NCBI GenBank assembly: GCA_963777605.1
Contig: CAVZRV010000007.1
Location: 480,001-544,000 of the forward strand
Direction of reading: 5' to 3'
Origin: an uncultured Acidobacteriota bacterium
GTDB lineage: Bacteria > Acidobacteriota > UBA6911 > RPQK01 > JAPXNP01
DNA: 64,000 nt
Positions 1-64,000 of this stretch are shown here, in pieces. The position numbers were made by a program, and so were the translations under genes. Below the pieces are notes generated by a model, which was not told the DNA's origin, did no database searches, and worked only from the letters and a program-made list of their open reading frames with translations. Positions within the stretch are counted from its first letter, which is position 1. Every line of letters begins with the position of its first letter.

Positions 1-2098
1 TCTCGTCTTCCCAAACTGTGGCCAGGGCGCTTCCGTTGAGGAGCAAAAGGACAACCGGCTTCCCAGTCTCAACCAGTTGCTTCAACAGCACCTCCTGGGT
101 CCGCGGCAACCGAATTTCAGTCCGATCGCCCCCCAGGAAACCTTCGACTTTGACTGGCATTTCCTCCCCTTCCAGCTGAGGCGAGAGCCCACCGGTAAAG
201 AGGATGACATCGGACTTCACGGCGATCTCCAAAGCCGTCTCCACGTCTTCCGCTCCTGGCCGGGACCAGACCAGCTGCAATTGGGGATCAGCGCTCCGGT
301 TTCGATACTCAATCCGCAACGAATAGAACCTTCCCCCCTCCAGTTCGACCTCTTTCACCTTCTGGATTGGATGATGGACACCGTCGTAGCTCACCAGTTC
401 CACGCCATCGAGAAAAACCCTGTAGGCGGTGAGACCGTTGGCACCGATCCGGAAAGTTCCCGATTCCGGGGCGCGCAGGGACCCTTCCCATCGAACTGAG
501 AAGGAGTCGGCGAGGGCACCCGAAATCGGAGTAGCATTGCGCCAGATGAAATCAACTACCGGATCGAGCCGGTTGAACGCGGGCTGTCCATCAAAGGAAT
601 CTCCCTCATAGTACGCTCCGGTGAGTCCACGGTCTCGGGCATCCCCGTCCACGGGGAAGAGAACCTCTGACGGGATGGGAACCACTGGAGGAACATTGGG
701 AGCGATATCACAGCCACGCGAGTAGTAAACCTTCGTATTGGGCCCTACCTTCCGCCGAATCCCTTCGAGTGCGGTGACCGAACGCTCCGGAGTGCCGTTG
801 TAGTTCCCAAGCAGAACGAAGGGGTCGTCGGCGTTGGGCCCGATCACCGCGATTGAATCCAGGTCCTTCCTCAAAGGAAGCTGGTTCCCGTCATTCTTGA
901 GCAGGACGATCGACTTGCGCGCCGCCTCCAGCGCTGCCTCTTTGTGCGCCGGGCTGTTGTTGACGTCATAGGGGATCCTCGCGTACGGAACCCGTTCCGG
1001 TGGATCAAACATACCCAGCCGAAAGCGGGTGTCGAACAGTCTCCGCACGGCACGGTCCAGGGCATTCTCGTCGATCAGGTTCAGGTTCAGGGCCTTACCC
1101 AGCGCGGAGTAGGTCGATCCGCAGTTCAGGTCTGTTCCCGCCTTGACGGACAGGGCCGCCGCTTCAGCGGGTGTCTTGACGATCTTGTGCCCATCATAGA
1201 TGTCTGAGACGGCTCCGCAGTCCGACACCACGTACCCTTCAAAACCCCACTCTCCGCGCAGGATCTGGTCGAGCAGCAGGCTGCTCCCACAGCAGGCTTG
1301 CCCTTCGTAACGGTTGTAAGCGCACATGATCGACTCGACGCCGGCCTGCCTTACCGTCGCCTCGAAAGCGGCCAGATAAGTAGTTCGCAGATCCCGGACG
1401 CTGGTTACGGCATCGAAGCTGTGCCGCGAAGGTTCCGGCCCGCTGTGAACAGCAAAATGCTTGGCCGTCGCCACCACCTTGAGATACTTGTCATCGTCTC
1501 CCTGAAGCCCTCGAATGAACGAAACCGCCATAGCCCCGGTCAGGTAGGGGTCTTCTCCATAGGTTTCCTGCCCCCGGCCCCAACGGGGGTCCCGAAAGAT
1601 GTTGATGTTGGGAGTCCAGAAGGTCAGCCCCTGGTAGATGCCATGCATTCCACGTCGGAGAAACTCCTGATGTTTCGCCCGGGCCTCGTCGGAAATCACC
1701 GTCGCAACCTGCTGCATGAACCGGGGATCCCAGGTTGCTGCCAGTCCGATCGCCTGGGGAAAGACGGTTGCCAGGCCGGCCCGGCCCACCCCGTGAAGAC
1801 ATTCGTTCCACCAGTTGTAAGCGGGGATCCCCAACCGTTCGATGGCCGGGGCATCATAGACCATCTGAGAGATCTTCTCCTCGGGGGTCATTCGGGAGAG
1901 AAGATCGTCCAGACGCTGCTCCAGGGGAAGGTCGGGATTCTGAAACGGAAACGTCGGCTGGCCAAACACTTGAACCGCGAAAACGGATAGGAACCCCGCG
2001 AAGAGCCCGATCCGGGCGGCCCACCTGAACAATGCCAGGCCCTCTGCGATTCCACGGAACAAGACTGCACACGATCGACAAGGCGTTGGATGAAACAT
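1..2098 (-). CDS. Secreted glycoside hydrolase family 3 (beta-glucosidase/xylosidase) with PA14 insert; 3' end runs off the window
   Basis: Not in the ORF track because it is open at the edge. Manual translation from ATG 2098 (AGGAGG RBS upstream) gives MFHPTP...FQNPDLPLEQRLDDLLSRMTPEEK, PNINIFRDPRWGRGQETYGEDP, KHFAV, the GYVVSDCGAV nucleophile motif and PA14-like GLTGAYY...LDPVVDFIW. Confidence 0.93.
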   Translation of the reverse strand, partial: MFHPTPCRSCAVLFRGIAEGLALFRWAARIGLFAGFLSVFAVQVFGQPTFPFQNPDLPLEQRLDDLLSRMTPEEKISQMVYDAPAIERLGIPAYNWWNECLHGVGRAGLATVFPQAIGLAATWDPRFMQQVATVISDEARAKHQEFLRRGMHGIYQGLTFWTPNINIFRDPRWGRGQETYGEDPYLTGAMAVSFIRGLQGDDDKYLKVVATAKHFAVHSGPEPSRHSFDAVTSVRDLRTTYLAAFEATVRQAGVESIMCAYNRYEGQACCGSSLLLDQILRGEWGFEGYVVSDCGAVSDIYDGHKIVKTPAEAAALSVKAGTDLNCGSTYSALGKALNLNLIDENALDRAVRRLFDTRFRLGMFDPPERVPYARIPYDVNNSPAHKEAALEAARKSIVLLKNDGNQLPLRKDLDSIAVIGPNADDPFVLLGNYNGTPERSVTALEGIRRKVGPNTKVYYSRGCDIAPNVPPVVPIPSEVLFPVDGDARDRGLTGAYYEGDSFDGQPAFNRLDPVVDFIWRNATPISGALADSFSVRWEGSLRAPESGTFRIGANGLTAYRVFLDGVELVSYDGVHHPIQKVKEVELEGGRFYSLRIEYRNRSADPQLQLVWSRPGAEDVETALEIAVKSDVILFTGGLSPQLEGEEMPVKVEGFLGGDRTEIRLPRTQEVLLKQLVETGKPVVLLLLNGSALATVWEDE

Positions 2099-2205
2099 CT
2101 CTGCTATCCTCCTGAAGGGATCCAGCCAGTGACGCTAGCATAGAACCGGTAGACTGCCAACGTCCTCCTGACCATCAATGACGGACGAGGCAGTACAATG
2201 GAGTC

Positions 2206-2457
2206 ATGGACATCGAGCTGGTCGGGCACTTCCATTCCCGCCTCGAGGCCGAGGCCATCGCCAATGCTCTTTCCCAGTACGATATCCCTACCTTGATCCG
2301 CGGCGAGGATTTTGGGATCTTCGGCCCCGGGCACTCGGGAGCGACTCCGCAGGGGGTTTCCCTGTGGGTTCCTGCCGATCGCATAGCCCAGGTCAAAGAA
2401 CTCATGACTTGCCTCTTCCAACCCGAACCGGTCGAGAATGACGAAACGGAAGACTGA
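2206..2457 (+). CDS. DUF2007-like small protein (putative signal-transducing)
   Basis: 83 aa, GGAG RBS, pattern F-x-SRLEAEAIANAL...GVSLWVP typical of DUF2007. Confidence 0.7.
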   Translation: MDIELVGHFHSRLEAEAIANALSQYDIPTLIRGEDFGIFGPGHSGATPQGVSLWVPADRIAQVKELMTCLFQPEPVENDETED

Positions 2458-2547
2458 CCTGGCACCGCCGGACTGGTGGCGAAACGCTTCTGACTTACGC
2501 ATCGAACCGTAGAATGTTAAGCTTCTGAAGTTCTTCGCGCAGTCGTC

Positions 2548-3732
2548 ATGAGTGCATCTGTATCCGTCTCGAACCTGACCAAGATCTACCGCCAGTATCA
2601 CGGCCCGCGGGCCCTGTTTCGAGGGCTCTTTTTCGGCCACCCTCCACAGACGGTGGTCGAAGCACTCAGGGAGATCAGCTTCCAGGTGCAACCCGGAGAG
2701 GCTTTCGGTATTGTCGGGGACAACGGCGCCGGCAAAAGCACTCTCCTGAAGATCCTGACGGGAACCGCCGAGCCAAGTTCAGGCTCGGTGAATACCGATG
2801 GGGAGGTCGCCGCGCTGCTCGAGTTGGGCGTCGGATTCCACCCCGATTTTACCGGGCGGGAAAACATCTACTTCACCGGGGCCATGATGGGTCTGAGGCG
2901 CGAGGAACTTCGGGAGCGGGAATCAGAGATCATCGCCTTCAGCGAACTCGAACAGTTTATCGACGAACCAGTCAAGACCTACTCCTCCGGAATGTACGTG
3001 AGGCTCGGGTTTGCCGTGGCAACCGGTTTTGAGTTCTCCATCCTCATCATCGACGAGGCGCTCGCCGTCGGGGACCAGCGCTTCCAGAAGAAGTGTACCG
3101 ATCGGATTCTCCGTTTCAGGAAACAGGGCAAGACGATTCTGTTCTGCTCCCACAACCTGTACCAGGTCCGCACGCTGTGCGGGAGAGCCCTCTGGCTGGA
3201 CAAAGGACGCCCGATGGCTCTCGGGCCGGCACCGGACGTGGTGGAAGCGTACACCAGCTTTACACGGGACAACGGCAGCGATGGGACAACTCCGGTTGCA
3301 CCACGGGTCGCGCCTCAGCCCGACGTCTGCTGGATCGAATCCTGCCAGCTCAAGGACTCTGAAGGACAAACTCAGGATTCGTTTTGCTCCGGCGATACGT
3401 TGGTGCTCGAAATCGTGGGGATTTTTCAAGAACACTTCGAAGGACGACCCGCAATCGGATTGTCGTTGTTGCGAAACGATGGTGTCGTCCTGTACACCGG
3501 GTCGACGGCGATGGATCGAGTCGCCCTGGAGCCTCTCGGTGGAAACCGTTTCGGAGCCCGGTTCGAACTGTCCGACTGCCCCCTGCTGGCGGGCCAGTAT
3601 TGTTTTCACCTGTACGCGACCGATCAGGACTACCTCCAGTCCTATGACATCGTTGAGCGGGCAGCCCCGTTCACGATCTCTGATTCGGGACCCGATGTCG
3701 GGCTGGTCCGACTCCCTCACCGGTGGCTTTGA
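2548..3732 (+). CDS. wzt: Polysaccharide ABC exporter ATP-binding subunit with C-terminal Wzt-C domain
   Basis: Walker A GDNGAGKST, YSSGMYVRLGF signature, IIDEALAVGD Walker B, and a C-terminal beta-sandwich with LLAGQY. Confidence 0.9.
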   Translation: MSASVSVSNLTKIYRQYHGPRALFRGLFFGHPPQTVVEALREISFQVQPGEAFGIVGDNGAGKSTLLKILTGTAEPSSGSVNTDGEVAALLELGVGFHPDFTGRENIYFTGAMMGLRREELRERESEIIAFSELEQFIDEPVKTYSSGMYVRLGFAVATGFEFSILIIDEALAVGDQRFQKKCTDRILRFRKQGKTILFCSHNLYQVRTLCGRALWLDKGRPMALGPAPDVVEAYTSFTRDNGSDGTTPVAPRVAPQPDVCWIESCQLKDSEGQTQDSFCSGDTLVLEIVGIFQEHFEGRPAIGLSLLRNDGVVLYTGSTAMDRVALEPLGGNRFGARFELSDCPLLAGQYCFHLYATDQDYLQSYDIVERAAPFTISDSGPDVGLVRLPHRWL

Positions 3733-3814
3733 CCGAAACCGGGTTCGCCGGAGCTGCAGCCGGGGTTGCTATGTGGTTTCCGGCCGGGACTGCCGGTAAA
3801 CTGTGCAGCGATGA

Positions 3815-4810
3815 TTGCAGGATCCGGAAGTGGATTCGAAGAAGAGCGCGCCGATGAACTGGGGAAAGACCGCCGCAAATCTGGATTACTCCCTCGCACT
3901 GCCGATTCTGGGAAGGCTCCCAGTTTCCCTTGCCTACCGGCTGTCGGACATTCGTGCCGCGATTCGTAACCGGCTCCGGAAAGCCAGCCGCGAGCGCGCA
4001 GTCCAGAACCTGGCCCTGGCGTTTCCGGACCTGGAACCTCGCCAACACTGGGAGATGGCTCTCGACAGCCTCCGAATAGTCGCCCGGGACGAATTGGAAA
4101 CCTACTGGTATGACTGCTCCCTCTCCTTTCTCGAATCCCGCATCGACGAGAGCAATTTTGAGATCATCCGGGAGGTGGCCCGGAGAGGACGCGGCGTCCT
4201 CTTGTGTACCGGCCACATGGGGAATCCCGGAATCTTCCTCGCCATGGCCGGCCGTTCCGGTTTCCCCATCAACCTTGTCTTTCGTCCAATCGACGATTTC
4301 CCGCTGAATCCTCCTGGATGGCTGCGTTTTGGAAGAAACCGGGTGGAGAAGCTTCAGCAACTCTCCGAGCGGCCTGTCCTGTACGCCGGCAAGGTCAGCT
4401 ATTTTCACCTGCGCCGCCTTCTGCGCATGAACGAGTCGGTGATGATGGCAATCGACGTCGTCCCATCGTTGATTGGAAGGAGCGTGAGGGCAAGGTTGCT
4501 CGGACGAACCTGTTCATTCCCGGAAGGCATCCCGAGGCTCTGTCTGGACACTCGCCCGAGTGTTCTCTTCTGGAGCGTCCAGCGGATCCCGGAAGACAGG
4601 TATTCCTTTGTCTTCGAGGATCTAACGGAAGCGCTCGAGGCATTGCACACGGTCGAAGATATCGGGCAGGAACTGGTTTCATGCCTGGAACGGCGCATCC
4701 GGGTGGACCCGGCTGCCTGGATGCAGTGGGATGCGTTCGACCAGTTCTTTACCTCGGACGACCGAGCCGGGGAAGCTCTCCCAGATCCTCTGGGAAACAG
4801 CCCTCGTTAG
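3815..4810 (+). CDS. Lysophospholipid/lipid A-type acyltransferase (LPLAT family); start uncertain (alternative ATG 3854)
   Basis: NLALAFP, GRGVLLCTGHMGN and P-x-x-WMQW motifs of the LpxL-like family. Confidence 0.75.
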   Translation: MQDPEVDSKKSAPMNWGKTAANLDYSLALPILGRLPVSLAYRLSDIRAAIRNRLRKASRERAVQNLALAFPDLEPRQHWEMALDSLRIVARDELETYWYDCSLSFLESRIDESNFEIIREVARRGRGVLLCTGHMGNPGIFLAMAGRSGFPINLVFRPIDDFPLNPPGWLRFGRNRVEKLQQLSERPVLYAGKVSYFHLRRLLRMNESVMMAIDVVPSLIGRSVRARLLGRTCSFPEGIPRLCLDTRPSVLFWSVQRIPEDRYSFVFEDLTEALEALHTVEDIGQELVSCLERRIRVDPAAWMQWDAFDQFFTSDDRAGEALPDPLGNSPR

Positions 4811-5832
4811 AACCGGTTCCGCAGCTTCTCCATCAAAGTCAGGCCACGCGGGTTCATGCCCCGCAGAGGATTGTCAAAGCCCCGGCAGCCGTCCCGTTCC
4901 AGGACTTTCCCGGTTTCGTTCCAATAGAGACGTCGGTCTTGGCGCCACAGGCTTCCACGAACCGTCTTCCAGAATGAAGCTTTGCGAGTGGGGTTCGAAT
5001 CCGGCGTCGTGAACCGCACTGTCATGGCCCGCCGGGTCACCGCGGGACGCAAAATCCTTCGAGCCCCGTGAACCATCAGCGGGTGCCAGAGCACGGCCTC
5101 ACCTTTCTTCAGCAGGAGGTCCTCAGACTCCATGCCCGCCTCCTGGGCCCGGGCAAGGACAAACCGGTGCGCCGGGAGGTAGTCTTCCTCCGAATTGATT
5201 TGGAAGCGCCCCGCTTCGAACTCGTACAAGGGGAGCCGATGCGAACCCGGAACTAGGTAAGGGGGCCCGCTCTCGATCGTAATGTCCTCCAAAGGGACCC
5301 ATGCGGTGAGAAGATGGGCCGGCGGATTCACCTCGATATAGACAGCATCCCGACAGGCAGGCTCACTCCAGCCAAATTCCCCAAATGAAGACTCGAAGGC
5401 GATCGCCGGGTTATCGAAGATGAGTTCAACATATTCGAAGATCCGGCGATGAAGGTAGATCTGGAGAGCGGCCGGGGAATGGGAGTGCAGGTCCAGAAGC
5501 CGGGTTGGCGCCATGCGCTCCCAGCGTTCCCGACTGTCGGCCATCGACCTCGGTTGCTCCACGAAGACATAGGCGAGGTCAACCGGCTTGTCCCTCCAGA
5601 TTCGGTCCACATCCGACCGAATTCCTTCGCTGATCGTATCGATGTCGTCGAGTTGAATGGTCAGAAAGCCGTTCCGAACAAACTCGCACAACTTCTCGGC
5701 CTTCCCGGAAGAAAGCCGGCCGGCCGCAAACCGGGATTCGACCCGTTCCAGGGCATCCTCCTGATCCAGCCACAGACGACTTTCCAGCATCTTAGAATGG
5801 TCCAACATCAATCTCTGTGCCTTTCCAGCCAA
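4807..5832 (-). CDS. Phytanoyl-CoA dioxygenase (PhyH)-family protein; start possibly ATG 5808
   Basis: TAWVPLEDITIESGP, VPGSHRLP and KGEAVLWHPLMVHG motifs. Confidence 0.8.
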   Translation of the reverse strand: MAGKAQRLMLDHSKMLESRLWLDQEDALERVESRFAAGRLSSGKAEKLCEFVRNGFLTIQLDDIDTISEGIRSDVDRIWRDKPVDLAYVFVEQPRSMADSRERWERMAPTRLLDLHSHSPAALQIYLHRRIFEYVELIFDNPAIAFESSFGEFGWSEPACRDAVYIEVNPPAHLLTAWVPLEDITIESGPPYLVPGSHRLPLYEFEAGRFQINSEEDYLPAHRFVLARAQEAGMESEDLLLKKGEAVLWHPLMVHGARRILRPAVTRRAMTVRFTTPDSNPTRKASFWKTVRGSLWRQDRRLYWNETGKVLERDGCRGFDNPLRGMNPRGLTLMEKLRNRF

Positions 5833-5989
5833 CCGGAACTCGGAAGGTGACGTCCGGGACCGATGGCCGAGCGAACAGCCTGCCCGGACAATGATACAGC
5901 GGTAGCGGCCGGGCCGACAGGATCCGCCAACGGCGTAGTAGCCGCACGCTCACTTGCTCACGACAACACGATCCCGCTATGCTCACAGG

Positions 5990-7171
5990 GTGACCAAACA
6001 GATCCCGATATTCCGACCGGCTTTTGGCCCGGAAGAACTTGATGCGCTCGCCCAGGTTTTCAAGAGTGGCTGGCTTGGGCCCGGGCCCAAAGCGGCCCAG
6101 TTTGAAGAACGGTTCGCCTCCTACGTTGGGGCCAACCAGGCCGTTTCGGTAACCAGTTGCACGGCGGCGCTGCACCTGACGCTGCTGGCGTTGGGTCTCG
6201 GTCCCGGAGACGAGGTCCTGGTGCCTTCGCTCTCGTTCGCGTCAACGGCTCACGCAGCTCTCTTCTGCGGCTGCTCGGTGACTTTCGTCGATGTCGAACC
6301 CGCTACCTGCACCCTGGATCCGACGGACCTGGCTGCCAAAATTACGCCTCGCAGCCGGGCGGTTATCCCGGTGCACTACGGCGGACATGCCGCGCAGATG
6401 GACCGGATCTGGGATCTCTCGGAAGCGCACGGTATCCACGTGATCGAGGATGCTGCTCACGCCTGCGGCGCATCGTACCGGGGCAGCCGCACCGGCGGAC
6501 ACCGTCGATCGGCTGCTACCTGCTTCAGTTTCAATACCTTGAAGAATCTCTCAACGGGAGATGGCGGGATGGTCACGACCCATTCCAGCGAGTTGTCCGA
6601 CACGATTCGCCGGCTGCGCTGGATGGGAATCAACCGCAATACGTTTGAACGCACCACCGGGGTGGCCGAGACATCTGAAGAGAACCCGCTTCCCCGCTAC
6701 GAGTGGTACTACGAGATTGCGGAACTCGGCTACAAGTACATCATGAATGACATCGCGGCGACGCTGGGGCTCGTTCAACTCGAGAAGTTTCCGGCGATGC
6801 AGGCCCGGCGCCGGGAGATGGTCCGTTACTATCGGGAAGCACTCGCGGGATTGGATTGGCTCTCCCTGCCCGTCGAAAAAGACTATTGCGAGAGTGCCTG
6901 GCACCTCTTCGCAGTTCGGACGCCTTACCGCGATAGACTCCGCAAGCATCTGCAGGACCAGGCTATCGCAACCAGCGTTCACTACTACCCGCTTCACCTG
7001 CAGCCCCTCTACCGGAATCGCCGACGGGTCAGCCTGCCCGTTACCGAGCAACTCGCCCGCGAACTGTTGACGATCCCGTTTCACCCCAACCTCGAGTTCG
7101 AGGAAATTGATCGTGTGATCGACGCAGTCCGCTCGTTCGAACCCTGTGTCGTTCCATCAACCGGAGCCTGA
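5990..7171 (+). CDS. DegT/DnrJ/EryC1/StrS PLP-dependent sugar aminotransferase
   Basis: SCTAALHL, IEDAAHA and SFNTLKNLSTGDGG (Schiff-base Lys); GTG start chosen by homology. Confidence 0.93.
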   Translation: MTKQIPIFRPAFGPEELDALAQVFKSGWLGPGPKAAQFEERFASYVGANQAVSVTSCTAALHLTLLALGLGPGDEVLVPSLSFASTAHAALFCGCSVTFVDVEPATCTLDPTDLAAKITPRSRAVIPVHYGGHAAQMDRIWDLSEAHGIHVIEDAAHACGASYRGSRTGGHRRSAATCFSFNTLKNLSTGDGGMVTTHSSELSDTIRRLRWMGINRNTFERTTGVAETSEENPLPRYEWYYEIAELGYKYIMNDIAATLGLVQLEKFPAMQARRREMVRYYREALAGLDWLSLPVEKDYCESAWHLFAVRTPYRDRLRKHLQDQAIATSVHYYPLHLQPLYRNRRRVSLPVTEQLARELLTIPFHPNLEFEEIDRVIDAVRSFEPCVVPSTGA

Positions 7172-8165
7172 GAACGTGGGAGCAGACCGCAAAGCCACTC
7201 TGTTGATGATCAACTACAACGGCCGGCCCGACCTCGAGGACCTCCTGAATTCGCTCGCGGCCCAGTCAACGGACGACTTCGATCCCATCTTTCTCGACAA
7301 CGCCTCTCAGGACGGAAGCGTTGACTACGTCCGGGAGAACTTTCCCCGGGTGAAGGTCTGGGCCCAGGACACCAACCTCGGCTACGCGCGGGCCGCCAAC
7401 ATCGGGACGGCCAGGTTTCCAACCGAATACACCGTCTTCCTGAACACCGACATCCGGATGGAGCCCGACTGCATCGAACAGCTCATCGCCGTGGCCGACT
7501 CGGATCCCCGAATCGCCTGTGTGGCCGCCAAGATGAGGCTCTTCTATCAACCCGAATACCTCAACGGAGTCGGGGGAGCCATGAACTACATGGGCTACAC
7601 CTGGGACCGGGGCATGTTCGAGCTTGACGAGGGCCAATATGACCGGATCGAGGACGTGATCTTCGCCTGTGGTGGGGCTGCACTGGTCCGCCGATCCGCA
7701 TTCCTCGATGCGCGAGGTTACGACACCGGGTTCTACATGTACCACGAGGACGTCGATCTCTGCTGGCGGTTCTGGCTGCTGGGGCACCGGGTAGTCACGG
7801 CCCCTCAGTCGGTGGTCTACCACAAGTTCAGTCGGTCAACCCGGGACAACCGAGGCATGACGTGGCGGGAATTGATCGGCGAGCGCAACAACGTGCGCGC
7901 CATGATCAAGAACTATGAGACCTCGACGTTGCGTCGATCAATCCGTGACCTGCTCCGCCAGCCTCGGAAACCCGAGCGCCGAAAACAGATGCTCCGCAAC
8001 CTCCGCTGGAACGTCATCCATCTCCCCCAAACCCTCTGGCATCGAAGCTTCGTTCAGCGACGACGGCGAGTAACCGACGCCCAACTCACCCATCTCATCG
8101 ATGCCAGCCCGGAAGTTCCGGTCGATACCTCCGGGTTCACACTTGGAGAGATCAAAAGCTTCTGA
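7146..8165 (+). CDS. Glycosyltransferase family 2
   Basis: INYNG, LDNASQDGS, NLGYARAAN, FLNTD and FYMYHEDVDLCWR motifs. Confidence 0.92.
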   Translation: MSFHQPEPENVGADRKATLLMINYNGRPDLEDLLNSLAAQSTDDFDPIFLDNASQDGSVDYVRENFPRVKVWAQDTNLGYARAANIGTARFPTEYTVFLNTDIRMEPDCIEQLIAVADSDPRIACVAAKMRLFYQPEYLNGVGGAMNYMGYTWDRGMFELDEGQYDRIEDVIFACGGAALVRRSAFLDARGYDTGFYMYHEDVDLCWRFWLLGHRVVTAPQSVVYHKFSRSTRDNRGMTWRELIGERNNVRAMIKNYETSTLRRSIRDLLRQPRKPERRKQMLRNLRWNVIHLPQTLWHRSFVQRRRRVTDAQLTHLIDASPEVPVDTSGFTLGEIKSF

Positions 8166-8310
8166 GACAGGAGACAGGAATCTTACCTTTTCCGGTTTCC
8201 GGTTCATGGTTCCACGTTCAAGCTTTCGTGGGAGCGTGCCTAAAACCGCAATTGGATTCATTGGACAGCCTCGGGGCTCAGCGATGTCGGAACCATAAGC
8301 CGTGGAAAAC

Positions 8311-8409
8311 GTGGTGTTTCAATCTGGGGTGCCGGAAGCGACAGCTTCCGCTTTTGCCCGACACGGCACGATCCAAACTTCATCAGGAAGCGCAAGCTTC
8401 CGTTGCCAC
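8311..8409 (-). ncRNA. Hammerhead-ribozyme-like fold (type III topology) with a non-canonical cleavage triplet
   Basis: Minus strand reads GAAGC-UUGC-GCUUC (stem I), CUGAUGA, AGUUUGG...CCAGAUU (stem II), GAAAC, and CCAC/GUGG (stem III). The NUH triplet is absent. Confidence 0.35.
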
Positions 8410-8471
8410 TTCCCCGGGGCACAGGACCGCATAACATTTGAGATTCTCGGCTTATGGGGCGTCTGGCCAAC

Positions 8472-8501
8472 TTGGATCAAGATCAACAGATTTGGTAATA
8501 T
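8472..8501 (+). promoter_or_regulatory. Putative sigma70 promoter for efp
   Basis: TTGGAT-18 nt-TAATAT with an extended -10 TG, about 85 nt before the efp ATG. Confidence 0.45.
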
Positions 8502-8585
8502 TCGCCTTTTGCAGCCTCGGAAATCCGGGGCCAGGGCGGAGACCATTCGGTTTGCCGCCTCCTTCGAACGAGAGAGAGAACCGCC

Positions 8586-9146
8586 ATGAATGCGAGTCAT
8601 ATTCGTCGGGGAATGGTCATCCTGTTCAACGGGGAACCCCACAAAGTCATGGACTTTCAGCACCGGACGCCGGGCAATCTGCGTGCCTTCGTTCAGGCGA
8701 AGCTGCGCAACATCTCTTCCGGGACATCCTTCGACTATCGCTTCAGTTCGACGGAGACTGTCGAGCGGGCAATTCTCGAACAGCATGAGATGGAGTATCT
8801 CTATGCCGACGGGACTCTGCACCACTTCATGAACACGGAAACCTTTGAACAGTTCCCCCTCGATGAAGAGACCCTGGGAGATGCCTTGAACTACCTGCTT
8901 CCTGGCAGCAAGATCCAGATCGAATTCTTCAACGGTCAGCCAATCTCCGTGGAGCCACCTTCCGCGGTGGATCTGACCGTTGTTGAGACGGAGCCCGAGC
9001 TCAGAGGCGCCACTGCTTCGGCCAGCTACAAGCCCGCCAAGCTGGAGACCGGACTGATGGTGCAGGTCCCCCCGTTCATCAAGGAGGGTGACGTGGTCCG
9101 GATCAACACGACGGATGGTTCTTACCTGACCCGGGCCAAGTCCTGA
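8586..9146 (+). CDS. efp: Translation elongation factor P
   Basis: Full-length 186 aa; [19 protein letters not shown] and RINT...Y motifs. The loop tip is PGNL rather than PGKG. Confidence 0.97.
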
Positions 9147-9173
9147 TTGCAGAGCCGGCGCCGGGCGGGACAG

Positions 9174-10103
9174 ATGTCAGGTGGGACTCCTCACAATCTG
9201 GTTTATCACGCGGGCGCTCTCGGCGATTTCGTCACCACGTATCCGGCCCTGGTCTGGTGGAGGGAACTCTGGCCGGCCGACCACATAATCTTTCTCGGGC
9301 GTCGCACTCACGGAGACCTCGCCCAGGCAGCGGCCGTCGTCGATCAGGTAATCGACGTCGATGCTGCTGCTGCTCTTCGGTTCTTTGGTTCGGGCCCGGA
9401 CGTTGACGCACGGCCGGTCCCAATTGAGCGGTCTCTCCTCTTTACTCGATCGGGTTCTCCGGTCGAGACTGCCCTCTCCTGCTCTGGCTGCCATCAGATC
9501 ACCCGGCAAGATCCCTTCCCGGCCGAGCCCGAGCCCATTGTTGAGTTTCACCTTTCTCTCTTCCCGAATCATCCGCCCTTGAACCAACTCTACCAACCCC
9601 TGCGCACCCTGGCGGAACGAGAAGGAGGAAAGTTCAGGCAGAACACTCCAATGATCCTGGCGCATCCCGGTAGCGGCGGGCAGGCGAAGGTTTGGTCTGA
9701 CGCACGTTTCCTCGAACTGGCAACCCGCCTGAAGTCAGACGGTTTTCAGGTTGGATGGTGCCTGGGCCCAGCGGAAGAATCCCTTCTACCCTCACGATTC
9801 GATCCGGCTTATTCGAACCTCTCCCTCCCCGAACTGTGCGGACTCCTCTGGCGGGCACGGCTCTTCATCGGAAATGACGCGGGAGTGACCCACCTGGCTG
9901 CAGCCCTGGGAGTTCCGACCGTCGCACTCTTCGGCCCGTCTGACCGAGTCGTCTGGGCGCCCGTCGAGGCAGGCGGGCCGGTTGCGGTCCTTTCCCCAAC
10001 CGATCTTCAAGGCCGTCCAGTGACAGGAACGATGGACGAAATCCCGGTCGAAGTAGCCTACCAGGCCGCAACCCGACTGCTCGGATTGGATCCCAACGAT
10101 TGA
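9174..10103 (+). CDS. Glycosyltransferase family 9 (heptosyltransferase-like)
   Basis: GALGD, HPGSGGQAKVW and FIGNDAGVTHLAAALGVPTVALFGPS motifs. Confidence 0.9.
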   Translation: MSGGTPHNLVYHAGALGDFVTTYPALVWWRELWPADHIIFLGRRTHGDLAQAAAVVDQVIDVDAAAALRFFGSGPDVDARPVPIERSLLFTRSGSPVETALSCSGCHQITRQDPFPAEPEPIVEFHLSLFPNHPPLNQLYQPLRTLAEREGGKFRQNTPMILAHPGSGGQAKVWSDARFLELATRLKSDGFQVGWCLGPAEESLLPSRFDPAYSNLSLPELCGLLWRARLFIGNDAGVTHLAAALGVPTVALFGPSDRVVWAPVEAGGPVAVLSPTDLQGRPVTGTMDEIPVEVAYQAATRLLGLDPND

Positions 10104-10149
10104 ATCATCCGTCTCCCTTTTCGCATCGGTTACACTAGGAACAACGAAC

Positions 10150-11175
10150 ATGATGAGATCCACATTGTCCCGATCGCTTCAAGTCGCCTGGCTTTTCACA
10201 CTGCTGGTTCCGCTGAATCTGGTCCCGCTCCTCGCCGCGGGGGAAAAGGTCAACCTCGACGGCTATGCCGAGTATCACAAGGGGAAATACCTCATTGTCG
10301 AGGGCCAGAAAATCTGGACCACCAACCGTACGCGTTTCAAGGGCAAGGGCATATACGGCCTGGACATGATTTCCCTTGGTTACGAAGTAAAAGTCCGCGG
10401 GCGGAGACAGCCCGACGGGACAGTGCTGGCGGAGCAGGTCGAGGCCAAACCAAACGGAACCGCTCTTTTCGAGCCCGACGTGCTCAAGGCTACGGACCAG
10501 ATCGAAGACATTTGGGTCAAAGAAGGATCCATGTTCACGGAGGATTCAGCCGGGAAGCGGGTCGAGGTTGGAAAGATCCTTGACTCCGGTCCCGACGTCG
10601 AGCGCGTTCGCAGGATCATGGCCCGCCTGGTCCCGCCCTACATCAAGTCCGATGACCTGCGCGTCCGGGTTGTGGAGACCAAGGAATGGAACGCATCGGC
10701 CATGGGGAATGGTGCCATCTGGGTCTACAGTGGACTTCTCCACGACATGTCCGACGACGAACTGTCCATCATTCTCGGCCATGAGCTGGCCCATTACACT
10801 TACGAGCACTCCCGGAAAGGGGCCAAGTCGTCGATGCTGGCTCAGTTGCTGGGAATCGGGGCGGCAGTCGGAGGCCAGGCCATCGGCGGCGCAGCCGGCA
10901 GCGCTACCCAGATTGGCGGACTGCTTGGCATGGCGGCGTTCCAGAGTGGATACAGTCGGGACATGGAGGACCAGGCAGACCGGGTCGGCCTTCGCTATGC
11001 ATACGAGGGAGGATATGCGGTGTCGGAGGGACCGGTGCTGTGGGAACGGTTCCGCGAAAAATACGGCGAGTCCGATACCATCAGCAACTTCTTCGTCGGC
11101 AGCCACTCGCGGCCCAGCGACCGGATCAGAAACATTGAGCGCGAGATTGAACTTAATTACGCGCGGGCCCGCTAG
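10150..11175 (+). CDS. Exported M48-family metallopeptidase with N-terminal DUF5666-like domain
   Basis: Signal peptide; NASAMGNG, ILGHELAH, YSRDMEDQAD and SH-x-x-P motifs. Confidence 0.88.
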   Translation: MMRSTLSRSLQVAWLFTLLVPLNLVPLLAAGEKVNLDGYAEYHKGKYLIVEGQKIWTTNRTRFKGKGIYGLDMISLGYEVKVRGRRQPDGTVLAEQVEAKPNGTALFEPDVLKATDQIEDIWVKEGSMFTEDSAGKRVEVGKILDSGPDVERVRRIMARLVPPYIKSDDLRVRVVETKEWNASAMGNGAIWVYSGLLHDMSDDELSIILGHELAHYTYEHSRKGAKSSMLAQLLGIGAAVGGQAIGGAAGSATQIGGLLGMAAFQSGYSRDMEDQADRVGLRYAYEGGYAVSEGPVLWERFREKYGESDTISNFFVGSHSRPSDRIRNIEREIELNYARAR

Positions 11176-11202
11176 GTGCGTCCGCCATCCGGCTAACTGA
11201 CT

Positions 11203-11397
11203 ATGAATGACGGTGGCCCCAATAGTAAAAGGCCGAACTGCCGCCGCTGCCACAATTACTTCGTGACCTGGATCCCCGCCAAGCCCCATGGCTGCCGGGC
11301 ACTGAAATTCAGGTCGGCCCTGGAACCCAGCCTGGTGGTGTTCCAGTGTTCGGGAATGCCCTGCCGTCTTTTCCGGGCCAAGACACGCCCGGATTGA
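11203..11397 (+). CDS. Small Cys-rich conserved hypothetical protein
   Basis: 64 aa with CxxC...YFVTW...P.GC...F.S..PS..V...SG..C; a recurrent small family of unknown function. Confidence 0.65.
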   Translation: MNDGGPNSKRPNCRRCHNYFVTWIPAKPHGCRALKFRSALEPSLVVFQCSGMPCRLFRAKTRPD

Positions 11398-11407
11398 CTT
11401 TGGTCAT
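11394..11407 (+). promoter_or_regulatory. Putative FNR/DNR-type binding site upstream of the ywiC-like gene
   Basis: TTGAC-TTTG-GTCAT near-palindrome about 53 nt before ATG 11454, with a CAAACT -10-like hexamer at 11431. Confidence 0.45.
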
Positions 11408-11453
11408 TGCCGGACGGAGATGGTTCGCTTCAAACTGGGTTCCGTAAATCATC

Positions 11454-12260
11454 ATGAAGAAGAAACTCGGAATCCCAATTCCCGGTGAACATGGCGCGTG
11501 GGCGGTCCTGTATGCCTCTTTTGCCGTCGGGTGGGCTGCCTCGGACCCGGCTTTCGACGTCAAGATTATCCTCCTCCTGATCTCCGTCTCCGGCCTATTT
11601 CTCTCCCATGAGCCGCTGGTCAAGCTCCTCCGGGCAAGGAAGCATGGGGCCCCTTCAGAGAACCGCCTGCACTGGGTCAAATGGATGGGGATCTACCTTT
11701 CGGCAGCCCTCCTTGCCGGAGCGATCCTCCTCTTTGTCTATCAGCGTTGGATCTTGCTGGCCGGGGGACTACTGGCTGCAGTCCTCTTCTCGATTCACCT
11801 CCGCCTCGCTTTCCGACGCCGGGACCGAAACCTGGCGGGTGAGGTTCTCGGGATCATGGGGCTTACCCTGACCGCTCCGGCGGTGGCGATCACGGCTGTC
11901 GGGCATGTCGATAGCCGTGCCCTGCTGGTATGGCTCTCCTGTATCCTCTACTTCGCCAGTGGGATCTTCTACGTGAAGATGCGCGTCAGTCATCGGCTCA
12001 AGCCGGTCCACTTTTCCCTGCGGAAGCGGCAGTGCCTGGCTTACCACGCCGTTCTCCTGGTTCTGCTGATCGTGGCCTCGATCCTCCTTCAGCTTCCCGC
12101 CCTGATGCTGCTGGGCTTCGTCCCGATCATCACCCGGGCCGTCTGGCACGCGTTCCGCCCGGGAGGCACTCTGGACCTGAAGCAGATCGGCTATCGCGAA
12201 GTCCTTTACACGGTCATCTTTGCGATCTGCTCGGGCGTCGGCTGGATTGTGGCGGGATGA
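11454..12260 (+). CDS. YwiC-like integral membrane protein
   Basis: N-terminal P-x-EHGAWA, multiple TM helices, FYVK and C-terminal KQIGYRE motifs. Confidence 0.85.
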   Translation: MKKKLGIPIPGEHGAWAVLYASFAVGWAASDPAFDVKIILLLISVSGLFLSHEPLVKLLRARKHGAPSENRLHWVKWMGIYLSAALLAGAILLFVYQRWILLAGGLLAAVLFSIHLRLAFRRRDRNLAGEVLGIMGLTLTAPAVAITAVGHVDSRALLVWLSCILYFASGIFYVKMRVSHRLKPVHFSLRKRQCLAYHAVLLVLLIVASILLQLPALMLLGFVPIITRAVWHAFRPGGTLDLKQIGYREVLYTVIFAICSGVGWIVAG

Positions 12261-12303
12261 TCGTCTCCGGCACCGGGTTGCAGGCTGCACTCGACACCGC
12301 GGG

Positions 12304-12990
12304 TCACAGCCCTTCAACGTGGTCCCTCAACCCCTGCCGGTCGATCAGTTCCACGACCCGTCCGCGCTTGCGGATCCAGCCTTCTCGTTGAAGACGAGCG
12401 AACGACCTCGAAATAACTTCGCGCACACTGCCGATCAAGTCCGCGAGTTCCTGGTTGGTGTGCTCCAGGTGAAACGAAGTTCCGTCCCCGCTTCCGGTTC
12501 CCCGGTTCAAGAGGTACTCGGCAAGTCGCTGGCTCACGCCGCGCAGCGCCAGATCCTCGACCATGCCGGTGGCTTTTCGAAGCCGGCCGGCCAGGACCCT
12601 CAGAGCCTTCAGGGCCACCTGCGGATGCTGCAGGCAGAATGACTTCACCGCATCCTTGGGAATCAGGAGCAGGACGCTGTCCTCCACAGCGAAAACCGAA
12701 GAGGGGTAGGACCCGTCGTCGAAAACGGCTACTTCCGGGAAGGTCGATCCGGGAACGTCCTCGTGAATAATTTGTTCGCGACCGTCAGATCCGTGTCGGA
12801 TCGCTCGAGTGCGGCCTTCAACGACCACAAAGAGGCCCCTGCAGGCGTCTCCGGCGGAAAAGAGGAGATCGCCCGCGTTCAACTCAAACCTGCGCCCCTT
12901 CGACGCGAGCCGGAGCAGATCATCGAAGTCAACATCTGAAAAGAGCCGTGTCCGCGAGAGGGCGCCCGCCCAACTTTTATTCATCCCCAT
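12304..12990 (-). CDS. Crp/Fnr-family transcriptional regulator (no FNR Cys cluster; DNR/HcpR-like)
   Basis: cNMP-binding domain (GDLLFSAGD, F-x-EVAVF) and HTH TNQELADLIGSVREVISR. Confidence 0.92.
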   Translation of the reverse strand: MGMNKSWAGALSRTRLFSDVDFDDLLRLASKGRRFELNAGDLLFSAGDACRGLFVVVEGRTRAIRHGSDGREQIIHEDVPGSTFPEVAVFDDGSYPSSVFAVEDSVLLLIPKDAVKSFCLQHPQVALKALRVLAGRLRKATGMVEDLALRGVSQRLAEYLLNRGTGSGDGTSFHLEHTNQELADLIGSVREVISRSFARLQREGWIRKRGRVVELIDRQGLRDHVEGL

Positions 12991-13044
12991 GCCTCCACAG
13001 CGCAGGCGGCCCCCAGTGTCCTGTCACCAGGGTCAACCGACAAT

Positions 13045-13905
13045 TCAGACACCGACTCTCACTACCTCAGCCATGAAGCTCTCGGGATCGACCGGGTTGG
13101 AATCACGCTCCGACACCATTGTCAACGGTCCCAACTGCGACGGGCGGCCGTGGACGCCACCGACAACACCCCCACCGATCAGCAACCACGGCGATTCATC
13201 GCCATGATCGGTCCCCGCCCAGGCATTCTCTTCGACACTACGACCGAACTCCGTTGCGACCAGGATCAGGACATCCGCGATTCGCCCTTCCCGGATCAAC
13301 TGCAGGGTCAACCGCGTGACGGCGTCCGAGACAGCCTTCAGCAATCCGCCGTGCCACCCGTCTCCCCGGCCCTGTCGGACATGGGTGTCAAATCCACGGA
13401 GCCCCAGCCTGAAAAACTGGTTCGGACGGGTTCCGGCAATCCGTCCGATCTTCGCGGCTCGCTGCTGAAACTCCTCAACCCCCGGGCAGGTCACGGCATC
13501 CGGGTCGTCCAGCTTGCGATTCAGAAGAATCCGGCTCCATCGGCTTCGGGCTCCGTAATGGGTCCCGGCGGGCTGCTCAAAGCCGACACCCTGCAGGACG
13601 GCTACCAACCCGCGGCTAAAGAGATCGTAAATCCCGGACAACGACTCCGGGAACCCAACGGTATCGTTGAGGGGAAGAACCCGATCCGGGGGAACTGAGG
13701 TGTGTGGCCGCCGTCGGTAATACCAGTCATTCCGGAAGGGGACGAGCAGGTTCAGCCCGTCGCAGCCACCCACCATCTCGAGAAGGACAATGGTGCCTCC
13801 CTGGTTCCAGCCGTCCCACAGGCACAATCCAGTTGCGCCTCTATCCCGCGGACGAGACGCCGCCAAGACTGCTGGCAGGGCGCCGATAAATTCTCTTCGT
13901 CTCAT
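13045..13905 (-). CDS. DUF1501-family protein with Tat-like signal (shortened)
   Basis: MRRREFIG start; GGCDGLN, GFDTH and TEFGR...EN...GTDHG motifs. Confidence 0.82.
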   Translation of the reverse strand: MRRREFIGALPAVLAASRPRDRGATGLCLWDGWNQGGTIVLLEMVGGCDGLNLLVPFRNDWYYRRRPHTSVPPDRVLPLNDTVGFPESLSGIYDLFSRGLVAVLQGVGFEQPAGTHYGARSRWSRILLNRKLDDPDAVTCPGVEEFQQRAAKIGRIAGTRPNQFFRLGLRGFDTHVRQGRGDGWHGGLLKAVSDAVTRLTLQLIREGRIADVLILVATEFGRSVEENAWAGTDHGDESPWLLIGGGVVGGVHGRPSQLGPLTMVSERDSNPVDPESFMAEVVRVGV

Positions 13906-14010
13906 GATTCCAGCCGATTCGTTTAGCCTGATCCTACCATGGGCTACGAACCATGTCAGACGGCTCCCATATTTTGGGCGAGAGGAGAAACCGGGTACCG
14001 GAGGCTGTCC

Positions 14011-14781
14011 GTGCAAAAACTCGTTGTCGCCAACTTCAAAGGCGGTGTGGGGAAAACCACGCTGGCCGTCAATCTGTCGGTTCAACTCTCTCACCGCATG
14101 AAGCGGAAGGTCCTTTTGGTCGACACTGACCCCAGCGCCAACGTCACCGCCCAACTGAAAGTCAGGGCCACGCACGCTCTCTCCGACCTGATCCTCGGCG
14201 AGGTCGAGGCCGAACAGGCAATCGTTCCGGTGCCGGATTTTGGATCCCTCTTTGTACTCCCTTCATCGCGGGCGACGCAGGCGACCGAAATGCGGATTGC
14301 TTCTCAGGTTGGCCGGGAACGAATTCTGGCTCGACGACTCCGGGGGTTGCGCGATTTTGACTACGTCATCTTCGACACGCCACCTTCGATTTCGATCATG
14401 GCCCAGAATGCCTTCGTCTGTGCCCGGCAGGTCCTGATCCCCGTTTCGATGGACCCGATGAGCCTGCTCGGAGCTTCCAATACCTTGGGCTTGCTGGAGG
14501 AAGTGCGAGAGGGACTCGACGTCCCCTGTTCCGTGATCGGGATCGTTCCCACGTTCGTGGATCACCGACTGATCATCACACGAGTCGTCATGGAAGCAAT
14601 CGACAAACGCTTTAAAGGAATCCCCATCCTGAACGAGATCCGTTCCGATACGGCGGTTCGTAAAGCCACCGCCTCCCAGGTCCCCATCGTCGAATACGCC
14701 CCCCGTTCGCGAGCGGCCGAGGATTTCGGACGCCTGGCCCGGCATCTCGAAGCCACTCTGGCGAAGGAGCAAAGTGCATGA
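14011..14781 (+). CDS. ParA/Soj-family ATPase (orphan)
   Basis: GTG start after GGAGG; deviant Walker A KGGVGKTT, VDTDPSAN and FDTPPS motifs. Confidence 0.92.
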   Translation: MQKLVVANFKGGVGKTTLAVNLSVQLSHRMKRKVLLVDTDPSANVTAQLKVRATHALSDLILGEVEAEQAIVPVPDFGSLFVLPSSRATQATEMRIASQVGRERILARRLRGLRDFDYVIFDTPPSISIMAQNAFVCARQVLIPVSMDPMSLLGASNTLGLLEEVREGLDVPCSVIGIVPTFVDHRLIITRVVMEAIDKRFKGIPILNEIRSDTAVRKATASQVPIVEYAPRSRAAEDFGRLARHLEATLAKEQSA

Positions 14782-15059
14782 AGAAAATTGAACTGTCGGA
14801 AGACTTCTTCTCCGGCATGGACCGAAAGAAAAGTAGCTCAGCCCAAGCGGGTCCAACCCGGCGCGAAGTCCAGGCCGTCAAGACCATTCTGGGGACCCAA
14901 CCACGGCCTCGGTCTCAGTCGAAGCCCCGCACGTCACATCCTCCAAACCGGCCGAGCCTCGGGACATTGCTGAGCCTCCCGTTTACGATGGCCGGTCACA
15001 TGATGAACCTGTGCGCCTCGGCGATCCGGGCGACCTTCCCGCCATTCAACCGGCGCTGA
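14778..15059 (+). CDS. Hypothetical protein, translationally coupled to ParA
   Basis: ATGA overlap with the ParA stop and an AAGGAG RBS; 93 aa. Confidence 0.65.
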   Translation: MKKIELSEDFFSGMDRKKSSSAQAGPTRREVQAVKTILGTQPRPRSQSKPRTSHPPNRPSLGTLLSLPFTMAGHMMNLCASAIRATFPPFNRR

Positions 15060-15188
15060 CAGAAAACCCAACTCTTGACCACCCGTTCTTGAACTCCCAG
15101 TCGCCAGGAACGCAAGGGTTCTTTGACTTCAAAGCCAATCTTGGCATCCCTGACAACTTCGGAATTCCCCCCGGAACCCGAAACACCC

Positions 15189-16664
15189 CTAAGGTTTGAT
15201 CGGTTCCAACGTCATGGGATCCCGCAGGGGAAGGTGGGTGATCTCGCCGAAATTCTGGAAGCTCGCCTCCGGGTGATCCGGGTGACCCTTCAAAATCTCT
15301 TCGGCGTTGCCCACCACCAGGATGACCAACCGGTCGGGATGGATGTACTTTCTCGCTGCCTCCTGAATGCTGGCCTGATTGACCTTGGCAACGTTGTCCC
15401 GGTAATCGGTCCAGTACGAGTGCGGACGTCCCACCAGTTCGTCTCCGGCATAGAGAGCCGCCGTCTGGATGGCGCTCTCGAACCGGTTGGGAAAGGTTTG
15501 AATAAACGAGTTCCTGGAGGTCTCCAGCTCTTCCTCTCCAACTCCCTGATCCCGCAACTTCTTCATCAGTTCGATTGAAATCTGGGCCGCCCGCGCACAG
15601 GTGGAGGATTTGGACTGAAAGTAGGCCCGGAAGGTGCCCGGATACGTGTTGTTGATGCCGAAACTGGAGCCGGCGGAATAGGCCAGACCTTCATCCGAGC
15701 GCACCCGGGACGTGATCCAGGAGGTAAAGCCTCCGCCGCCCAGGATGTCGTTTCCGACGGTCAGAGAAAATTCGTCGGGAACCGGTCGCATCAAGCCCAT
15801 GTGGCCGATCGAGACGCGGCCCTGGTTGACCTCAGGCTTGTCCACAACATAAACGCCTGGTTTGACCTCTTGAGTCGGTTGCGGCACCTTCGGCGCAACT
15901 TCTCCACGGTCTCCGATCGTTCCAACCGTCCGGTTCAGCCGGGCAATCATCTCCGCCCGGTCGAAATCACCTGCCACTGCCACCACGATGTCTTTGGGGT
16001 TCAGAAGCCTGTTCTGGAAGGCGACCAGGTCGGCCCGCTGGATCGAATCCAACGAAGCCCTGGTTGGAAGTCGATTGAGCCAGTAGTCCTCCCCGTAGAG
16101 CAACCGGCTCCACTCCCGTCCCTCGATGGCAGCGGTGCTGTCGTTGCGCTCCTTCATAGCTGAGAGCAGGTCTTCCTTTGATTTCGCCAGTCGCGAATCG
16201 TCGAACCGAGGTCGCAAAAGGACGTCCATGAACAGCTGAAGGCCATGATCGAGATCCTTCGAGAGCAGGTTCATCGAGACACTCCCGGTGGTGCCTCCAA
16301 TCGACGTACCCAGCCGGGCAGCGAGAAAATCGATTTCCTCGTCCAGTTCAGCCGGCCCAAGATCTCCCGCTCCTCCGGTTCTCCAGACCATACCTGTGAG
16401 ATCGGCGAGCCCTTCCATTCCGGCTGTTTCGAGATACTGTCCTCCACGAAAGTAGAGCTGGACAGTCACCAGCGGGAACTGTCTATCCGCCAGGATGTAA
16501 ACCGGAATGCCGTTGGTCAGCTCCACTCTCATGGCCGCGGCATCCGGCACCTTGAAGCTGATGGGAGGAAATTCCAGCTTCTCGGGCCGATCGGGGATCT
16601 CGCCGGCGAAAACCGCCAGCACCGTGCAGAGAAGGACAATCGGCATCAGGATTCTTGCTCTCAT
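15189..16664 (-). CDS. M16 peptidase family, non-catalytic subunit (exported)
   Basis: Signal peptide; LTNGIPVY, GGGGFTS.I...VRSDEGLAY motifs; no HxxEH. Confidence 0.88.
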   Translation of the reverse strand: MRARILMPIVLLCTVLAVFAGEIPDRPEKLEFPPISFKVPDAAAMRVELTNGIPVYILADRQFPLVTVQLYFRGGQYLETAGMEGLADLTGMVWRTGGAGDLGPAELDEEIDFLAARLGTSIGGTTGSVSMNLLSKDLDHGLQLFMDVLLRPRFDDSRLAKSKEDLLSAMKERNDSTAAIEGREWSRLLYGEDYWLNRLPTRASLDSIQRADLVAFQNRLLNPKDIVVAVAGDFDRAEMIARLNRTVGTIGDRGEVAPKVPQPTQEVKPGVYVVDKPEVNQGRVSIGHMGLMRPVPDEFSLTVGNDILGGGGFTSWITSRVRSDEGLAYSAGSSFGINNTYPGTFRAYFQSKSSTCARAAQISIELMKKLRDQGVGEEELETSRNSFIQTFPNRFESAIQTAALYAGDELVGRPHSYWTDYRDNVAKVNQASIQEAARKYIHPDRLVILVVGNAEEILKGHPDHPEASFQNFGEITHLPLRDPMTLEPIKP

Positions 16665-16665
16665 A

Positions 16666-18408
16666 TCAGTTCCCTCCCTCAGATGACTTCAATTCGTCGA
16701 TTCGTTCCTGGATTTTTCGCGCCAGATACTCCACCGCAGGTTTCATCTGGGGAGGCACCTGGGACAACATCTGCTGGGTTTGTGCCAGTCCGGCCTCGAG
16801 CTTTGAAGAGTCGGTCTCTGCCTGGATCTGGTTCAACTGGGCCTTGATCATCTGCTGGACCTGGGGAGGCATGGCGGCCAGTTCCGGATCCTCCGGCTCG
16901 GTTCCACTCTTCCGTTGGTACCAGGCGATGTTCTGGTTGTCTTCGGTCAGGTACTGTTCCGCGACAGTCTGAATCTGCTCGGCGGTCACGGCCTGGAGCC
17001 GGGCGGACGAATCGTTCAGATAATGCCAGTCGCCACTGGCGTCGTAGAAAAGCAACTGCACAAGAAGAAAGAAGTTGCTCTGCAACCGGCGGAATGAATC
17101 GGCAAGCTCGTTGTTCTTGAGCTTCTGCAACTCGTGATCGCCGATCAGGTCGGACTTGAGTTTCTCGACTTCCTCGAGGATTGCGGCTTCCACCTCCTGG
17201 TGAGTCCGGCCGTCCTTCACTTCGGCGGAAATCACCAGGGACCCGGCATACTTCTGGGTGTCCAGGCTGGCTCTGGGCTGCCCTACTGCGACCTGCTTGT
17301 CTTCCACCAGGGCCTTGTAGAGGCGGCCGGTACGGCCATTGAGAGCGGAGACCAGGAGTTCCAGGGGGAAAGTGTCCTTGTTGTTGAAGGCAGGGGAATG
17401 AAACTCGACCGTGACACTCGGGTTGGTATCCGCTTCACCCACCAGCCGCTTCGCGGCCCGCTGCGGGATCTCAAAGGTGATCATTTCCGGAGGATCGACC
17501 TTACCCCGCGGAATCCGGCCGAAGTAGCGTTCCGCCATCGCCACCGCGTCGTCTCCGTTGACGTCACCTACAATGACCGCCGTTACGTTGTTGGGAGCGT
17601 AGAAGATGTTGAAGTAGTCTTCAGCCTGTTGTCGGGTGATCGATTCCACGTCGGACGCCCACCCGATCACCGGCCAGGTGTACGGAATCGACTGCCAGAA
17701 CATCGCCCGGAACTGTTCGTCGAGTTCCCCGGTCGGAGTGGACTCGACGCGCAGGCGCCGCTCCTCACGGACCACGTCCCGCTCGGAGTAGAACTCCCGG
17801 AACACCGGGTTCAGCAGGCGGTCCGACTCCAGCCACATCCAGAGTTCGAGCTTGTTGGATGGAACGGTGATGAAGTAGAGCGTCAAGTCCTCAGTAGTCC
17901 CGGCATTCAGACCGGCTCCGCCTTCACGAGTATAGATCTGATCGAGCTCATCTTTGACGATCAGCTTCTTCTCTTCGGCGAAAGACTTTTCCAGTTCCGC
18001 CCGAAGCTCCTTGAGACGATCGGTCCGATTATCCGGGTCGTAGATGCTGCCTGAAATCTCGCCGAGCAGAAGTTTCTTCCTCAGGAGGCTGTACTCCTTT
18101 TCCATTTCGGCGAAGATGGCATCCTGCTGACGCTGGATCTCCATCCCCTTTTCGTAGTCCTTGGTCCCGATCGTCTTGGTCCCCTTGAACATCATGTGTT
18201 CAAAAAGGTGAGAAATGCCCGTGATTCCGGGCCTCTCGTTGACCGACCCAACGTGGGCCACCCACCCGCAGGCGATCGTGGGAGAATCGTGGCGTTCGAC
18301 AACGAGCAGCGTCATGCCATTGGAAAGGGTCTCTTCCCTGACATCAACCTGCTGCGCCCAAGCCGAAACCACCAACCAGGGTAAAAGCAGCAACCCAATT
18401 CGCTTCAT
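16666..18408 (-). CDS. M16 peptidase family, catalytic subunit (exported)
   Basis: Start MKRIGLLL (signal peptide); GISHLFEHMMFKGT inverted zinc motif, EERRLR and YAPNN. Confidence 0.92.
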   Translation of the reverse strand: MKRIGLLLLPWLVVSAWAQQVDVREETLSNGMTLLVVERHDSPTIACGWVAHVGSVNERPGITGISHLFEHMMFKGTKTIGTKDYEKGMEIQRQQDAIFAEMEKEYSLLRKKLLLGEISGSIYDPDNRTDRLKELRAELEKSFAEEKKLIVKDELDQIYTREGGAGLNAGTTEDLTLYFITVPSNKLELWMWLESDRLLNPVFREFYSERDVVREERRLRVESTPTGELDEQFRAMFWQSIPYTWPVIGWASDVESITRQQAEDYFNIFYAPNNVTAVIVGDVNGDDAVAMAERYFGRIPRGKVDPPEMITFEIPQRAAKRLVGEADTNPSVTVEFHSPAFNNKDTFPLELLVSALNGRTGRLYKALVEDKQVAVGQPRASLDTQKYAGSLVISAEVKDGRTHQEVEAAILEEVEKLKSDLIGDHELQKLKNNELADSFRRLQSNFFLLVQLLFYDASGDWHYLNDSSARLQAVTAEQIQTVAEQYLTEDNQNIAWYQRKSGTEPEDPELAAMPPQVQQMIKAQLNQIQAETDSSKLEAGLAQTQQMLSQVPPQMKPAVEYLARKIQERIDELKSSEGGN

Positions 18409-18469
18409 GAGATAGTTCCTCAATTTGAGACTTGCGTCTTCTGACAAGTCCAAGGCCCTGTGGACGAAG

Positions 18470-19114
18470 CTACTCAACCAGCTTCGCTTGAACAATGTAA
18501 TCGAGCTTGGGAAAGTTCTCCCTGAGGTAGGAGTTCCCCTCCTCGGTGATCTGGTCCTGAGAGGGTCCGGGCCCGTTCGGAGCGCCCTCGCCATAGCCCC
18601 CATAGAGAGAATCGACGACGTCCAATCCCTGAGCCACTCGGCCGAAGGGGGAAAACTTCATCTGATCGAGACGGCCATTGTTCGCCAGGTTGATGAAGAG
18701 CTGAGTCGTTCTCGTGTTCGGACCAGCCGTGGCAAAGGTGATGTATCCGCGCAGGTTGGACGTTCTGACGGGATCGTCCGGAATAGTGGCATCTTTCCAC
18801 TTGGCGTTGACTTCGGGATCGCCACTGAGTCCAAACTGGGCCACAAAGCCGTTGATCACCCGAAAAAAGGCCGTGTCGTTGAAGAAGCCGGCCTTCACCA
18901 GGTTGTAAAACCGATCGGCACCACGGGGCGCCCAGTCGCGGACCACCTGCACGGTAAACGGCCCTTTGGTTGTCTCGAACGTGACCTTGAACTGGTCCGG
19001 GGCCTGTTCCGACGCCGCGTCGGGATTGAGAAGCGGAGTCTGGTCACTGGCGCAGGAAGCCAAGGAGAGAATCACGCAGGACAAGAGTATCAGGGTGATG
19101 ACTCGCAAACGCAT
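18470..19114 (-). CDS. Cyclophilin-type peptidyl-prolyl isomerase (lipoprotein)
   Basis: Lipobox LASC; FFRVINGFVAQFG, RTTQLFINL and F.PFGRV motifs. Confidence 0.92.
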   Translation of the reverse strand: MRLRVITLILLSCVILSLASCASDQTPLLNPDAASEQAPDQFKVTFETTKGPFTVQVVRDWAPRGADRFYNLVKAGFFNDTAFFRVINGFVAQFGLSGDPEVNAKWKDATIPDDPVRTSNLRGYITFATAGPNTRTTQLFINLANNGRLDQMKFSPFGRVAQGLDVVDSLYGGYGEGAPNGPGPSQDQITEEGNSYLRENFPKLDYIVQAKLVE

Positions 19115-19166
19115 AGGTACTCCAGGCAATACTGAAATGTAAACGAATTTGAAAGATTTTATGATA

Positions 19167-19418
19167 TCAAAGGGTTGAACATTCAAGCCGACGCCGCACC
19201 GCAGGAATGATAAAAATCCGCGAGAGATCTTCTTTTTGAAGGGTCCGGCAGAGAACTTCGGCCGATGCTGCCGGCGGTCCCGTAGAATTCAGGTAGAGAA
19301 TCCTGGCACCCCGAAGCCGCATGGCTCCTCCCTTGAACTCGCCTGACGCCCATCGCACTTCGATCCCGAGCCGCCCGGCCAGGTCCACCAGTTCATTGAG
19401 AAGATCGGCATCGCTCAC
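19167..19418 (-). CDS. Small hypothetical protein
   Basis: 83 aa, co-oriented with the downstream operon; LA.RLGIEVR...GG...L.G and F..PAVR pattern. Confidence 0.6.
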   Translation of the reverse strand: MSDADLLNELVDLAGRLGIEVRWASGEFKGGAMRLRGARILYLNSTGPPAASAEVLCRTLQKEDLSRIFIIPAVRRRLECSTL

Positions 19419-19551
19419 AATATTCCCGCCTATCTGATCATAGACTCCAGCGGTGAACTTTCCTCACATTCGAACACTGGATTGCCCGGATACGTCAGAA
19501 TAGGATGGCAAGGAGACGGCGTTCTCGTTCCCATCAGGAGGTAGAAGGACT

Positions 19552-21606
19552 ATGCGGCAAGGCCTATTTCCCTTATTGATCAGCATCTCACTGACCCTCG
19601 GCATGCAGGCTGCAGAAACCGGGTTCCCCCTCCCGGTTCGCAAGATTGTGCTCTACAAGAGTGGCGTCGGCTACTTCGTCCACGAAGGCCAGGTGTCAGG
19701 TGATCAGAACATCGAAATCCCTCTATCCAGTTCCCAACTCGATGACGTGCTCAAGTCGCTGACGGTGCTGGACCTCAACGGGGGTAGTATTGGAGTCGTC
19801 ACCTACGAGTCGACGGCGCCTATCGCCCACCAAATGGGAGATCTCCCCATCGACTTGAGCTCTACCGCTACCGTGGTAGACGCCCTGAACCAGCTGCGCG
19901 GGGCCAACGTCCGAATGAAGCTGCCCGGCGAGGAACTGGAAGGCAGGATCTTCGGAGCTGAATTCCGCAAAAGCGGCGAACCGGCCGGCAACGACGTCGT
20001 CGTGATGTCTCTCTTCGTCCCCCCTGCCGAGCTCCGGCTGGTCACTCTGGACCAGGTCGGCAGCCTGACGTTTGCGAATTCGGCTCTTGCCAGCGACATT
20101 GGACGGTACCTTGAACTCGAGGGCAACAAGAACGAGCGCAGCCTGCGACGACTCCGATTTCAGGCGGAAGGAACCGGAGAGCGAAACCTGGTTGTCAGCT
20201 ACACCACGGAGGCGCCAATCTGGAAGGCAACTTACCGCATCCTGGTGAGACCCCGACAGAAAGCTCTTCTCCAGGGGTGGGCGATCGTCGACAACACTAC
20301 CCCGATCGATTGGACGAACGTCGAACTTTCTCTCGTTTCCGGGGCTCCGGTCAGTTTCATTCAGCGGCTCTCCGAGCCGGTCTACGCCGACCGCCCGGAG
20401 GTTTCCCTCCCCCGGGGAGTCAGGGTTGCTCCGATGACACACGAGGGCACGATGGAGGACTTGTCCCCGAGTGTAGCGCAGCGCCGGGTTGGAGACGCCG
20501 GCGGAGTCGCCCCTGCCCGGATGGCGACAAAAATGGCGGAAGCTGCCCCGGCTCCGTCGGCCGCCTTGAATGCTTTTTCAACCAGGGCGATCGAAGAAAC
20601 GGCCCGCCCCGCAGCCGAAGCCGGAGCCCTGGCCGAGCAGTTTGAGTACCGCATGAAGGAACCGTTGACGATCAACCGGAACCAATCTGCTTTGCTCCCG
20701 GTTCTGCAGTCCTCGATTTCAGCCGACAAGGTTTCACTTTTCAACGCCACCCGCGACGGTCGAAACCCGCGCCTCGCCCTGTGGCTTCAGAATTCCTCCG
20801 GCCTGACTCTGGACGGCGGGGCGTTCTCGGTGGTCGATGCAGGCGCTTTCGCCGGCGAAGGCCTCTTCAACACCATGCAGCCGGACGAGCGCCGGCTCCT
20901 CACCTATGCCGTCGATCTGGCCGTAGAGGTCAGCACCCGGAATCGATCGGACAGATCGAAAATCGAGTGGGCATCGATTCAGAATGGGGTTCTGAAGTAC
21001 CAGAGCAAGTCGGTGGAGACGCGCAGCTACCTGGTCCGCAACAACGCGGATCAGGCCCGCAACGTGGTGATTGAACACCCCGTGCGTCCCAGTTGGAGCC
21101 TCGCCGGGAAATCAACACCGGTCGAATCCTCAAGCAGTTACTACCGGTTCCAGGTGCCGGTAGAGCCGTCGACAACGGCCACGCTGGAGGTAACGGAAGA
21201 GCATCCCGAAGAGAGCTCCTTTCGCCTGGCAGACCTATCGTCAGACCAGATCGCCATGTGGATCCAGGGCCGGAACCTGGGGACCAGAGTTGAAGCAGCA
21301 CTTGAGCGCCTGGCGGCTAAGCAGGGGCAGATCTCCGGTTTGGAGCGGCAGGTCGCCTCCCTGGCTGAGCAGGAGAGCAATATCGACCGAGATCAGGCCC
21401 GCATCCGGGAGAACCTGGGACGTCTCAGCCGGACCGCCGAGGAGGCCCAACTGCGCCAACGCTATCTCGATCAGCTCTCGGCGCAGGAGGATCGACTCGC
21501 CCAGATCCGAAGTGAAAGAAATGGCCTCGAGGAACAGCGCCGTCAGGCCCGGGAAGAACTGGCCGAGATGATCCGGACCCTCGACATTGGCCGCTCCGAG
21601 AGATGA
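19552..21606 (+). CDS. DUF4139-domain exported protein with C-terminal coiled coil
   Basis: AGGAGG RBS and signal peptide; VLYKSGVGYF, DDVLKSL, WKATYR and QGWAIVDN...DW..V.LSLVSG motifs. Confidence 0.85.
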   Translation: MRQGLFPLLISISLTLGMQAAETGFPLPVRKIVLYKSGVGYFVHEGQVSGDQNIEIPLSSSQLDDVLKSLTVLDLNGGSIGVVTYESTAPIAHQMGDLPIDLSSTATVVDALNQLRGANVRMKLPGEELEGRIFGAEFRKSGEPAGNDVVVMSLFVPPAELRLVTLDQVGSLTFANSALASDIGRYLELEGNKNERSLRRLRFQAEGTGERNLVVSYTTEAPIWKATYRILVRPRQKALLQGWAIVDNTTPIDWTNVELSLVSGAPVSFIQRLSEPVYADRPEVSLPRGVRVAPMTHEGTMEDLSPSVAQRRVGDAGGVAPARMATKMAEAAPAPSAALNAFSTRAIEETARPAAEAGALAEQFEYRMKEPLTINRNQSALLPVLQSSISADKVSLFNATRDGRNPRLALWLQNSSGLTLDGGAFSVVDAGAFAGEGLFNTMQPDERRLLTYAVDLAVEVSTRNRSDRSKIEWASIQNGVLKYQSKSVETRSYLVRNNADQARNVVIEHPVRPSWSLAGKSTPVESSSSYYRFQVPVEPSTTATLEVTEEHPEESSFRLADLSSDQIAMWIQGRNLGTRVEAALERLAAKQGQISGLERQVASLAEQESNIDRDQARIRENLGRLSRTAEEAQLRQRYLDQLSAQEDRLAQIRSERNGLEEQRRQAREELAEMIRTLDIGRSER

Positions 21607-21817
21607 GAAACCCCACCGCCACGAGCAATTACCAGGGGAATATCGAACTGACTCAGGGCCGTCGATTCGTGTCTCCCGGTGACCGCCTCGACTGCGGCAT
21701 TTTCGTGTCATCTGTCTGACTTTGTTGCATCCGGTGACTCCCCTCACACGTACCTTCAACCACAAAAAGTATTCTTCTCACCGAGTCTTCTCTGATCTGA
21801 CCATTGGGAGAATTGGA

Positions 21818-22087
21818 ATGAAAGTCGACCTGGACGAACTCACAAAAGACATTGAGGCTGAACTGAAGGGATTGGAAACACGAAGCCACGTCCTGACGAA
21901 ACGCCTGGAACTGATCAAGGGGGTCAAGGATATCGTCGAGGAAGCCCTCAGCGACTCCGAGGACTTCCGCATTCAAAAGGCACTGGAACGGATGTCGGGT
22001 GAATCTGCGGATGAATCCGAGGACAAGGAAAAGGAGGAAGGCCTGGAAGAAGAAGATCCTCCTCTGCGGATTGCCTTCGGGAACTAG
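21818..22087 (+). CDS. Acidic coiled-coil hypothetical protein
   Basis: GGGAG RBS, 89 aa, heptad pattern and Glu-rich tail. Confidence 0.6.
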   Translation: MKVDLDELTKDIEAELKGLETRSHVLTKRLELIKGVKDIVEEALSDSEDFRIQKALERMSGESADESEDKEKEEGLEEEDPPLRIAFGN

Positions 22088-22099
22088 ACCGGGCGTTCG

Positions 22100-23149
22100 T
22101 CAAATTCCCAGTCCGTCCAGGTTGTACTGTTCCCGGTACTTGGGGGGAACGTAAATGTAACTCTCCTCGACCAAGGTCTTCATGAAAGTTTCGACCTCCG
22201 GCTCGGATTTCTCTTCGTAGAGGTGCTCGGAGATTTGTGGCCTGACATCCTGGAGGGGCTTTACCGCGGCGTCCGATCGTTCGACAACCTGGACAATCTG
22301 GTAACCGTAATCGGTTTCCACGATGTCGCTGAACGACCCTACCGGGATTTCGAATACCACCGCTTCGAGGGCTGAATTCATCGATCCCTTCCGGAAGGTC
22401 CCAATGTCTCCTCCTTTGGAGGCGGTCGGGCCTTCCGACACTTCTTTGGCCACGGTCGTGAAATCTTCCCCAGCTTTCAGGCGCTTCAGCGCTTCTTCCG
22501 CCTTCTTGTGAACGGCGGCCGTATCCTTCCCCTCGGTCAGAAAAAGAATCTCTGCGAGGTGAACTTCACCCGGAACCATAAAGTCCTCCTGATGGGCCTG
22601 GTAATAAGCTTCAACTTCTGAAGTCAGGAGGGTGATCTTCGAATAGACATACTGTTGGAGCAAGTTGCGCGTGATCATCTGCTCCTTTATCCGGTCACGG
22701 TATTCCTGCAGGGAACTACCCCGCTGCCGGAAATACTGGTCGAGCACCTCAAGGCTGGGAATTCCTGCCTCCTTGCGCATCTCCTCCAGGTATGTAGACA
22801 CATCCATGTCGATGTCCGCCGTGATACCAAGCTCCTCGGCTTTCTGCACCATGAGCTTGGTTTGGATGACGTATCTCAGCATGTTGCGCTTGCGCTCCTG
22901 AAAGACCTTCTCCAACTCGTCAGGATCTTTGGCGTCCTGCCCCAGTTCCACGCGAAGCTGTTTCAACGTCCGTTTGAGATCGGTCAGGGTGATGATTTCG
23001 TTGTTAACTTTGGCCACGATCTCATCGAGGACCACGGGTTCCTGGGGCTCTTCCGCGGGCTTGTCCTGAGCCCAGGCCAGCCCCCCACCCATGCCGGCGA
23101 ACTGAATTGCGAGGGCAACGTGCCAAAGCTTTTTAGTGAGTGATTTCAT
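22100..23149 (-). CDS. SurA-like parvulin PPIase chaperone
   Basis: IVAKVNNEIIT SurA N-domain; rotamase motifs HLAEIL, GGDIG.F and GYQIV. Confidence 0.88.
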   Translation of the reverse strand: MKSLTKKLWHVALAIQFAGMGGGLAWAQDKPAEEPQEPVVLDEIVAKVNNEIITLTDLKRTLKQLRVELGQDAKDPDELEKVFQERKRNMLRYVIQTKLMVQKAEELGITADIDMDVSTYLEEMRKEAGIPSLEVLDQYFRQRGSSLQEYRDRIKEQMITRNLLQQYVYSKITLLTSEVEAYYQAHQEDFMVPGEVHLAEILFLTEGKDTAAVHKKAEEALKRLKAGEDFTTVAKEVSEGPTASKGGDIGTFRKGSMNSALEAVVFEIPVGSFSDIVETDYGYQIVQVVERSDAAVKPLQDVRPQISEHLYEEKSEPEVETFMKTLVEESYIYVPPKYREQYNLDGLGI

Positions 23150-24086
23150 TGACTTGTCTCTCCACTCTGTCGAATCTCAAATTATCCTTCAGGATGTCAA
23201 TTTGAGCGCTCTTGAAAAGATTGGAAATGTACTCGTCGACTGCTTTCCGCTCTTTTTCGGATGTCAGCCTTTCGAAAATCTCGTCTTTGACTTCGTAGAA
23301 CTTCTCCTCGTGTGCGGGAACCCACTCTTCCATCGCGAACAGATGGTAACCGTAATCAGAGTGAAAAGGCTCGCTGACTTCACCCGGCTTCAGGGCAAAA
23401 ACGACCTTTTCAAATTCCTCCGGCAGCTCTCCGCGCTCATATACTCCGAGGCTTCCTCCCGATTGAGCCGTCACACCGATCGAATGCTCCTGGGCCAGTT
23501 GCTTGAAGCGGCTTAGGTCTCCGTCTTTCACCTCAGCCCGAATCCGTTCCGCCTCCTCGCGGCTCTCGGCCAGGATTTCCAGAACCCGAGCGAGATCGCC
23601 CACTTTGAATTCGTCAGTATGCTCCTCGTAGTACTGCTGCAATTCCCTCAGCGTCACGTTTACCTTGGATGCGGCTTCCTCCTTCAGGACCTTCTGCATA
23701 AGCAGGAACTGATAGATGTACTCGGAGAAACCCGGCTCCATCAGACTGTCATTCGGGGTCCACTCGCTCAAGAATCGGTCCACCTCGTCTTCGCCGACTG
23801 TAATCCCCTTCTTCTTGGCTTCCTGAACCAGCAGGCGGGCAGTCAGAAAATCGTGAAAAAGTTCATCTTCTGGCACAGGGCTCGGATCTTCTTCTAACTC
23901 GCCCCTCGAGTAATTGAGGAACGTCTGGAAATCGGAAGCCATCACCGTTTCGCCGTTCACCACCGCGATCGCCTCTGCGGCGGCGGTTTGGTCGCCACCA
24001 TCCCCAGCGTCTCCGAACCCGCATCCTGACAGCAGAATCGAAACTGCCAGCACTGTTACTGTTACACCCGTCCAACTACTGCTCAT
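23133..24086 (-). CDS. PrsA/PpiC-type parvulin PPIase lipoprotein
   Basis: Lipobox LSGC; AVVNGE, GGSLG and GEVSEPFHSDYGYHL motifs. Confidence 0.88.
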   Translation of the reverse strand: MSSSWTGVTVTVLAVSILLSGCGFGDAGDGGDQTAAAEAIAVVNGETVMASDFQTFLNYSRGELEEDPSPVPEDELFHDFLTARLLVQEAKKKGITVGEDEVDRFLSEWTPNDSLMEPGFSEYIYQFLLMQKVLKEEAASKVNVTLRELQQYYEEHTDEFKVGDLARVLEILAESREEAERIRAEVKDGDLSRFKQLAQEHSIGVTAQSGGSLGVYERGELPEEFEKVVFALKPGEVSEPFHSDYGYHLFAMEEWVPAHEEKFYEVKDEIFERLTSEKERKAVDEYISNLFKSAQIDILKDNLRFDRVERQVNEITH

Positions 24087-27000
24087 CGGTCAACGCAGAC
24101 AAAATCCCAAAAGCCTTCTCAAACAGTGCCGAGGGAACCGCTCCATTTATAGATGCTACCAGAGCCCCGTCAGTTGAAAAGTTCAGCGAGGAATCTGAGC
24201 CCACCAGGCGAATCACCGTGTCGGGCGAGACCGGCGTGTCTTCCCGGAACTTGAAGCGGAGCTTGTCTCCTTTCCGCTCGATCGCGGTGAGTTTCAGAGA
24301 CTGGGCGATGATCCGAAGCCGGGCATACTCGAACAGGTTGGCAACAGCCTTGGGGTACTTGCCGAAGCGATCCAGGGTTTCTTCCCGCAGACTCTGCAGG
24401 CGAGTCTCGTCGTTGATCTGGGAAAGGCGCTTGTAGAGCCACAGCCGGGTGTTGGAGTCTTCGATGTAGTACTCGGGAATCTGGATATCCATTCGAAGAT
24501 CGACCGCCGTGTGAAGTTCTTCACCCGTCGGTTCCCCCTTGAGCTCGCGAATCGTCTGCTCGAGGAGCTTCATGTACAGCTCGAAGCCGACCGCTTCGAT
24601 ATGGCCGCTCTGCTCGCCTCCGAGCAGATTTCCGGCGCCTCTAATCTCCAGGTCCATGGCCGCGAGCCGAAAGCCGGATCCCAGGTCGCTGAACTCCTTG
24701 ATTGCGGCGAGCCGCTTGCGGGCATCTTCGGTGAGACGGTCTTCATCGGAAACCAGCAGATAGGCATAAGCCCGACGGCTCGAGCGCCCCACTCGCCCCC
24801 TGAGCTGGTACAGCTGCGAGAGCCCGAAACGATCCGCCCGGTTAACGATGATGGTATTGGCACGTGGAATGTCGAGACCATTCTCAATGATGGTCGTGCA
24901 CACGAGAACGTCGCTCTTGTGGTTCAGAAAATTGAGCATGACTTTTTCCAGACTCTCGTCAGGCATCTGGCCGTGCGCTACGGCGATGCGCGCCTCCGGC
25001 ACGTAGCGGTGGATCGTCTGGGCCATGGACTCGATTGTCTCGACCGAGTTATGGAGAAAGAATACCTGGCCGGACCGCTTCAGCTCCAGGTCGATCGCGC
25101 TGCGAATGATCTGCCCGGAGAACTTCACCACCACCGTCTGAATGGCGAGCCGATCCTTGGGAGCCGTCTCAATGATGGACAGGTCACGGATCCCAACCAG
25201 CGACATGTTCAGAGTCCGCGGTATTGGGGTGGCGGAAAGGGTCAGCACATCGACGTGGGCCTTCAGCTTCTTGAGGCGTTCTTTCTGGGCCACACCAAAA
25301 CGCTGCTCCTCGTCAACGACGATCAGCCCGAGGTCGTTGAACTTGACATCGCGGGAAAGAAGCCGGTGAGTGCCAATCAGGATGTCCGCCATCCCGAGTT
25401 CCACCTTCTCCGCGACTTCTTTCTGCTCCTGACGTCCCAGAAATCGACTCAACATCTCAATTCGCACAGGGAAACCCTTGAATCGGTCCCGAAAGGTGGC
25501 GAAGTGCTGAAATGCAAGCACGGTTGTAGGGGTCAGAACGGCCACCTGCTTGCCGTCGTTGACCGCCTTGAGCGCAGCCCGCATGGCGACCTCCGTCTTC
25601 CCGTAGCCGACATCACCACAGATGAGCCGATCCATCGGCCGACTCGACTCCATGTCCTTCTTACAGGACGCGATAGCGGTCGCCTGGTCGGGAGTTTCCT
25701 GGTACTCAAAGGCGGCCTCGAATTCACGGACGAGCTCGTCGTCGGGCGCATAGGCATGGCCTTCCGAGACTTCCCTCTTGGCGTACAGCTTCAACAGGTC
25801 CTCGGCCAGGTCCTGCATCGACTTCTTGATCCTGGCCTTGGTTTTCTTCCAGGAAGTACCCCCAAGACGGTCAACCTGGGGCTTCGCCCCTCCGGCGGAT
25901 GAGTACTTCTGGATCAGATCGAGTCGATCAACCGGTACGTAGAGGCGCCCGCCGCCGGCATACTCGAGAATGACGAACTCGCCGGTCTGCGCCCCAACTC
26001 CGATCTGCTTCAAGCCCCGGAACGCGCCGATCCCATGATCGAGATGGACAACGAAATCACCGTCATGGAGATCACGAAAGTCGGAAATAAAAGCGCCCAT
26101 CTGGTCGGCGAACCGCGGTCCGTCGGTCCTGCGAGACTCCTCGGTCTTGCCGAAAACTTCCGGCTCGGTGATCACCTGCAAACCGAGTGCATGACTCGAA
26201 AAGCCGGCGACGAGCCGCCCCGTCGTCACCGCGACCGGGTGAGCCAGGCTGGCATGAAATCCGCGGGGGACCTGGGCAATTCCGATTTCATACTCGCGGA
26301 AGATTTCCGCAAGCCGCTCCATCATCCCCTTGCTCCGCATCACGAAGACAACCTGGCGACCCGAGAGACGGGCCCGCTCTACCTCGTCGAGAACTTCCTG
26401 GACCTTCCCCTTGAACGGCAAGAGAGGTCGGAAATCGAACCTCTCCGTTTCGCGGCCATGAGTTGCCAGCTTCTCAACCTGGAACGGCCGAAGCGGATCG
26501 AGCATCTGCTTCAACTCTCCGACACTGAAATAGAACGTCTCAGGAGGAAGTGACAGCGTCCCCTCCAGGTCACAGTCCTGGTGACTCTCCTGGGCTTTGG
26601 TCCAGACCTGCTTCACGATGGACTCCAGCTCATCAGGCTCATTCAGAATCAGCCGGGGTACTCCGCTGTCCGAATGCAGGAAGTCCAGGATCCCGCTTGT
26701 CAGCGGACTGACCAGGGGGAAAAGGAACTCGAAACCGTTGAAGAGTTCGCCGTTCTCGGTGAACTGCCGCAGATCGGAAAGCTGTTCGGCAAACCGGACC
26801 TCGTTCCAGTGTTCCGGGGCCGTCCTATGCCACTCCTCAACCTGCTCTCGAGAAGGGCACATCTCTCGCATGGGAACGATTTCGCAGTCCCGGATCAGGC
26901 CTACCGAACGCTGCGTGGCAGGATCGAATTTCCGGATCGACTCCACCTCATCTCCGAAAAACTCGACCCGAACCGGCGTGTCGTAGGACGGGGAGTAAAC

Positions 27001-27594
27001 ATCCACAATCCCGCCTCGAAACGAGAATTCCCCCACTTCGCTGACAGGATCCTCCCGGAGATAGCCGATCGATCTCAGAGTGAGGATCAAACCATCACGG
27101 GAGATCGCGTCTCCGATTGAAAGTGTCACGCACCGACTCCGGAACTGCTCGGGAGTAACGGCCCGCATCATCAGGGCGGTTATCGGGACCACCAGAATCC
27201 CGTTGAACCCGGCCGAGAGCCTGGCCAGCGCCACGGCGCGACGAGTCGCTATATCCGGATGCGGAGAGAGGCCCCGGTACGGGTCAACCTCAGGCCCCGG
27301 GAGTACCAGCACATCCCGGCGGCGCTCCTCGGGAAGAAAGAACGCAAGGTCAAGTGCAAGTTCTTCGGCGGACTGGTTCTCGGTTGTCACCCAAACCAGG
27401 GGACTCCGGTGCTTCAGGAAGTAAAAGGAAAAAACGAAGGCCGCATCGGCCTGGGAAAGACCTTCCAGCGACCTGGATTCGGCGAGTTTTCGGGAGATAG
27501 CCTGGCCGAGTTCCTGAGACTTGCGAATCTCAGACCACTCGGCTGCCTTGCCGGATCCTGCCGATGATGCCGCTGGTGGAATAGCCTCGCTCAA
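24076..27594 (-). CDS. mfd: Transcription-repair coupling factor (start uncertain, overlaps rfaE2)
   Basis: UvrB-like region RGGIVDVY, CarD-like RID (VVHLDHGIG), [23 protein letters not shown] and the TRCF domain. Confidence 0.97.
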
Positions 27595-28024
27595 ATTCGA
27601 TTGTCACCACTTGACCGCCCCGACGTTCGACTATGTCCCGTCCCACGATTTGCTCCTTGGGCCAGTCTCCGCCTTTGGCCAGCACATCGGGCTGCAGTCG
27701 TTCTATGATCTGGAAGGGCGTTTCTTCACTAAACAGGATCGCATAATCAACACAGTGGAGCCCCGCAACCATCTCTACGCGGTCACGCTCTCCGATAATC
27801 GGGCGCTCGTCACCTTTGATGCCCCGCACCGATGCGTCGGAGTTCACCGCGACTATAAGAATATCACCCAAATGCCGGGCCGCCTCCAGGTAGCGAAGGT
27901 GTCCGACGTGGAGGATGTCGAAACAGCCGTTCGTAAACACCACTTTCTGTCCAGCATCCGTCAACCGTCGGCGGATTTCGACCAGTTCTGCACCCGATTT
28001 CACTTTGTCTCGCCCCAGTTTCAT
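27530..28024 (-). CDS. rfaE2: D-glycero-beta-D-manno-heptose 1-phosphate adenylyltransferase
   Basis: VFTNGCFDILHVGH, KG..RPI, KGGDW and STSGII motifs. Confidence 0.93.
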   Translation of the reverse strand: MKLGRDKVKSGAELVEIRRRLTDAGQKVVFTNGCFDILHVGHLRYLEAARHLGDILIVAVNSDASVRGIKGDERPIIGERDRVEMVAGLHCVDYAILFSEETPFQIIERLQPDVLAKGGDWPKEQIVGRDIVERRGGQVVTIEFERGYSTSGIIGRIRQGSRVV

Positions 28025-28041
28025 TGTGTCCTTCCCTGGAA

Positions 28042-28980
28042 TCAGCGGTTGGCCGGATAGCTGATTTTCACTCTCGGGGGATCTACGGACTCTACCCGAA
28101 GCAGGCTCTGGTACTCCTCCGGGATTGCGACACTCAGAGGCAATTCCACCGCCTCTTCCATGTCCTCACTTGGGACCGTGGCGTAAGCGTAAAAACCACG
28201 CATTTCGACTTTGGTCGTGTTGGAGATCGGCACCGAGAACACTGCCTCGGCGCTCCGCAGCGAGGTCTTGGCTCGCGTCCCTTCGGGAAGGAGGCGGACC
28301 GGAAGCTTGGCCGAAATGTTCCGCCGCTGCTCTTCGATCATGACAAAAACGTCCACTGATGAGGCATTCTGGATCTGGAGGCGGGGATCCTCAAGATCGA
28401 GGTACACCTTTTGCCGGAACCCCTGGGATCGACCACTGACATCGATCGGCTCCGTGGCAGCGGTGGTGATGCGCTCCAATTTCGATTCCGGGCCGCTGAC
28501 CAGAACCTCGCTGGGGATAACACGGACTTCCCGAACCTGGTAGCCCTCCGCGGGCTGTCCCACGACCTCCGGCTGCACACGAACCGTCTTGCGACGAATG
28601 CGCTCGAACTCGAGCCGGATTCTTCGCTGCTCAATTCCTTCGATCTGGACTCTACTCGGGACGTTACGAATGTTGCGCTCCGTGATCGGAACCACCGACG
28701 ATCCAGGTTCGGCCGAACTGAGGTCGATGACCGCCGCCAGCTGCCGCTCATCCATCCGCAATGAACTGGGACGGGATATCACGACGTTGACTTCGCGAGG
28801 ATAGTCGTTTGTGATTTCCAGCCCCACCGGCATGTTAATGAACTCGACCGGCACTGCCACCGACCGCTGAACCCGCTGCTGGCCGGCAATCTGGACCCAA
28901 AGCAGGAATGCCAGCAGAAACGCAATCACCTTGAGGGTGATGTTGTCCAAAACCAGGCTTCGCAGGTAACGCAGGTTCAT
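28042..28980 (-). CDS. cdaR: YbbR/CdaR-like regulator of diadenylate cyclase
   Basis: N-terminal LKVIAFLLAFLLW TM helix and YbbR repeats (G.PAEGY, V.VSGPES); coupled to cdaA. Confidence 0.85.
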   Translation of the reverse strand: MNLRYLRSLVLDNITLKVIAFLLAFLLWVQIAGQQRVQRSVAVPVEFINMPVGLEITNDYPREVNVVISRPSSLRMDERQLAAVIDLSSAEPGSSVVPITERNIRNVPSRVQIEGIEQRRIRLEFERIRRKTVRVQPEVVGQPAEGYQVREVRVIPSEVLVSGPESKLERITTAATEPIDVSGRSQGFRQKVYLDLEDPRLQIQNASSVDVFVMIEEQRRNISAKLPVRLLPEGTRAKTSLRSAEAVFSVPISNTTKVEMRGFYAYATVPSEDMEEAVELPLSVAIPEEYQSLLRVESVDPPRVKISYPANR

Positions 28981-29801
28981 ACCGGCGCACCTCTCTGACC
29001 ACGGGGCTCCGAAGAGGACGCCCGGGTTCTCGCAGCCTTCGATCCCTCCATCACCGCGTTCAAATACTCCAGGAGCCGGGGTCCGTCAAGACCTCTCGTC
29101 AACTCACCCTCGACCACAGCCGAAATGGTACCGGTCTCTTCCGAAACGACCACTGCAACAGCATCGGTCTCTTCCGTGATGCCGATTGCGGCCCGGTGCC
29201 GCGTGCCCAATTCCTTACTGAGGTAGGGATCCAGGGTAAGCGGCAGGAAACAGCCGGCAGCACTGATCCGGTTGCCCTGTATGATCACGGACCCGTCGTG
29301 AAGCGAACTGCTCGGGATGAAGATGGTTACGAGCAGGTCGTAGGTCATGTATGCATCCAGTTTGATGCCACTTTCGACGTAATTGCGCAGCCCGATTTCC
29401 CTCTCGATTACGATCAGCCCACCAATCTTCTGGGCGGACAGGGTCGTCGCAGCCAGCACGATCTCGTCAAAGATGCTCCGGTCCTTGTTGCGGCCGATCC
29501 GCGAGAAAAACTTGCCGCGACCAAGCTTGGCCAACCCCCTCCTGATCTCGGATTGGAAAATGACAATCAACGCAAACACGAAGTACGTGAAGAAGTTCGC
29601 CAGGATCCACTCGATCGTGCGGAACTCGAAGAAACGGGCCAGGTAATAGATCAGGGCAACCGCAGTGATCCCCACGGTCATCTGCGATCCGCGGGTTCCC
29701 TTGATGAGGAGGAGAAACTGGTAGATGAGGGCCGCAACCAGGACGATCTCAAAGACATCCCGGACACCAAGCCTCGAAAACGCCGCGATTAATTCTTGCA
29801 T
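28977..29801 (-). CDS. cdaA: Membrane diadenylate cyclase
   Basis: Three TM helices; IFQSEIRRGL, LHDGSVII and LGTRHRAA.GITEETDA motifs. Confidence 0.95.
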   Translation of the reverse strand: MQELIAAFSRLGVRDVFEIVLVAALIYQFLLLIKGTRGSQMTVGITAVALIYYLARFFEFRTIEWILANFFTYFVFALIVIFQSEIRRGLAKLGRGKFFSRIGRNKDRSIFDEIVLAATTLSAQKIGGLIVIEREIGLRNYVESGIKLDAYMTYDLLVTIFIPSSSLHDGSVIIQGNRISAAGCFLPLTLDPYLSKELGTRHRAAIGITEETDAVAVVVSEETGTISAVVEGELTRGLDGPRLLEYLNAVMEGSKAARTRASSSEPRGQRGAPV

Positions 29802-29804
29802 TGA

Positions 29805-30665
29805 CTACGGTTCGAACTGTTCCGCGAGAATCGCGTCCACTACATCGGAAATCTGTCTTACCGGGCCGACATCGTGAACGCGCAAGACGTGTGCGCCTCT
29901 CAAGATGGCGGCGGAGCAGGCCGCCGCCGTACCCATCGCACGATCCTGAACCGGCCGGTTCAGGATCGTGCCAAGAAAGCTCTTCCTCGACGGACCAACC
30001 AGGACAGGCAGATCAAATTCGTCCAAAAAGGACAAGCGATTCAGCAGAACCAGATTGTCCTGCGCTGTCTTGCCAAAGCCAATCCCGGGGTCGAGCAAGA
30101 TTCTATCACGCAGTATCCCCCATTTGAACGCCTCGGACACTGCCGCACGGGACCCTTCCACGACCTCTGCAATGATGTCTTCTGACGGAGGCAGGGTCTG
30201 CATCGTGGCAGGCGTACCCCGCATGTGCATGAGCACCAGGCCGGCTTTCTCCCGCCTCGCCACGCCGCCCATTTCCGGGTCGAACCGGAGGCTGCTGATG
30301 TCGTTGACGATGTCAGCCCCAGCCCGGATAGCGGCCCGGGCAACTCCCGACTTCCAGGTATCCACCGAAATCGGCAGTCTGGTTTCGAGACGAATCCGCT
30401 CGATGACCGGCACCACACGATCGATTTCTTCCTGCTCCGAGATCGGGTCCGCTCCAGGACGACTCGACTCCCCGCCGATATCGAGAATGTCGGCACCTTC
30501 CTCGAGCAACCGAAGACCGTGTGCGACCGCGACCGCAGGCACTTCAAAGTGCCCCCCGTCGGAAAACGAATCGGGGGTGACGTTTACGATGCCCATCAGA
30601 CAGGTACGACGGCCAAGAGCCAGTTCCTTGTCCCGGGCACGAAAGACAAAAGACCGACGACTCAT
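29805..30665 (-). CDS. folP: Dihydropteroate synthase
   Basis: MGIVNVTPDSFSDGG, DPGIGFGK, SRKSF and RVHDV motifs. Confidence 0.97.
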   Translation of the reverse strand: MSRRSFVFRARDKELALGRRTCLMGIVNVTPDSFSDGGHFEVPAVAVAHGLRLLEEGADILDIGGESSRPGADPISEQEEIDRVVPVIERIRLETRLPISVDTWKSGVARAAIRAGADIVNDISSLRFDPEMGGVARREKAGLVLMHMRGTPATMQTLPPSEDIIAEVVEGSRAAVSEAFKWGILRDRILLDPGIGFGKTAQDNLVLLNRLSFLDEFDLPVLVGPSRKSFLGTILNRPVQDRAMGTAAACSAAILRGAHVLRVHDVGPVRQISDVVDAILAEQFEP

Positions 30666-30710
30666 CTACCCCCTCGGATCTGCCCGGACCCAGGGTCTCA
30701 GTCACCTCGG

Positions 30711-32657
30711 CTAGGCAGTCGCCGGACGTTCGTTCGGCTTCACCAGCGGCGGAATCTTCTCTTCGGACGAAACTTCTACTCCCGGCTTCGAACCCTGGTC
30801 GGTAGTCTCCTCCGGAGTGCCGTTATCCTGCCGGATTTCCTGACCCTTCATGAGCTGGTCTATCTCTCCGAATTCCAGCGATTCGTACTCGAGCAGCGCT
30901 TCGGCGAGCCGTTTCAGCCGCTCCCGGTTTTGCTCCAGGATCGACTTGGCCCGCTCGTAACCCTTGAGAACGAACCGCTTGACTTCGTCGTCGATCTTGA
31001 TCGCGGTACTCTCCGAGTAATCCTGGTGACGTGAAATTTCCCGCCCCAGGAAGATCTGCTCTTCCCGCTTGCCGAAAGTCAGCGGGCCCAGTTCGGGGCT
31101 CATGCCCCACTCGCAGACCATCCGACGAGCCAACTCGGTCACCCGCTCGAGGTCGTTCGAGGCCCCGGTCGTCATGCTGTCGAGAAACATCTCTTCGGCG
31201 ATTCTTCCAGCCAGAAGAATGGTAACGTTCGCCTCCATGTACTCCCGGGTGTAGTTGTACTTGTCCTCTTCGGGAAGCTGCATGGTGACCCCAAGGGCCC
31301 GTCCGCGCGGAATGATCGTCACTTTGTGCAGAGGATCGGACTCGGGAAGCAGGTAAGCCACCAGGGCATGACCCGCCTCGTGATACGCGGTGTTCCGTTT
31401 CTCTTTTTCGTTCATCACCATGGACCGGCGCTCCTTGCCCATCAGCACCTTGTCCTTGGCTTCCTCGAAGTCGGCCATCGAGACGGCCTTGCGCTCCCGG
31501 CGAGCCGCAATCAGGGCGGCTTCGTTGACCATGTTGGCCAGCTGGGCTCCCGAGAATCCGGGTGTGCCCCGCGCCAGCACCGAAACATCAACATTGTCGG
31601 AAAGCGGAATCTTGCGCACGTGTACCCTGAGAATACCCTCGCGCCCCTTAATGTCGGGCAGGGAAACGATTACCTGGCGATCGAAACGACCTGGCCTCAG
31701 AAGAGCCGGATCGAGTACGTCGGGACGGTTGGTTGCAGCAATAAGGATCACGCCTTCATTTGACTCAAACCCATCCATTTCAACCAGCAACTGGTTCAGC
31801 GTCTGCTCGCGCTCGTCATGACCGCCGCCCAGGCCGGCTCCACGGTGACGGCCCACCGCGTCGATCTCATCAATGAAGATGATGCAGGGTGCATTCTTTT
31901 TGCCCTGTTCGAATAGATCCCGGACCCGGCTGGCTCCGACTCCGACGAACATTTCGACAAAGTCCGATCCGCTGATGCTGAAGAAAGGCACGTTGGCCTC
32001 TCCGGCAATGGCCCGGGCCAACAGGGTCTTCCCGGTGCCCGGTGGGCCCATCAGGAGGACACCCTTGGGAATTCGGCCGCCCAACTTCTGAAACTTCTGC
32101 GGCTCCTTGAGGAACTCCACTATTTCCTGGAGTTCCTCCTTGGCCTCCTCGATGCCGGCAACATCTTTGAACGTGACCTTCTTCTGCTGGTTGGTCGAGA
32201 GCCGAGCCCGGCTCTTGCCGAACGACAGCGCCTTATTTCCCCCACTCTGCATCTGGCGCATCAAAAATATCCAGAACGCCACGAACAGGATGATGGGAAA
32301 CCAGGAAGTCAGTAACATGTAAATCCAGCCGCCCTGGTCGTCTTTCCGAATCTCAACCGCCATCCCCTTCTCGATCAGAAGGTTGGCAATGTCCTGCTCG
32401 GCCCCGGCGGGGATGAGGACTTCGAACTTGCGGTCGTTGCCGGACTCCTCGAAGGTTCCCTCAATCTGGTTGCCGGTAATGACGATCGGATTTGTGCGCG
32501 CACTCCTCAACGAGTCATTCTGGACGAGCTGATTGAACTCCGAGTAAGTGATTTCCTCCACGTTGGCGCTCTTGAAGCTGTTCAGGAAATTCCACAGAAC
32601 AACTACCGCGACAACAATGACGATCCAGAGGAAAACGTTCTTAGCTGTTGTATTCAA
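30711..32657 (-). CDS. ftsH: ATP-dependent zinc metalloprotease FtsH
   Basis: TTG start with GGAGG RBS; two TM helices, [15 protein letters not shown] and HEAGH. Confidence 0.98.
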
Positions 32658-32772
32658 TATGGAGCCTCCACGGTTCCTTTACAATCATTATAGGCGATGC
32701 TTGCAGGGTTCTCCATCTTATTGAGCGCCGGACTGATATCGAGAACCCCTGATCCGGCTATCTATTAGAAGA

Positions 32773-34170
32773 TCATTGTTGATAAAAAGTTTCGACTGTT
32801 ACCCGGAACCACCCTGCTCCGTCCCTCTCTGCCCCCCCCTCCGCAGGGTACGGAAAACCCTCGATCCAGACGATCCTTCCGTTACATTCGAAAACCAACA
32901 GCCGTTCACGCTCGGAGATCGGTACTCGACGCTCCAGAAACAGTTTCTTCAGCTTTTTCAAGGGGGCCCCGGGATGGACCCGGAACCGGTCGCCAGGGCG
33001 CCGAGTGCGCACCCGAACCCTTCTCGAAGGCATCCATATCGTGCCCTCTTTTCCCTCAGCGGACTCGATCCGCACAGACTTGCCCAGTGTCGGGAGAACA
33101 ACATCGCCCGGGGCGTCGAATTCTACGCAAACCGGTTCAACGGTTGTTACCCCCCCCAGTCGCAGCCGGTCGAACTCGCGGACGGCAACATACCCTCCCG
33201 GCAAGCTTACCCTACGGCCGCTCGTACCACTCGCCAAATCGAGGACCGCTTCCACGTGACCTTGCGAAAGATCGGTGAGGTTTCCCTTTACCGCGTCGAT
33301 TGCCAACCGGATTGCGACCTTGCGAAGCGGAGGATCAAGCTCCATCAAGCCGGGAATTGATATCTCACCGGTCCCCGCGGAAAGACTTGCTCCGCTCAGG
33401 AACTTCCGTGCCTCGGACTCCAGGTGGTGTTCGATTTCTCCCATCAGGCGGGCTGTCCTCCCCAGGGTCCGTCGAACCTGTGGATTGAGGCGCTCTTCCA
33501 GGAGCGGCATCAGTTCCCGCCGAACCCAGTTCCGGTCGAACGTCGGATCGAGGTTGCTTCTGTCGGTACGGTACGGGATGCTTCGTTCGTTCAGATAATC
33601 CTCGATCTGACTCCTGGACACGGCCAGGAAAGGACGCAGAACGAGAACCGCCTCCCCGCTCACAGGGTCCGGGTGAAAGCGCCTCTTGGCGATCCCCGAC
33701 AGTCCCCCGGGGCCGGCTCCGCGAATCAGCTTCATTAGGAACGTTTCCGCCTGATCGTCCAGTGTGTGTCCCGTCAAGACAAGACCGCTGTAAATTCGCG
33801 CGGTTCGAGCCAGGAAGTCATAGCGGGCAATACGCGCCCGGTTCTCCAGGTTTCCGGTTTCGTGCCGGCCGTTGAGTTCGAGGTCGACCCGTTCGAACTC
33901 AATCCCCTTGTCGGCACAGAATTGACGCACATGGGCCTCGTCGGCTTCGCTCTCCGCCCCTCTCAACTGGTGGTTGGCGTGAGCCGCCGTTACCTCAACC
34001 TCCAGTTCACCGTGCAGTTCCCAGAGGACGGACAGGAGAGCGAGCGAGTCGGCGCCTCCCGAACACCCTACAACAACCCTGCTTCCCGGTGGAATCAGCC
34101 GGCTCGAAAGCACCGCTTTCTCAATCTCGTGAAGGCTTCCGGACCGCAACTTCATGCTTGCCGCCCTCAC
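32773..34170 (-). CDS. tilS: tRNA(Ile)-lysidine synthetase
   Basis: SGGADS PP-loop, HTLDDQAET, D.SN....RN..R and TilS C-terminal domain. Confidence 0.95.
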   Translation of the reverse strand: MRAASMKLRSGSLHEIEKAVLSSRLIPPGSRVVVGCSGGADSLALLSVLWELHGELEVEVTAAHANHQLRGAESEADEAHVRQFCADKGIEFERVDLELNGRHETGNLENRARIARYDFLARTARIYSGLVLTGHTLDDQAETFLMKLIRGAGPGGLSGIAKRRFHPDPVSGEAVLVLRPFLAVSRSQIEDYLNERSIPYRTDRSNLDPTFDRNWVRRELMPLLEERLNPQVRRTLGRTARLMGEIEHHLESEARKFLSGASLSAGTGEISIPGLMELDPPLRKVAIRLAIDAVKGNLTDLSQGHVEAVLDLASGTSGRRVSLPGGYVAVREFDRLRLGGVTTVEPVCVEFDAPGDVVLPTLGKSVRIESAEGKEGTIWMPSRRVRVRTRRPGDRFRVHPGAPLKKLKKLFLERRVPISERERLLVFECNGRIVWIEGFPYPAEGGAERDGAGWFRVTVETFYQQ

Positions 34171-34316
34171 TATACAGCGAATCGAATGAATCCGGTTACG
34201 CCATCCGGATGGAGCCGCTCTTTGCGGCTTTCACCGCACGGATTGACACTCTGCAGGCCCGGAATGCGGATTGTCATGCCGGCCCCGAAATCCTCACCCG
34301 GCCGGCACTCCCTGAA

Positions 34317-34342
34317 GGAGCCCGCAAGGCGGGCTCCCTTTC
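34317..34342 (+). terminator. GC-rich hairpin, possible intrinsic terminator
   Basis: GGAGCCCGC-AAG-GCGGGCTCC 9-bp stem followed by CTTTC (weak U tract). Confidence 0.45.
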
Positions 34343-34386
34343 ATCGACAAGCATAAACAAATAGGCTAAGATGTTCGTTTTCATGG

Positions 34387-34460
34387 GGCGGAGTAGCTCA
34401 GTTGGTCAGAGCAGGCGGCTCATATCCGCCGAGTCGGGGGTTCAAGTCCCTCCTCCGCCA
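34387..34460 (+). tRNA. tRNA with CAT anticodon, most likely elongator tRNA-Met
   Basis: Acceptor stem GGCGGAG/CTCCGCC, anticodon arm GGCGG-CTCATAT-CCGCC, T loop TTCAAGT. G1-C72 is paired, so it is not an initiator; CCA is not encoded. Confidence 0.93.
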
Positions 34461-34497
34461 TTAGCCTCTTTTTTCACTCCATCGTTCAAGGTGAATC

Positions 34498-35793
34498 ATG
34501 TCCATCAGCAAGAGTGAGTCGCTATTCGATCGCGCCCAGAAGTCGATCCCCGGGGGAGTCAACAGTCCGGTTCGGGCTTTCAGAGCAGTCGGAGGTACGC
34601 CGCGCTTTATTGCTTCCGCTGAGGGCTGCTTTGTTACGGACGTGGACGGCAACCGCTACATCGACTACGTAGGGTCTTGGGGGCCCATGATTCTCGGTCA
34701 CGCCCATCCGGAAGTGGTGGAAGCAGTTCAACAGGCGGCCACCCGCGGAACGAGTTTCGGGGCACCGACCGAACTTGAGATCGAACTGGCGGAGCGCATT
34801 TGTGCCATGGTCCCCTCGGTGGAGAAGGTCCGCCTGGTGAATTCAGGGACCGAGGCCACCATGAGTGCCCTCCGGCTCGCCCGCGGCGTTACCCGGCGGC
34901 CACTGGTGATCAAGTTCGACGGCTGCTACCACGGCCACGCCGACAGCTTCCTGGTCAAGGCAGGTTCGGGGGTTGCCACCTTCGGCATTCCCGGAACTCC
35001 AGGCGTCCCTGATTCGTTCGCCGAACAGACCATCAGCCTGCCCTACAACGACCTCGAACTTGTGGAGAAGACTTTTCGAGATCATGCTGACCGAATTGCG
35101 GCGGTCATCTGCGAGCCGGTCTCCGGAAATATGGGCGTCATCGTCCCTCCGCGAGAGTACTTGCAGGGACTGATCGACCTTTGCGAACAGCACGGAGCCC
35201 TGGCTATCTTCGACGAAGTCATGACGGGTTTCCGCCTGGCCGCCGGAGGCGCCCAGGAACGGTTCGGTCTGCTGCCGCACCTCACCTGCCTTGGCAAAAT
35301 CGTCGGAGGGGGGCTCCCCATGGGAGCGTTCGGCGGTCGAGCTGACCTGATGGGCCAAATCGCCCCGGAGGGCCCCGTCTACCAGGCAGGTACCCTCTCC
35401 GGAAATCCGATCGCCGTAAGCGCCGGGATTACGACCCTGAATCTGCTGGCGACGAATCCTCCTTACGAACTGTTGGAGGAACGGACGCGCCAACTATGCG
35501 AAGGAATCGAGGCGGCAGCACGGTCGGCAGGAATCCCGGTCCAGATCCACCGCTGTGGCTCGATGTTCACGGTTTTCTTCAACGAGCGGGAAATCCACGA
35601 TTTTGCGGGCGTTCAGACTTCAGATACGAAGCGATTCGGCAAGTTCTTCAACTGCCTCCTGGAGAACGGCGTCTACCTGGCGCCGTCCCAGTACGAGGCG
35701 TGCTTCGTCTCCACAGCCCACACCCCCGAAATCGTCGAGGAAACCATCGAGAAGGTCGCGCGCGCGCTCCAAGTCGCAGCCAAAACCAACTGA
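34498..35793 (+). CDS. hemL: Glutamate-1-semialdehyde 2,1-aminomutase
   Basis: PGGVNSPVRAF, NSGTEATMSA, FDEVMTGFR, GKIVGGG and YQAGTLSGNP motifs. Confidence 0.98.
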   Translation: MSISKSESLFDRAQKSIPGGVNSPVRAFRAVGGTPRFIASAEGCFVTDVDGNRYIDYVGSWGPMILGHAHPEVVEAVQQAATRGTSFGAPTELEIELAERICAMVPSVEKVRLVNSGTEATMSALRLARGVTRRPLVIKFDGCYHGHADSFLVKAGSGVATFGIPGTPGVPDSFAEQTISLPYNDLELVEKTFRDHADRIAAVICEPVSGNMGVIVPPREYLQGLIDLCEQHGALAIFDEVMTGFRLAAGGAQERFGLLPHLTCLGKIVGGGLPMGAFGGRADLMGQIAPEGPVYQAGTLSGNPIAVSAGITTLNLLATNPPYELLEERTRQLCEGIEAAARSAGIPVQIHRCGSMFTVFFNEREIHDFAGVQTSDTKRFGKFFNCLLENGVYLAPSQYEACFVSTAHTPEIVEETIEKVARALQVAAKTN

Positions 35794-35899
35794 AGCGAAC
35801 ACGGCAATCCCACGTTCGCCGAATAGTACACCGAATTGATTCGAGAACGATCCCAACCCGCCACCAAATCACAAATCGAAAAACAAAGATCGCAAATGT

Positions 35900-36430
35900 T
35901 TATTCGGCAGCCACTTCGGTCGGGGTCGGGACCGAGGTGCGTTGATAGGTCTGATCCAGAATGGCCAGTACTTCCTTTTCTGCGTCATCGAAGTCCTGTC
36001 CCTTTACGGTGGCAATTTCCGCGATGATCAGGTTCCGGGCCCGATCGAACATGCGCTTCTCGCGAAAGGACAAGCTCTTGCGAAAGCTCAGGAAATAGAG
36101 ATTGCGCAACACCTTGGCGACCTCGCAAATCTCCCCCGAGTTCATTTTCTCAAGGTTCAACTTGTAGCGGGTTTTCCAATCCGGATCGGGTTCCTTGAAG
36201 TCACTCTCGAGAATTTCAAAGAGTTGACCTACAGTCCCCTTGTCGCTCAGCGTCCGCATCCCGACGTTGTCGGCATTGGAAACTGGGACCATTACCGTCG
36301 AATCATTGGCCGCAAGGCGCACCATGTAGAACTCTTCCGATTGCCCGGCGATTTTTTTGGTGGCTACGGACTCGATTACGCCTACACCCTGGTTGGGATA
36401 AATAATTTTGTCCCCGACTTTGAATGACAT
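35900..36430 (-). CDS. carD: CarD-family RNA polymerase-binding regulator
   Basis: FKVGDKIIYPNQGVG and W..RY motifs; GGAGG RBS. Confidence 0.92.
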   Translation of the reverse strand: MSFKVGDKIIYPNQGVGVIESVATKKIAGQSEEFYMVRLAANDSTVMVPVSNADNVGMRTLSDKGTVGQLFEILESDFKEPDPDWKTRYKLNLEKMNSGEICEVAKVLRNLYFLSFRKSLSFREKRMFDRARNLIIAEIATVKGQDFDDAEKEVLAILDQTYQRTSVPTPTEVAAE

Positions 36431-36650
36431 GAATCCTCCCGGTCGTGAAAACGAGAAACCGGAGTTCCCATGGTAAGGGCAGGCCCGAAATTTGTCAAAA
36501 GATCACATTTCCACGAAACGCAGAGTTCCGGACCGAACTTGCCCCGGCCTGCGATCTCACCTGATGAACGCCAGTTGTTGATATGATGGTTTGAAGGTTG
36601 CGAACTGGACCGCTTTATTCCACGGGGATGAATGTGGTCACCAGGATCAA

Positions 36651-38948
36651 ATGGAGACTCTGTTCACTTACTTATTCAAGTATCGCCCGTTCGTCTTCGG
36701 GGAGGGAAAACTTGGCTTTGCACCCCCGGCGAACCCCTGGATTCTCCTCACGGGTTTGGTGCTCGTAGCTGCCCTGCTCGCCTGGCTTTCCGTGCGACTG
36801 CTCACCCGATACCGGCAGGGGTGGATTTTGTTTGCGATTCGACTTTCCGTTTGCCTGTTACTCCTCCTCCTGCTGATGCGGCCGACCCTTACGCTGTCCC
36901 GGATGACTCCTCAAACCGGGATTCTGGCATTCCTGATCGACAATTCCCGCAGCATGGGCCTGGGAACGGAAGGTTCCCCCCGTTCGGAGGGAGTTTCGGT
37001 GCTGGCCGACCCGAACGGCAGTCTCGCGTCGAACCTCAGCAAAGACTTCCAGCTGAGGTGGTTGCGTTTCGATCGGGCCACTCAGCGCCTCGAGAACCCC
37101 GAGGAACTGAACTGGTCGGGCGACCAAACCAACCTGTCGGGGGCCTTGCGGGAACTGCTCAACGAAACCCGCAACCTGCCTCTCGCAGGGGTAGTCCTGG
37201 TGAGTGACGGCGCCGACAACAGCTTCCGCGACCTCCAGTCGGTCGTCGGCGAGTACTCGGCACGCAAGATTCCAATCAACACCGTTGGAATCGGCCCGAC
37301 AAAGCTGCGGCGGGACCTGGAACTGGCGGACGTCAGCCTGCCCAAACGAACCCTGCCCGGATCGGTCGTCCTCGGCCGGGCAACCATTCGGCACCCCGGA
37401 TTCGAAGGTTCTGAAGTGCAACTTTCGGTCAGGGACGGTTCCACCCTGCTCGACTCGAGAACCGTCACACTCTCCCGGGAATCCCAAGTGACGACCGTTG
37501 AGTTCCGGGTGTCCCCACGATTTGAAGGAGTGAAGCTCCTCGACGTCTCGGTGGACCGGCTGCCCGGGGAGGAAGTCGAAGAGAACAATTCCCGCCGTGT
37601 TCTGCTCGAAGTCCGGTCATCGAACACCAGGGTCCTCCTCGTCGAGGGTCGTCCACGTTGGGAGTACAAGTTTCTCCGGCAGGCCCTTTCGGGAGACAAG
37701 TCGATCCGCCTCGAGTCTCTGCTTCGGACCGCCATCAACAAGTTTTACCGGCAAGGTATCGAAGAGGAATCGACTCTCGCATCAGGTTTCCCAAGTTCCC
37801 GCAGCAAGCTGTTTCAGTACAAGGGGCTCGTCATCGGGGACGTCGAGTCGGCGTTTTTCACATACCCGCAGATGGAGACCATCCGCGACTTTGTGAGCCT
37901 CCGGGGCGGTGGCCTGCTCATGCTTGGAGGCGGTTCAACTCTCTCAGCGGGTGGCTATCAAAACACTCCCGTCGAGGAGGTGCTGCCGGTCTGGCTTGAA
38001 AAGGAAGGCAACCGGCGGAGTGGCGAGATCGACTACCTGCGGGCCGATTCCACGGTTGAACTGACCGCCTTCGGGCGCAATCATCCCGCCCTCCAGATCG
38101 CCCCTTCTGAACAGGAAAGTACGGCTCTCTGGAAGGACATGCCCCCACTGATCGACCGCAACCTGGTTTCGGGACTGAAGCCGGGCGCAACGCTGCTGAT
38201 GCAGGCCGCTTCACCGGACAACGACGTGAAGTCCCCACTGTTGGTCTCCCACCGATACGGCAGGGGGCTTGGCCTGGCATTTCTCAGCGGAAGCAGTTGG
38301 CGCTGGCAGATGCTTCGAGATCACGAAGACCAGAGCCACGAGACCTTCTGGCAGCAGGTCCTCCGGTGGCTCGTCAGTTCGGCCAGGGACCCGGTTTCGG
38401 TCGAGGTCGAGCGCCAGGTCTACTCTCAGAACGAACCAGTGAAAATCCGGGCCGAGATCAATGATGACTCGTTCAACCGCCTCAACGATGCCCGGGTTGA
38501 AGTCAAAATCACTCCTCCGGCAGGCGAGCCACGCGTGGTGCCGCTGGAATGGAGCCCTTCCGAGAACGGAGTTTACGAGGCAACCATCACCCCTTCTGAA
38601 AACGGGCTCTTCCGGCTCGATGCCACTGCCTGGCAAGCTCGGAAAGGCGCTGCTGAGCCGGTCGAACTCGGGACGGACTCGGTCTATTTCGAGTGCGAGT
38701 CGGGATGGCGCGAGTATTTCGACAGCACTCAAAAGGAAGACTTTCTGCGCGGTATTTCCAGTTCGACTGGAGGCCGCTACTACACGCTGGCCGACATCGA
38801 CCGCCTGCCCGACGAAGTGGTTTACACCGGCGGAGAAACCACCTCTGTCGAAGTGTTGGACCTGTGGAACATGCCGGTAAATTTCCTCCTTCTTCTCGGT
38901 CTTCTTTCGACAGAGTGGATGATTCGACGGCGGCGGGGATGGATCTAG
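36651..38948 (+). CDS. Membrane protein with vWA, Ig-like and GATase1-like domains
   Basis: N-terminal TM helices, MIDAS-like DNSRSM...T...SDG, EGRPRWEYKFLR, GGGLLMLGG, YGRG...WRW and C-terminal EWMIRRR. Confidence 0.85.
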   Translation: METLFTYLFKYRPFVFGEGKLGFAPPANPWILLTGLVLVAALLAWLSVRLLTRYRQGWILFAIRLSVCLLLLLLLMRPTLTLSRMTPQTGILAFLIDNSRSMGLGTEGSPRSEGVSVLADPNGSLASNLSKDFQLRWLRFDRATQRLENPEELNWSGDQTNLSGALRELLNETRNLPLAGVVLVSDGADNSFRDLQSVVGEYSARKIPINTVGIGPTKLRRDLELADVSLPKRTLPGSVVLGRATIRHPGFEGSEVQLSVRDGSTLLDSRTVTLSRESQVTTVEFRVSPRFEGVKLLDVSVDRLPGEEVEENNSRRVLLEVRSSNTRVLLVEGRPRWEYKFLRQALSGDKSIRLESLLRTAINKFYRQGIEEESTLASGFPSSRSKLFQYKGLVIGDVESAFFTYPQMETIRDFVSLRGGGLLMLGGGSTLSAGGYQNTPVEEVLPVWLEKEGNRRSGEIDYLRADSTVELTAFGRNHPALQIAPSEQESTALWKDMPPLIDRNLVSGLKPGATLLMQAASPDNDVKSPLLVSHRYGRGLGLAFLSGSSWRWQMLRDHEDQSHETFWQQVLRWLVSSARDPVSVEVERQVYSQNEPVKIRAEINDDSFNRLNDARVEVKITPPAGEPRVVPLEWSPSENGVYEATITPSENGLFRLDATAWQARKGAAEPVELGTDSVYFECESGWREYFDSTQKEDFLRGISSSTGGRYYTLADIDRLPDEVVYTGGETTSVEVLDLWNMPVNFLLLLGLLSTEWMIRRRRGWI

Positions 38949-38953
38949 GACTC

Positions 38954-39958
38954 ATGAGAATTTGCCAGGCGGACAATGCACCGGATCAAGCCACCACCCA
39001 AAGCACGGGGAGGCCCCGAACCGTCTCCCGGTGCCTGGCATACCTGGCCCTGCTGTTCGGGACGCTGACCCTGGGCCTGGCGAACCCGCTCCAGGCATCT
39101 GGCTACGACGAGTCCCAGGCTGCCTGTCTCATCGTCACGGGACTGGGCGGGGTTCCGGAATACGAAGAGAACTTCCGGTCCTGGGGCGACGCAACCGAAG
39201 CCATTTGCCGGAAGCAGATTTCTCCCGGAACGGTCCTTCTCGACGGAAGCAAGGTCGGGCGGGATCAGGTACTCAGGGAACTCGGAGCGTTGCGGTCCCA
39301 GTCCGAAGACAGTTCGATCTGGCTGTTTCTCATCGGGCATGCCAGCTACGACGGACGGCAGTACAAGTTCAACATCAAGGGCCCCGATCTGACCGGAGAT
39401 GACCTGAAGGGAGCGCTTGATTCCTTTGGGAATCGACGCACGTTCGTGATTCTGGCGACCAGCAGCAGCGGCGTGCTGGATGAGAAACTGGCCGGAGAGA
39501 ATCGCGTCATTGTGACCGCCACGCAAAGTGCTCGTGAACGCCATGCTCCTCTTTTCATGTCGTTTTTCGTCGAGGCGGCCCACTCCGCCGAGGCCGACCG
39601 CAACAAGGACGGTCGTGTTTCGATCAGCGAAGCCTTCGCCTTCAGCGACGCGGCTGTCAAGGAGTGGTATGAGAGCAAAGGCAGGCTCCAGACCGAGCAC
39701 CCCATCCTCGATGACGGGGCCGACGGTAAAGGACTCGCTTCCGTGGCTTATCTTTCGAGCCCTCCCGAGCAGGCGTACCGGACCCTCGAGGCCCAGCAAC
39801 TGGCGCCCGACCGAATCCGGCTCGAGCGGGAAATCGAAGATCTGAAACTGCGGAAAACCGAACTGCCGTCAGCCGACTACTACAAGGAACTGGAACGGTT
39901 GCTCCTTGAACTGGCAGAGGTCAATGACCGGATCCGAAAGCTGGAGGGCGGACAGTGA
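38954..39958 (+). CDS. Exported caspase/C13-like-fold hypothetical protein
   Basis: Signal-like N-terminus; LFLIGH, TSSSG, RVIVTAT, EF-hand-like DRNKDGRVSISE and C-terminal coiled coil. Confidence 0.65.
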   Translation: MRICQADNAPDQATTQSTGRPRTVSRCLAYLALLFGTLTLGLANPLQASGYDESQAACLIVTGLGGVPEYEENFRSWGDATEAICRKQISPGTVLLDGSKVGRDQVLRELGALRSQSEDSSIWLFLIGHASYDGRQYKFNIKGPDLTGDDLKGALDSFGNRRTFVILATSSSGVLDEKLAGENRVIVTATQSARERHAPLFMSFFVEAAHSAEADRNKDGRVSISEAFAFSDAAVKEWYESKGRLQTEHPILDDGADGKGLASVAYLSSPPEQAYRTLEAQQLAPDRIRLEREIEDLKLRKTELPSADYYKELERLLLELAEVNDRIRKLEGGQ

Positions 39959-42408
39959 TGCGTAACCGGGCCAGACATGTAGTGATCGCCCTTGCCCTTC
40001 TCCTGGCCGGTGTCGTTCCGGCTTTCGGACAGGCATCGGGGATTGACGTTCTCCACCTGATGAAGACCGGGAAATGGAAGCAGGCCGAGGAGAGCCTGGG
40101 AATCCGGTCCAGCCGCCAGGCGGGAGAACGCCAGCCGCCACTCCAAGCCGGAGACATCCTGGCCCGGCGGCTGGGGATCGAGTTGCTGGAACGAAGAGGC
40201 AATCTTGAGGACGCTCGCGCAGTTGCCGAAGGCCTCCTGCAGCGCTATCGTGCAGGGGCGATCCAGGATCCTGCTCTCATGGGGCATGCCGCCTTCGCGG
40301 CCTGGCACCTTCAGAAGTGGGAGGAAGCGAACAAGATCTTCCTGCGGGCTTCCGAACTACCCGGCGCTGGTCAATCTCTCTACGTTGACTGGGGCAATCT
40401 CTACCTGGAGAAATTCAACCCTTCGGAAGCCCAGTCGATTTTCGAGGACGGCCTCAAGGTGGATCCGGCGGAGGAGCCTGGTCGCCGGTGGAACGTCTCC
40501 GATCTCTACCTTGGTCTGGCCCAGGCCCTCAAGGAACAGTCCGCGCCAGGTTCCGCCGAAGCTCTGTCGAAGGCGGAAGAGGCTGACCCGAAGAATCCCG
40601 AAATAGCCGTCTACAAGGCATACCTGGCACTCCAGGACGAGGATGCCGAAAAGGCCGGGGGAATCATAGAAGACGGTCTCTCGGCGGTGCCGGACCACCT
40701 CGGGCTGATGGAGATTTCGGCTGCGGCAGCCTACTTTTCAGAAGAAACCCGCATCTTCCAGAAAAAGCTGGAGGAGTTGGAGAAGATTAACCCACGTGAC
40801 GGCAAACTGTTCGAACTGCTTGGAGACCTCTGTGTCCTTCGGCGCAGACTGGACGACTCCGTGGCCAACTACTCCCGGGCTCTCGAACTCGAGCCCGACC
40901 GCTGGACGGCCCTGGCCTCGCGGGGGATCAACCGCCTCCGGATGGGCGAGGAGGAGTCCGGCGTCGCCGATCTGGAGCGCGCCTACGAAAACGACCCCTA
41001 CAACATCTGGACCGTCAACACGTTGCGTCTGGTCGACAGTTTCGCCAACTTCCGCCGCCTCGAGACCGACCACTTTTCGCTCAAGCTCAACGAAAAGGAA
41101 GCCGACGTTCTCGAACCGTACGTCGAGGACCTCTTGGAACGCAGCCTGTCCGCGCTCGAAACGCGCTTTGGGCACCAGGTCGATCACCGGGTGGTGTTCG
41201 AAATGTATCCGGACCACGAGGATTTCGCCGTCCGGACCCTGGGTCTTCCCGGCCTCGGTGCCTTGGGAGCCACCTTCGGCAGGGTCGTGGCGATGGACTC
41301 GCCGACCGCCCGTCCTAAAGGGGAGTTCCACTGGGGATCGACCCTCTGGCACGAAATGGCCCACGTTGTCACCCTGTCCCTGAGCCGGGATCGAGTTCCG
41401 CGATGGTTCACGGAAGGGCTCTCCATGATGGAGGAGCGACGGGGCGGACCCGGTTGGGGTGATCCCGTTTCGGTGCACTTCGTGCGGGCCTGGGAAGCAG
41501 GCAAACTACTCCCCATCGCCGATCTCAATCAGGGTTTCGTCCATCCGGACGGCCCCGAACAGATTACCAACAGCTACTTCCAGGCCGGCTGGATCTGTGA
41601 ACTGATGGAACACGACTTTGGGATGGACAAGATCCGTGCCATGCTCGAGGCCTACGGAACCGGGAAGACGGATGACGAGGTATTCAAGGAAGTTCTCGGC
41701 ATCACGACAGGAGAGATGGATCGGCGCTTCAATGAAGAACTGCAAACCCGCCTGGCTCCGCTCGCAGAAACGTTGAAGACCGAGAAGGTCCAGGACCAGA
41801 GCGAGGAAGGATTCCGGCAAGCCCTGGCACAGAACCCGGACAATTTCTTTTTGAATCTGGCGCTCGGATCCACGCTGGTCGACGAAGGCAAGCCCGGCGA
41901 GGGGGTCGAGTTTCTGGAGAAGGCCCGCACGGCTTTCCCCGACGCCGTCGAGGCAGGCGGACCCTACGATCTCCTCTCCAGGGCCTATTTGAAACTGGGT
42001 GACACGGCATCGGCCAGGCGCGTCCTGACCGAGTGGTGGAATCGCCATCCGGTCCTTGCCGATACGGCGCTCCAACTGGTCAAGCTGCTGCTGGCAAATC
42101 ACCAGGACGATGAGGCCCGCGAAGTGCTCGAGCAGGCCATGTACGCGGATCCCTTTACCGCCGAACTCCACGATGAACTCGGCAAGTTGTATTACGAGGA
42201 GGGCGCATATGCGAAGGCCGTCCGTGAATACAAGACGCTCTTGGCCCTGAACCCTCCCGACGAGGCCGGTGCCCGCTACCAACTCGCCCGCGCCTTCTAC
42301 GGTTCCGGATCGAGGGAACAGGCCCGGCTCCAGGTGTTGCTGGCCCTTGAGATCGCGCCGACTTTCGAGGACGCACAGAAACTGCTACTGGAGATTGCAC
42401 GAAAATGA
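39955..42408 (+). CDS. Exported TPR protein with central gluzincin (peptidase MA-like) domain
   Basis: Signal peptide; TPR-like repeats flanking LWHEMAHVV...VPRWFTEG. Confidence 0.85.
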   Translation: MMRNRARHVVIALALLLAGVVPAFGQASGIDVLHLMKTGKWKQAEESLGIRSSRQAGERQPPLQAGDILARRLGIELLERRGNLEDARAVAEGLLQRYRAGAIQDPALMGHAAFAAWHLQKWEEANKIFLRASELPGAGQSLYVDWGNLYLEKFNPSEAQSIFEDGLKVDPAEEPGRRWNVSDLYLGLAQALKEQSAPGSAEALSKAEEADPKNPEIAVYKAYLALQDEDAEKAGGIIEDGLSAVPDHLGLMEISAAAAYFSEETRIFQKKLEELEKINPRDGKLFELLGDLCVLRRRLDDSVANYSRALELEPDRWTALASRGINRLRMGEEESGVADLERAYENDPYNIWTVNTLRLVDSFANFRRLETDHFSLKLNEKEADVLEPYVEDLLERSLSALETRFGHQVDHRVVFEMYPDHEDFAVRTLGLPGLGALGATFGRVVAMDSPTARPKGEFHWGSTLWHEMAHVVTLSLSRDRVPRWFTEGLSMMEERRGGPGWGDPVSVHFVRAWEAGKLLPIADLNQGFVHPDGPEQITNSYFQAGWICELMEHDFGMDKIRAMLEAYGTGKTDDEVFKEVLGITTGEMDRRFNEELQTRLAPLAETLKTEKVQDQSEEGFRQALAQNPDNFFLNLALGSTLVDEGKPGEGVEFLEKARTAFPDAVEAGGPYDLLSRAYLKLGDTASARRVLTEWWNRHPVLADTALQLVKLLLANHQDDEAREVLEQAMYADPFTAELHDELGKLYYEEGAYAKAVREYKTLLALNPPDEAGARYQLARAFYGSGSREQARLQVLLALEIAPTFEDAQKLLLEIARK

Positions 42409-43154
42409 AGCCACGTCACTCCCTGCTGCTCATCCTGCTCTTCTGCTTGACCGCCGCTCCCCTATCGGGAGTGGACGCCACCGATCGACGTACCCAGATC
42501 GACGAAAACGTCTTCAACTTCGTCCGGATCCGCTACAACGGCTTCGGTGGTGTGGGCTTGTGGAACGCGGGGAACTGGACGCCGCCCTGGGCCCATGATT
42601 ACCCTCGGGCGGAGCGAAATTTCCTCAACATCCTGGCCGAAATGACCACCGTCGAAACAACTCCCGAGTCGTTTCTCATTCTCGACCTGGACGATCCCGA
42701 CATCATGAAGTTCCCGGTCCTGTACGTTAGCGAACCAGGTTACTGGAACTGCACCGACGCCGAAGTCAAGAATTTGAGAGAGTACTTGCAGCGGGGCGGC
42801 TTTGTCATCTTTGACGACTTTCGCGATGCTCCGGGTGAGTGGGACAGCTTTTCCACCTGCATGCAGCGGGTCTTCCCGGAGCGCAAGCTTGAAGTGCTCA
42901 CGCTCGACCACCCGGTGTTCCACTGCTTTTACGACATAGCCAACCTTGACCTGGAATCGCCTTACCCGGTCCCCGGCAAGCCGACTTTTTACGGCATGTC
43001 GGACGAGAACGGGCGGCTTCAGGTCGTCGCCAACTTCAACAACGACATCGGAGATTACTGGGAATGGTCGGATCAGAGTTTCACGCCGATCCAACTGTCG
43101 AATGAAGCATACAAGTTTGGAATCAACTACGTCCTCTATGCACTGACCCATTAG
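42405..43154 (+). CDS. DUF4159-domain exported protein
   Basis: FVRIRY, W..DYP.AE.N, LREYLQRGGF..FDDF, HPVFH and NDIGDYWE motifs. Confidence 0.88.
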   Translation: MKPRHSLLLILLFCLTAAPLSGVDATDRRTQIDENVFNFVRIRYNGFGGVGLWNAGNWTPPWAHDYPRAERNFLNILAEMTTVETTPESFLILDLDDPDIMKFPVLYVSEPGYWNCTDAEVKNLREYLQRGGFVIFDDFRDAPGEWDSFSTCMQRVFPERKLEVLTLDHPVFHCFYDIANLDLESPYPVPGKPTFYGMSDENGRLQVVANFNNDIGDYWEWSDQSFTPIQLSNEAYKFGINYVLYALTH

Positions 43155-43188
43155 GGCTGTTCCAAGCGGGCGTGCTCCGGAGAAACCA

Positions 43189-44214
<1,026 letters not shown>

Positions 44215-44235
44215 ATTCCTGATTAAAGAGTTGAT

Positions 44236-45138
44236 ATGCGACCAACAGCCCTCGCCAACCGCTTCATTGATCCGAAGATTCTGGCCAGCAGCAGCAACCT
44301 GCAGCTGATCGCCAAGAGTGTGGTTGAGGGCTTTCTGGCCGGTCTTCACCGCTCGCCCTACCACGGTTTCAGCCTCGAGTTTGCCGAGTACCGTGAATAT
44401 TCACCGGGCGACGACATCCGACGGGTGGACTGGAAGGTTTACGGGCGCAGCGACCGTTTCTACGTCAAGAAATACCAGGGAGACACCAACACCCAGGTGT
44501 ATATCCTGCTCGACTCGAGCCGCAGCATGACGTTTGCGTCCGAGGGTGTCTCCAAGATCGACTACGCTCGATTTCTGGCGGCCTCATTGGCCTACTTCTC
44601 GGTTCGGCAGAGTGATGCCGTCGGACTGCTCACTTTCGACCAGGAAATCCGCAGCTTCACACCGCCGCGCAGCCGGCACGGACACCTGATGAGAATTCTG
44701 CACACCCTGGAGACGATGGAATGCCAGGGGAGGACCCGAATCAGCGGGGTTCTTGCCGAACTCTCCCACCTGATCCGAAAGCGAAGTCTGGTGGTATTGA
44801 TCAGCGATTTCTATGAAGAGGTGGAGACGCTGGCCAAGGCACTTCGGTTCTTCCATCACCGCGGCAACGACGTCATGCTTTTCCACATCTTCGACCCGCT
44901 CGAACTCGATCTGCCCCTCGCCGGGACGTCAACGCTGGAAGATCTCGAAACCGGCCTGCAAATGCCTTTCTCGTCCGAGGATTCCCGGGAAGCCTACCTG
45001 TCGGAGGTCCGAAATCACATCCGTGCTCTCCGCCGGGAGTGCAGCAACACGCAGATCGATTACGAACTGATGAATACCGCTGAGCCACTCGACCAGGCCC
45101 TCTACCGTTACCTTTCGGCGAGGAGCAGGAGGATATAG
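44236..45138 (+). CDS. DUF58-domain (vWA-like) protein
   Basis: G.HRSP..GFSLEFAEYREY.PGDD.R.VDWK, LDSSRSM and ISDF motifs. Confidence 0.93.
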   Translation: MRPTALANRFIDPKILASSSNLQLIAKSVVEGFLAGLHRSPYHGFSLEFAEYREYSPGDDIRRVDWKVYGRSDRFYVKKYQGDTNTQVYILLDSSRSMTFASEGVSKIDYARFLAASLAYFSVRQSDAVGLLTFDQEIRSFTPPRSRHGHLMRILHTLETMECQGRTRISGVLAELSHLIRKRSLVVLISDFYEEVETLAKALRFFHHRGNDVMLFHIFDPLELDLPLAGTSTLEDLETGLQMPFSSEDSREAYLSEVRNHIRALRRECSNTQIDYELMNTAEPLDQALYRYLSARSRRI

Positions 45139-47202
45139 ATGCAGTTTCTCAATCCTCTCTTCTGGCTGGCGGCGGTTGCAGTCGGCGTGCCTTTGTTTCT
45201 CCACCTGACGCGGAAGGAGGTCCGTCGCCCGATTCCATTTGCCTCGTTGATGTTCCTGCGCCGGATACCGGTCCAGGAGTTTCGACGTCGCCGAATCCGT
45301 CACTGGCTCCTGCTCGCCCTTCGCTGCCTCATCCTGGTCGCCCTGGTGGCCGCTTTCACCCAACCCGTGATTGATCGGACGTTTCTTGCCGGGGTGCCGG
45401 GTCAGTCCCAGCAGTCGGTGGTCCTGCTGATCGATGATTCGCTGAGCATGTCCCGGCCCGGAGTGACCGAACGGGCACGCACTGCCATCACCGACGAGAT
45501 CGCCCGGCTTCCGGGCGAAAGTGAGGTCGCCCTGGTGCGGTTCGGCAGCCGGGCAGAGATCCTTCAGCCATGGACAAGGAATCTCCAGGAGATCCGAGCC
45601 CAGGTGCCGGTTGCCCTGGAACCATCTTACGATGGAACAACCTTCGCCGCGGGATTGCAGGCCGCTGCCCGCCTCTTCGACGACTCGGTCAACGACCACA
45701 AGCGGATCATCTTCGTGTCCGACCTGCAAGCGACTGGTCTTGACGCCGCCCTGGATGACGTCCAGATCCCACTCGGAGTGTCTGTAGAAATCCGCGATGT
45801 CGGTGAAGACTCCCGCAACCTCTTCGTCGAGGAGGTCCGGCTCGACCGCGACATTTTCTCTCAGGTGTATCCGCACTCCATCGTTGCTCGAGTTTCCTCC
45901 TCGGGAACGGACTCGACAACCGATGCCGAATTGCAGCTGTTTCTGGCCGATCGACTCGTTGAACGAAAGTCATTCTCGGTGGATCCAGGAGGATCGACGA
46001 CGGTCACCTTTTCCCCTTTTGAAGTCCCCGACGGCGTTGCACTTGGCAAGCTCAGTCTCGACGTCGGCGACGATCTTCCAGCAGACAACACCTGGTACTT
46101 CACGATTGAGAAAGCAACTCCCTTCGAGGTCGTGCTTCTCGATGATTCTCGTGAAGCCGACGATTCGCTCTTCTTTCGACAGGCAATGGCATCAGGTGAG
46201 AACCTCCCCTTCCAGGTCAAGCGCGTTCCGGTACTGCCCGACCTCGATCCCGCGAAGATGCCCGTCGTCGTACTCAGCGACCTGCCTTCACTTCCCGACG
46301 CTGCCCGGCTCGAACAATTCGTCTCGGCCGGGGGAGGGCTCATCGTCACCCTCGGGTCCGGCGTTCGGCCCGAAAACTATGCCGCCGCCGCATCCGATCT
46401 CCTGCCGGCGAAGCCGATTACGAAACACTATGGGATTGCGGGTGGAAGCCAGTTCGTGACCCTTGGAACGATCTCCGAACAGAACCCCATTTTCGAAGGT
46501 TTCAAACAGGCCGGGGCATCGGCTCTCTCGTCGGCGCAGTTCTACGGTTACTGGGACGTCGAGGCAAGTCCCGACAGCCAGATCCTCGCCTCGTTTACTT
46601 CCGGAAGCCCGGCGCTGCTGGAGCGCGACATTGGTCGCGGGAAGGTCCTGCTCTTCACATCTTCGCTGAACCGGGTCTGGTCGGACTTCCCTCTGCGCAG
46701 CTCCTACCTCCCCTTCTGGCAGGAAATGGTCCTTTACGGTTCCGGGTGGAGCAATCGTCCGGCCCAGGTCCACGTGGGAGAGGTATTCTCACCCTCGTCG
46801 TGGACCCTGCTCCGCAATGGACAGGAGGAGTCACGCTGGGATATCGTGGACCCAAATGGACGCCGGCTTCGGGCACTGGACACTGACGACTCCGATTTTG
46901 TCCTGCTGAACCTCCCCGGCTACTACCAGCTGCGCCGCGAGAAATCGACCAACTGGATTGCCGTCAACCCGGTCCCGGCGGAATCTCGCCTGAACCGGAT
47001 TGCGGCGGGAGAACTCGAGTCGGCGATCCGGAACGTTCAGGCAAGTCGCAATCGGGGATCAGTGGCCGATCGTGGTACGGCACCCGACCAGTATCCGGTC
47101 TGGTGGATTTTTCTCGTTCTGGCAATCCTGCTGGCGCTGGCGGAGGCTCACGTCGCGAATCGGGCGGGCGGCCTGATGACCGAGGGGCGGGGTTCGATTT
47201 AG
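45139..47202 (+). CDS. BatA-type N-terminal TM + vWA + GATase-like membrane protein
   Basis: MQFLNP...PLFLHL...F.SLMFL BatA domain, DDSLSM MIDAS, SDLQ and a C-terminal TM helix. Confidence 0.88.
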   Translation: MQFLNPLFWLAAVAVGVPLFLHLTRKEVRRPIPFASLMFLRRIPVQEFRRRRIRHWLLLALRCLILVALVAAFTQPVIDRTFLAGVPGQSQQSVVLLIDDSLSMSRPGVTERARTAITDEIARLPGESEVALVRFGSRAEILQPWTRNLQEIRAQVPVALEPSYDGTTFAAGLQAAARLFDDSVNDHKRIIFVSDLQATGLDAALDDVQIPLGVSVEIRDVGEDSRNLFVEEVRLDRDIFSQVYPHSIVARVSSSGTDSTTDAELQLFLADRLVERKSFSVDPGGSTTVTFSPFEVPDGVALGKLSLDVGDDLPADNTWYFTIEKATPFEVVLLDDSREADDSLFFRQAMASGENLPFQVKRVPVLPDLDPAKMPVVVLSDLPSLPDAARLEQFVSAGGGLIVTLGSGVRPENYAAAASDLLPAKPITKHYGIAGGSQFVTLGTISEQNPIFEGFKQAGASALSSAQFYGYWDVEASPDSQILASFTSGSPALLERDIGRGKVLLFTSSLNRVWSDFPLRSSYLPFWQEMVLYGSGWSNRPAQVHVGEVFSPSSWTLLRNGQEESRWDIVDPNGRRLRALDTDDSDFVLLNLPGYYQLRREKSTNWIAVNPVPAESRLNRIAAGELESAIRNVQASRNRGSVADRGTAPDQYPVWWIFLVLAILLALAEAHVANRAGGLMTEGRGSI

Positions 47203-47218
47203 GTAAGGAGACTGATTT

Positions 47219-50200
47219 ATGGTCCGACTCGACAGATTGCTCAAGAAAGCCCGGCGCACGATCCAGCGCGAGCGGCTGCTCAAAGGGGTGGCAATCCTCC
47301 TGGCCTATGTCCTCCTGGCCGTCGTGGTGTCCACCTGGATTCTCGCCTCAAGCAATTTCTCGTCGACAACGATCTCCTGGTGCCGAATCTGGTTCGGTGC
47401 GGGATTCCTGTTCCTGCTGTGGCGGTACATTCTCGACACGCTCTTGCGACCCCCGACGTCGCTTCGGATTGCCCGCTTCCTCGAAGAGCGCAATCCCCAA
47501 CTCCAGCAGCGGTTGACCACTGCTGTTGAGGTCGGCGAGCAGCCGACGCTGGTTCATCCCGACCTGGCCCGCCTGATTGAGGAAGATGCCTTTCGCCAGC
47601 TATCACGCCGCGAGCAACCAAGCTTCTACTGGCCTCGTTTCTCGATGGCGTCCGCCATCGTTGGACTGCTTTCGGTCCTCCTCACGACCGGACTTCTCTT
47701 CTGGGGCCCGATCGAATTCCGCTATGGGGTCGGCAAGCTGCTCGGCTCCTGGGTTGACGACACCAAAACGCCCCTTTATCAGATCCTGGTTCAGCCCGGC
47801 AATACCAAGGTCCCGGAGCGCTCGGACGTTGAAATCACTGCGGTCCCAAAAGGATTCCAGCCCGTTTCCGTCCAGGTGTTCGCCCTCTATCCGAACACTC
47901 CGAACTGGCAATCGACCCGGATGCTCCCGGCGGTTGACGGCACGGGCTACTCGTTTCTATTTTTCGACGTTCGGGAACCTGTCGAATACTACGTGGACGC
48001 CGATGGTATCCGCTCTGATACCTTCAAGATCGAAGTGGCCGACATCCCCCGCGTCGATCACGTCCGCATTTCGCTCGATTTCCCCAAGTACACGGGCCTT
48101 TCCAGGGTCGTGCTCGATGACGAATTCAGCATCCGGGCCCTGAAGGGCACACAGGCAACGATTCATGTTCACACCGATCAACCGGCCTCTGCGGGTTCCC
48201 TCCGGTTCGAGGAAGGCACCGAGGAGATTGCCCTCGAGAAACAGGGGCCCAATGATTTTGAAGCCTCCTTTCCGATCGATCACGACGACTACTTCCGCAT
48301 CTATCTGGAAAGCGGTGAAGGCATCGTGAACCCGGCATCGGACGAATTCAGCGTGGAAGCGATCGAAGATCAGCCCCCGGTGATTTCGTTCAACTACCCG
48401 GGACGGGATCGGCCGGTGACCAATATCGAGGAGGTCTATTCCGAGGTCAAGGCGGAGGACGACTTCGGGTTAAAGTCGGTGACCCTGAACTTCTCGGTCA
48501 ACGGTGGTGAAGACCAGTCGATCGAAGTCGGATCGCCTCGGGGAAGCAAGGAACTCACCGGATCCCACACCTTCTACCTCGAGGAATTCGGACTGCAGCC
48601 CGGCGATTTCGTCAGCTACTACGCCCGGGCCACCGATGCCGTCTCTTCCTCGACGACCGACATTTTCTTCCTCGAAGTGGAGAACTTCGACCGCGAGTTC
48701 CGGCAGTCCCAGATGAACATGGGAGGGGCCGCCGCCGGACAGAGGGGCCTGGAACTCTCCCGCCAGCAGAAGCAGATCGTGGTCGCCGCCTTCTCTCTGG
48801 TCGAGGACGGTCGCCCCACCAAAGAGGAAATGACCGAAGACAGCCAAACCCTGGCGTTGGTCCAGCAGCGGCTGCAGGCGCAGGCTCAGACCATCGTGGA
48901 CCGCCTCTCGCGGCGCAACGTGGCGGGCGCAGATCCGCGGTTCAAGACCATGAGCGAGTACATGCAGAAAGCGATCGAACACATGGCTCCGTCGCAAGTC
49001 GCGCTCAACGTCGTCGATCCGGAGGGAGCGCTTCCCGAAGCCAAGAAAGCTCTCCAGAACCTGCTGCGGGCAGAGAAGCTCTTTAATGACGTCCAGGTAT
49101 CCATGTCGAACGGCGCCGACAGCGGAGCCTCTCCCGAAGAGCTGGCCGATCTGGTTGACCTCGAACTCGATCGAACCAAGAACCAGTACGAGACCCTGCA
49201 GAAGAACCGCCAGGAGCAGAAAGACCAGCAACTGGACGAGGCTCTCGAGAAACTGAAGGAACTGGCCCGTCGCCAGCAGCAGGAGCTTGAACGGCAGGCC
49301 CGGCAGGCGTCCATGGGCCAGGGTGGAAGCCAGGCCTCGCAGCAGGACCTGATTGAAGAAATGGAACGCCTCTCCCGCGAACTGGCCAAACTCTCCCGGG
49401 ACAAGGCCAACGAGCAACTGTCCCGGATCAGCCGTGAATTGAGCCGGGCGGCACGTGACCTGCGGAACGCCCAGGCGTCAGGCAAGAACTCCAGCGAGTC
49501 CCTGGAGTCGGCACGCCAGGCCCTGGAACGGCTGAAGCAGGCCCAGGACCGCCTCTCGAGTCAGCGAAAGGGCGAGGTTGAGCAGGAAATGGCCGAACTC
49601 GCCAACCGCGCCGATAAGATGGTTCAGGACCAGGAAGAGGTTCTTCGCGACCTGCGCTCCCTCCCCGAGGCTCCCGAGAACCGTGAACCCTCCAGCGAGT
49701 TCTTCGAGGGGGTACGGGACCTCTACTGGAAGAAGCAGGGCCTGCAAAAGGACCTCCAGGAACTGGAAAGCCAGCTCCACCAGACCGCCCGTCGCCTCGA
49801 GGGCGATGAACCCGAGGCGGCCAGGCGGCTGAAGTCTGCCGCGTTGCAGATCCGGGATCAGCGCATTCCCGACAAGATGAGGGAAGGTTCGGAACTTCTC
49901 GCGGGAGGCCTGCTCCCCTTTGCCGAACGGCGCGAAAAGGATGTCTCCGAAGAGCTTCGCCAGCTGGCGGAGAAGGTCCAAGACGCCGGTGAGGGGCTGG
50001 GCGCCTCTCCGCAAGGACAGGAAGACCGCCTTCGCCAGGCCCTCGGTGAGGCCGGAAAGCTGGTGGAAAACCTGGAGTCGATGAAGCAGAAGCTTGAACA
50101 GGCCGCCCGGCAAGAGCAGGGTCAGTCGAGCGATTCCCAGGGACAGGATCAGGAAGGAAAGGCCGACCAGGGAACGCGTCCGGGAACCCGCCAGGGACCG

Positions 50201-50683
50201 GAAGGCAAGCCAGGTGAACAGGCTGAAAATCGTCCTTCCAGGGGCGAATCGCAGGAACAGCAACCCGGGCAGGGTTCCCAGGGAACCGCCCCGCGCAGGA
50301 CCGAGATGGCGGGGGGCTTCTCCTCCCAGGGGATCGACCCGGGAAACATCCGCCGGGAGTGGAATCAGCGTCTCGACGAAGCCAAGCAGGTTCGCCAGTC
50401 CTTGTCCGGAATCAATCCTGAACTGGGTCGGGAAGCTACTCGCCTGCTGCAACAGATGCTCCAGGCCGACCTCGAACGCATCCTGAGCGACCCCGGTGAA
50501 GTTGCCCGGCTCAAGTCATCGGTGATCGACGGCTTCCACGAACTCGAACTCCGGATCAGCCGCAATCTGGCGGATCAGAAAGACGAATTCCTCCGCCCCG
50601 TGAACGAGGACGAGGTCCCTCCAGAGTTCCGCGACCGCGTCGAGGAGTACTATCGCCGCCTCTCCAGCACCCGCCCAGAATAG
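47219..50683 (+). CDS. Large membrane-anchored Ig-like/coiled-coil protein (DUF4175-like)
   Basis: Three N-terminal TM helices, P.YTGL, D.PP, AEDDFGL, a long Gln/Glu coiled coil and the terminal VPPEFRDRVEEYYRRL motif. Confidence 0.82.
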   Translation: MVRLDRLLKKARRTIQRERLLKGVAILLAYVLLAVVVSTWILASSNFSSTTISWCRIWFGAGFLFLLWRYILDTLLRPPTSLRIARFLEERNPQLQQRLTTAVEVGEQPTLVHPDLARLIEEDAFRQLSRREQPSFYWPRFSMASAIVGLLSVLLTTGLLFWGPIEFRYGVGKLLGSWVDDTKTPLYQILVQPGNTKVPERSDVEITAVPKGFQPVSVQVFALYPNTPNWQSTRMLPAVDGTGYSFLFFDVREPVEYYVDADGIRSDTFKIEVADIPRVDHVRISLDFPKYTGLSRVVLDDEFSIRALKGTQATIHVHTDQPASAGSLRFEEGTEEIALEKQGPNDFEASFPIDHDDYFRIYLESGEGIVNPASDEFSVEAIEDQPPVISFNYPGRDRPVTNIEEVYSEVKAEDDFGLKSVTLNFSVNGGEDQSIEVGSPRGSKELTGSHTFYLEEFGLQPGDFVSYYARATDAVSSSTTDIFFLEVENFDREFRQSQMNMGGAAAGQRGLELSRQQKQIVVAAFSLVEDGRPTKEEMTEDSQTLALVQQRLQAQAQTIVDRLSRRNVAGADPRFKTMSEYMQKAIEHMAPSQVALNVVDPEGALPEAKKALQNLLRAEKLFNDVQVSMSNGADSGASPEELADLVDLELDRTKNQYETLQKNRQEQKDQQLDEALEKLKELARRQQQELERQARQASMGQGGSQASQQDLIEEMERLSRELAKLSRDKANEQLSRISRELSRAARDLRNAQASGKNSSESLESARQALERLKQAQDRLSSQRKGEVEQEMAELANRADKMVQDQEEVLRDLRSLPEAPENREPSSEFFEGVRDLYWKKQGLQKDLQELESQLHQTARRLEGDEPEAARRLKSAALQIRDQRIPDKMREGSELLAGGLLPFAERREKDVSEELRQLAEKVQDAGEGLGASPQGQEDRLRQALGEAGKLVENLESMKQKLEQAARQEQGQSSDSQGQDQEGKADQGTRPGTRQGPEGKPGEQAENRPSRGESQEQQPGQGSQGTAPRRTEMAGGFSSQGIDPGNIRREWNQRLDEAKQVRQSLSGINPELGREATRLLQQMLQADLERILSDPGEVARLKSSVIDGFHELELRISRNLADQKDEFLRPVNEDEVPPEFRDRVEEYYRRLSSTRPE

Positions 50684-50753
50684 GCCAAGCTTCCCAGCTT
50701 GTCGCAGGGTAGGACACGATTCCTGCGTGTCGCCGGGGCAATGATTGGGAAAA

Positions 50754-50836
50754 ATGGGACCATGGGACACAGGACCAATGGGACATGGGACCCAGTAATC
50801 CCCAGAAACCAGAAACCAGGAACCAGGAACCAGAAC
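50754..50836. repeat. Short tandem repeats: ATGGGAC x4 and CCAG(A/G)AA x5
   Basis: Directly visible in the intergenic region before tRNA-Leu. Confidence 0.8.
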
Positions 50837-50893
50837 CCCGAAGCCCTCCCATCTTGGATGGAACCCAAGAACTGAGTTATACTTTGCTCCCGC

Positions 50894-50979
50894 GCCGGAG
50901 TGGCGGAATTGGCAGACGCACCGGACTCAAAATCCGGCGGGCAGCGATGCTCGTGGGGGTTCAAGTCCCCCCTCCGGCA
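50894..50979 (+). tRNA. tRNA-Leu(CAA)
   Basis: Acceptor stem GCCGGAG/CTCCGGC, anticodon arm CCGGA-CTCAAAA-TCCGG, long variable arm and T loop TTCAAGT. TTGGAT-18-TATACT promoter at 50854-50883. Confidence 0.96.
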
Positions 50980-51139
50980 TTACGGCTTCGCCAAAGGTCC
51001 CGGGCTCCAACCGGATCCCAAGTCCCAAATCCGAATCTGTAACTGCAGATGAAAATATCCGCCTGAACTGGGGTCTCGTTCCGAATTCGATATCCTCGAG
51101 AGATGAATCGGTACAGTTGATAGGAGCGAAGAGGAAGTC

Positions 51140-51386
51140 ATGAGGCACGGGTCATCGGCACTCGGTCTTGCGTGTTTCCTGTTGGCTGCAGCCTCCGGAT
51201 GCGCTCTGCTTGAGCTCAGATCAATTGGTAAACTCCCGCATCCCGAAATTGCCAATTCAGGCACGGAAAGATCTGGATCTGATGATTGGATATGAGTTGG
51301 TCGACCCTGCAATAGAGAGCTTCCGGGCCAGGGTTGACGTGACGTTCCAATCCATTGAGTTAGGATCTGGTCAACAATTGCATTGA
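51140..51386 (+). pseudogene. Fragment of a lipoprotein gene
   Basis: GAGGA RBS and MRHGSSALGLACFLLAAASG-C lipobox. The frame stops at 51295; an overlapping frame continues to 51386. Confidence 0.35.
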
Positions 51387-51472
51387 CGAAAGTACTCTGG
51401 CTTTCTCGGCGCCAAAGGATTTGGCTGAATTGACGAGTGCCCACGGAATTGAAACTTGGGAGGGCGACCTTG

Positions 51473-51805
51473 ATGAAGTATCACCACCTCGGGATCCCGA
51501 CGACGACAGTACAATCCAGTGAAACCTACCTGGCTGAATTCAAGGTTTACTGTACGGATCATGATTGTAACCCGTTTGGGATCCAATGGATGCGGTTCGA
51601 GGCCGACAGTCCTCTACCCGAGCTCGTGAAGACAGTGCCTCATGTTGCATTCGAAGTAGACGACCTCGCATCGGCATTGGCGGGCCATGAAATCCTCATC
51701 GAGCCCAACAGCCCGTCCGAGGGAGTTCTGGTAGCGTTCATTGTCGAGGACGGGGCGCCGGTCGAATTCCTGCAGTTCCTCGATGATCCCACTTCCCAAG
51801 GTTAG
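51473..51805 (+). CDS. VOC/glyoxalase-like small protein
   Basis: GGGAGG RBS; YHHLGIP, PHVAFEVDDL and G..VAFI...GAPVEF motifs. Confidence 0.8.
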   Translation: MKYHHLGIPTTTVQSSETYLAEFKVYCTDHDCNPFGIQWMRFEADSPLPELVKTVPHVAFEVDDLASALAGHEILIEPNSPSEGVLVAFIVEDGAPVEFLQFLDDPTSQG

Positions 51806-51894
51806 GGCACGAGGGCACGATTTACCTGTACCCATCCCAGAGACTGATTTCCAGGATTCATGCCGCTTTCAGGGTTCCGACCCCCTGTTCGAAT

Positions 51895-52060
51895 TATGGA
51901 TGCAGAAAACTTGGACGGACCCCCGGTCCGGGTTTACAGGCCTGTACACTTTTGATCCCCCTACCCCCGGCCGAACCCGCCGTCTTCGAGGTCGGTCTTG
52001 CGGGAATGGCAGCTGCGACACAGGGGCTGCCAGTCTGGTAAAAACAGCTGGGGCAACCCG
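51895..52060 (-). pseudogene. C-terminal remnant of a phage terminase-associated HNH endonuclease followed by a cos-like tract
   Basis: Minus strand 52032-51961 translates WQPLCRSCHSRKTDLEDGGFGRG*. It runs into GGGGGTAGGGGGATCAAAAGTGT...ACCGGGGG...AAGTTTTCTGC, which resembles the sequence between the HNH and small-terminase genes of cos phages. Confidence 0.7.
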
Positions 52061-52067
52061 GCCAGGC

Positions 52068-52532
52068 TCAGGGTTTCGGTGATCGGGTCGGCATCGCGCT
52101 GACTCTGCGTCCTCTGCGGCTCAGCGGTTCAAGAGCTTTCACCGCAAGAGGCGCAAAGGGCGCCGAGGTCACGCAAAGGGACCCTGCGCGGTAACCTCGT
52201 CTTTGAAGCCACTCTTCCTTGGACTTGCGGCACTCGAATTCGGCCTCGGTGATGACATGAGCGGGGCGGGGAGCCCGGGTCCGGATCCAGGGCCGGTTCC
52301 CCCAGCCGCCGTAACTCTTTTTCCGCGGAGCGCCGTAGATCCGGACGCCGGTCAAATACTGCCGCTCCTCGGCAAAGACCGGCGTGTGAATGACCCGCAG
52401 AGTCAATGGATCGCGACTGACCAGGTCCACCTCGCCGTTGACAATCATCCGCAGGGCTTCCTTCTGACGCACGTGCTTCGTGCGCCCGGTCGGCAGGATC
52501 ACGGGAATCATTTCGCTTCGATCGGCAGACAT
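52068..52532 (-). CDS. Hypothetical (probably phage-derived) protein; 3' end runs through a repeat
   Basis: Co-oriented with the HNH, DUF1064 and DnaC-like relics; no recognised family. Confidence 0.45.
   Translation of the reverse strand: MSADRSEMIPVILPTGRTKHVRQKEALRMIVNGEVDLVSRDPLTLRVIHTPVFAEERQYLTGVRIYGAPRKKSYGGWGNRPWIRTRAPRPAHVITEAEFECRKSKEEWLQRRGYRAGSLCVTSAPFAPLAVKALEPLSRRGRRVSAMPTRSPKP
52103..52180. repeat. Imperfect inverted repeat built from 9-mer units (REP-like)
   Basis: CTCTGCGTC-CTCTGCGGC-TCAGCGGT opposite ACCGCAAGAG-GCGCAAAGG-GCGCCGAGG. Confidence 0.55.
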
Positions 52533-52710
52533 GGCTTCGCCCGTCACCCGCCTCAGGGGGACGTTGGCCTCTGTTAGTCTCCACATACAGGGCCGACAAT
52601 CTGAGGAGGATCCTGCGCCAGGACAGGAATATCTCGCACATTCGTAAACCCGCGCGTATTATCTACATGGAACATCCCTCACAGGAAGGTACTGTGAGCC
52701 AAGGAGGGAC

Positions 52711-53770
52711 TTGGCGATGAGGGCCGCGCAGGAGGCCGGGGGAGACCTCGGTGGTGAGTTTACGGGCAGGCACTTTTCTGCCGAGTCTGGCGGTGAAGCG
52801 AAGTCCAACTACCGGCCGAGACTGCTCACCCGCATGCGGGAGGCTCTGCGCTCGCGCCACTACAGCCGCCGCACCGAGCAAACCTACTGCAGCTGGGTCA
52901 AGCGGTTCATCTTCTTCCACAACGTGCGCCACCCGGCAGAAATGGGCGAGCCGGAAATCAACGCTTTCCTGACGTATCTTGCCGTGAAAGGGAAGGTCAG
53001 TGCCTCCACCCAGAACCAGGCGCTTTCGGCGCTGCTGTTTCTCTACCGTCATGTAGATCGGTCGCGAAGTCGGCGATCTGGGCGAACTCATTCGTGCCCG
53101 CAAGCCCAAACGCCTGCCGGTCGTCCTGACACGCGAAGAAGTTAAAGCCGTGCTGGCGAGCCTTTCGGGCGACAAATGGCTGATGGCCTCGTTAATGTAC
53201 GGAGCAGGATTACGCCTGATGGAATGTCTACGCCTGCGGGTTCAGGACCTTGACTTCTCCCGCAATGAGATTCTCGTCCGTGACGGAAAGGGAGCCAAAG
53301 ACCGCATCACGATGCTGCCCGAATCATTAAAGCAGCCGCTGAAAGAACACCTGAAGCAGGTCAAGGCGGTTCACGAGCAAGATCTGGCCGCCGGATGGGG
53401 ACGAGTGCAACTGCCGTTGGCTCTCGACCGCAAGTATCCCAACGCCCCGAAGGAATGGTGTTGGCAATGGCTCTTTCCCCAAGAGCACCGTTGGAAGAAC
53501 CCCAGGACCGGCGAAGAAGGGCGGCATCATGTGGACGAATCACTTGTTCAGAGGGCGGTTCGCAGGGCAGTCACAGAGGCAGGACTGGCGAAGCGGGCCA
53601 GTTGCCACACCTTCAGGCATTCCTTTGCCACCCATTTGCTTGAGAGTGGTTACGATATTCGGACAGTCCAAGAGCTTTTGGGCCACGCCGATGTCAAGAC
53701 CACGATGATCTATACGCACGTCCTCAACCGAGGGCCGTCAGGTGTGTGCAGCCCGTTGGACGGGCTCTGA
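52711..53770 (+). CDS. intI: Integron integrase, split by one apparent +1 insertion at about 53055
   Basis: [25 protein letters not shown] and (restored) [13 protein letters not shown]. Catalytic [24 protein letters not shown] and TTMIYTHV are present, plus the integron-specific insert [10 protein letters not shown]...WQWLFP...RHH. Confidence 0.93.
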
Positions 53771-53914
53771 AAAGGGATTCTTATGCCGATCCGCATAACA
53801 CCCCGGAATAAATGGCCGGTGAGCGAGAAGTCATTGATCCAAAGGAGTTTTATCTTACTTTCGAAAGGAACGACATAAAGCGTCTTATATGGGCAGAAGC
53901 GCAGTTGCTCGGCA

Positions 53915-53946
53915 TCTTATGCGGGTCCCTCTAATAATTGTTAGGC
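53915..53946 (+). other. Putative attI recombination site
   Basis: CCCTCTAATAATTG/TTAGGC: a GTTRRRY core at 53940-53946 with an upstream inverse box, similar to attI1 CCCTAAAACAAAGTTAGGC. It lies 22 nt before the first cassette ATG. Confidence 0.7.
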
Positions 53947-53968
53947 AAACAAGAGAGAGGCTACGAAA

Positions 53969-54229
53969 ATGGGCAAGAGGAAGGTGAATCTCCAGGAAGC
54001 GCGATCTATTGGTGACGGGCTGGGAATCGATTGGAGCAAAGTGGACCAGGAGGAGTTTCGCCGCGGATTAGAGGTCGAGTTCGAGCACGGTTTCCACGAT
54101 CCCGAAACGAACGTGACCAACGACGACCCAGTCCTCACAGGGAAAGTTGCATGGGCGCACCTGAAAGAGATCCGAGATTACTACACACGACTGGATCGCA
54201 TGGAAGCAGAGGCTGAGGCGTCCGCGTAG
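53969..54229 (+). CDS. DUF5661-like small protein (first gene cassette)
   Basis: LGIDW, F..GL.VE.EHG, TNVTNDD...TGK.A.AHL.E..DYYTRL motifs; GAGG RBS; no room for its own promoter. Confidence 0.82.
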   Translation: MGKRKVNLQEARSIGDGLGIDWSKVDQEEFRRGLEVEFEHGFHDPETNVTNDDPVLTGKVAWAHLKEIRDYYTRLDRMEAEAEASA

Positions 54230-54236
54230 CGGTGTT

Positions 54237-54336
54237 GACTAACCCATCCTTCAAGCTGACGGATCACCTGTCATGGCCCTTGCTTATGGAAACCCTTGGC
54301 AAGTCCCATGCCAGGTGCCCGGAGCCGAAGGGAGTC
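54237..54336 (+). other. Degenerate attC site
   Basis: R'' GACTAAC, L'' region CCTTCAAGC, and central palindrome ACCTGTCATGGCCCTTGC...GCAAGTCCCATGCCAGGT. The right arm GCCGAAGGGAGTC lacks the GTT of R'. Confidence 0.68.
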
Positions 54337-54388
54337 GCCCAGAAGCCTCGGATAGAGACTTTGGGGAGCACACCCAAGAGAGGACAAC

Positions 54389-56065
54389 ATGCAGTCAATC
54401 ACCAGTTGTGGCGCGGCGTGGCCAGCGCGCCGGTGTACCTCCCTGAGCCTGATCCTATTCGTGGCGATGGTCGTAGCCATCGGCGCACCGGCGAGTACCG
54501 CCGAACCGGCGCCCTCGCCCGCTTCCCTGCAGGCAGGCATTGACCCGCGGGTCGAGCTGTTCGCGATCATCTACCGGCTCGCGGGATACCTGGACCATGG
54601 CGAGGAGCACGCGACCTCATACTACGAGACGGAGGTGCAAAATCACTTCGGGCGCTACCGGGAGCATCCGGTCGTCGCGCTCGCAACCCGTCTCAAGGAG
54701 GATCGAAACGTAGACTACGGGGTCCAGTTGAGCCTCGCGGTGCACGTGGATGACGCCGCCAACCTGCAGCTGCGAGTGCCGCTCGATCCCTGGCCCGAGA
54801 CGCTGCACGAGCGCTGGACTCCGGAGCTCATTGACGAGTTCCTCGCCCAGGCCCGCGACTTCGCCACGCAAAGCGACTTCGGCGGGTTTGTCGAGAAGCA
54901 GGGGCCCTTCTATGCCGAGACGGTCGCCCGCGCCGAGCGTGCGCTCGAGGCCGGGGTCCACGTCGACTGGTTCGACAGCTTCTTTGGCCCCCAGACCGGT
55001 CGGGAGTTCCGCGTGTTCATCTCGCCTCTTGGCGGGCCGCACGGGTGGTATTCCTTCTGGCTCTCAACGGAGCAGGGGCTCGAGGCGATGAGCGTGATCG
55101 GCTGCGGGAGGTTGGACGACCAAGGCAAGCCGGTGTTCCACCAGGGGGCGCGCGGACTGAGCTGGGCCTCTGGGATCGTCCATGAGCTCTCACACTCCTA
55201 CGTGAACCCGATCTCAGATCCGTACCTCGATCAGCTCGAGGAGCCCGTCAATCGGATGAAGCCCTTCCTAGTGGCGTACTTCGCCAAAGCCTACGGGCAG
55301 GAACACCACTCCGCCCTCGTGAGGGAGTCGCTGGTGAGGGCAGCCGTCATCCGCTACCTCCATGAGCGCCGGGGATTCTTGGCGGGGCGTCGCGTCCTCG
55401 CCGGGGAGTTGAAGCAGGGCGCCTTCTGGATGCCGGAACTGCTGGAGACGCTGGAGCAGTACGAAAGCCAGCGCGACCGTTACCCCGATTTTCAGTCCTA
55501 CATGCCGGAGGTGGTCGAGTTCTTCGAGGTCTACAGCTCGCGGATCAGGGCAAAGGCGGCCGTGGCCAGGGCGTCACTTCCTCTTTATGTTTTGCTGCTC
55601 GTCGTCTACCTCATCGCAGTCTGGCTCCCGTCGCGCCGGTGGCCGACGCCGATGCCCGGGACGAGATGGGATCGGGTTGTCACATTCGGTCTGCTCTACG
55701 CCGTCCTGGGTCCCGCGTTTGAGTTCTTCGCGCTCGGCAACAGACCGGGGCTCCCCTGGCTGATAGCAGGAGCAATGCTCCTCCTGGCGGCCACGCTCAT
55801 AGGGCGTAGCGCCAGGTCAGAAGCAGGAGGGACCGCGCCCTCGGGCCCGCCGGACGAGGCTGTGCGTTCTTGGCCGGCGCGACCTCGGCATGTGCCCGCC
55901 TCTCTAGAGTTGAGCTATCTGCTCGTCCTCGTCGGCGCGCCGGTGATGCTGTCGGCTCGGCTTTCGTGGGTCTTCAGCGTCATCGCGGTAGTGGCGGTGC
56001 TGCTCCAGGCCAGGGCCAACAAAGCGCCTGCCATGGACTCTGATGTGGTTGTCGCGGGCCGATGA
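54389..56065 (+). CDS. DUF4932-like exported gluzincin with C-terminal TM helices
   Basis: Signal peptide; IDPRVELFAIIYRLAG, VHELSHSYVNP and ESLVRA motifs; about four C-terminal hydrophobic segments. Confidence 0.8.
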   Translation: MQSITSCGAAWPARRCTSLSLILFVAMVVAIGAPASTAEPAPSPASLQAGIDPRVELFAIIYRLAGYLDHGEEHATSYYETEVQNHFGRYREHPVVALATRLKEDRNVDYGVQLSLAVHVDDAANLQLRVPLDPWPETLHERWTPELIDEFLAQARDFATQSDFGGFVEKQGPFYAETVARAERALEAGVHVDWFDSFFGPQTGREFRVFISPLGGPHGWYSFWLSTEQGLEAMSVIGCGRLDDQGKPVFHQGARGLSWASGIVHELSHSYVNPISDPYLDQLEEPVNRMKPFLVAYFAKAYGQEHHSALVRESLVRAAVIRYLHERRGFLAGRRVLAGELKQGAFWMPELLETLEQYESQRDRYPDFQSYMPEVVEFFEVYSSRIRAKAAVARASLPLYVLLLVVYLIAVWLPSRRWPTPMPGTRWDRVVTFGLLYAVLGPAFEFFALGNRPGLPWLIAGAMLLLAATLIGRSARSEAGGTAPSGPPDEAVRSWPARPRHVPASLELSYLLVLVGAPVMLSARLSWVFSVIAVVAVLLQARANKAPAMDSDVVVAGR

Positions 56066-56198
56066 GACCGTTCTTAGAGCACTGTACAGAGCACATGAGG
56101 GTTGGGGTCGTGCAGGTAGGAGCCTCCCGAAGGTCGCGAGCCCCCTCGTGCAGCTCCGATTAGAATCGCCAGAGAGGTCAGGTTTTGTATTTTGCATG

Positions 56199-56589
56199 TC
56201 ACGACATAATTAAAGTATGAAATGTGTACTCCGGGAACTGGCTTCGGGCGATCTTGAACTTGAGCAGGCCGTCCTCCCAGATGTGGCCGCCCTTGACCTC
56301 GATGAACTCCTGCCTGCCGTCCGGGTAGAGCACCTTGAAGTCGGGCGTGTACCAGGTCCGGTCCGCGGCGCTCGGTCAGCCGAAACTTCTGGGCCTCGAA
56401 ACGCCAGCTGACGATCTCGCCGGCTTTGCGTTGCGCCTCGAGCCGGTCGGCGAAGGCCCGCTCCGTCTTGTTCATGCGTCCAGGTGACAGGCAAGCCATC
56501 GCCGTTCTGCTCGTCGGCAGCACTTCGGTGGGTGATAGTCGCCTTTCCTGCCAGGCCTTGAATTCGTCCATATTCCGGAATCTCAGCAT
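56199..56589 (-). pseudogene. Phage DUF1064-like PD-(D/E)xK nuclease, +1 frameshift at about 56370
   Basis: MNKTE.AFA..LE....GEI..WRFE..KFRL, then after restoring the frame TWYTPDFKVLYPDG..EFIEVKG..WED...KFK.A...FP. Confidence 0.78.
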
Positions 56590-56596
56590 TTTCTCT

Positions 56597-57180
56597 TCAC
56601 AACTCGATGACTTCGCACATGTCCTTGATCCGGCGCAGTGCCGCCGGCGGGAGGCATTCCATTTCCTGGAGCTCGGGCAAGCCGAAGTTTGACGTCAGCG
56701 ACAATCCGAGATCTCTCCGGTACAGGAGATCCACCAATTCGCAAACCATCTCTCGCCGGAAATCGGTCAGCCGGATCTTGTCGACATCGTCCCAACAGAG
56801 ATGCAGCGACGAGGATGTGGCTGCCTTGTAGAGGATGACGGAAGGCGACCCGAACTCCTCATCGTGCAGCTCGTCCATCAGGGCGTGACTGGACCGTAGC
56901 TCGGGGTCTCTGCAGCCGATCAGTTCCCGGAACTGGGCGATCAAGAGGTGCGTCTTGCCCGATCCGTAGCGCCCGTGAAGGAAAAAGCTGCCGGCTGGAT
57001 TGGCCCGGATCCTCGCCTGGAGCTGCCGCCTGAGTTCGTTCACCTGCCGGCAGGTCATCCAGACCCGGGACGGCCGCTTCGGCTCCAGTTCTCGGCGCTC
57101 GGTCCAGCTGCGTTTCCTTCTCAGGATCAAGCGGCCTTCGACTATGAAGGCGTCGAACTCGGTGCAGGTGATCGTCTCAC
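56597..57180 (-). pseudogene. DnaC/IstB-like phage replication ATPase, 5'-truncated
   Basis: FLHGRYGSGKTHL Walker A, CWDDVDK Walker B, LTSN and RRIKDMC. The frame is open only up to an in-frame TAA at about 57182. Confidence 0.75.
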
Positions 57181-57202
57181 CTTAGGGAATCGTGGAAAAT
57201 GC

Positions 57203-57230
57203 TTGACAATCAAGCGCGGCTCGATAGAAT
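57203..57230 (+). promoter_or_regulatory. Near-consensus sigma70 promoter
   Basis: TTGACA-16 nt-TAGAAT. Confidence 0.7.
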
Positions 57231-57236
57231 AGAAGT

Positions 57237-57330
57237 TGGCCCCAAGTCGTTCAAGGAATACTGGTAACGAGGCTGATCGAAAGGTTAGTTTAGGTTTAAT
57301 GTCAGCCTTTCTAAAGGTCACTTGGGGCCA
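57237..57330 (+). ncRNA. Unrecognised structured RNA (multi-branch, about 94 nt)
   Basis: Perfect 11-bp terminal stem TGGCCCCAAGT/ACTTGGGGCCA starting at the predicted TSS. Internal hairpins include AGGCTGATC-GAAA-GGTTAGTTT. Confidence 0.55.
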
Positions 57331-57746
57331 TTTCCATTCCTGAGCCAACCGTTTCGAATCCTTCCCGCAACGAGTCCCAGATCGGTATTGGCGATCCCGG
57401 TCGTCCTCCGGTGTGCGGGACAAGACCACGAGCTCCCAGGTTCAGCCGATATTCTGTTCGTCGATTCTAAGAGTCGTTCGTAGAGACTATGAACATCTCT
57501 CAAACGGGCGTCACCGTCAGAAACTCCAAAACGTCTATTATCGTCGGCGCCCCTGGAACGCGCCACCGCCAGATCACCTGCCGGGAGACGGGCAAGCCCG
57601 GGTTCCTCTACACCTCCTTCGCAATCCCATCGGCAGCGCTTTACAGCGGGTGTATTCTCGAGTCAATCGTTTCCATAGGCAATGCAGATTGAAGAGGGCT
57701 TCAGAATCGGGGTTTTCGAGTCCAGCCGAATATCGGAGTGTTGACA

Positions 57747-59754
57747 ATGCCAGATACAAATGTAGAAACGGATCTTCGTCTCCCCAACACCGAATTGAAT
57801 ACGCGAATTGCCCTGTTGGAAAAGAAGTTGCTGGAGCAGGAGATGGCCGAGAAGTCGCTGGTGGATTCCGAGAAGCGTTACCGACGGCTCTTTGAATCAG
57901 CCAAGGACGGTATCTTGATTCTAGATGCCGAGACGGGCAAGGTGGATGATGTCAATCCCTTCCTGTTGCGGTTACTTGGCTATTCTTACGAGGAGTTACA
58001 CGGAAAACACATCTGGGAACTCGGTGCATTCAAGGACATTGCCGCGTCCAAGGACGCTTTCAAAACTCTGCAAGGTAATGAATACATCCGTTACGAAGAT
58101 TTGCCGCTGCAAACCCGCGATGGGCGGTCCATCGCCGTGGAGTTTGTCAGCAATGTTTATCTGGTGGACCATAAAAAGGTGATCCAGTGCAACATCCGTG
58201 ATATCACCGCGCGCAAGCAGGCGGAGAAGGCTTTGGCGGATGAGCGAAGCCAAGACGCGCAGCATCCTGGACAACATCGGAATCGGCGTTGCCCTCATCA
58301 GTCCCGAAGATGGAGATTCTCGAACTGAACCACCGGATGCGCGAGTGGTTTCCTGCCATCGATCCGGGTCAACGCCCGTATCTGTTACCGCGCGTTCAAC
58401 GACCCGCCGCGCGAGGCGGCGTGCGACGACTGCCCGACCGCAAAAGACACTGCGGGACGGCCTGGTTCACGAAGCCACGACGCAAACGCCGCAGGCAGGC
58501 GGCGTGCGCAACTACCGCATCGTTTCGTCCCCGATCCTCGACGCGTCGGGCGAGGTTACGGCGGCGATCGAGATGGTCGAGGACATCACCGAAAAGCTCT
58601 CCCTGGAGTCCCAGTTCCAACAGGCCCAGAAAATGGAAGCGGTGGGCCTGCTGGCGGGCGGCGTGGCCCACGATTACAACAATATGCTCAGCGTGATCAT
58701 CGGTTATACGGAACTGGCTATGAGCAAGGTGGACCCGGCGCAGCCGCTGCGTTCTGACCTTGAGCAGATTCTCAAGGCCGCAATGCGTTCCGCGGACATA
58801 ACCCGGCAACTGCTGGCCTTCGCCCGCAAGCAGACAGTTGTTCCCGAGGCACTCGACCTGAACCGGTGCGTGGAGAGCATGCTCACGTTGCTCCGGCGAC
58901 TAATCGGCGAAGACATCGGTCTGGGCTGGGTCCCCGAGGTAGGCCTCTCTCCGATCAAGATGGACCCCGTCCAAGTCGATCAGATCCTGGCCAATCTTTG
59001 TGTAAACGCCAGGGACGCCATTGCCGACGTCGGCAATATCACTATCGAAACGGGAAACGCCGTCTTTGACGAGACCTACTGCGCTGGTCACGCCGGGTTT
59101 GTGGCAGGTGAGTATGTGCTGCTGTCCGTCAGCGACGACGGTTGCGGCATGGACAAGGAGATGGCCGGCCAAATTTTCGAACCCTTTTTCACCAGCAAGA
59201 AGGTCGGCCGAGGAACCGGCCTGGGGCTGTCCACGGTGTATGGCATCGTCAAGCAGAACAACGGATTCATAAACGTCTATAGCGAACCGGGAAAGGGGAC
59301 GACTTTTAGAATCTACCTGCCCCGGTATGGGGGCCCTGTAGTAGATACCCAGCCGGAAAGTGCCGTGGATATCCCTCAAAGCCGTGGCGAGATGGTGTTG
59401 GTGGTGGAAGACGAGCCCTCGCTCATGAGGATGAGTAAGACGATGCTGGAAAAATTGGGATATCGGGTGCTTACCGCAGGCACACCGGGCGAGGCCATTG
59501 GGCTGGCCGAAGAGCACCCGAGCGAGATACAGCTTCTGATCACCGATGTAGTCATGCCGGAAATGAACGGCCGGGAGCTGGCGGAACGGATGCAATCCCG
59601 TTACCCCGGCATGAAAATTCTGTTCATGTCCGGCTATACAGCCGACGTGATCGTCCACCGCGGTGTGCTGGACGAGGGCGTGAACTTCATCAAGAAGCCA
59701 TTCTCGATGAAGGATCTGGCCATCAAAGTGCGGAGTGCGGTGAGAGAAGAGTGA
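57747..59754 (+). CDS. PAS-PAS hybrid sensor histidine kinase/receiver, broken by four apparent +1 insertions (58.2-58.45 kb)
   Basis: PAS (YRRLFESAKDGIL), H-box AGGVAHDYNN, N-box NLCVNARDA, G-boxes DDGCGM and GTGLGL, and receiver LLITDVVMP. Confidence 0.9.
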
Positions 59755-59809
59755 GTGTAACGGCGTGTCCCCGGTTCCCGGGAGTGACGGACCAGGCGGG
59801 CAGACTGAG

Positions 59810-59898
59810 CGATGAACTCTTGCCGCCCGTCCGGATAGAGCACCGTGAAGTCGGGTGTGTACCAGGTTCGATCCGCGGCGTACGTCAGCCGGAACTTT
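59810..59898 (-). pseudogene. Second internal fragment of the DUF1064-like nuclease
   Basis: Translates KFRLTYAADRTWYTPDFTVLYPDGRQEFI; paralogous to 56300-56389. Confidence 0.8.
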
Positions 59899-59931
59899 GG
59901 CGTTCCGGGGAACGGCTACGAGGTTACTTCA

Positions 59932-60206
59932 GGCCTTCTGTCAACTCCAGCCTTGACGGCAACACGAGGCGTGCCATCGACTCCCATGAGGGGAGGCGAA
60001 AACGAGGATTGGCGCTGAAACTCACGTCTTCGCGGCCGTGTCCAGGAAAGTCGAGAGGCAAAAGGTCAATCTGCAAGGCGTGCTTCCTCGGCCTCTTCAA
60101 CTCCAGCCTTGACGGCAACACGGGGCGTGCCATCGACTTCCACGAGGGCGAGGCGATAGACGAGGAGGCGTTGAAACTTCTCATTTGCGCGGCCCTGGCC
60201 CTGAAC
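59932..60206 (+). pseudogene. Two tandem C-terminal fragments of a DUF1801 (YdhG-like) gene
   Basis: NSSLDGNTRRAIDSHEG and GLFNSSLDGNTGRAIDFHEGEAIDEEALK.LI.AA.ALN. Direct repeat 59941-59992 / 60097-60148 with 3 mismatches. Confidence 0.72.
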
Positions 60207-60709
60207 AATGTCGAGAGGAATCTGACCTGGACCATGCAGCGATCGATAAGGTCACCATCGCGGCTTTTCGGACCCTTGCCATCAGCAACAACACGGAGCA
60301 GTTCATCATTCGTGCCTTGCGTACCGCCGGCGCGTTGAGCCTCTCTCTCGTGGCCGAGTTCGAGGGACGCGTGGTGGGCCACATCGCGTTCTCCCCTGTG
60401 TCGATCTCAGACGGTAGCCGGGACTGGTACGGACTCGGCCCGGTTTCGGTGTCACCGGAGTATCATCGACAGGGCATCGGCATAGCGTTGATCCGGGAAG
60501 GGCTATCCCGGCTCCGAAAGATGGGAGCCCGGGGGTGCTGCCTGGTGGGAGACCCGAACTACTACCGCCGATTTGGATTCCATCAAGTCGCCGGATTGGT
60601 GCACGAAGGTGTGCCGGAGGAGGTCTTCCTGGCCCTGACCCTGGACGGGGCTGAAGCGCAGGGAACGGTCCAGTTCCACGAGAGCTTCCGGGCGACCGGC
60701 GAAGAGTAG
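60185..60709 (+). CDS. GNAT N-acetyltransferase (YhbS-like); native start unclear or lost
   Basis: EQFII.ALR, LSLVAE..G.VVGHIAFSPV, LGPVSV.P...RQGIG and LVGDPNYYRRFGF motifs. Confidence 0.85.
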   Translation: MRGPGPEQCREESDLDHAAIDKVTIAAFRTLAISNNTEQFIIRALRTAGALSLSLVAEFEGRVVGHIAFSPVSISDGSRDWYGLGPVSVSPEYHRQGIGIALIREGLSRLRKMGARGCCLVGDPNYYRRFGFHQVAGLVHEGVPEEVFLALTLDGAEAQGTVQFHESFRATGEE

Positions 60710-60710
60710 T

Positions 60711-60799
60711 CCGGGCTTCCCAGCCTGGCAGGTCAGCCGGGCTTCCAGCCCGGAGTGGGGCAACCGTCAGGCTGGCCCGCCAGGCAGGATGCCTGGCGG
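60711..60799. repeat. REP-like nested palindromes
   Basis: CCGGGCT-TCC-AGCCCGG nested inside CAGCCTG...CAGGCTG, followed by CCGCCAGGCA-GGA-TGCCTGGCGG. Confidence 0.65.
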
Positions 60800-60866
60800 A
60801 CATCTCAGGCAAGGATGCCTGGATTACTCTGGTGGCGTCTGATTGGGTTAAGGTCAGAGGATTCTT

Positions 60867-61211
60867 ATGACTCCTGGACGCATTCTGCGCGCAGTCAAGA
60901 TCGTTCACACCATCGCCTGGGCTTTCTTTGCCGGGTGCATTCTGGCCATCCCCCTGTTCGTCGTTCGCGAAGAACTGTTCACCGCACTGGTCCTGATCGC
61001 GATCGTCCTGGGGGAGGTCTTCATCATTCTGGCCAACCGCTGGCGCTGCCCTCTCACCGACGTCGCCGCACGTTACACGGACAATCGGGCTGACAACTTC
61101 GACATCTACCTCCCCCTCTGGCTGGCTCGTTACAACAAGCAGGTCTTCGGAACCATCTTCGTCCTCGACATCCTCTACACGCTGGGAAAGTGGCAGAACT
61201 GGCTCGCATAG
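60867..61211 (+). CDS. Small conserved membrane protein
   Basis: GAGGA RBS, three hydrophobic segments, K.VHT..W, N.WRCPLT..A.RYT and NFDIYLP.WLA.YNK motifs. Confidence 0.8.
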   Translation: MTPGRILRAVKIVHTIAWAFFAGCILAIPLFVVREELFTALVLIAIVLGEVFIILANRWRCPLTDVAARYTDNRADNFDIYLPLWLARYNKQVFGTIFVLDILYTLGKWQNWLA

Positions 61212-61438
61212 AGCGCCGCTCGTGAAGGGCGAAGGAATCCCAAGAAGATCTTCTTCCGATCGTCGGTTCCGGTATTCATGGAAGGTAGACGTTGTTTCCT
61301 CCCAGAGAGTACTCACCACGCAGAAGACCGACTCCACGGAGTCGATCGGGACCACATCATTCGCGACACCTTGATCTCACCCCGAATGATCGGGATCAGC
61401 AACCACCGTTGGACCGAGTGTTTCCCGGTCCCGGGCTG

Positions 61439-62221
61439 TCAAACGGGGCGGATCACCGCTAACGGGAGATTGTCGATGAGGCGGACATTGCCAATGCGGA
61501 CAGCAGCCAGGCGGCGACCCCCGAACTCTTCCACGTAGTCGACACCAAACCCCGCCGCCTCAAGCTGAGCCTTGATCTCTTCGCAGGTTCCCGGCATTCC
61601 CAGAATCCGGGGAAATCGCGCGGCGATCTCTCGCTGTTCCGGGAACAGCCTCGAGTTTCGCGAACTCAGCGCCAGGCCATCCCGGTCCCGCACAATCGGG
61701 CAAGGAATGATTTCCGTGTCGATGAAAAGGTTCGCGCGCCATGTCTCTGACAAGGAGATATTGCTGGTAATCCTTCTCGCCGAAGTAGGCCCGGTCCGCC
61801 TTGACGAGGTTGAGCAGCTTCAGAACGATTGTGAGCACGCCTTCAAAATGTCCCGGCCGGTTACGGCCACAGAGCCGGCCGCTCAAATCGCTTTCAGTGA
61901 CCCGATAACGATATCCGTCCGGGTAAACCGATTCCGGGGAGGGAGCGAACAGGAAATCAACACCGGATCCCCGCGCTTTCTCCGGCGTCCGTCCTCGAAT
62001 GTCCTCGGGTATGAGGAGAGGTCGTTCGGATCATCGAACTGGACCGGATTCACGAAGATCGTCATGACAACCAGGTCATTCTCGTCCCGGCATCGTTTCA
62101 CCAGGGAGAGATGACCGGCGTGCAAACTGCCCATGGTCGGCACAAGCCCGACCGATTTGCCTTCGAAAACATCCGTTCCGCGGAGGCTCCGCCATTCATC
62201 CACCTCGGCAATGATTCGCAT
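61439..62221 (-). CDS. panC: Pantoate--beta-alanine ligase, split into three ORFs by apparent insertions
   Basis: [45 protein letters not shown] and VRLIDN motifs distributed over three frames. Confidence 0.92.
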
Positions 62222-63018
62222 CAGCGGTATGACTCCGTCTCGGAGGGGAATTCGCCACCCTCAACGTCCCGGCAATAGCCGTTCACGGCGTCCCGGATCA
62301 AACGACCGCCATCGAGGTATTCGCGGACGAATCGCGGCTTGGTCATGGACGATAATCCGAGCAGGTCCTGCAGCACCAGGACCTGACCGTCACAGTCAGC
62401 ACCAGCTCCGATCCCGATCGTAGGAATCGTCAACTCTCTTGACACACGGGCCGACAGTCCCATCGGTACACACTCGAGAACGAGCGCGAAACACCCGGCT
62501 TCTTCCAACTCGTGGGCCTGCCTTGCTACCGCCTCCGCCTGCTCATCGGTCTTGCCCTGAACGCGATAGCCTCCCAGGCGGTGAACCGATTGGGGCGTCA
62601 GGCCCAGGTGTCCCATCACCGGAATCCCCGACTCGACCAGGTGTTGGATAACATCGTTGTGACCCACGACACCCTCAACCTTGACGGCTTGCGCACCTGC
62701 CCGCAGCAGAGGACCCGCCGCCCGAACCGCATCGCCGACCCCGGTTCGCGTCGAAAGGAAGGGCATGTCGGCGGCTACGAACTTTTCGGGTGCACCGCGT
62801 CGAACTGCTTCGACGTGACCAGCCATCATCTCGACGGTTGCCGGAATCGTCGTCGTGTGCCCGTGCATGACCATTGCCGCACTGTCACCGACCAGCAGGC
62901 AGTCCACGGGCGTCTCACCCAGAATTCGGGCTGACCAAAAATCGTAACAGGTCAAAACCGTAATCCGCTTCCGGTTGCGTTTTGCCTCCAGGAAGTCTGT
63001 TGCCGTCTTAATCTCCAC
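62221..63018 (-). CDS. panB: 3-methyl-2-oxobutanoate hydroxymethyltransferase
   Basis: [25 protein letters not shown] and IGIGAG...DGQVLV motifs. Confidence 0.97.
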
Positions 63019-63745
63019 GACTCCACTCTCCCAAACCGAGGGCCTTCAGAAATCCCTCGTACACATTTCGGTAGGGATCTTCGCCAAGTGCCTCCAGATT
63101 GCGCTCGACCGTTCCCCTGTCCCGGCGGACCAGCGGCCCGGTTACCGGATTGACCCGGGAGTTCATCAAATTCAGGCAGATCCGCTCCATGTAGGGATAC
63201 GCCACCTCCCGCGGCAGCCTCAGTTTCCCCTCGAAATCTCCGAAGACCTTCGCCCAGAGCAAGCTTGTGAAGTTGCCGCTCAAAACACAAAGTGCATGAT
63301 ACAAAGGCTTTTCCGCAGGATCGAGATAGTAGTGGGGATTAGGCAACCCGGGGAGCAGTTCTTCAAAGGTACGCTTTCCCTTCTCGACGACAAACGGAAT
63401 CCGGCGGTAACTCTCTACCGGGTAGAGTTCTTCGGTGAACGTCATCAATGGATGGGCGCCCTGCGCAAGGGAGGTTATGAGGCTGCCGGAACAATGGACG
63501 CAGACCTTCCCCTCAAAGAGGGGGCGGTTCGCTGCGAGAAACTCCCCGATGGCGTCATCGCTGATCACGACCAAGACGTGAGTCGCGTCGTTGAGCGCTC
63601 GTTCCAGGTCCGGGACGTACGCCTCCGCCAGGGACTCCCGATCGGGTGTCCGGCGTCCCCAGCAAGTGAAAGGAAGGGAGAGGGAGTTCAGATAGCAGGC
63701 CAAATGACCAGCCAGTCTCCCACAACCGATTATCGCGTACTGCAT
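63008..63745 (-). CDS. Rossmann-like/DUF2520 oxidoreductase (candidate alternative ketopantoate reductase)
   Basis: IIGCGRLA, HCSGS, HPLMTF, YHA.CV.SGNF and TGPLVR.D motifs; coupled to panB. Confidence 0.85.
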   Translation of the reverse strand: MQYAIIGCGRLAGHLACYLNSLSLPFTCWGRRTPDRESLAEAYVPDLERALNDATHVLVVISDDAIGEFLAANRPLFEGKVCVHCSGSLITSLAQGAHPLMTFTEELYPVESYRRIPFVVEKGKRTFEELLPGLPNPHYYLDPAEKPLYHALCVLSGNFTSLLWAKVFGDFEGKLRLPREVAYPYMERICLNLMNSRVNPVTGPLVRRDRGTVERNLEALGEDPYRNVYEGFLKALGLGEWSRGD

Positions 63746-63926
63746 TCCTTTCCCAGCCTTCTCCCAATAGGATACGCCTATGATCGGATTTGGGGGACTG
63801 GCAGGCCCGAAGGATTTGGAGGGTTCCGCTCTGGCCCTGGTGTCCTAATGGTCGCCTCAGTCCCAAAGGTCCCAAGAAGCCAATCACGAAACAGCCAAAA
63901 CCACACAACAACCGGGGACGGCTCTC

Positions 63927-64000
63927 CTATGCCTGCCAGATGCGAGAGCGCTGGAGATCTCCCGAGAGGATCTCCAATGCCGTGTTGGCATTCTCGATCA
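63927..64000 (-). CDS. 3' end of an upstream CDS entering from the window edge
   Basis: Open frame IENANTALEILSGDLQRSRIWQA*; too short to identify. Confidence 0.35.
   Translation of the reverse strand, partial: IENANTALEILSGDLQRSRIWQA

Follow-up and report, generated by a model that had tools for sequence, protein, structure and literature searches.

A reverse integron beside decayed phage-type genes in a tRNA-Leu island of an uncultured Acidobacteriota bacterium

The window analyzed here (the whole stretch of 64,000 nucleotides) contains an integron whose integrase gene, intI, is transcribed toward its attI site and which lies among broken genes of phage type. With a probability of roughly 0.6, we read the locus as a laterally spread reverse integron, itself in decay, that landed in a decayed prophage scrap of a tRNA-Leu island. 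Specifically, the platform consisting of intI and attI moves laterally between phyla and arrives beside unrelated genes; here it would have entered a prophage already resident in the island, or have been recombined into it, in the stretch that runs from replication to packaging genes. Either this entry event or a later deletion would have cut the phage DUF1064 gene, with phage and integron both decaying afterwards. Recombination between attC and attI is established integron biology. In the mechanism outlined in the accessible text of PMC8352920, IntI joins the bottom strand of attC to attI and replication resolves the product; in the window, IntI would accordingly recombine a folded bottom-strand attC with attI at the G/TT at position 53940. 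The integron has taken up one cassette or more (DUF5661). The features on which this reading builds are listed in Table 1.

Table 1 Features of the integron and its surroundings, with positions in the window
Feature	Position	Strand	Basis
tRNA-Leu(CAA), probable left island edge	50894-50979	+	no in-window duplicate of 3' end except tRNA-Met
Phage HNH endonuclease, C-terminal fragment	51961-52128	-	phrog_144, E=9.7e-5
Hypothetical gene, conserved, ~118 aa; seems whole but lacks a stop codon	52185-52545	-	9 relatives
intI, integron integrase of inverted clade	52711-53770	+	ORF calls, TIGR02249, tree
attI region; three TTAT boxes conserved	53771-53946	+	profile and comparison with relatives; crossover G/TT at 53940/53941
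Cassette 1 ORF (ORF1), DUF5661, 86 aa	53969-54229	+	PF18905, E=1e-18
Long-type attC of cassette 1 with degenerate R' and preserved left arm and stem	54237-54340	+	folding, sequence profile, covariance model
DUF4932 membrane/exported protein, 558 aa, GC 0.65 (ORF2)	54389-56065	+	PF16286, E=3e-51
Non-coding junction DNA foreign to DUF1064 gene	56066-56219		homology to full-length relatives stops at 56220
DUF1064/phage Holliday-junction-resolvase-like gene, frameshifted, 3'-truncated	56220-56589	-	phrog_190, E=5e-18
DnaC-like helicase loader, probably 5'-truncated	56597-57181	-	phrog_50, E=1e-7
Second DUF1064 fragment, internal	59810-59897	-	87-89% identical to first

The intI product, with its frameshift read through with X, scored 489 bits against TIGR02249 (cut-off 265). 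This tyrosine recombinase has the IntI-specific insertion and the complete catalytic set R-K-H-R-H-Y (6/6), with R168, K193, H299, R302, H325, and Y334 aligning with R146, K171, H277, R280, H303, and Y312 of IntI1; the position of its start codon is uncertain. Relatives were collected by a scan of GTDB genomes, from which we took the best 80 of 498 confirmed loci. The original prediction that intI is transcribed toward an attI-like site 170 nt past its stop codon held exactly, as the core GTTAGGC begins at 53940. To describe this site, we built a DNA profile from 18 relatives picked by eye for a common motif after the intI stop, leaving out the window sequence. The profile matched the window at 53769-53952 (87.9 bits, E=1.7e-26), its other matches in the window being two partial reverse-strand ones within the attI region and one at E=2.9. 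Among the best 80 of 498 loci, it matched 5 of 62 non-training loci and none of 12 canonical loci, and in a pattern search 16 of 37 loci from this set had a G/TT 161-179 nt beyond the intI stop. In the closest of these relatives (L013), DNA identity of 79% spans intI and attI and ends at the G/TT. An attI 5' of intI would have been counter-evidence; this candidate was rejected because the profile search of the window gave no match upstream of intI and the sequence there is not conserved across the relatives. Because of the profile match, the spacing of G/TT in relatives, the limit of identity to L013, and the non-conserved upstream sequence, the assignment of this attI is well beyond chance, and its place downstream of intI implies that cassettes would be added in the direction of intI. 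The conserved attI of the relatives is ~185 nt long and has three TTAT boxes, the first of which forms a near-palindrome directly 3' of the intI stop. A putative Pc is represented by one 9/12 sigma-70 match at 53909-53938 (3 matches versus 1.3 +/- 1.2 in shuffles). Two R'-like words 5' of intI, at 52564 and 52574, led us to consider a self-excised intI-attI circle that would leave a GTTRRRY scar upstream; an indirect test did not support this, as GTTRRRY is not enriched upstream of intI in 38 relatives (8 versus 10.1 in shuffles).

To compare orientation among the relatives, we trained an attC model on 38 sites that had been picked by a heuristic; it gave 151 matches in 39 of the 80 loci. Among 40 representative rows, attCs lie downstream of intI on the same strand in 27 loci (in L055 only at 7 kb, a doubtful case) and upstream on the opposite strand in 12. 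In a quick maximum-likelihood tree of IntI (84 rows, midpoint root, SH-aLRT only and no bootstrap; L031 left out because of a split match), the phylogeny proposed at the outset as a check placed the window IntI within a 42-row clade that includes Treponemataceae rows (SH-aLRT 99). The loci of this clade with attC calls, all from the best 80 of 498, comprise 21 inverted and no canonical ones. The tree places five further inverted loci outside the 42-row set, in agreement with the paraphyly of the inverted group noted in PMC4889954. Because the position of attI, the orientation of attCs in relatives, and the tree agree, the data support that the window element belongs to the inverted ('reverse') integrase group, as had been proposed, and it is ordinary among the members of this group. 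Its closest relatives among the best 80 of 498 loci, at 76-86% identity, are labeled Planctomycetota, Nitrospirota, and Desulfobacteraceae, and 41 clade loci from the same set fall under 18 phylum labels (those of MAGs, some of which may be mis-binned). This many labels point to lateral spread of the intI-attI platform across phyla.

Both ORFs predicted to be cassettes are on the intI strand, but only the first has an attC. This site begins 7 nt after the DUF5661 stop, and its bottom-strand fold has a z of -3.1. It was detected by nhmmer with a profile of 16 attCs of relatives (E=9e-5 over the window) and by the covariance model (17.6 bits; rough E-values of 0.06 for the window and 0.01 for the island). 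Six of the seven bases of its R'' (GACTAAC) are complementary to the cassette-start GTTAGGC, but in R' the GTT is replaced by GCC. The GTT in R' is conserved and needed for recombination of attC. Because it is lost here, the attC is probably no longer recombinogenic and cassette 1 is probably frozen. For the DUF4932 ORF, two models returned no attC (best 5.5 bits, E=6.9); by these models, therefore, the array has one demonstrated cassette (DUF5661) and not two. A decayed attC after the DUF4932 gene is possible, and a candidate picked by eye at 56015-56070 was unsupported at that same best score. Heuristic attC-like matches at 59755 and 58002 were missed by the models and taken as chance, the former overlapping DUF1064 coding sequence. 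The attC heuristic overlooked the real, degenerate attC of cassette 1. DUF5661 had no match in plasmids, and neither the phage-type nor the cassette proteins of the window had a tblastn match in the best 80 of 498 loci.

The claim that the whole unit lies between two co-oriented phage genes stands in part. On the right, the DUF1064 gene, matched by 62 phage records, is of phage type and follows the DnaC-like gene at a gap of 7 nt. Because close homologues (77-82% identity) run ~15 residues past the divergence point at 56220, the gene was cut at the junction; the DnaC-like gene appears to be 5'-truncated because no longer open frame is found. On the left, the orientation is as claimed, but the immediate neighbor (best relative 58% over residues 23-134, among 9 relatives) matches no PHROG, Pfam, or NCBIfam family and received no name from a word search or Atlas, and the HNH gene farther left is only a fragment. 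By tblastn, this fragment matches the genome ends of phages phi105 and rho14, a type found at the ends of cos phages. The DnaC-like, DUF1064/resolvase, and HNH pieces are all on one strand and in the order of a temperate phage, and for these three a phage origin is reasonable on sequence grounds. Insertion into a prophage is plausible, with the reservation that the left neighbor has no phage family. The relic amounts to ~1.5 kb, with its genes mostly broken. Searches of the window ORFs against Pfam and of the island ORFs against PHROGs detected no virion, packaging/terminase, lysis, or phage integrase genes, and no attL/attR repeat of the tRNA 3' end was found within the 64-kb window. No transposase family was found in the window ORFs, and the junctions have neither terminal inverted repeats nor a target duplication; the junction regions have no common direct word of at least 7 nt, and the single inverted word of 7 nt that they share is what random pairs also show. 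No empty site, i.e. a locus without the integron, was found.

The patchwork between tRNA-Leu and panC also contains the second DUF1064 fragment, a PAS kinase, a duplicated piece of DUF1801, and a GNAT gene, and Rfam over 50-64 kb returned only tRNA and a weak, probably chance match to RsmY (E=0.25, below the gathering score). The presence of these pieces within the same 10 kb is what would be expected if the flanks were unrelated scraps from serial insertion and deletion in the island, with the integron between two remnants. Of the competing accounts this one survives best, although we consider it unlikely. It gains from the left gene without a phage family and from the close homologues P0006, P0008, P0013, and P0015, which are themselves deleted or fused pieces; it does not account well for a set of phage-type pieces that share one strand and an expected order, nor for the close spacing of DnaC and DUF1064, which are also linked in the P0008 fusion.

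The original prediction further suggested that the integron was carried by, or inserted into, a prophage, which would be an unusual phage-linked route of mobility. If it was carried, a temperate phage would have brought it to tRNA-Leu as cargo lodged between the replication and packaging modules of the phage, which then decayed. Extra genes are common in the late-early region of phages. It is in such a region that the integron lies, opposite in direction to the phage genes and with co-oriented genes in phage order on both of its flanks; moreover, phage-borne integrons are known (PMC9892861, in the text accessible), and the spread of the clade across phyla requires some vehicle. The findings on the relatives and in phage records do not favor this account. 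We surveyed up to three nearest upstream ORFs per locus, 131 in total from 45 loci of the best 80 of 498. The Pfam-assigned ones belong mostly to varied housekeeping families, ~57 have no family, and none has a virion or packaging family; the mobile-type neighbors were a RepB primase in L002 (the sister row), an HTH resembling an excisionase in L013, and a fragment of an integrase in L022. Among 150 of the 228 further ORFs listed, from 17 loci, there was one match each to a head/packaging, an excisionase, and a transposase family, the first being a portal-like fragment 5.5 kb upstream in L004. Thus, some relatives sit near mobile DNA (L004, L002), while relatives rarely adjoin phage genes and the platform has different neighbors in almost every genome. 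In 50,697 GenBank phage records, we found nine IntI matches at E<=1e-30, none of which reaches 60% identity. These records yielded no inverted-clade IntI, and the three matches that we placed in the tree lie outside this group. Similarly, the best-scoring 5000 IntI records listed for plasmids were all below 60% identity. The cut in DUF1064 also speaks against phage cargo, although the truncation could be later than a phage-borne arrival. Together with the lack of virion, packaging, and integrase genes in the searches above, these findings leave delivery as cargo without support as a route of mobility, and we hold it to be doubtful, behind the account based on unrelated scraps. The general version, in which the compact intI-attI modules of the inverted clade, present beside different genes in at least 18 phyla and lacking a transposase, hitch-hike on temperate phages, and in which the locus preserves the traces of one such delivery, appears to us more doubtful still.

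Decay of the integron itself, as in the reading that we prefer, is suggested by the degenerate attC and possibly by intI, which has a single frameshift (one extra base near 53055) that may be decay or a consensus error, making intI a possible pseudogene. Frameshifts are concentrated in 51-62 kb, where they affect not only intI but also DUF1064, the kinase, and panC (twice; panC is split into three pieces whose Pfam positions are consecutive). The host ORFs of 1-50.7 kb, in contrast, appear largely whole; because of this distribution, the break in intI may be a consensus error. The same cluster, extending even to panC, suggests weak or mixed read support and could point to an assembly artefact, but we regard an artefactual arrangement as improbable given the length of the source contig (1,151,913 bp, suggestive of a long-read assembly), the coherent internal anatomy of intI, attI, ORF, and attC, and the absence at either junction of a repeat long enough to mislead an assembler.

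We conclude that the window contributes a further reverse integron and a further case of an integron in a cryptic prophage, and that both kinds are already known. A useful by-product is the set of relatives, which reveals a conserved attI and a platform with ever-changing neighbors and makes two questions testable, namely what the functional attI of the group is and which vehicle moves the platform between phyla. If a phage vehicle were true, it would provide a route for the spread of environmental integrons across phyla and would bear on how chromosomal integrons turn mobile. In the literature searched (most subscription papers and supplements were outside the search), we found no report of an inverted-clade integron in a prophage. 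In their accessible text, PMC4889954 names the inverted integron-integrase group and PMC4909258, PMC8352920, bioRxiv 10.1101/2022.02.06.479319, and PMC13323075 handle it as a known type; bioRxiv 10.1101/2022.09.11.507474 reports insertion of cassettes outside att sites.

Among phages, the flanks most resemble Burkholderia phage Bcep176, in which a replication gene, a DUF1064 homologue, and small genes are likewise followed by a nuclease at the genome end, and Bacillus phi105 similarly has an HNH-type nuclease at its genome end. Bcep176 has six genes between DUF1064 and the nuclease, whereas the window has one, and three of the four pieces in the window are fragments; DUF1064 also occurs in the early region of Caulobacter phage DMCA, although the gene order differs there. 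For integrons in phage DNA, the accessible text of PMC9892861 describes temperate phages, a cryptic prophage among them, that together contain three complete integrons and one In0; these include the integron of Shewanella cryptic prophage M16-3, and pieces of integrons are described from Vibrio anguillarum and P1 phages. The authors of that paper cannot tell whether the association predates or follows the prophage becoming cryptic. As far as that text describes them, these cases share with the window an integron platform physically inside prophage-derived DNA, but the phages keep structural genes whereas the window has only the short, broken phage-type stretch, and in our tree the Shewanella and Vibrio IntIs and the class 1 reference fall outside the inverted clade and the window IntI inside. 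The closest known system is that of Treponema, in which intI is transcribed toward attI (PMC3607928, in its accessible text). The window differs from Treponema denticola and its relatives in having one cassette with a degenerate attC instead of a long array, a possible frameshift in intI, and phage-type flanks, but it shares with them an intI directed toward attI, cassettes on the same strand, an attI core ~160-215 nt past intI, and membership in the same IntI clade.

Three TTAT boxes are conserved across the attI region of the inverted-integrase IntI clade (window 53771-53946 and relative loci L001-L035), in which attI lies 3' of intI. The first box, a near-palindrome, is located ~10 nt past the intI stop codon and ~150 nt from the crossover; it is possible that the TTAT boxes represent additional integrase-binding sites. 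Two relative loci carry a second attI copy within the array, ~3.2 kb (L008) and ~2.9 kb (L015) past intI, and in both this copy is preceded by the final intI codons. At L048, attC sites are present on the intI strand both upstream and downstream of intI and, therefore, the integrase sits within an array. Because L004 9643-10983 (Omnitrophota) and L013 863-2215 (Planctomycetota) share 85% DNA identity over a stretch spanning an excisionase-like HTH gene and intI, these two genes are suggested to form a mobile unit common to both loci. Close to the array start, L001 encodes a reverse transcriptase-TIR fusion (11349-12875), which we infer is likely an anti-phage gene.

Several of the closest homologues of the genes in the phage relic flanking the window integron (P0006, P0008, P0013, and P0015) are themselves deleted or fused pieces, with DnaC joined to DUF1064 in P0008, and these sequences therefore suggest that decay is common in the relic's family. 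Within the window, 59810-60200 holds a second fragment of the DUF1064 gene, after which comes a duplicated stretch, 52 nt long, of a DUF1801-like gene. Moreover, panC (61439-62221) is broken into three frames over which the Pfam positions run consecutively, which points to decay or to errors in the sequence at this locus. At the broken end of the DnaC-like gene (57203-57335), we observed a strong sigma-70-like promoter (11/12 match) and an inverted repeat (z=-2.4); Rfam gave no match there. Between the HNH fragment and the hypothetical gene lies a short palindromic, repeat-like stretch (52110-52185), presumably resembling REP-type repeats. Three lone small ORFs have a cassette-like size, and attC model searches of the window detected no attC for them.

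Lone small ORFs of cassette-like size in the window
Position	Predicted product
51437-51805	unknown, 122 aa
60231-60709	GNAT
60867-61211	membrane protein, 114 aa

Finally, an IntI-like recombinase is encoded by a phage, Rctr41k (KX853513, 4680-5678), in which it is annotated as xerD; this protein has 44% identity and forms a long branch in the IntI tree.

What the first reader, a model, noticed from the sequence alone, without database searches (positions are those of the whole stretch)
57203..57500. Strong promoter driving an unrecognised, potentially switchable structured RNA
Seen: TTGACA-16-TAGAAT, and 6 nt later a perfect 11-bp stem (57237-47/57320-30). It encloses CGTT...AACG with a GAATA loop, a 9-bp GAAA-tetraloop hairpin whose four G-U pairs define the plus strand, and AGGTT-TAATGTC-AGCCT. 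AGGCTGA can alternatively pair with TCAGCCT, giving mutually exclusive folds. More hairpins follow to about 57500, and the next credible gene (PAS kinase) is about 400 nt away. I cannot match it to a riboswitch, tRNA or ribozyme I know. It starts right at the point where the phage ATPase is truncated. Inference: a novel sRNA, riboswitch-like leader or mobile-element RNA.
Basis: partly seen in the sequence, partly recalled or inferred. Interest (0 to 1): 0.7.

Follow-up and report, generated by a model that had tools for sequence, protein, structure and literature searches.

The report
New structured small RNA of Acidobacteriota
This is a real gene for a small folded RNA of about 95 bases with its own strong promoter, one member of a family seen here almost only in one order of Acidobacteriota that matches no catalogued RNA family; what it does is still unknown.

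Summary
The promoter (TTGACA-16-TAGAAT, 57203-57230), the 11-bp closing stem (57237-47/57320-30) and the GAAA hairpin are all there. The unit 57237-57330 (+) is one member of a conserved RNA family. A covariance model finds it in 27 of 76 genomes of the window's order (Acidobacteriota), with 1 to 7 copies per genome. It also finds full copies in 17 of 17 metagenome contigs picked out by an 18-mer-based pattern. Outside the order, a sample of the phylum gave one weak variant.

On 42 distinct sequences, 26 of 32 pairs show compensatory changes (0 of 500 shuffles reach this). The fold is a rod: a 14-bp basal stem, a CA/AAA internal loop, two short helices, and an apical GAAA hairpin flanked by near-invariant ACGA and AGGUU.

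Promoter-like sites sit at a fixed distance in 45 of 53 copies, and 46 of 53 end in a T-run. No neighbouring gene is conserved, and 11 of 21 downstream genes are convergent. There was no Rfam match, no exact match in 2.9 million viral contigs, and no Ro60 gene in the order.

Verdict: a new free-standing structured sRNA family that probably acts in trans through its fold, most likely by binding a protein. The riboswitch-leader and mobile-element readings are not supported.

The parts
57203..57230 (+). sigma-70-type promoter: -35 TTGACA (57203-08), 16-nt spacer, -10 TAGAAT (57225-30)
   Evidence: 11 of 12 matches. A comparable site whose -10 ends 3-10 nt (mostly 6-8) before the basal stem is present in 45 of 53 distinct copies.
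57237..57330 (+). sRNA gene body (about 94 nt; the start of transcription is inferred at about 57236-57237, not measured)
   Evidence: Conserved as a unit in relatives (the match covers only 57225-57340). Covariance-model score 113.9 bits with R1 and 100.3 bits with R2. Single copy in its own genome.
57238..57251 (+). P1 basal stem, 5' strand. It pairs with 57316-57329. In the window 57237/57330 adds a U-A pair and 57248/57319 is a C-C mismatch.
   Evidence: 14 pairs, 94% of cells paired, 9 pairs with changes on both sides. The sequence is otherwise near-invariant.
57316..57329 (+). P1 basal stem, 3' strand, inside the most conserved stretch UCUAAAGGUCACUUGGGGC
57252..57253 (+). internal loop, 5' side (CA), opposite AAA at 57313-57315
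   Evidence: Largely conserved unpaired bases in 42 distinct sequences; the AAA side is at least 90% conserved.
57254..57258 (+). P2a, 5' strand; pairs with 57308-57312
   Evidence: 5 pairs, 4 with changes on both sides; 76% of cells paired.
57261..57266 (+). P2b, 5' strand; pairs with 57300-57305
   Evidence: 6 pairs, all 6 with changes on both sides; 79% of cells paired.
57267..57271 (+). junction before P3, holding the conserved ACGA
   Evidence: consensus line.
57272..57289 (+). P3 hairpin: 7-bp stem with a GAAA tetraloop (57279-57282)
   Evidence: 7 pairs, all 7 with changes on both sides, 91.5% of cells paired. The loop is GAAA in most of the 42 distinct sequences.
57290..57299 (+). junction after P3, holding the conserved AGGUU
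   Evidence: consensus line.
57331..57340 (+). weak U-tract (TTTCCATTCC). Most homologues have 4-8 T here.
   Evidence: a T-run of 4 or more in 46 of 53 distinct copies; the window copy has a run of only 3.

Best explanation
Window 57237-57330 (+) is a free-standing gene for a structured small RNA of about 95-100 nt.

Shown:
- A near-consensus sigma-70 promoter sits 6 nt upstream.
- The RNA folds into a rod closed by a 14-bp basal stem whose 5' and 3' strands are the two ends of the transcript.
- In most family members the stem is followed at once by a U-tract, so it also looks like an intrinsic terminator.
- The family is conserved with compensatory base changes across one order of Acidobacteriota, at 1-7 copies per genome, in unrelated gene neighbourhoods.

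Inferred:
- The RNA acts in trans.
- Several features point away from an exposed base-pairing seed. The length is near-constant (102-109 nt aligned). The unpaired bases are near-invariant (the AAA side of the CA/AAA loop, ACGA, the GAAA loop, AGGUU). The basal stem is conserved in sequence even though it is helical. The RNA therefore probably works through a compact three-dimensional fold.
- The most likely mode is as the binding site or scaffold for a protein, either sequestering it or forming an RNP. The GAAA loop possibly folds back onto the internal loop.
- The partner is unknown. HU is the only candidate with any genomic link.
For: Family and distribution:
- DNA search: 5 of 15 other genomes of the family match, and only over 57225-57340.
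- Model R1: 27 of 76 genomes of the order, 19 of 32 genera, 54 places plus 2 reverse-strand echoes, up to 7 per genome.
- All 17 metagenome stretches found by pattern are full-length matches, 61.5-108.9 bits.
- All 16 genome contigs stretches are titled Acidobacteriota.
- Phylum sample: 4 of 151 genomes, and only one weak variant outside the order.

Structure:
- RNAalifold on six sequences found the rod independently.
- On 42 distinct sequences 87.9% of cells are paired against 78.7% in shuffles, 26 of 32 pairs have changes on both sides, 0 of 500 shuffles reach any measure, and slid controls give at most 14 such pairs.

Strand:
- There are many G-U pairs, which would be A-C on the other strand.
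- Promoter and T-run orientation agree.
- Reverse-strand model scores are 20-35 bits against 61-109 forward.

Transcription signals: promoter-like site in 45 of 53 distinct copies and a T-run of 4 or more in 46 of 53. An A-tract lies just upstream of the -35 in 9 of 30 copies.

Acts in trans:
- No ORF cluster is shared by more than 4 of 21 loci within 7 kb on either side.
- Of 84 flanking ORFs, no Pfam family is shared by more than 2.
- The next downstream ORF is convergent in 11 of 21 loci.

Fold rather than seed: the conservation pattern. Variants in G019 and G133 keep the basal stem but swap the apical part.
Against: - No expression data exist for any copy, so the transcript ends are inferred from consensus motifs only.
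- No protein partner is identified. RRM-domain genes are in 76 of 76 genomes, so their profile says nothing.
- The HU link rests on 4 genomes.
- A conserved terminator-plus-U-tail also fits a chaperone-dependent base-pairing sRNA.
- The window's own copy has a poor U-tract, so here the transcript may run on downstream.
- The tetraloop-receptor idea has no covariation support: the few loop variants (AAAA, GAAG, GACA) keep the same internal loop.
- Alignments A3 and A5 were fitted to the model, which leans pair counts towards it.
- Presence and absence rest largely on MAGs and on strict search filters.
Confidence: 0.5

Rival explanations
1. A base-pairing regulatory sRNA. An unpaired conserved stretch (AGGUU, ACGA or UCUAAAGG) pairs with target mRNAs, helped by a chaperone that holds the terminator stem and U-tail.
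For: Its own promoter, a terminator-like stem with a U-tail in 46 of 53 copies, variable gene context and several paralogues per genome are all typical of trans-acting regulatory sRNAs.
Against: The 5' end is buried in P1. The conserved unpaired stretches are only 2-5 nt and sit in internal loops. Sequence is most conserved inside a helix. Length is nearly fixed. No target search across genomes could be run.
Confidence: 0.2
2. A cis-acting leader or riboswitch-like attenuator. The fold senses a ligand or a protein, and P1 plus the U-tract decides whether transcription reads into the downstream gene.
For: P1 doubles as a terminator-like stem. In G029 copy 2, the HU start codon lies about 45 nt after the U-tract with no room for its own promoter. 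HU also follows the RNA on the same strand in G034, in the other G029 copy and in the record behind L048. The window and its close relatives have a strong alternative pairing. The window copy has a weak U-tract, and a kinase gene lies about 400 nt downstream on the same strand.
Against: The next ORF is convergent in 11 of 21 loci. Same-strand downstream genes are unrelated: HU, a TPR protein, Lgt, proteins with no family. The alternative pairing averages only -4.8 against -3.1 kcal/mol for shuffled partners over 42 homologues. The region 57340-57737 is not conserved in relatives.
Confidence: 0.12
3. A mobile-element or phage RNA, or a miniature inverted-repeat element (MITE) whose terminal inverted repeats are the two strands of P1.
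For: The distribution is patchy and multi-copy. The element has 14-bp inverted ends. In the window it lies beside a DnaC-like ATPase and 4 kb from a tyrosine recombinase. Transposase genes are among the neighbours of a few copies.
Against: The most conserved 18-mer has 0 exact matches in 2.9 million viral contigs. No recurring neighbour gene was found. The four copies in one genome (G071) differ in P3 by compensatory changes rather than being near-identical. The G-U asymmetry and the fixed promoter and terminator framing point to selection on an RNA. The promoter hexamers are conserved but their spacers are not.
Confidence: 0.04
4. A diverged member of a known housekeeping or catalogued RNA: Y RNA, SRP RNA, 6S RNA, Acido-1 or Acido-Lenti-1.
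For: It is rod-shaped with the 5' and 3' ends paired, a U-tail and a strong promoter. From memory, the basal stem looked a little like the Ro-binding stem of Y RNAs.
Against: There is no Rfam match at E up to 10, even on the 118 nt alone, and none at the RNA in 19 homologous loci. The TROVE/Ro60 domain is in 0 of 76 genomes of the order, while the control genomes rang. SRP RNA and 6S RNA are found elsewhere in the same genome above their thresholds.
Confidence: 0.02

Closest known systems
Y RNAs (bacterial YrlA/Yrn1 type and animal Y RNAs)
   Same: About 100 nt. The 5' and 3' ends pair into a conserved basal stem followed by a U-tail. The apical part is variable (compare the G019 and G133 variants). 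Y RNAs work as protein-binding scaffolds.
   Different: No Ro60/TROVE gene in any of the 76 genomes of the order. No match to any Rfam family, which I take to include the Y RNA models. No conserved adjacent gene. The sequence likeness was only recalled, not tested.
Bacterial small SRP RNA (4.5S) and 6S RNA
   Same: Abundant, rod-like, protein-binding RNAs with internal loops. SRP RNA also has an apical GNRA-type loop.
   Different: Both are present elsewhere in this genome above their Rfam thresholds. The new RNA is patchy (27 of 76 genomes) and multi-copy, so it is not a universal housekeeping RNA.
Acido-1 (RF01686) and Acido-Lenti-1 (RF01687) motifs of Weinberg et al. 2010 (PMC2864571; passages read with 'find')
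   Same: Candidate free-standing non-coding RNAs reported from Acidobacteria, function unknown.
   Different: Both are in Rfam, and neither matches the window RNA or the 19 homologous loci searched. I could not see their consensus diagrams, because supplements are closed.
Orphan structured sRNA motifs found by comparative genomics (for example the non-coding RNA candidates of the Breaker-laboratory surveys: PMC2864571; search listings only for PMC8632094 and PMC11109978)
   Same: Defined by covariation plus promoter and terminator framing, with no conserved gene association and unknown function.
   Different: The full-text search counted no word beginning 'Acidobacteri' in the two GC-IGR survey papers. 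This family appears in none of the searches run.
Miniature inverted-repeat elements that fold as RNA hairpins (Correia, ERIC or RUP type; recalled)
   Same: About 100 bp, inverted ends, several copies per genome.
   Different: Low copy number, compensatory changes between copies in one genome, strand-asymmetric G-U pairs, its own promoter and terminator.

Membership tests
Any Rfam 15 family | Covariance-model match at or near the family's gathering score | tested here: not met
   Window at gathering threshold: only two tRNAs, both elsewhere. 57000-57800 at E up to 10: one chance lncRNA hit outside the element. The 118 nt alone: one 5.4-bit hit. 19 homologous loci at E up to 1: nothing at the RNA.
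Y RNA | A Ro60/Rsr (TROVE domain) protein encoded in the genome, usually next to the RNA | tested here: not met
   PF05731 in 0 of 76 genomes of the order, own genome included. The control rang in Deinococcus radiodurans and Bacteroides thetaiotaomicron.
Bacterial SRP RNA / 6S RNA | The single housekeeping copy of that RNA in the genome | tested here: not met
   RF00169 at G000:C13 (72.3 bits) and RF00013 at G000:C11 (63.5 bits), both on other contigs.
Riboswitch / cis-regulatory leader | Lies upstream of, and on the same strand as, a functionally coherent set of genes | tested here: not met
   Next ORF convergent in 11 of 21 loci. Of 84 flanking ORFs, no Pfam family is shared by more than 2. 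HU follows the RNA in only 4 genomes.
Riboswitch / cis-regulatory leader | Conserved mutually exclusive folds (expression platform) | tested here: inconclusive
   The alternative pairing is strong in the window, g9 and some g25 copies, and weak on average (-4.8 against -3.1 kcal/mol shuffled). Ligand binding is not testable here.
Free-standing bacterial sRNA gene | Own promoter and own intrinsic terminator, conserved independently of the neighbouring genes | tested here: met
   Promoter-like site in 45 of 53 and a T-run of 4 or more in 46 of 53 distinct copies. Variable neighbours. These are motif-level signals only; no transcript data.
Structured RNA (selection on base pairs) | Compensatory changes beyond the shuffled and slid controls | tested here: met
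   26 of 32 pairs and 150 cells with changes on both sides. 0 of 500 shuffles reach this, and slid registers give 7-14 pairs. An independent RNAalifold fold agrees.
Chaperone-dependent base-pairing sRNA | An accessible, conserved single-stranded seed of about 6 nt or more, plus conserved targets | tested here: inconclusive
   Terminator and U-tail are present. The conserved unpaired runs are 2-5 nt and lie in internal loops. Targets and chaperone were not tested.
MITE / mobile element or phage-borne RNA | Near-identical copies, target-site duplications, association with mobility or phage genes, presence in viral sequence | tested here: not met
   0 exact hits in viral contigs. Paralogues within one genome differ by compensatory changes. 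No recurrent mobility gene. Target-site duplications were not looked for systematically.
Retron msr-msd RNA | Reverse-transcriptase gene directly downstream | tested here: not met
   No ORF family recurs beside the RNA: at most 4 of 21 loci (CBS), and HU in 3. No reverse transcriptase appears among the 25 most frequent of the 49 Pfam families found in 84 flanking ORFs; the other 24 families were not shown.

The most novel reading that the evidence does not exclude
The RNA is the scaffold of a so-far unknown ribonucleoprotein of Acidobacteriota. The near-invariant basal stem with its CA/AAA loop is the dock for a dedicated protein. The apical module (GAAA hairpin plus the ACGA/AGGUU junction, replaced by other modules in the G019 and G133 variants) carries the effector function. 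This would be an analogue of the Y RNA-Ro system without Ro. One version of this reading makes the nucleoid protein HU the partner, since its gene follows the RNA in four genomes.
Probability: 0.2. Interest if true: 0.75.

Novelty: new member of a known kind. Interest (0 to 1): 0.55.

Why it matters
As far as I recall, almost no RNA biology has been described for Acidobacteriota, although they are among the most abundant soil and sediment bacteria. This is a compact, clearly structured and probably abundant sRNA with 1-7 copies per genome. It is absent from Rfam 15, and the literature searches run here found no description of it. It gives a ready-made covariance model for annotating genomes of this order. 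It is also a defined target for pull-down, deletion and structure work in cultured relatives. If it turns out to be the RNA half of a new RNP, or a partner of HU, it would add a new class of protein-binding bacterial RNA.

Tried and rejected
Rfam. Four searches found nothing at the RNA.

Y RNA idea. It came from a recalled likeness of the basal stem and was rejected because TROVE is in 0 of 76 genomes.

SRP RNA and 6S RNA. Rejected, because both are found elsewhere in the genome.

Phage or mobile origin.
- The 18-mer scan of viral contigs gave 0 stretches.
- tblastn of the neighbouring ATPase against 50,697 phage records gave no match.
- PHROGs gave only weak DnaC-like hits.

Conserved neighbours.
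- ORF clustering within 1.5 kb on either side of 30 loci found at most 3 loci per cluster, and the top cluster was three genomes of one genus.
- Clustering within 7 kb on either side of 21 loci found at most 4 loci per cluster, from one genus.
- Pfam on 84 flanking ORFs showed no enrichment.

RRM proteins as a phylogenetic-profile partner. They are present in 76 of 76 genomes, so the profile is uninformative.

Conserved RNA switch. Not supported.

Wider variants of the basal stem. The pattern search hit 15 of 76 genomes of the order and 8 of 401 of the phylum sample. Outside the order it hit only G133 and G367. G367 looks like chance, and the reversed-pattern control hit 5 genomes. Five complete genomes without a hit were searched again with lax filters: only G019 has a variant, and G057, G062 and G024 had no match at E up to 1.

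Expression. No RNA holder was listed for window 55000-60000.

Literature. Four searches found no description of this RNA. A fifth search listed the Y RNA papers, none of which I read beyond the listing. Supplements are closed, so the consensus diagrams of Acido-1 and Acido-Lenti-1 could not be compared by eye.

Full report
**What is in the sequence**

- TTGACA (57203-08), a 16-nt spacer and TAGAAT (57225-30) match the consensus at 11 of 12 positions. The scan found 2 promoter-like sites in 56500-58000 against 0.5 expected.
- Six bases later, TGGCCCCAAGT (57237-47) is the perfect complement of ACTTGGGGCCA (57320-30).
- The 102-nt stretch folds at -35.8 kcal/mol (z = -3.72). The reverse strand folds nearly as well (z = -4.08), so energy alone does not pick the strand.
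- Rfam finds only two tRNAs elsewhere in the window. It finds nothing at the element, even at E up to 10 on 801 nt or on the 118 nt alone.

**It is a conserved unit**

- The element is single-copy in its own genome.
- A DNA search of the taxonomic family matched 5 of 15 other genomes at 76-91% identity. The match covers only 57225-57340, which is exactly the element and not its flanks.
- A covariance model built from these six sequences (R1) found the element in 27 of 76 genomes of the order: 19 of 32 genera, and 17 of 52 high-quality genomes. That is 54 places plus two reverse-strand echoes, with up to 7 copies per genome (G026), 5 in G034 and 4 each in G053 and G071.
- A strict pattern scan of one genome for each of 185,579 species returned 16 stretches, all titled Acidobacteriota.
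- A pattern scan of metagenome contigs returned 17 stretches. All 17 are full-length matches to the second model R2, at 61.5-108.9 bits.
- In an even sample of the phylum, R2 hit 4 of 151 genomes. Three belong to the order, and the fourth (G133) is a 30-bit variant.
- Several clades of the order lack the element. Three of five complete genomes searched again with lax filters had no match at E up to 1.
- The family is therefore real, largely confined to this order as far as sampled, patchy within it, and often multi-copy.
- One positive genome (G070) is unpublished. It supplies two alignment rows, and nothing depends on it.

**Structure**

The helices and loops, with window coordinates, are:

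| Element | Window coordinates |
|---|---|
| P1 basal stem, 14 bp | 57238-51 with 57316-29 |
| Internal loop | CA (57252-53) opposite AAA (57313-15) |
| P2a | 57254-58 with 57308-12 |
| P2b | 57261-66 with 57300-05 |
| Junction with ACGA | 57267-71 |
| P3, 7 bp with GAAA loop | 57272-89 |
| Junction with AGGUU | 57290-99 |

- On 30 homologues, 24 of 32 pairs have changes on both sides.
- On 42 distinct sequences, 26 of 32 pairs do (150 cells). 87.9% of cells are paired against 78.7% in shuffles, 0 of 500 shuffles reach any of the five measures, and slid registers give 7-14 such pairs. These alignments were fitted to the model, which favours it somewhat. The independent alifold result and the slid controls argue that the signal is real.
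- All 7 pairs of P3 and all 6 of P2b covary. P1 covaries at 9 of 14 pairs but is otherwise almost invariant in sequence.
Many pairs are G-U or U-G in a large share of sequences (for example 28 of 42 at one P1 pair and 20 of 42 at one P3 pair). These would be A-C mismatches on the other strand.

**Transcription signals**

- In 45 of 53 distinct copies a promoter-like site scoring 8 or more of 12 ends 3-10 nt (mostly 6-8) before P1. In 46 of 53 copies a run of 4 or more T follows P1.
- The hexamers are conserved while the spacers differ. In 9 of 30 copies an A-tract precedes the -35.
- The inferred RNA thus begins about where P1 begins and ends in a U-tail just after P1.
- The window's own copy is unusual in having only TTT in its tail, so read-through is possible here.
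- There are no expression data. No RNA run was listed for the region.

**Context**

- No gene recurs beside the RNA. Clusters of flanking ORFs reach at most 3 of 30 loci within 1.5 kb on either side and 4 of 21 loci within 7 kb on either side, the latter all from one genus.
- Pfam families of 84 flanking ORFs are diverse, and none is shared by more than 2 (further examples).
- By a crude longest-ORF call, the next downstream ORF is convergent in 11 of 21 loci. This rules out a general role as a leader.
- One association stands out. An HU-type gene follows the RNA on the same strand in both copies of G029, in G034, and after a degenerate copy in the record behind L048. In G029 copy 2 the HU start codon lies about 45 nt after the U-tract.
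- The phage-like neighbours in the window are not part of the family's context. They are a DnaC-like ATPase (weak) and a split tyrosine recombinase about 4 kb away.
- The most conserved 18-mer has no exact match in 2.9 million viral contigs.
- The four copies in G071 differ from one another in P3 by compensatory changes, unlike copies of a transposing repeat.

**Comparison with known RNAs**

- The shape is paired ends, a conserved basal stem, a U-tail and a variable apical part. The G019 and G133 variants keep the stem around a different 60-100-nt insert.
- This shape recalls Y RNAs, but no genome of the order encodes a TROVE/Ro60 protein (0 of 76, controls positive).
- SRP RNA and 6S RNA are present elsewhere in the genome.
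- Acido-1 and Acido-Lenti-1, the two Acidobacteria RNA motifs named in PMC2864571 (passages read), are in Rfam and do not match.
- Four literature searches found no description of this RNA.

**How it most likely works**

Shown: a conserved, structured, independently framed RNA gene family.

Inferred:
- It acts in trans, because its neighbours are unrelated and often convergent.
- It acts through its fold rather than through a long seed. Length is nearly fixed. Conservation is concentrated in short internal-loop bases, the GAAA loop and one helix. The 5' end is buried in P1.
- I therefore favour a protein-binding scaffold or decoy. The basal stem with its CA/AAA loop would be the dock, and the GAAA loop would possibly fold back onto that loop. 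About 0.5 for the whole statement, and above 0.9 for 'real structured sRNA gene'.
- Rivals are a base-pairing sRNA (0.2), a leader or riboswitch-like attenuator (0.12; plausible locally for the HU-linked copies and perhaps for the window copy with its weak terminator), a mobile element (0.04) and a diverged known family (0.02).

The AGGCUGA/UCAGCCU pairing is strong in the window (-10.8 kcal/mol), in g9 and in some g25 copies. In most other members it is a 3-4-bp remnant. The mean is -4.8 against -3.1 kcal/mol for shuffled partners over 42 sequences. A conserved two-state switch is not supported.

**Limits**

- Most genomes are MAGs, and the 76-genome and 151-genome searches used strict filters.
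- Gene calls in the flanks are longest-ORF approximations.
- Transcript ends are inferred from motifs.
- The likenesses to tetraloop receptors and to Y RNAs are recalled, not tested.

Noticed in passing
window 52711-53770 (+): A tyrosine recombinase is split into two ORFs in different frames: an N-terminal SAM-like domain (PF13495, 110 bits) at 52711-53145 and the catalytic domain (PF00589, 126 bits) at 53150-53770. It is either a frameshifted gene or an assembly error. By eye the sequence resembles integron-type integrases; that is recalled, not tested.
   Followed up: partly
window 57738-59754 (+): The hybrid sensor kinase downstream of the sRNA is split over two overlapping ORFs in different frames: PAS domains in 57738-58328, and HisKA, HATPase_c and a receiver domain in 58198-59754.
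   Followed up: partly
window 56300-56389 and 59810-59899: A segment of about 90 nt is present twice at about 85% identity. Both copies lie inside minus-strand ORF pieces, and the second is only a fragment. Together they bracket the ATPase gene, the sRNA gene and the kinase. This could mark a rearrangement or remnants of two related elements.
   Followed up: no
window 59941-59992 and 60097-60148: A 52-nt direct repeat, 94% identical, spaced 156 nt apart.
   Followed up: no
window 56597-57183 (-): The ATPase next to the sRNA gene is a weak DnaC-like helicase-loader match (PHROG 50 and 3277, about 30 bits; Pfam AFG1/AAA_16 below cut-off). It has no tblastn match in 50,697 phage records. The adjacent 170-aa ORF 56077-56586 (-) matches no Pfam or PHROG family.
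   Followed up: partly
L060 7001-7420; L059 7001-7874; L056 6638-7105; L048 5556-5990: An HU-family gene (PF00216) follows the sRNA on the same strand in both copies of G029, in G034 and in the record behind L048, where the sRNA copy has lost its 5' half. In L060 only about 45 nt separate the U-tract from the HU start codon.
   Followed up: partly
L077 1501-1671 (G019) and L054 1501-1625 (G133): Variant RNAs keep the conserved basal stem and U-tract but carry a different apical insert of about 100 nt or 60 nt in place of the P2b/P3 module. G133 lies outside the order.
   Followed up: partly
L034 631-1603 (G037): This copy of the sRNA lies about 300 nt from a tRNA gene and about 500 nt from the RNase P RNA gene. 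It is one of the few copies without a recognisable promoter.
   Followed up: no
L109 2845-2938 (-) and 3033-3134 (+): A metagenome contig carries a full copy and, about 100 nt away on the other strand, a second weaker match of 35 bits. This is a divergent pair.
   Followed up: no
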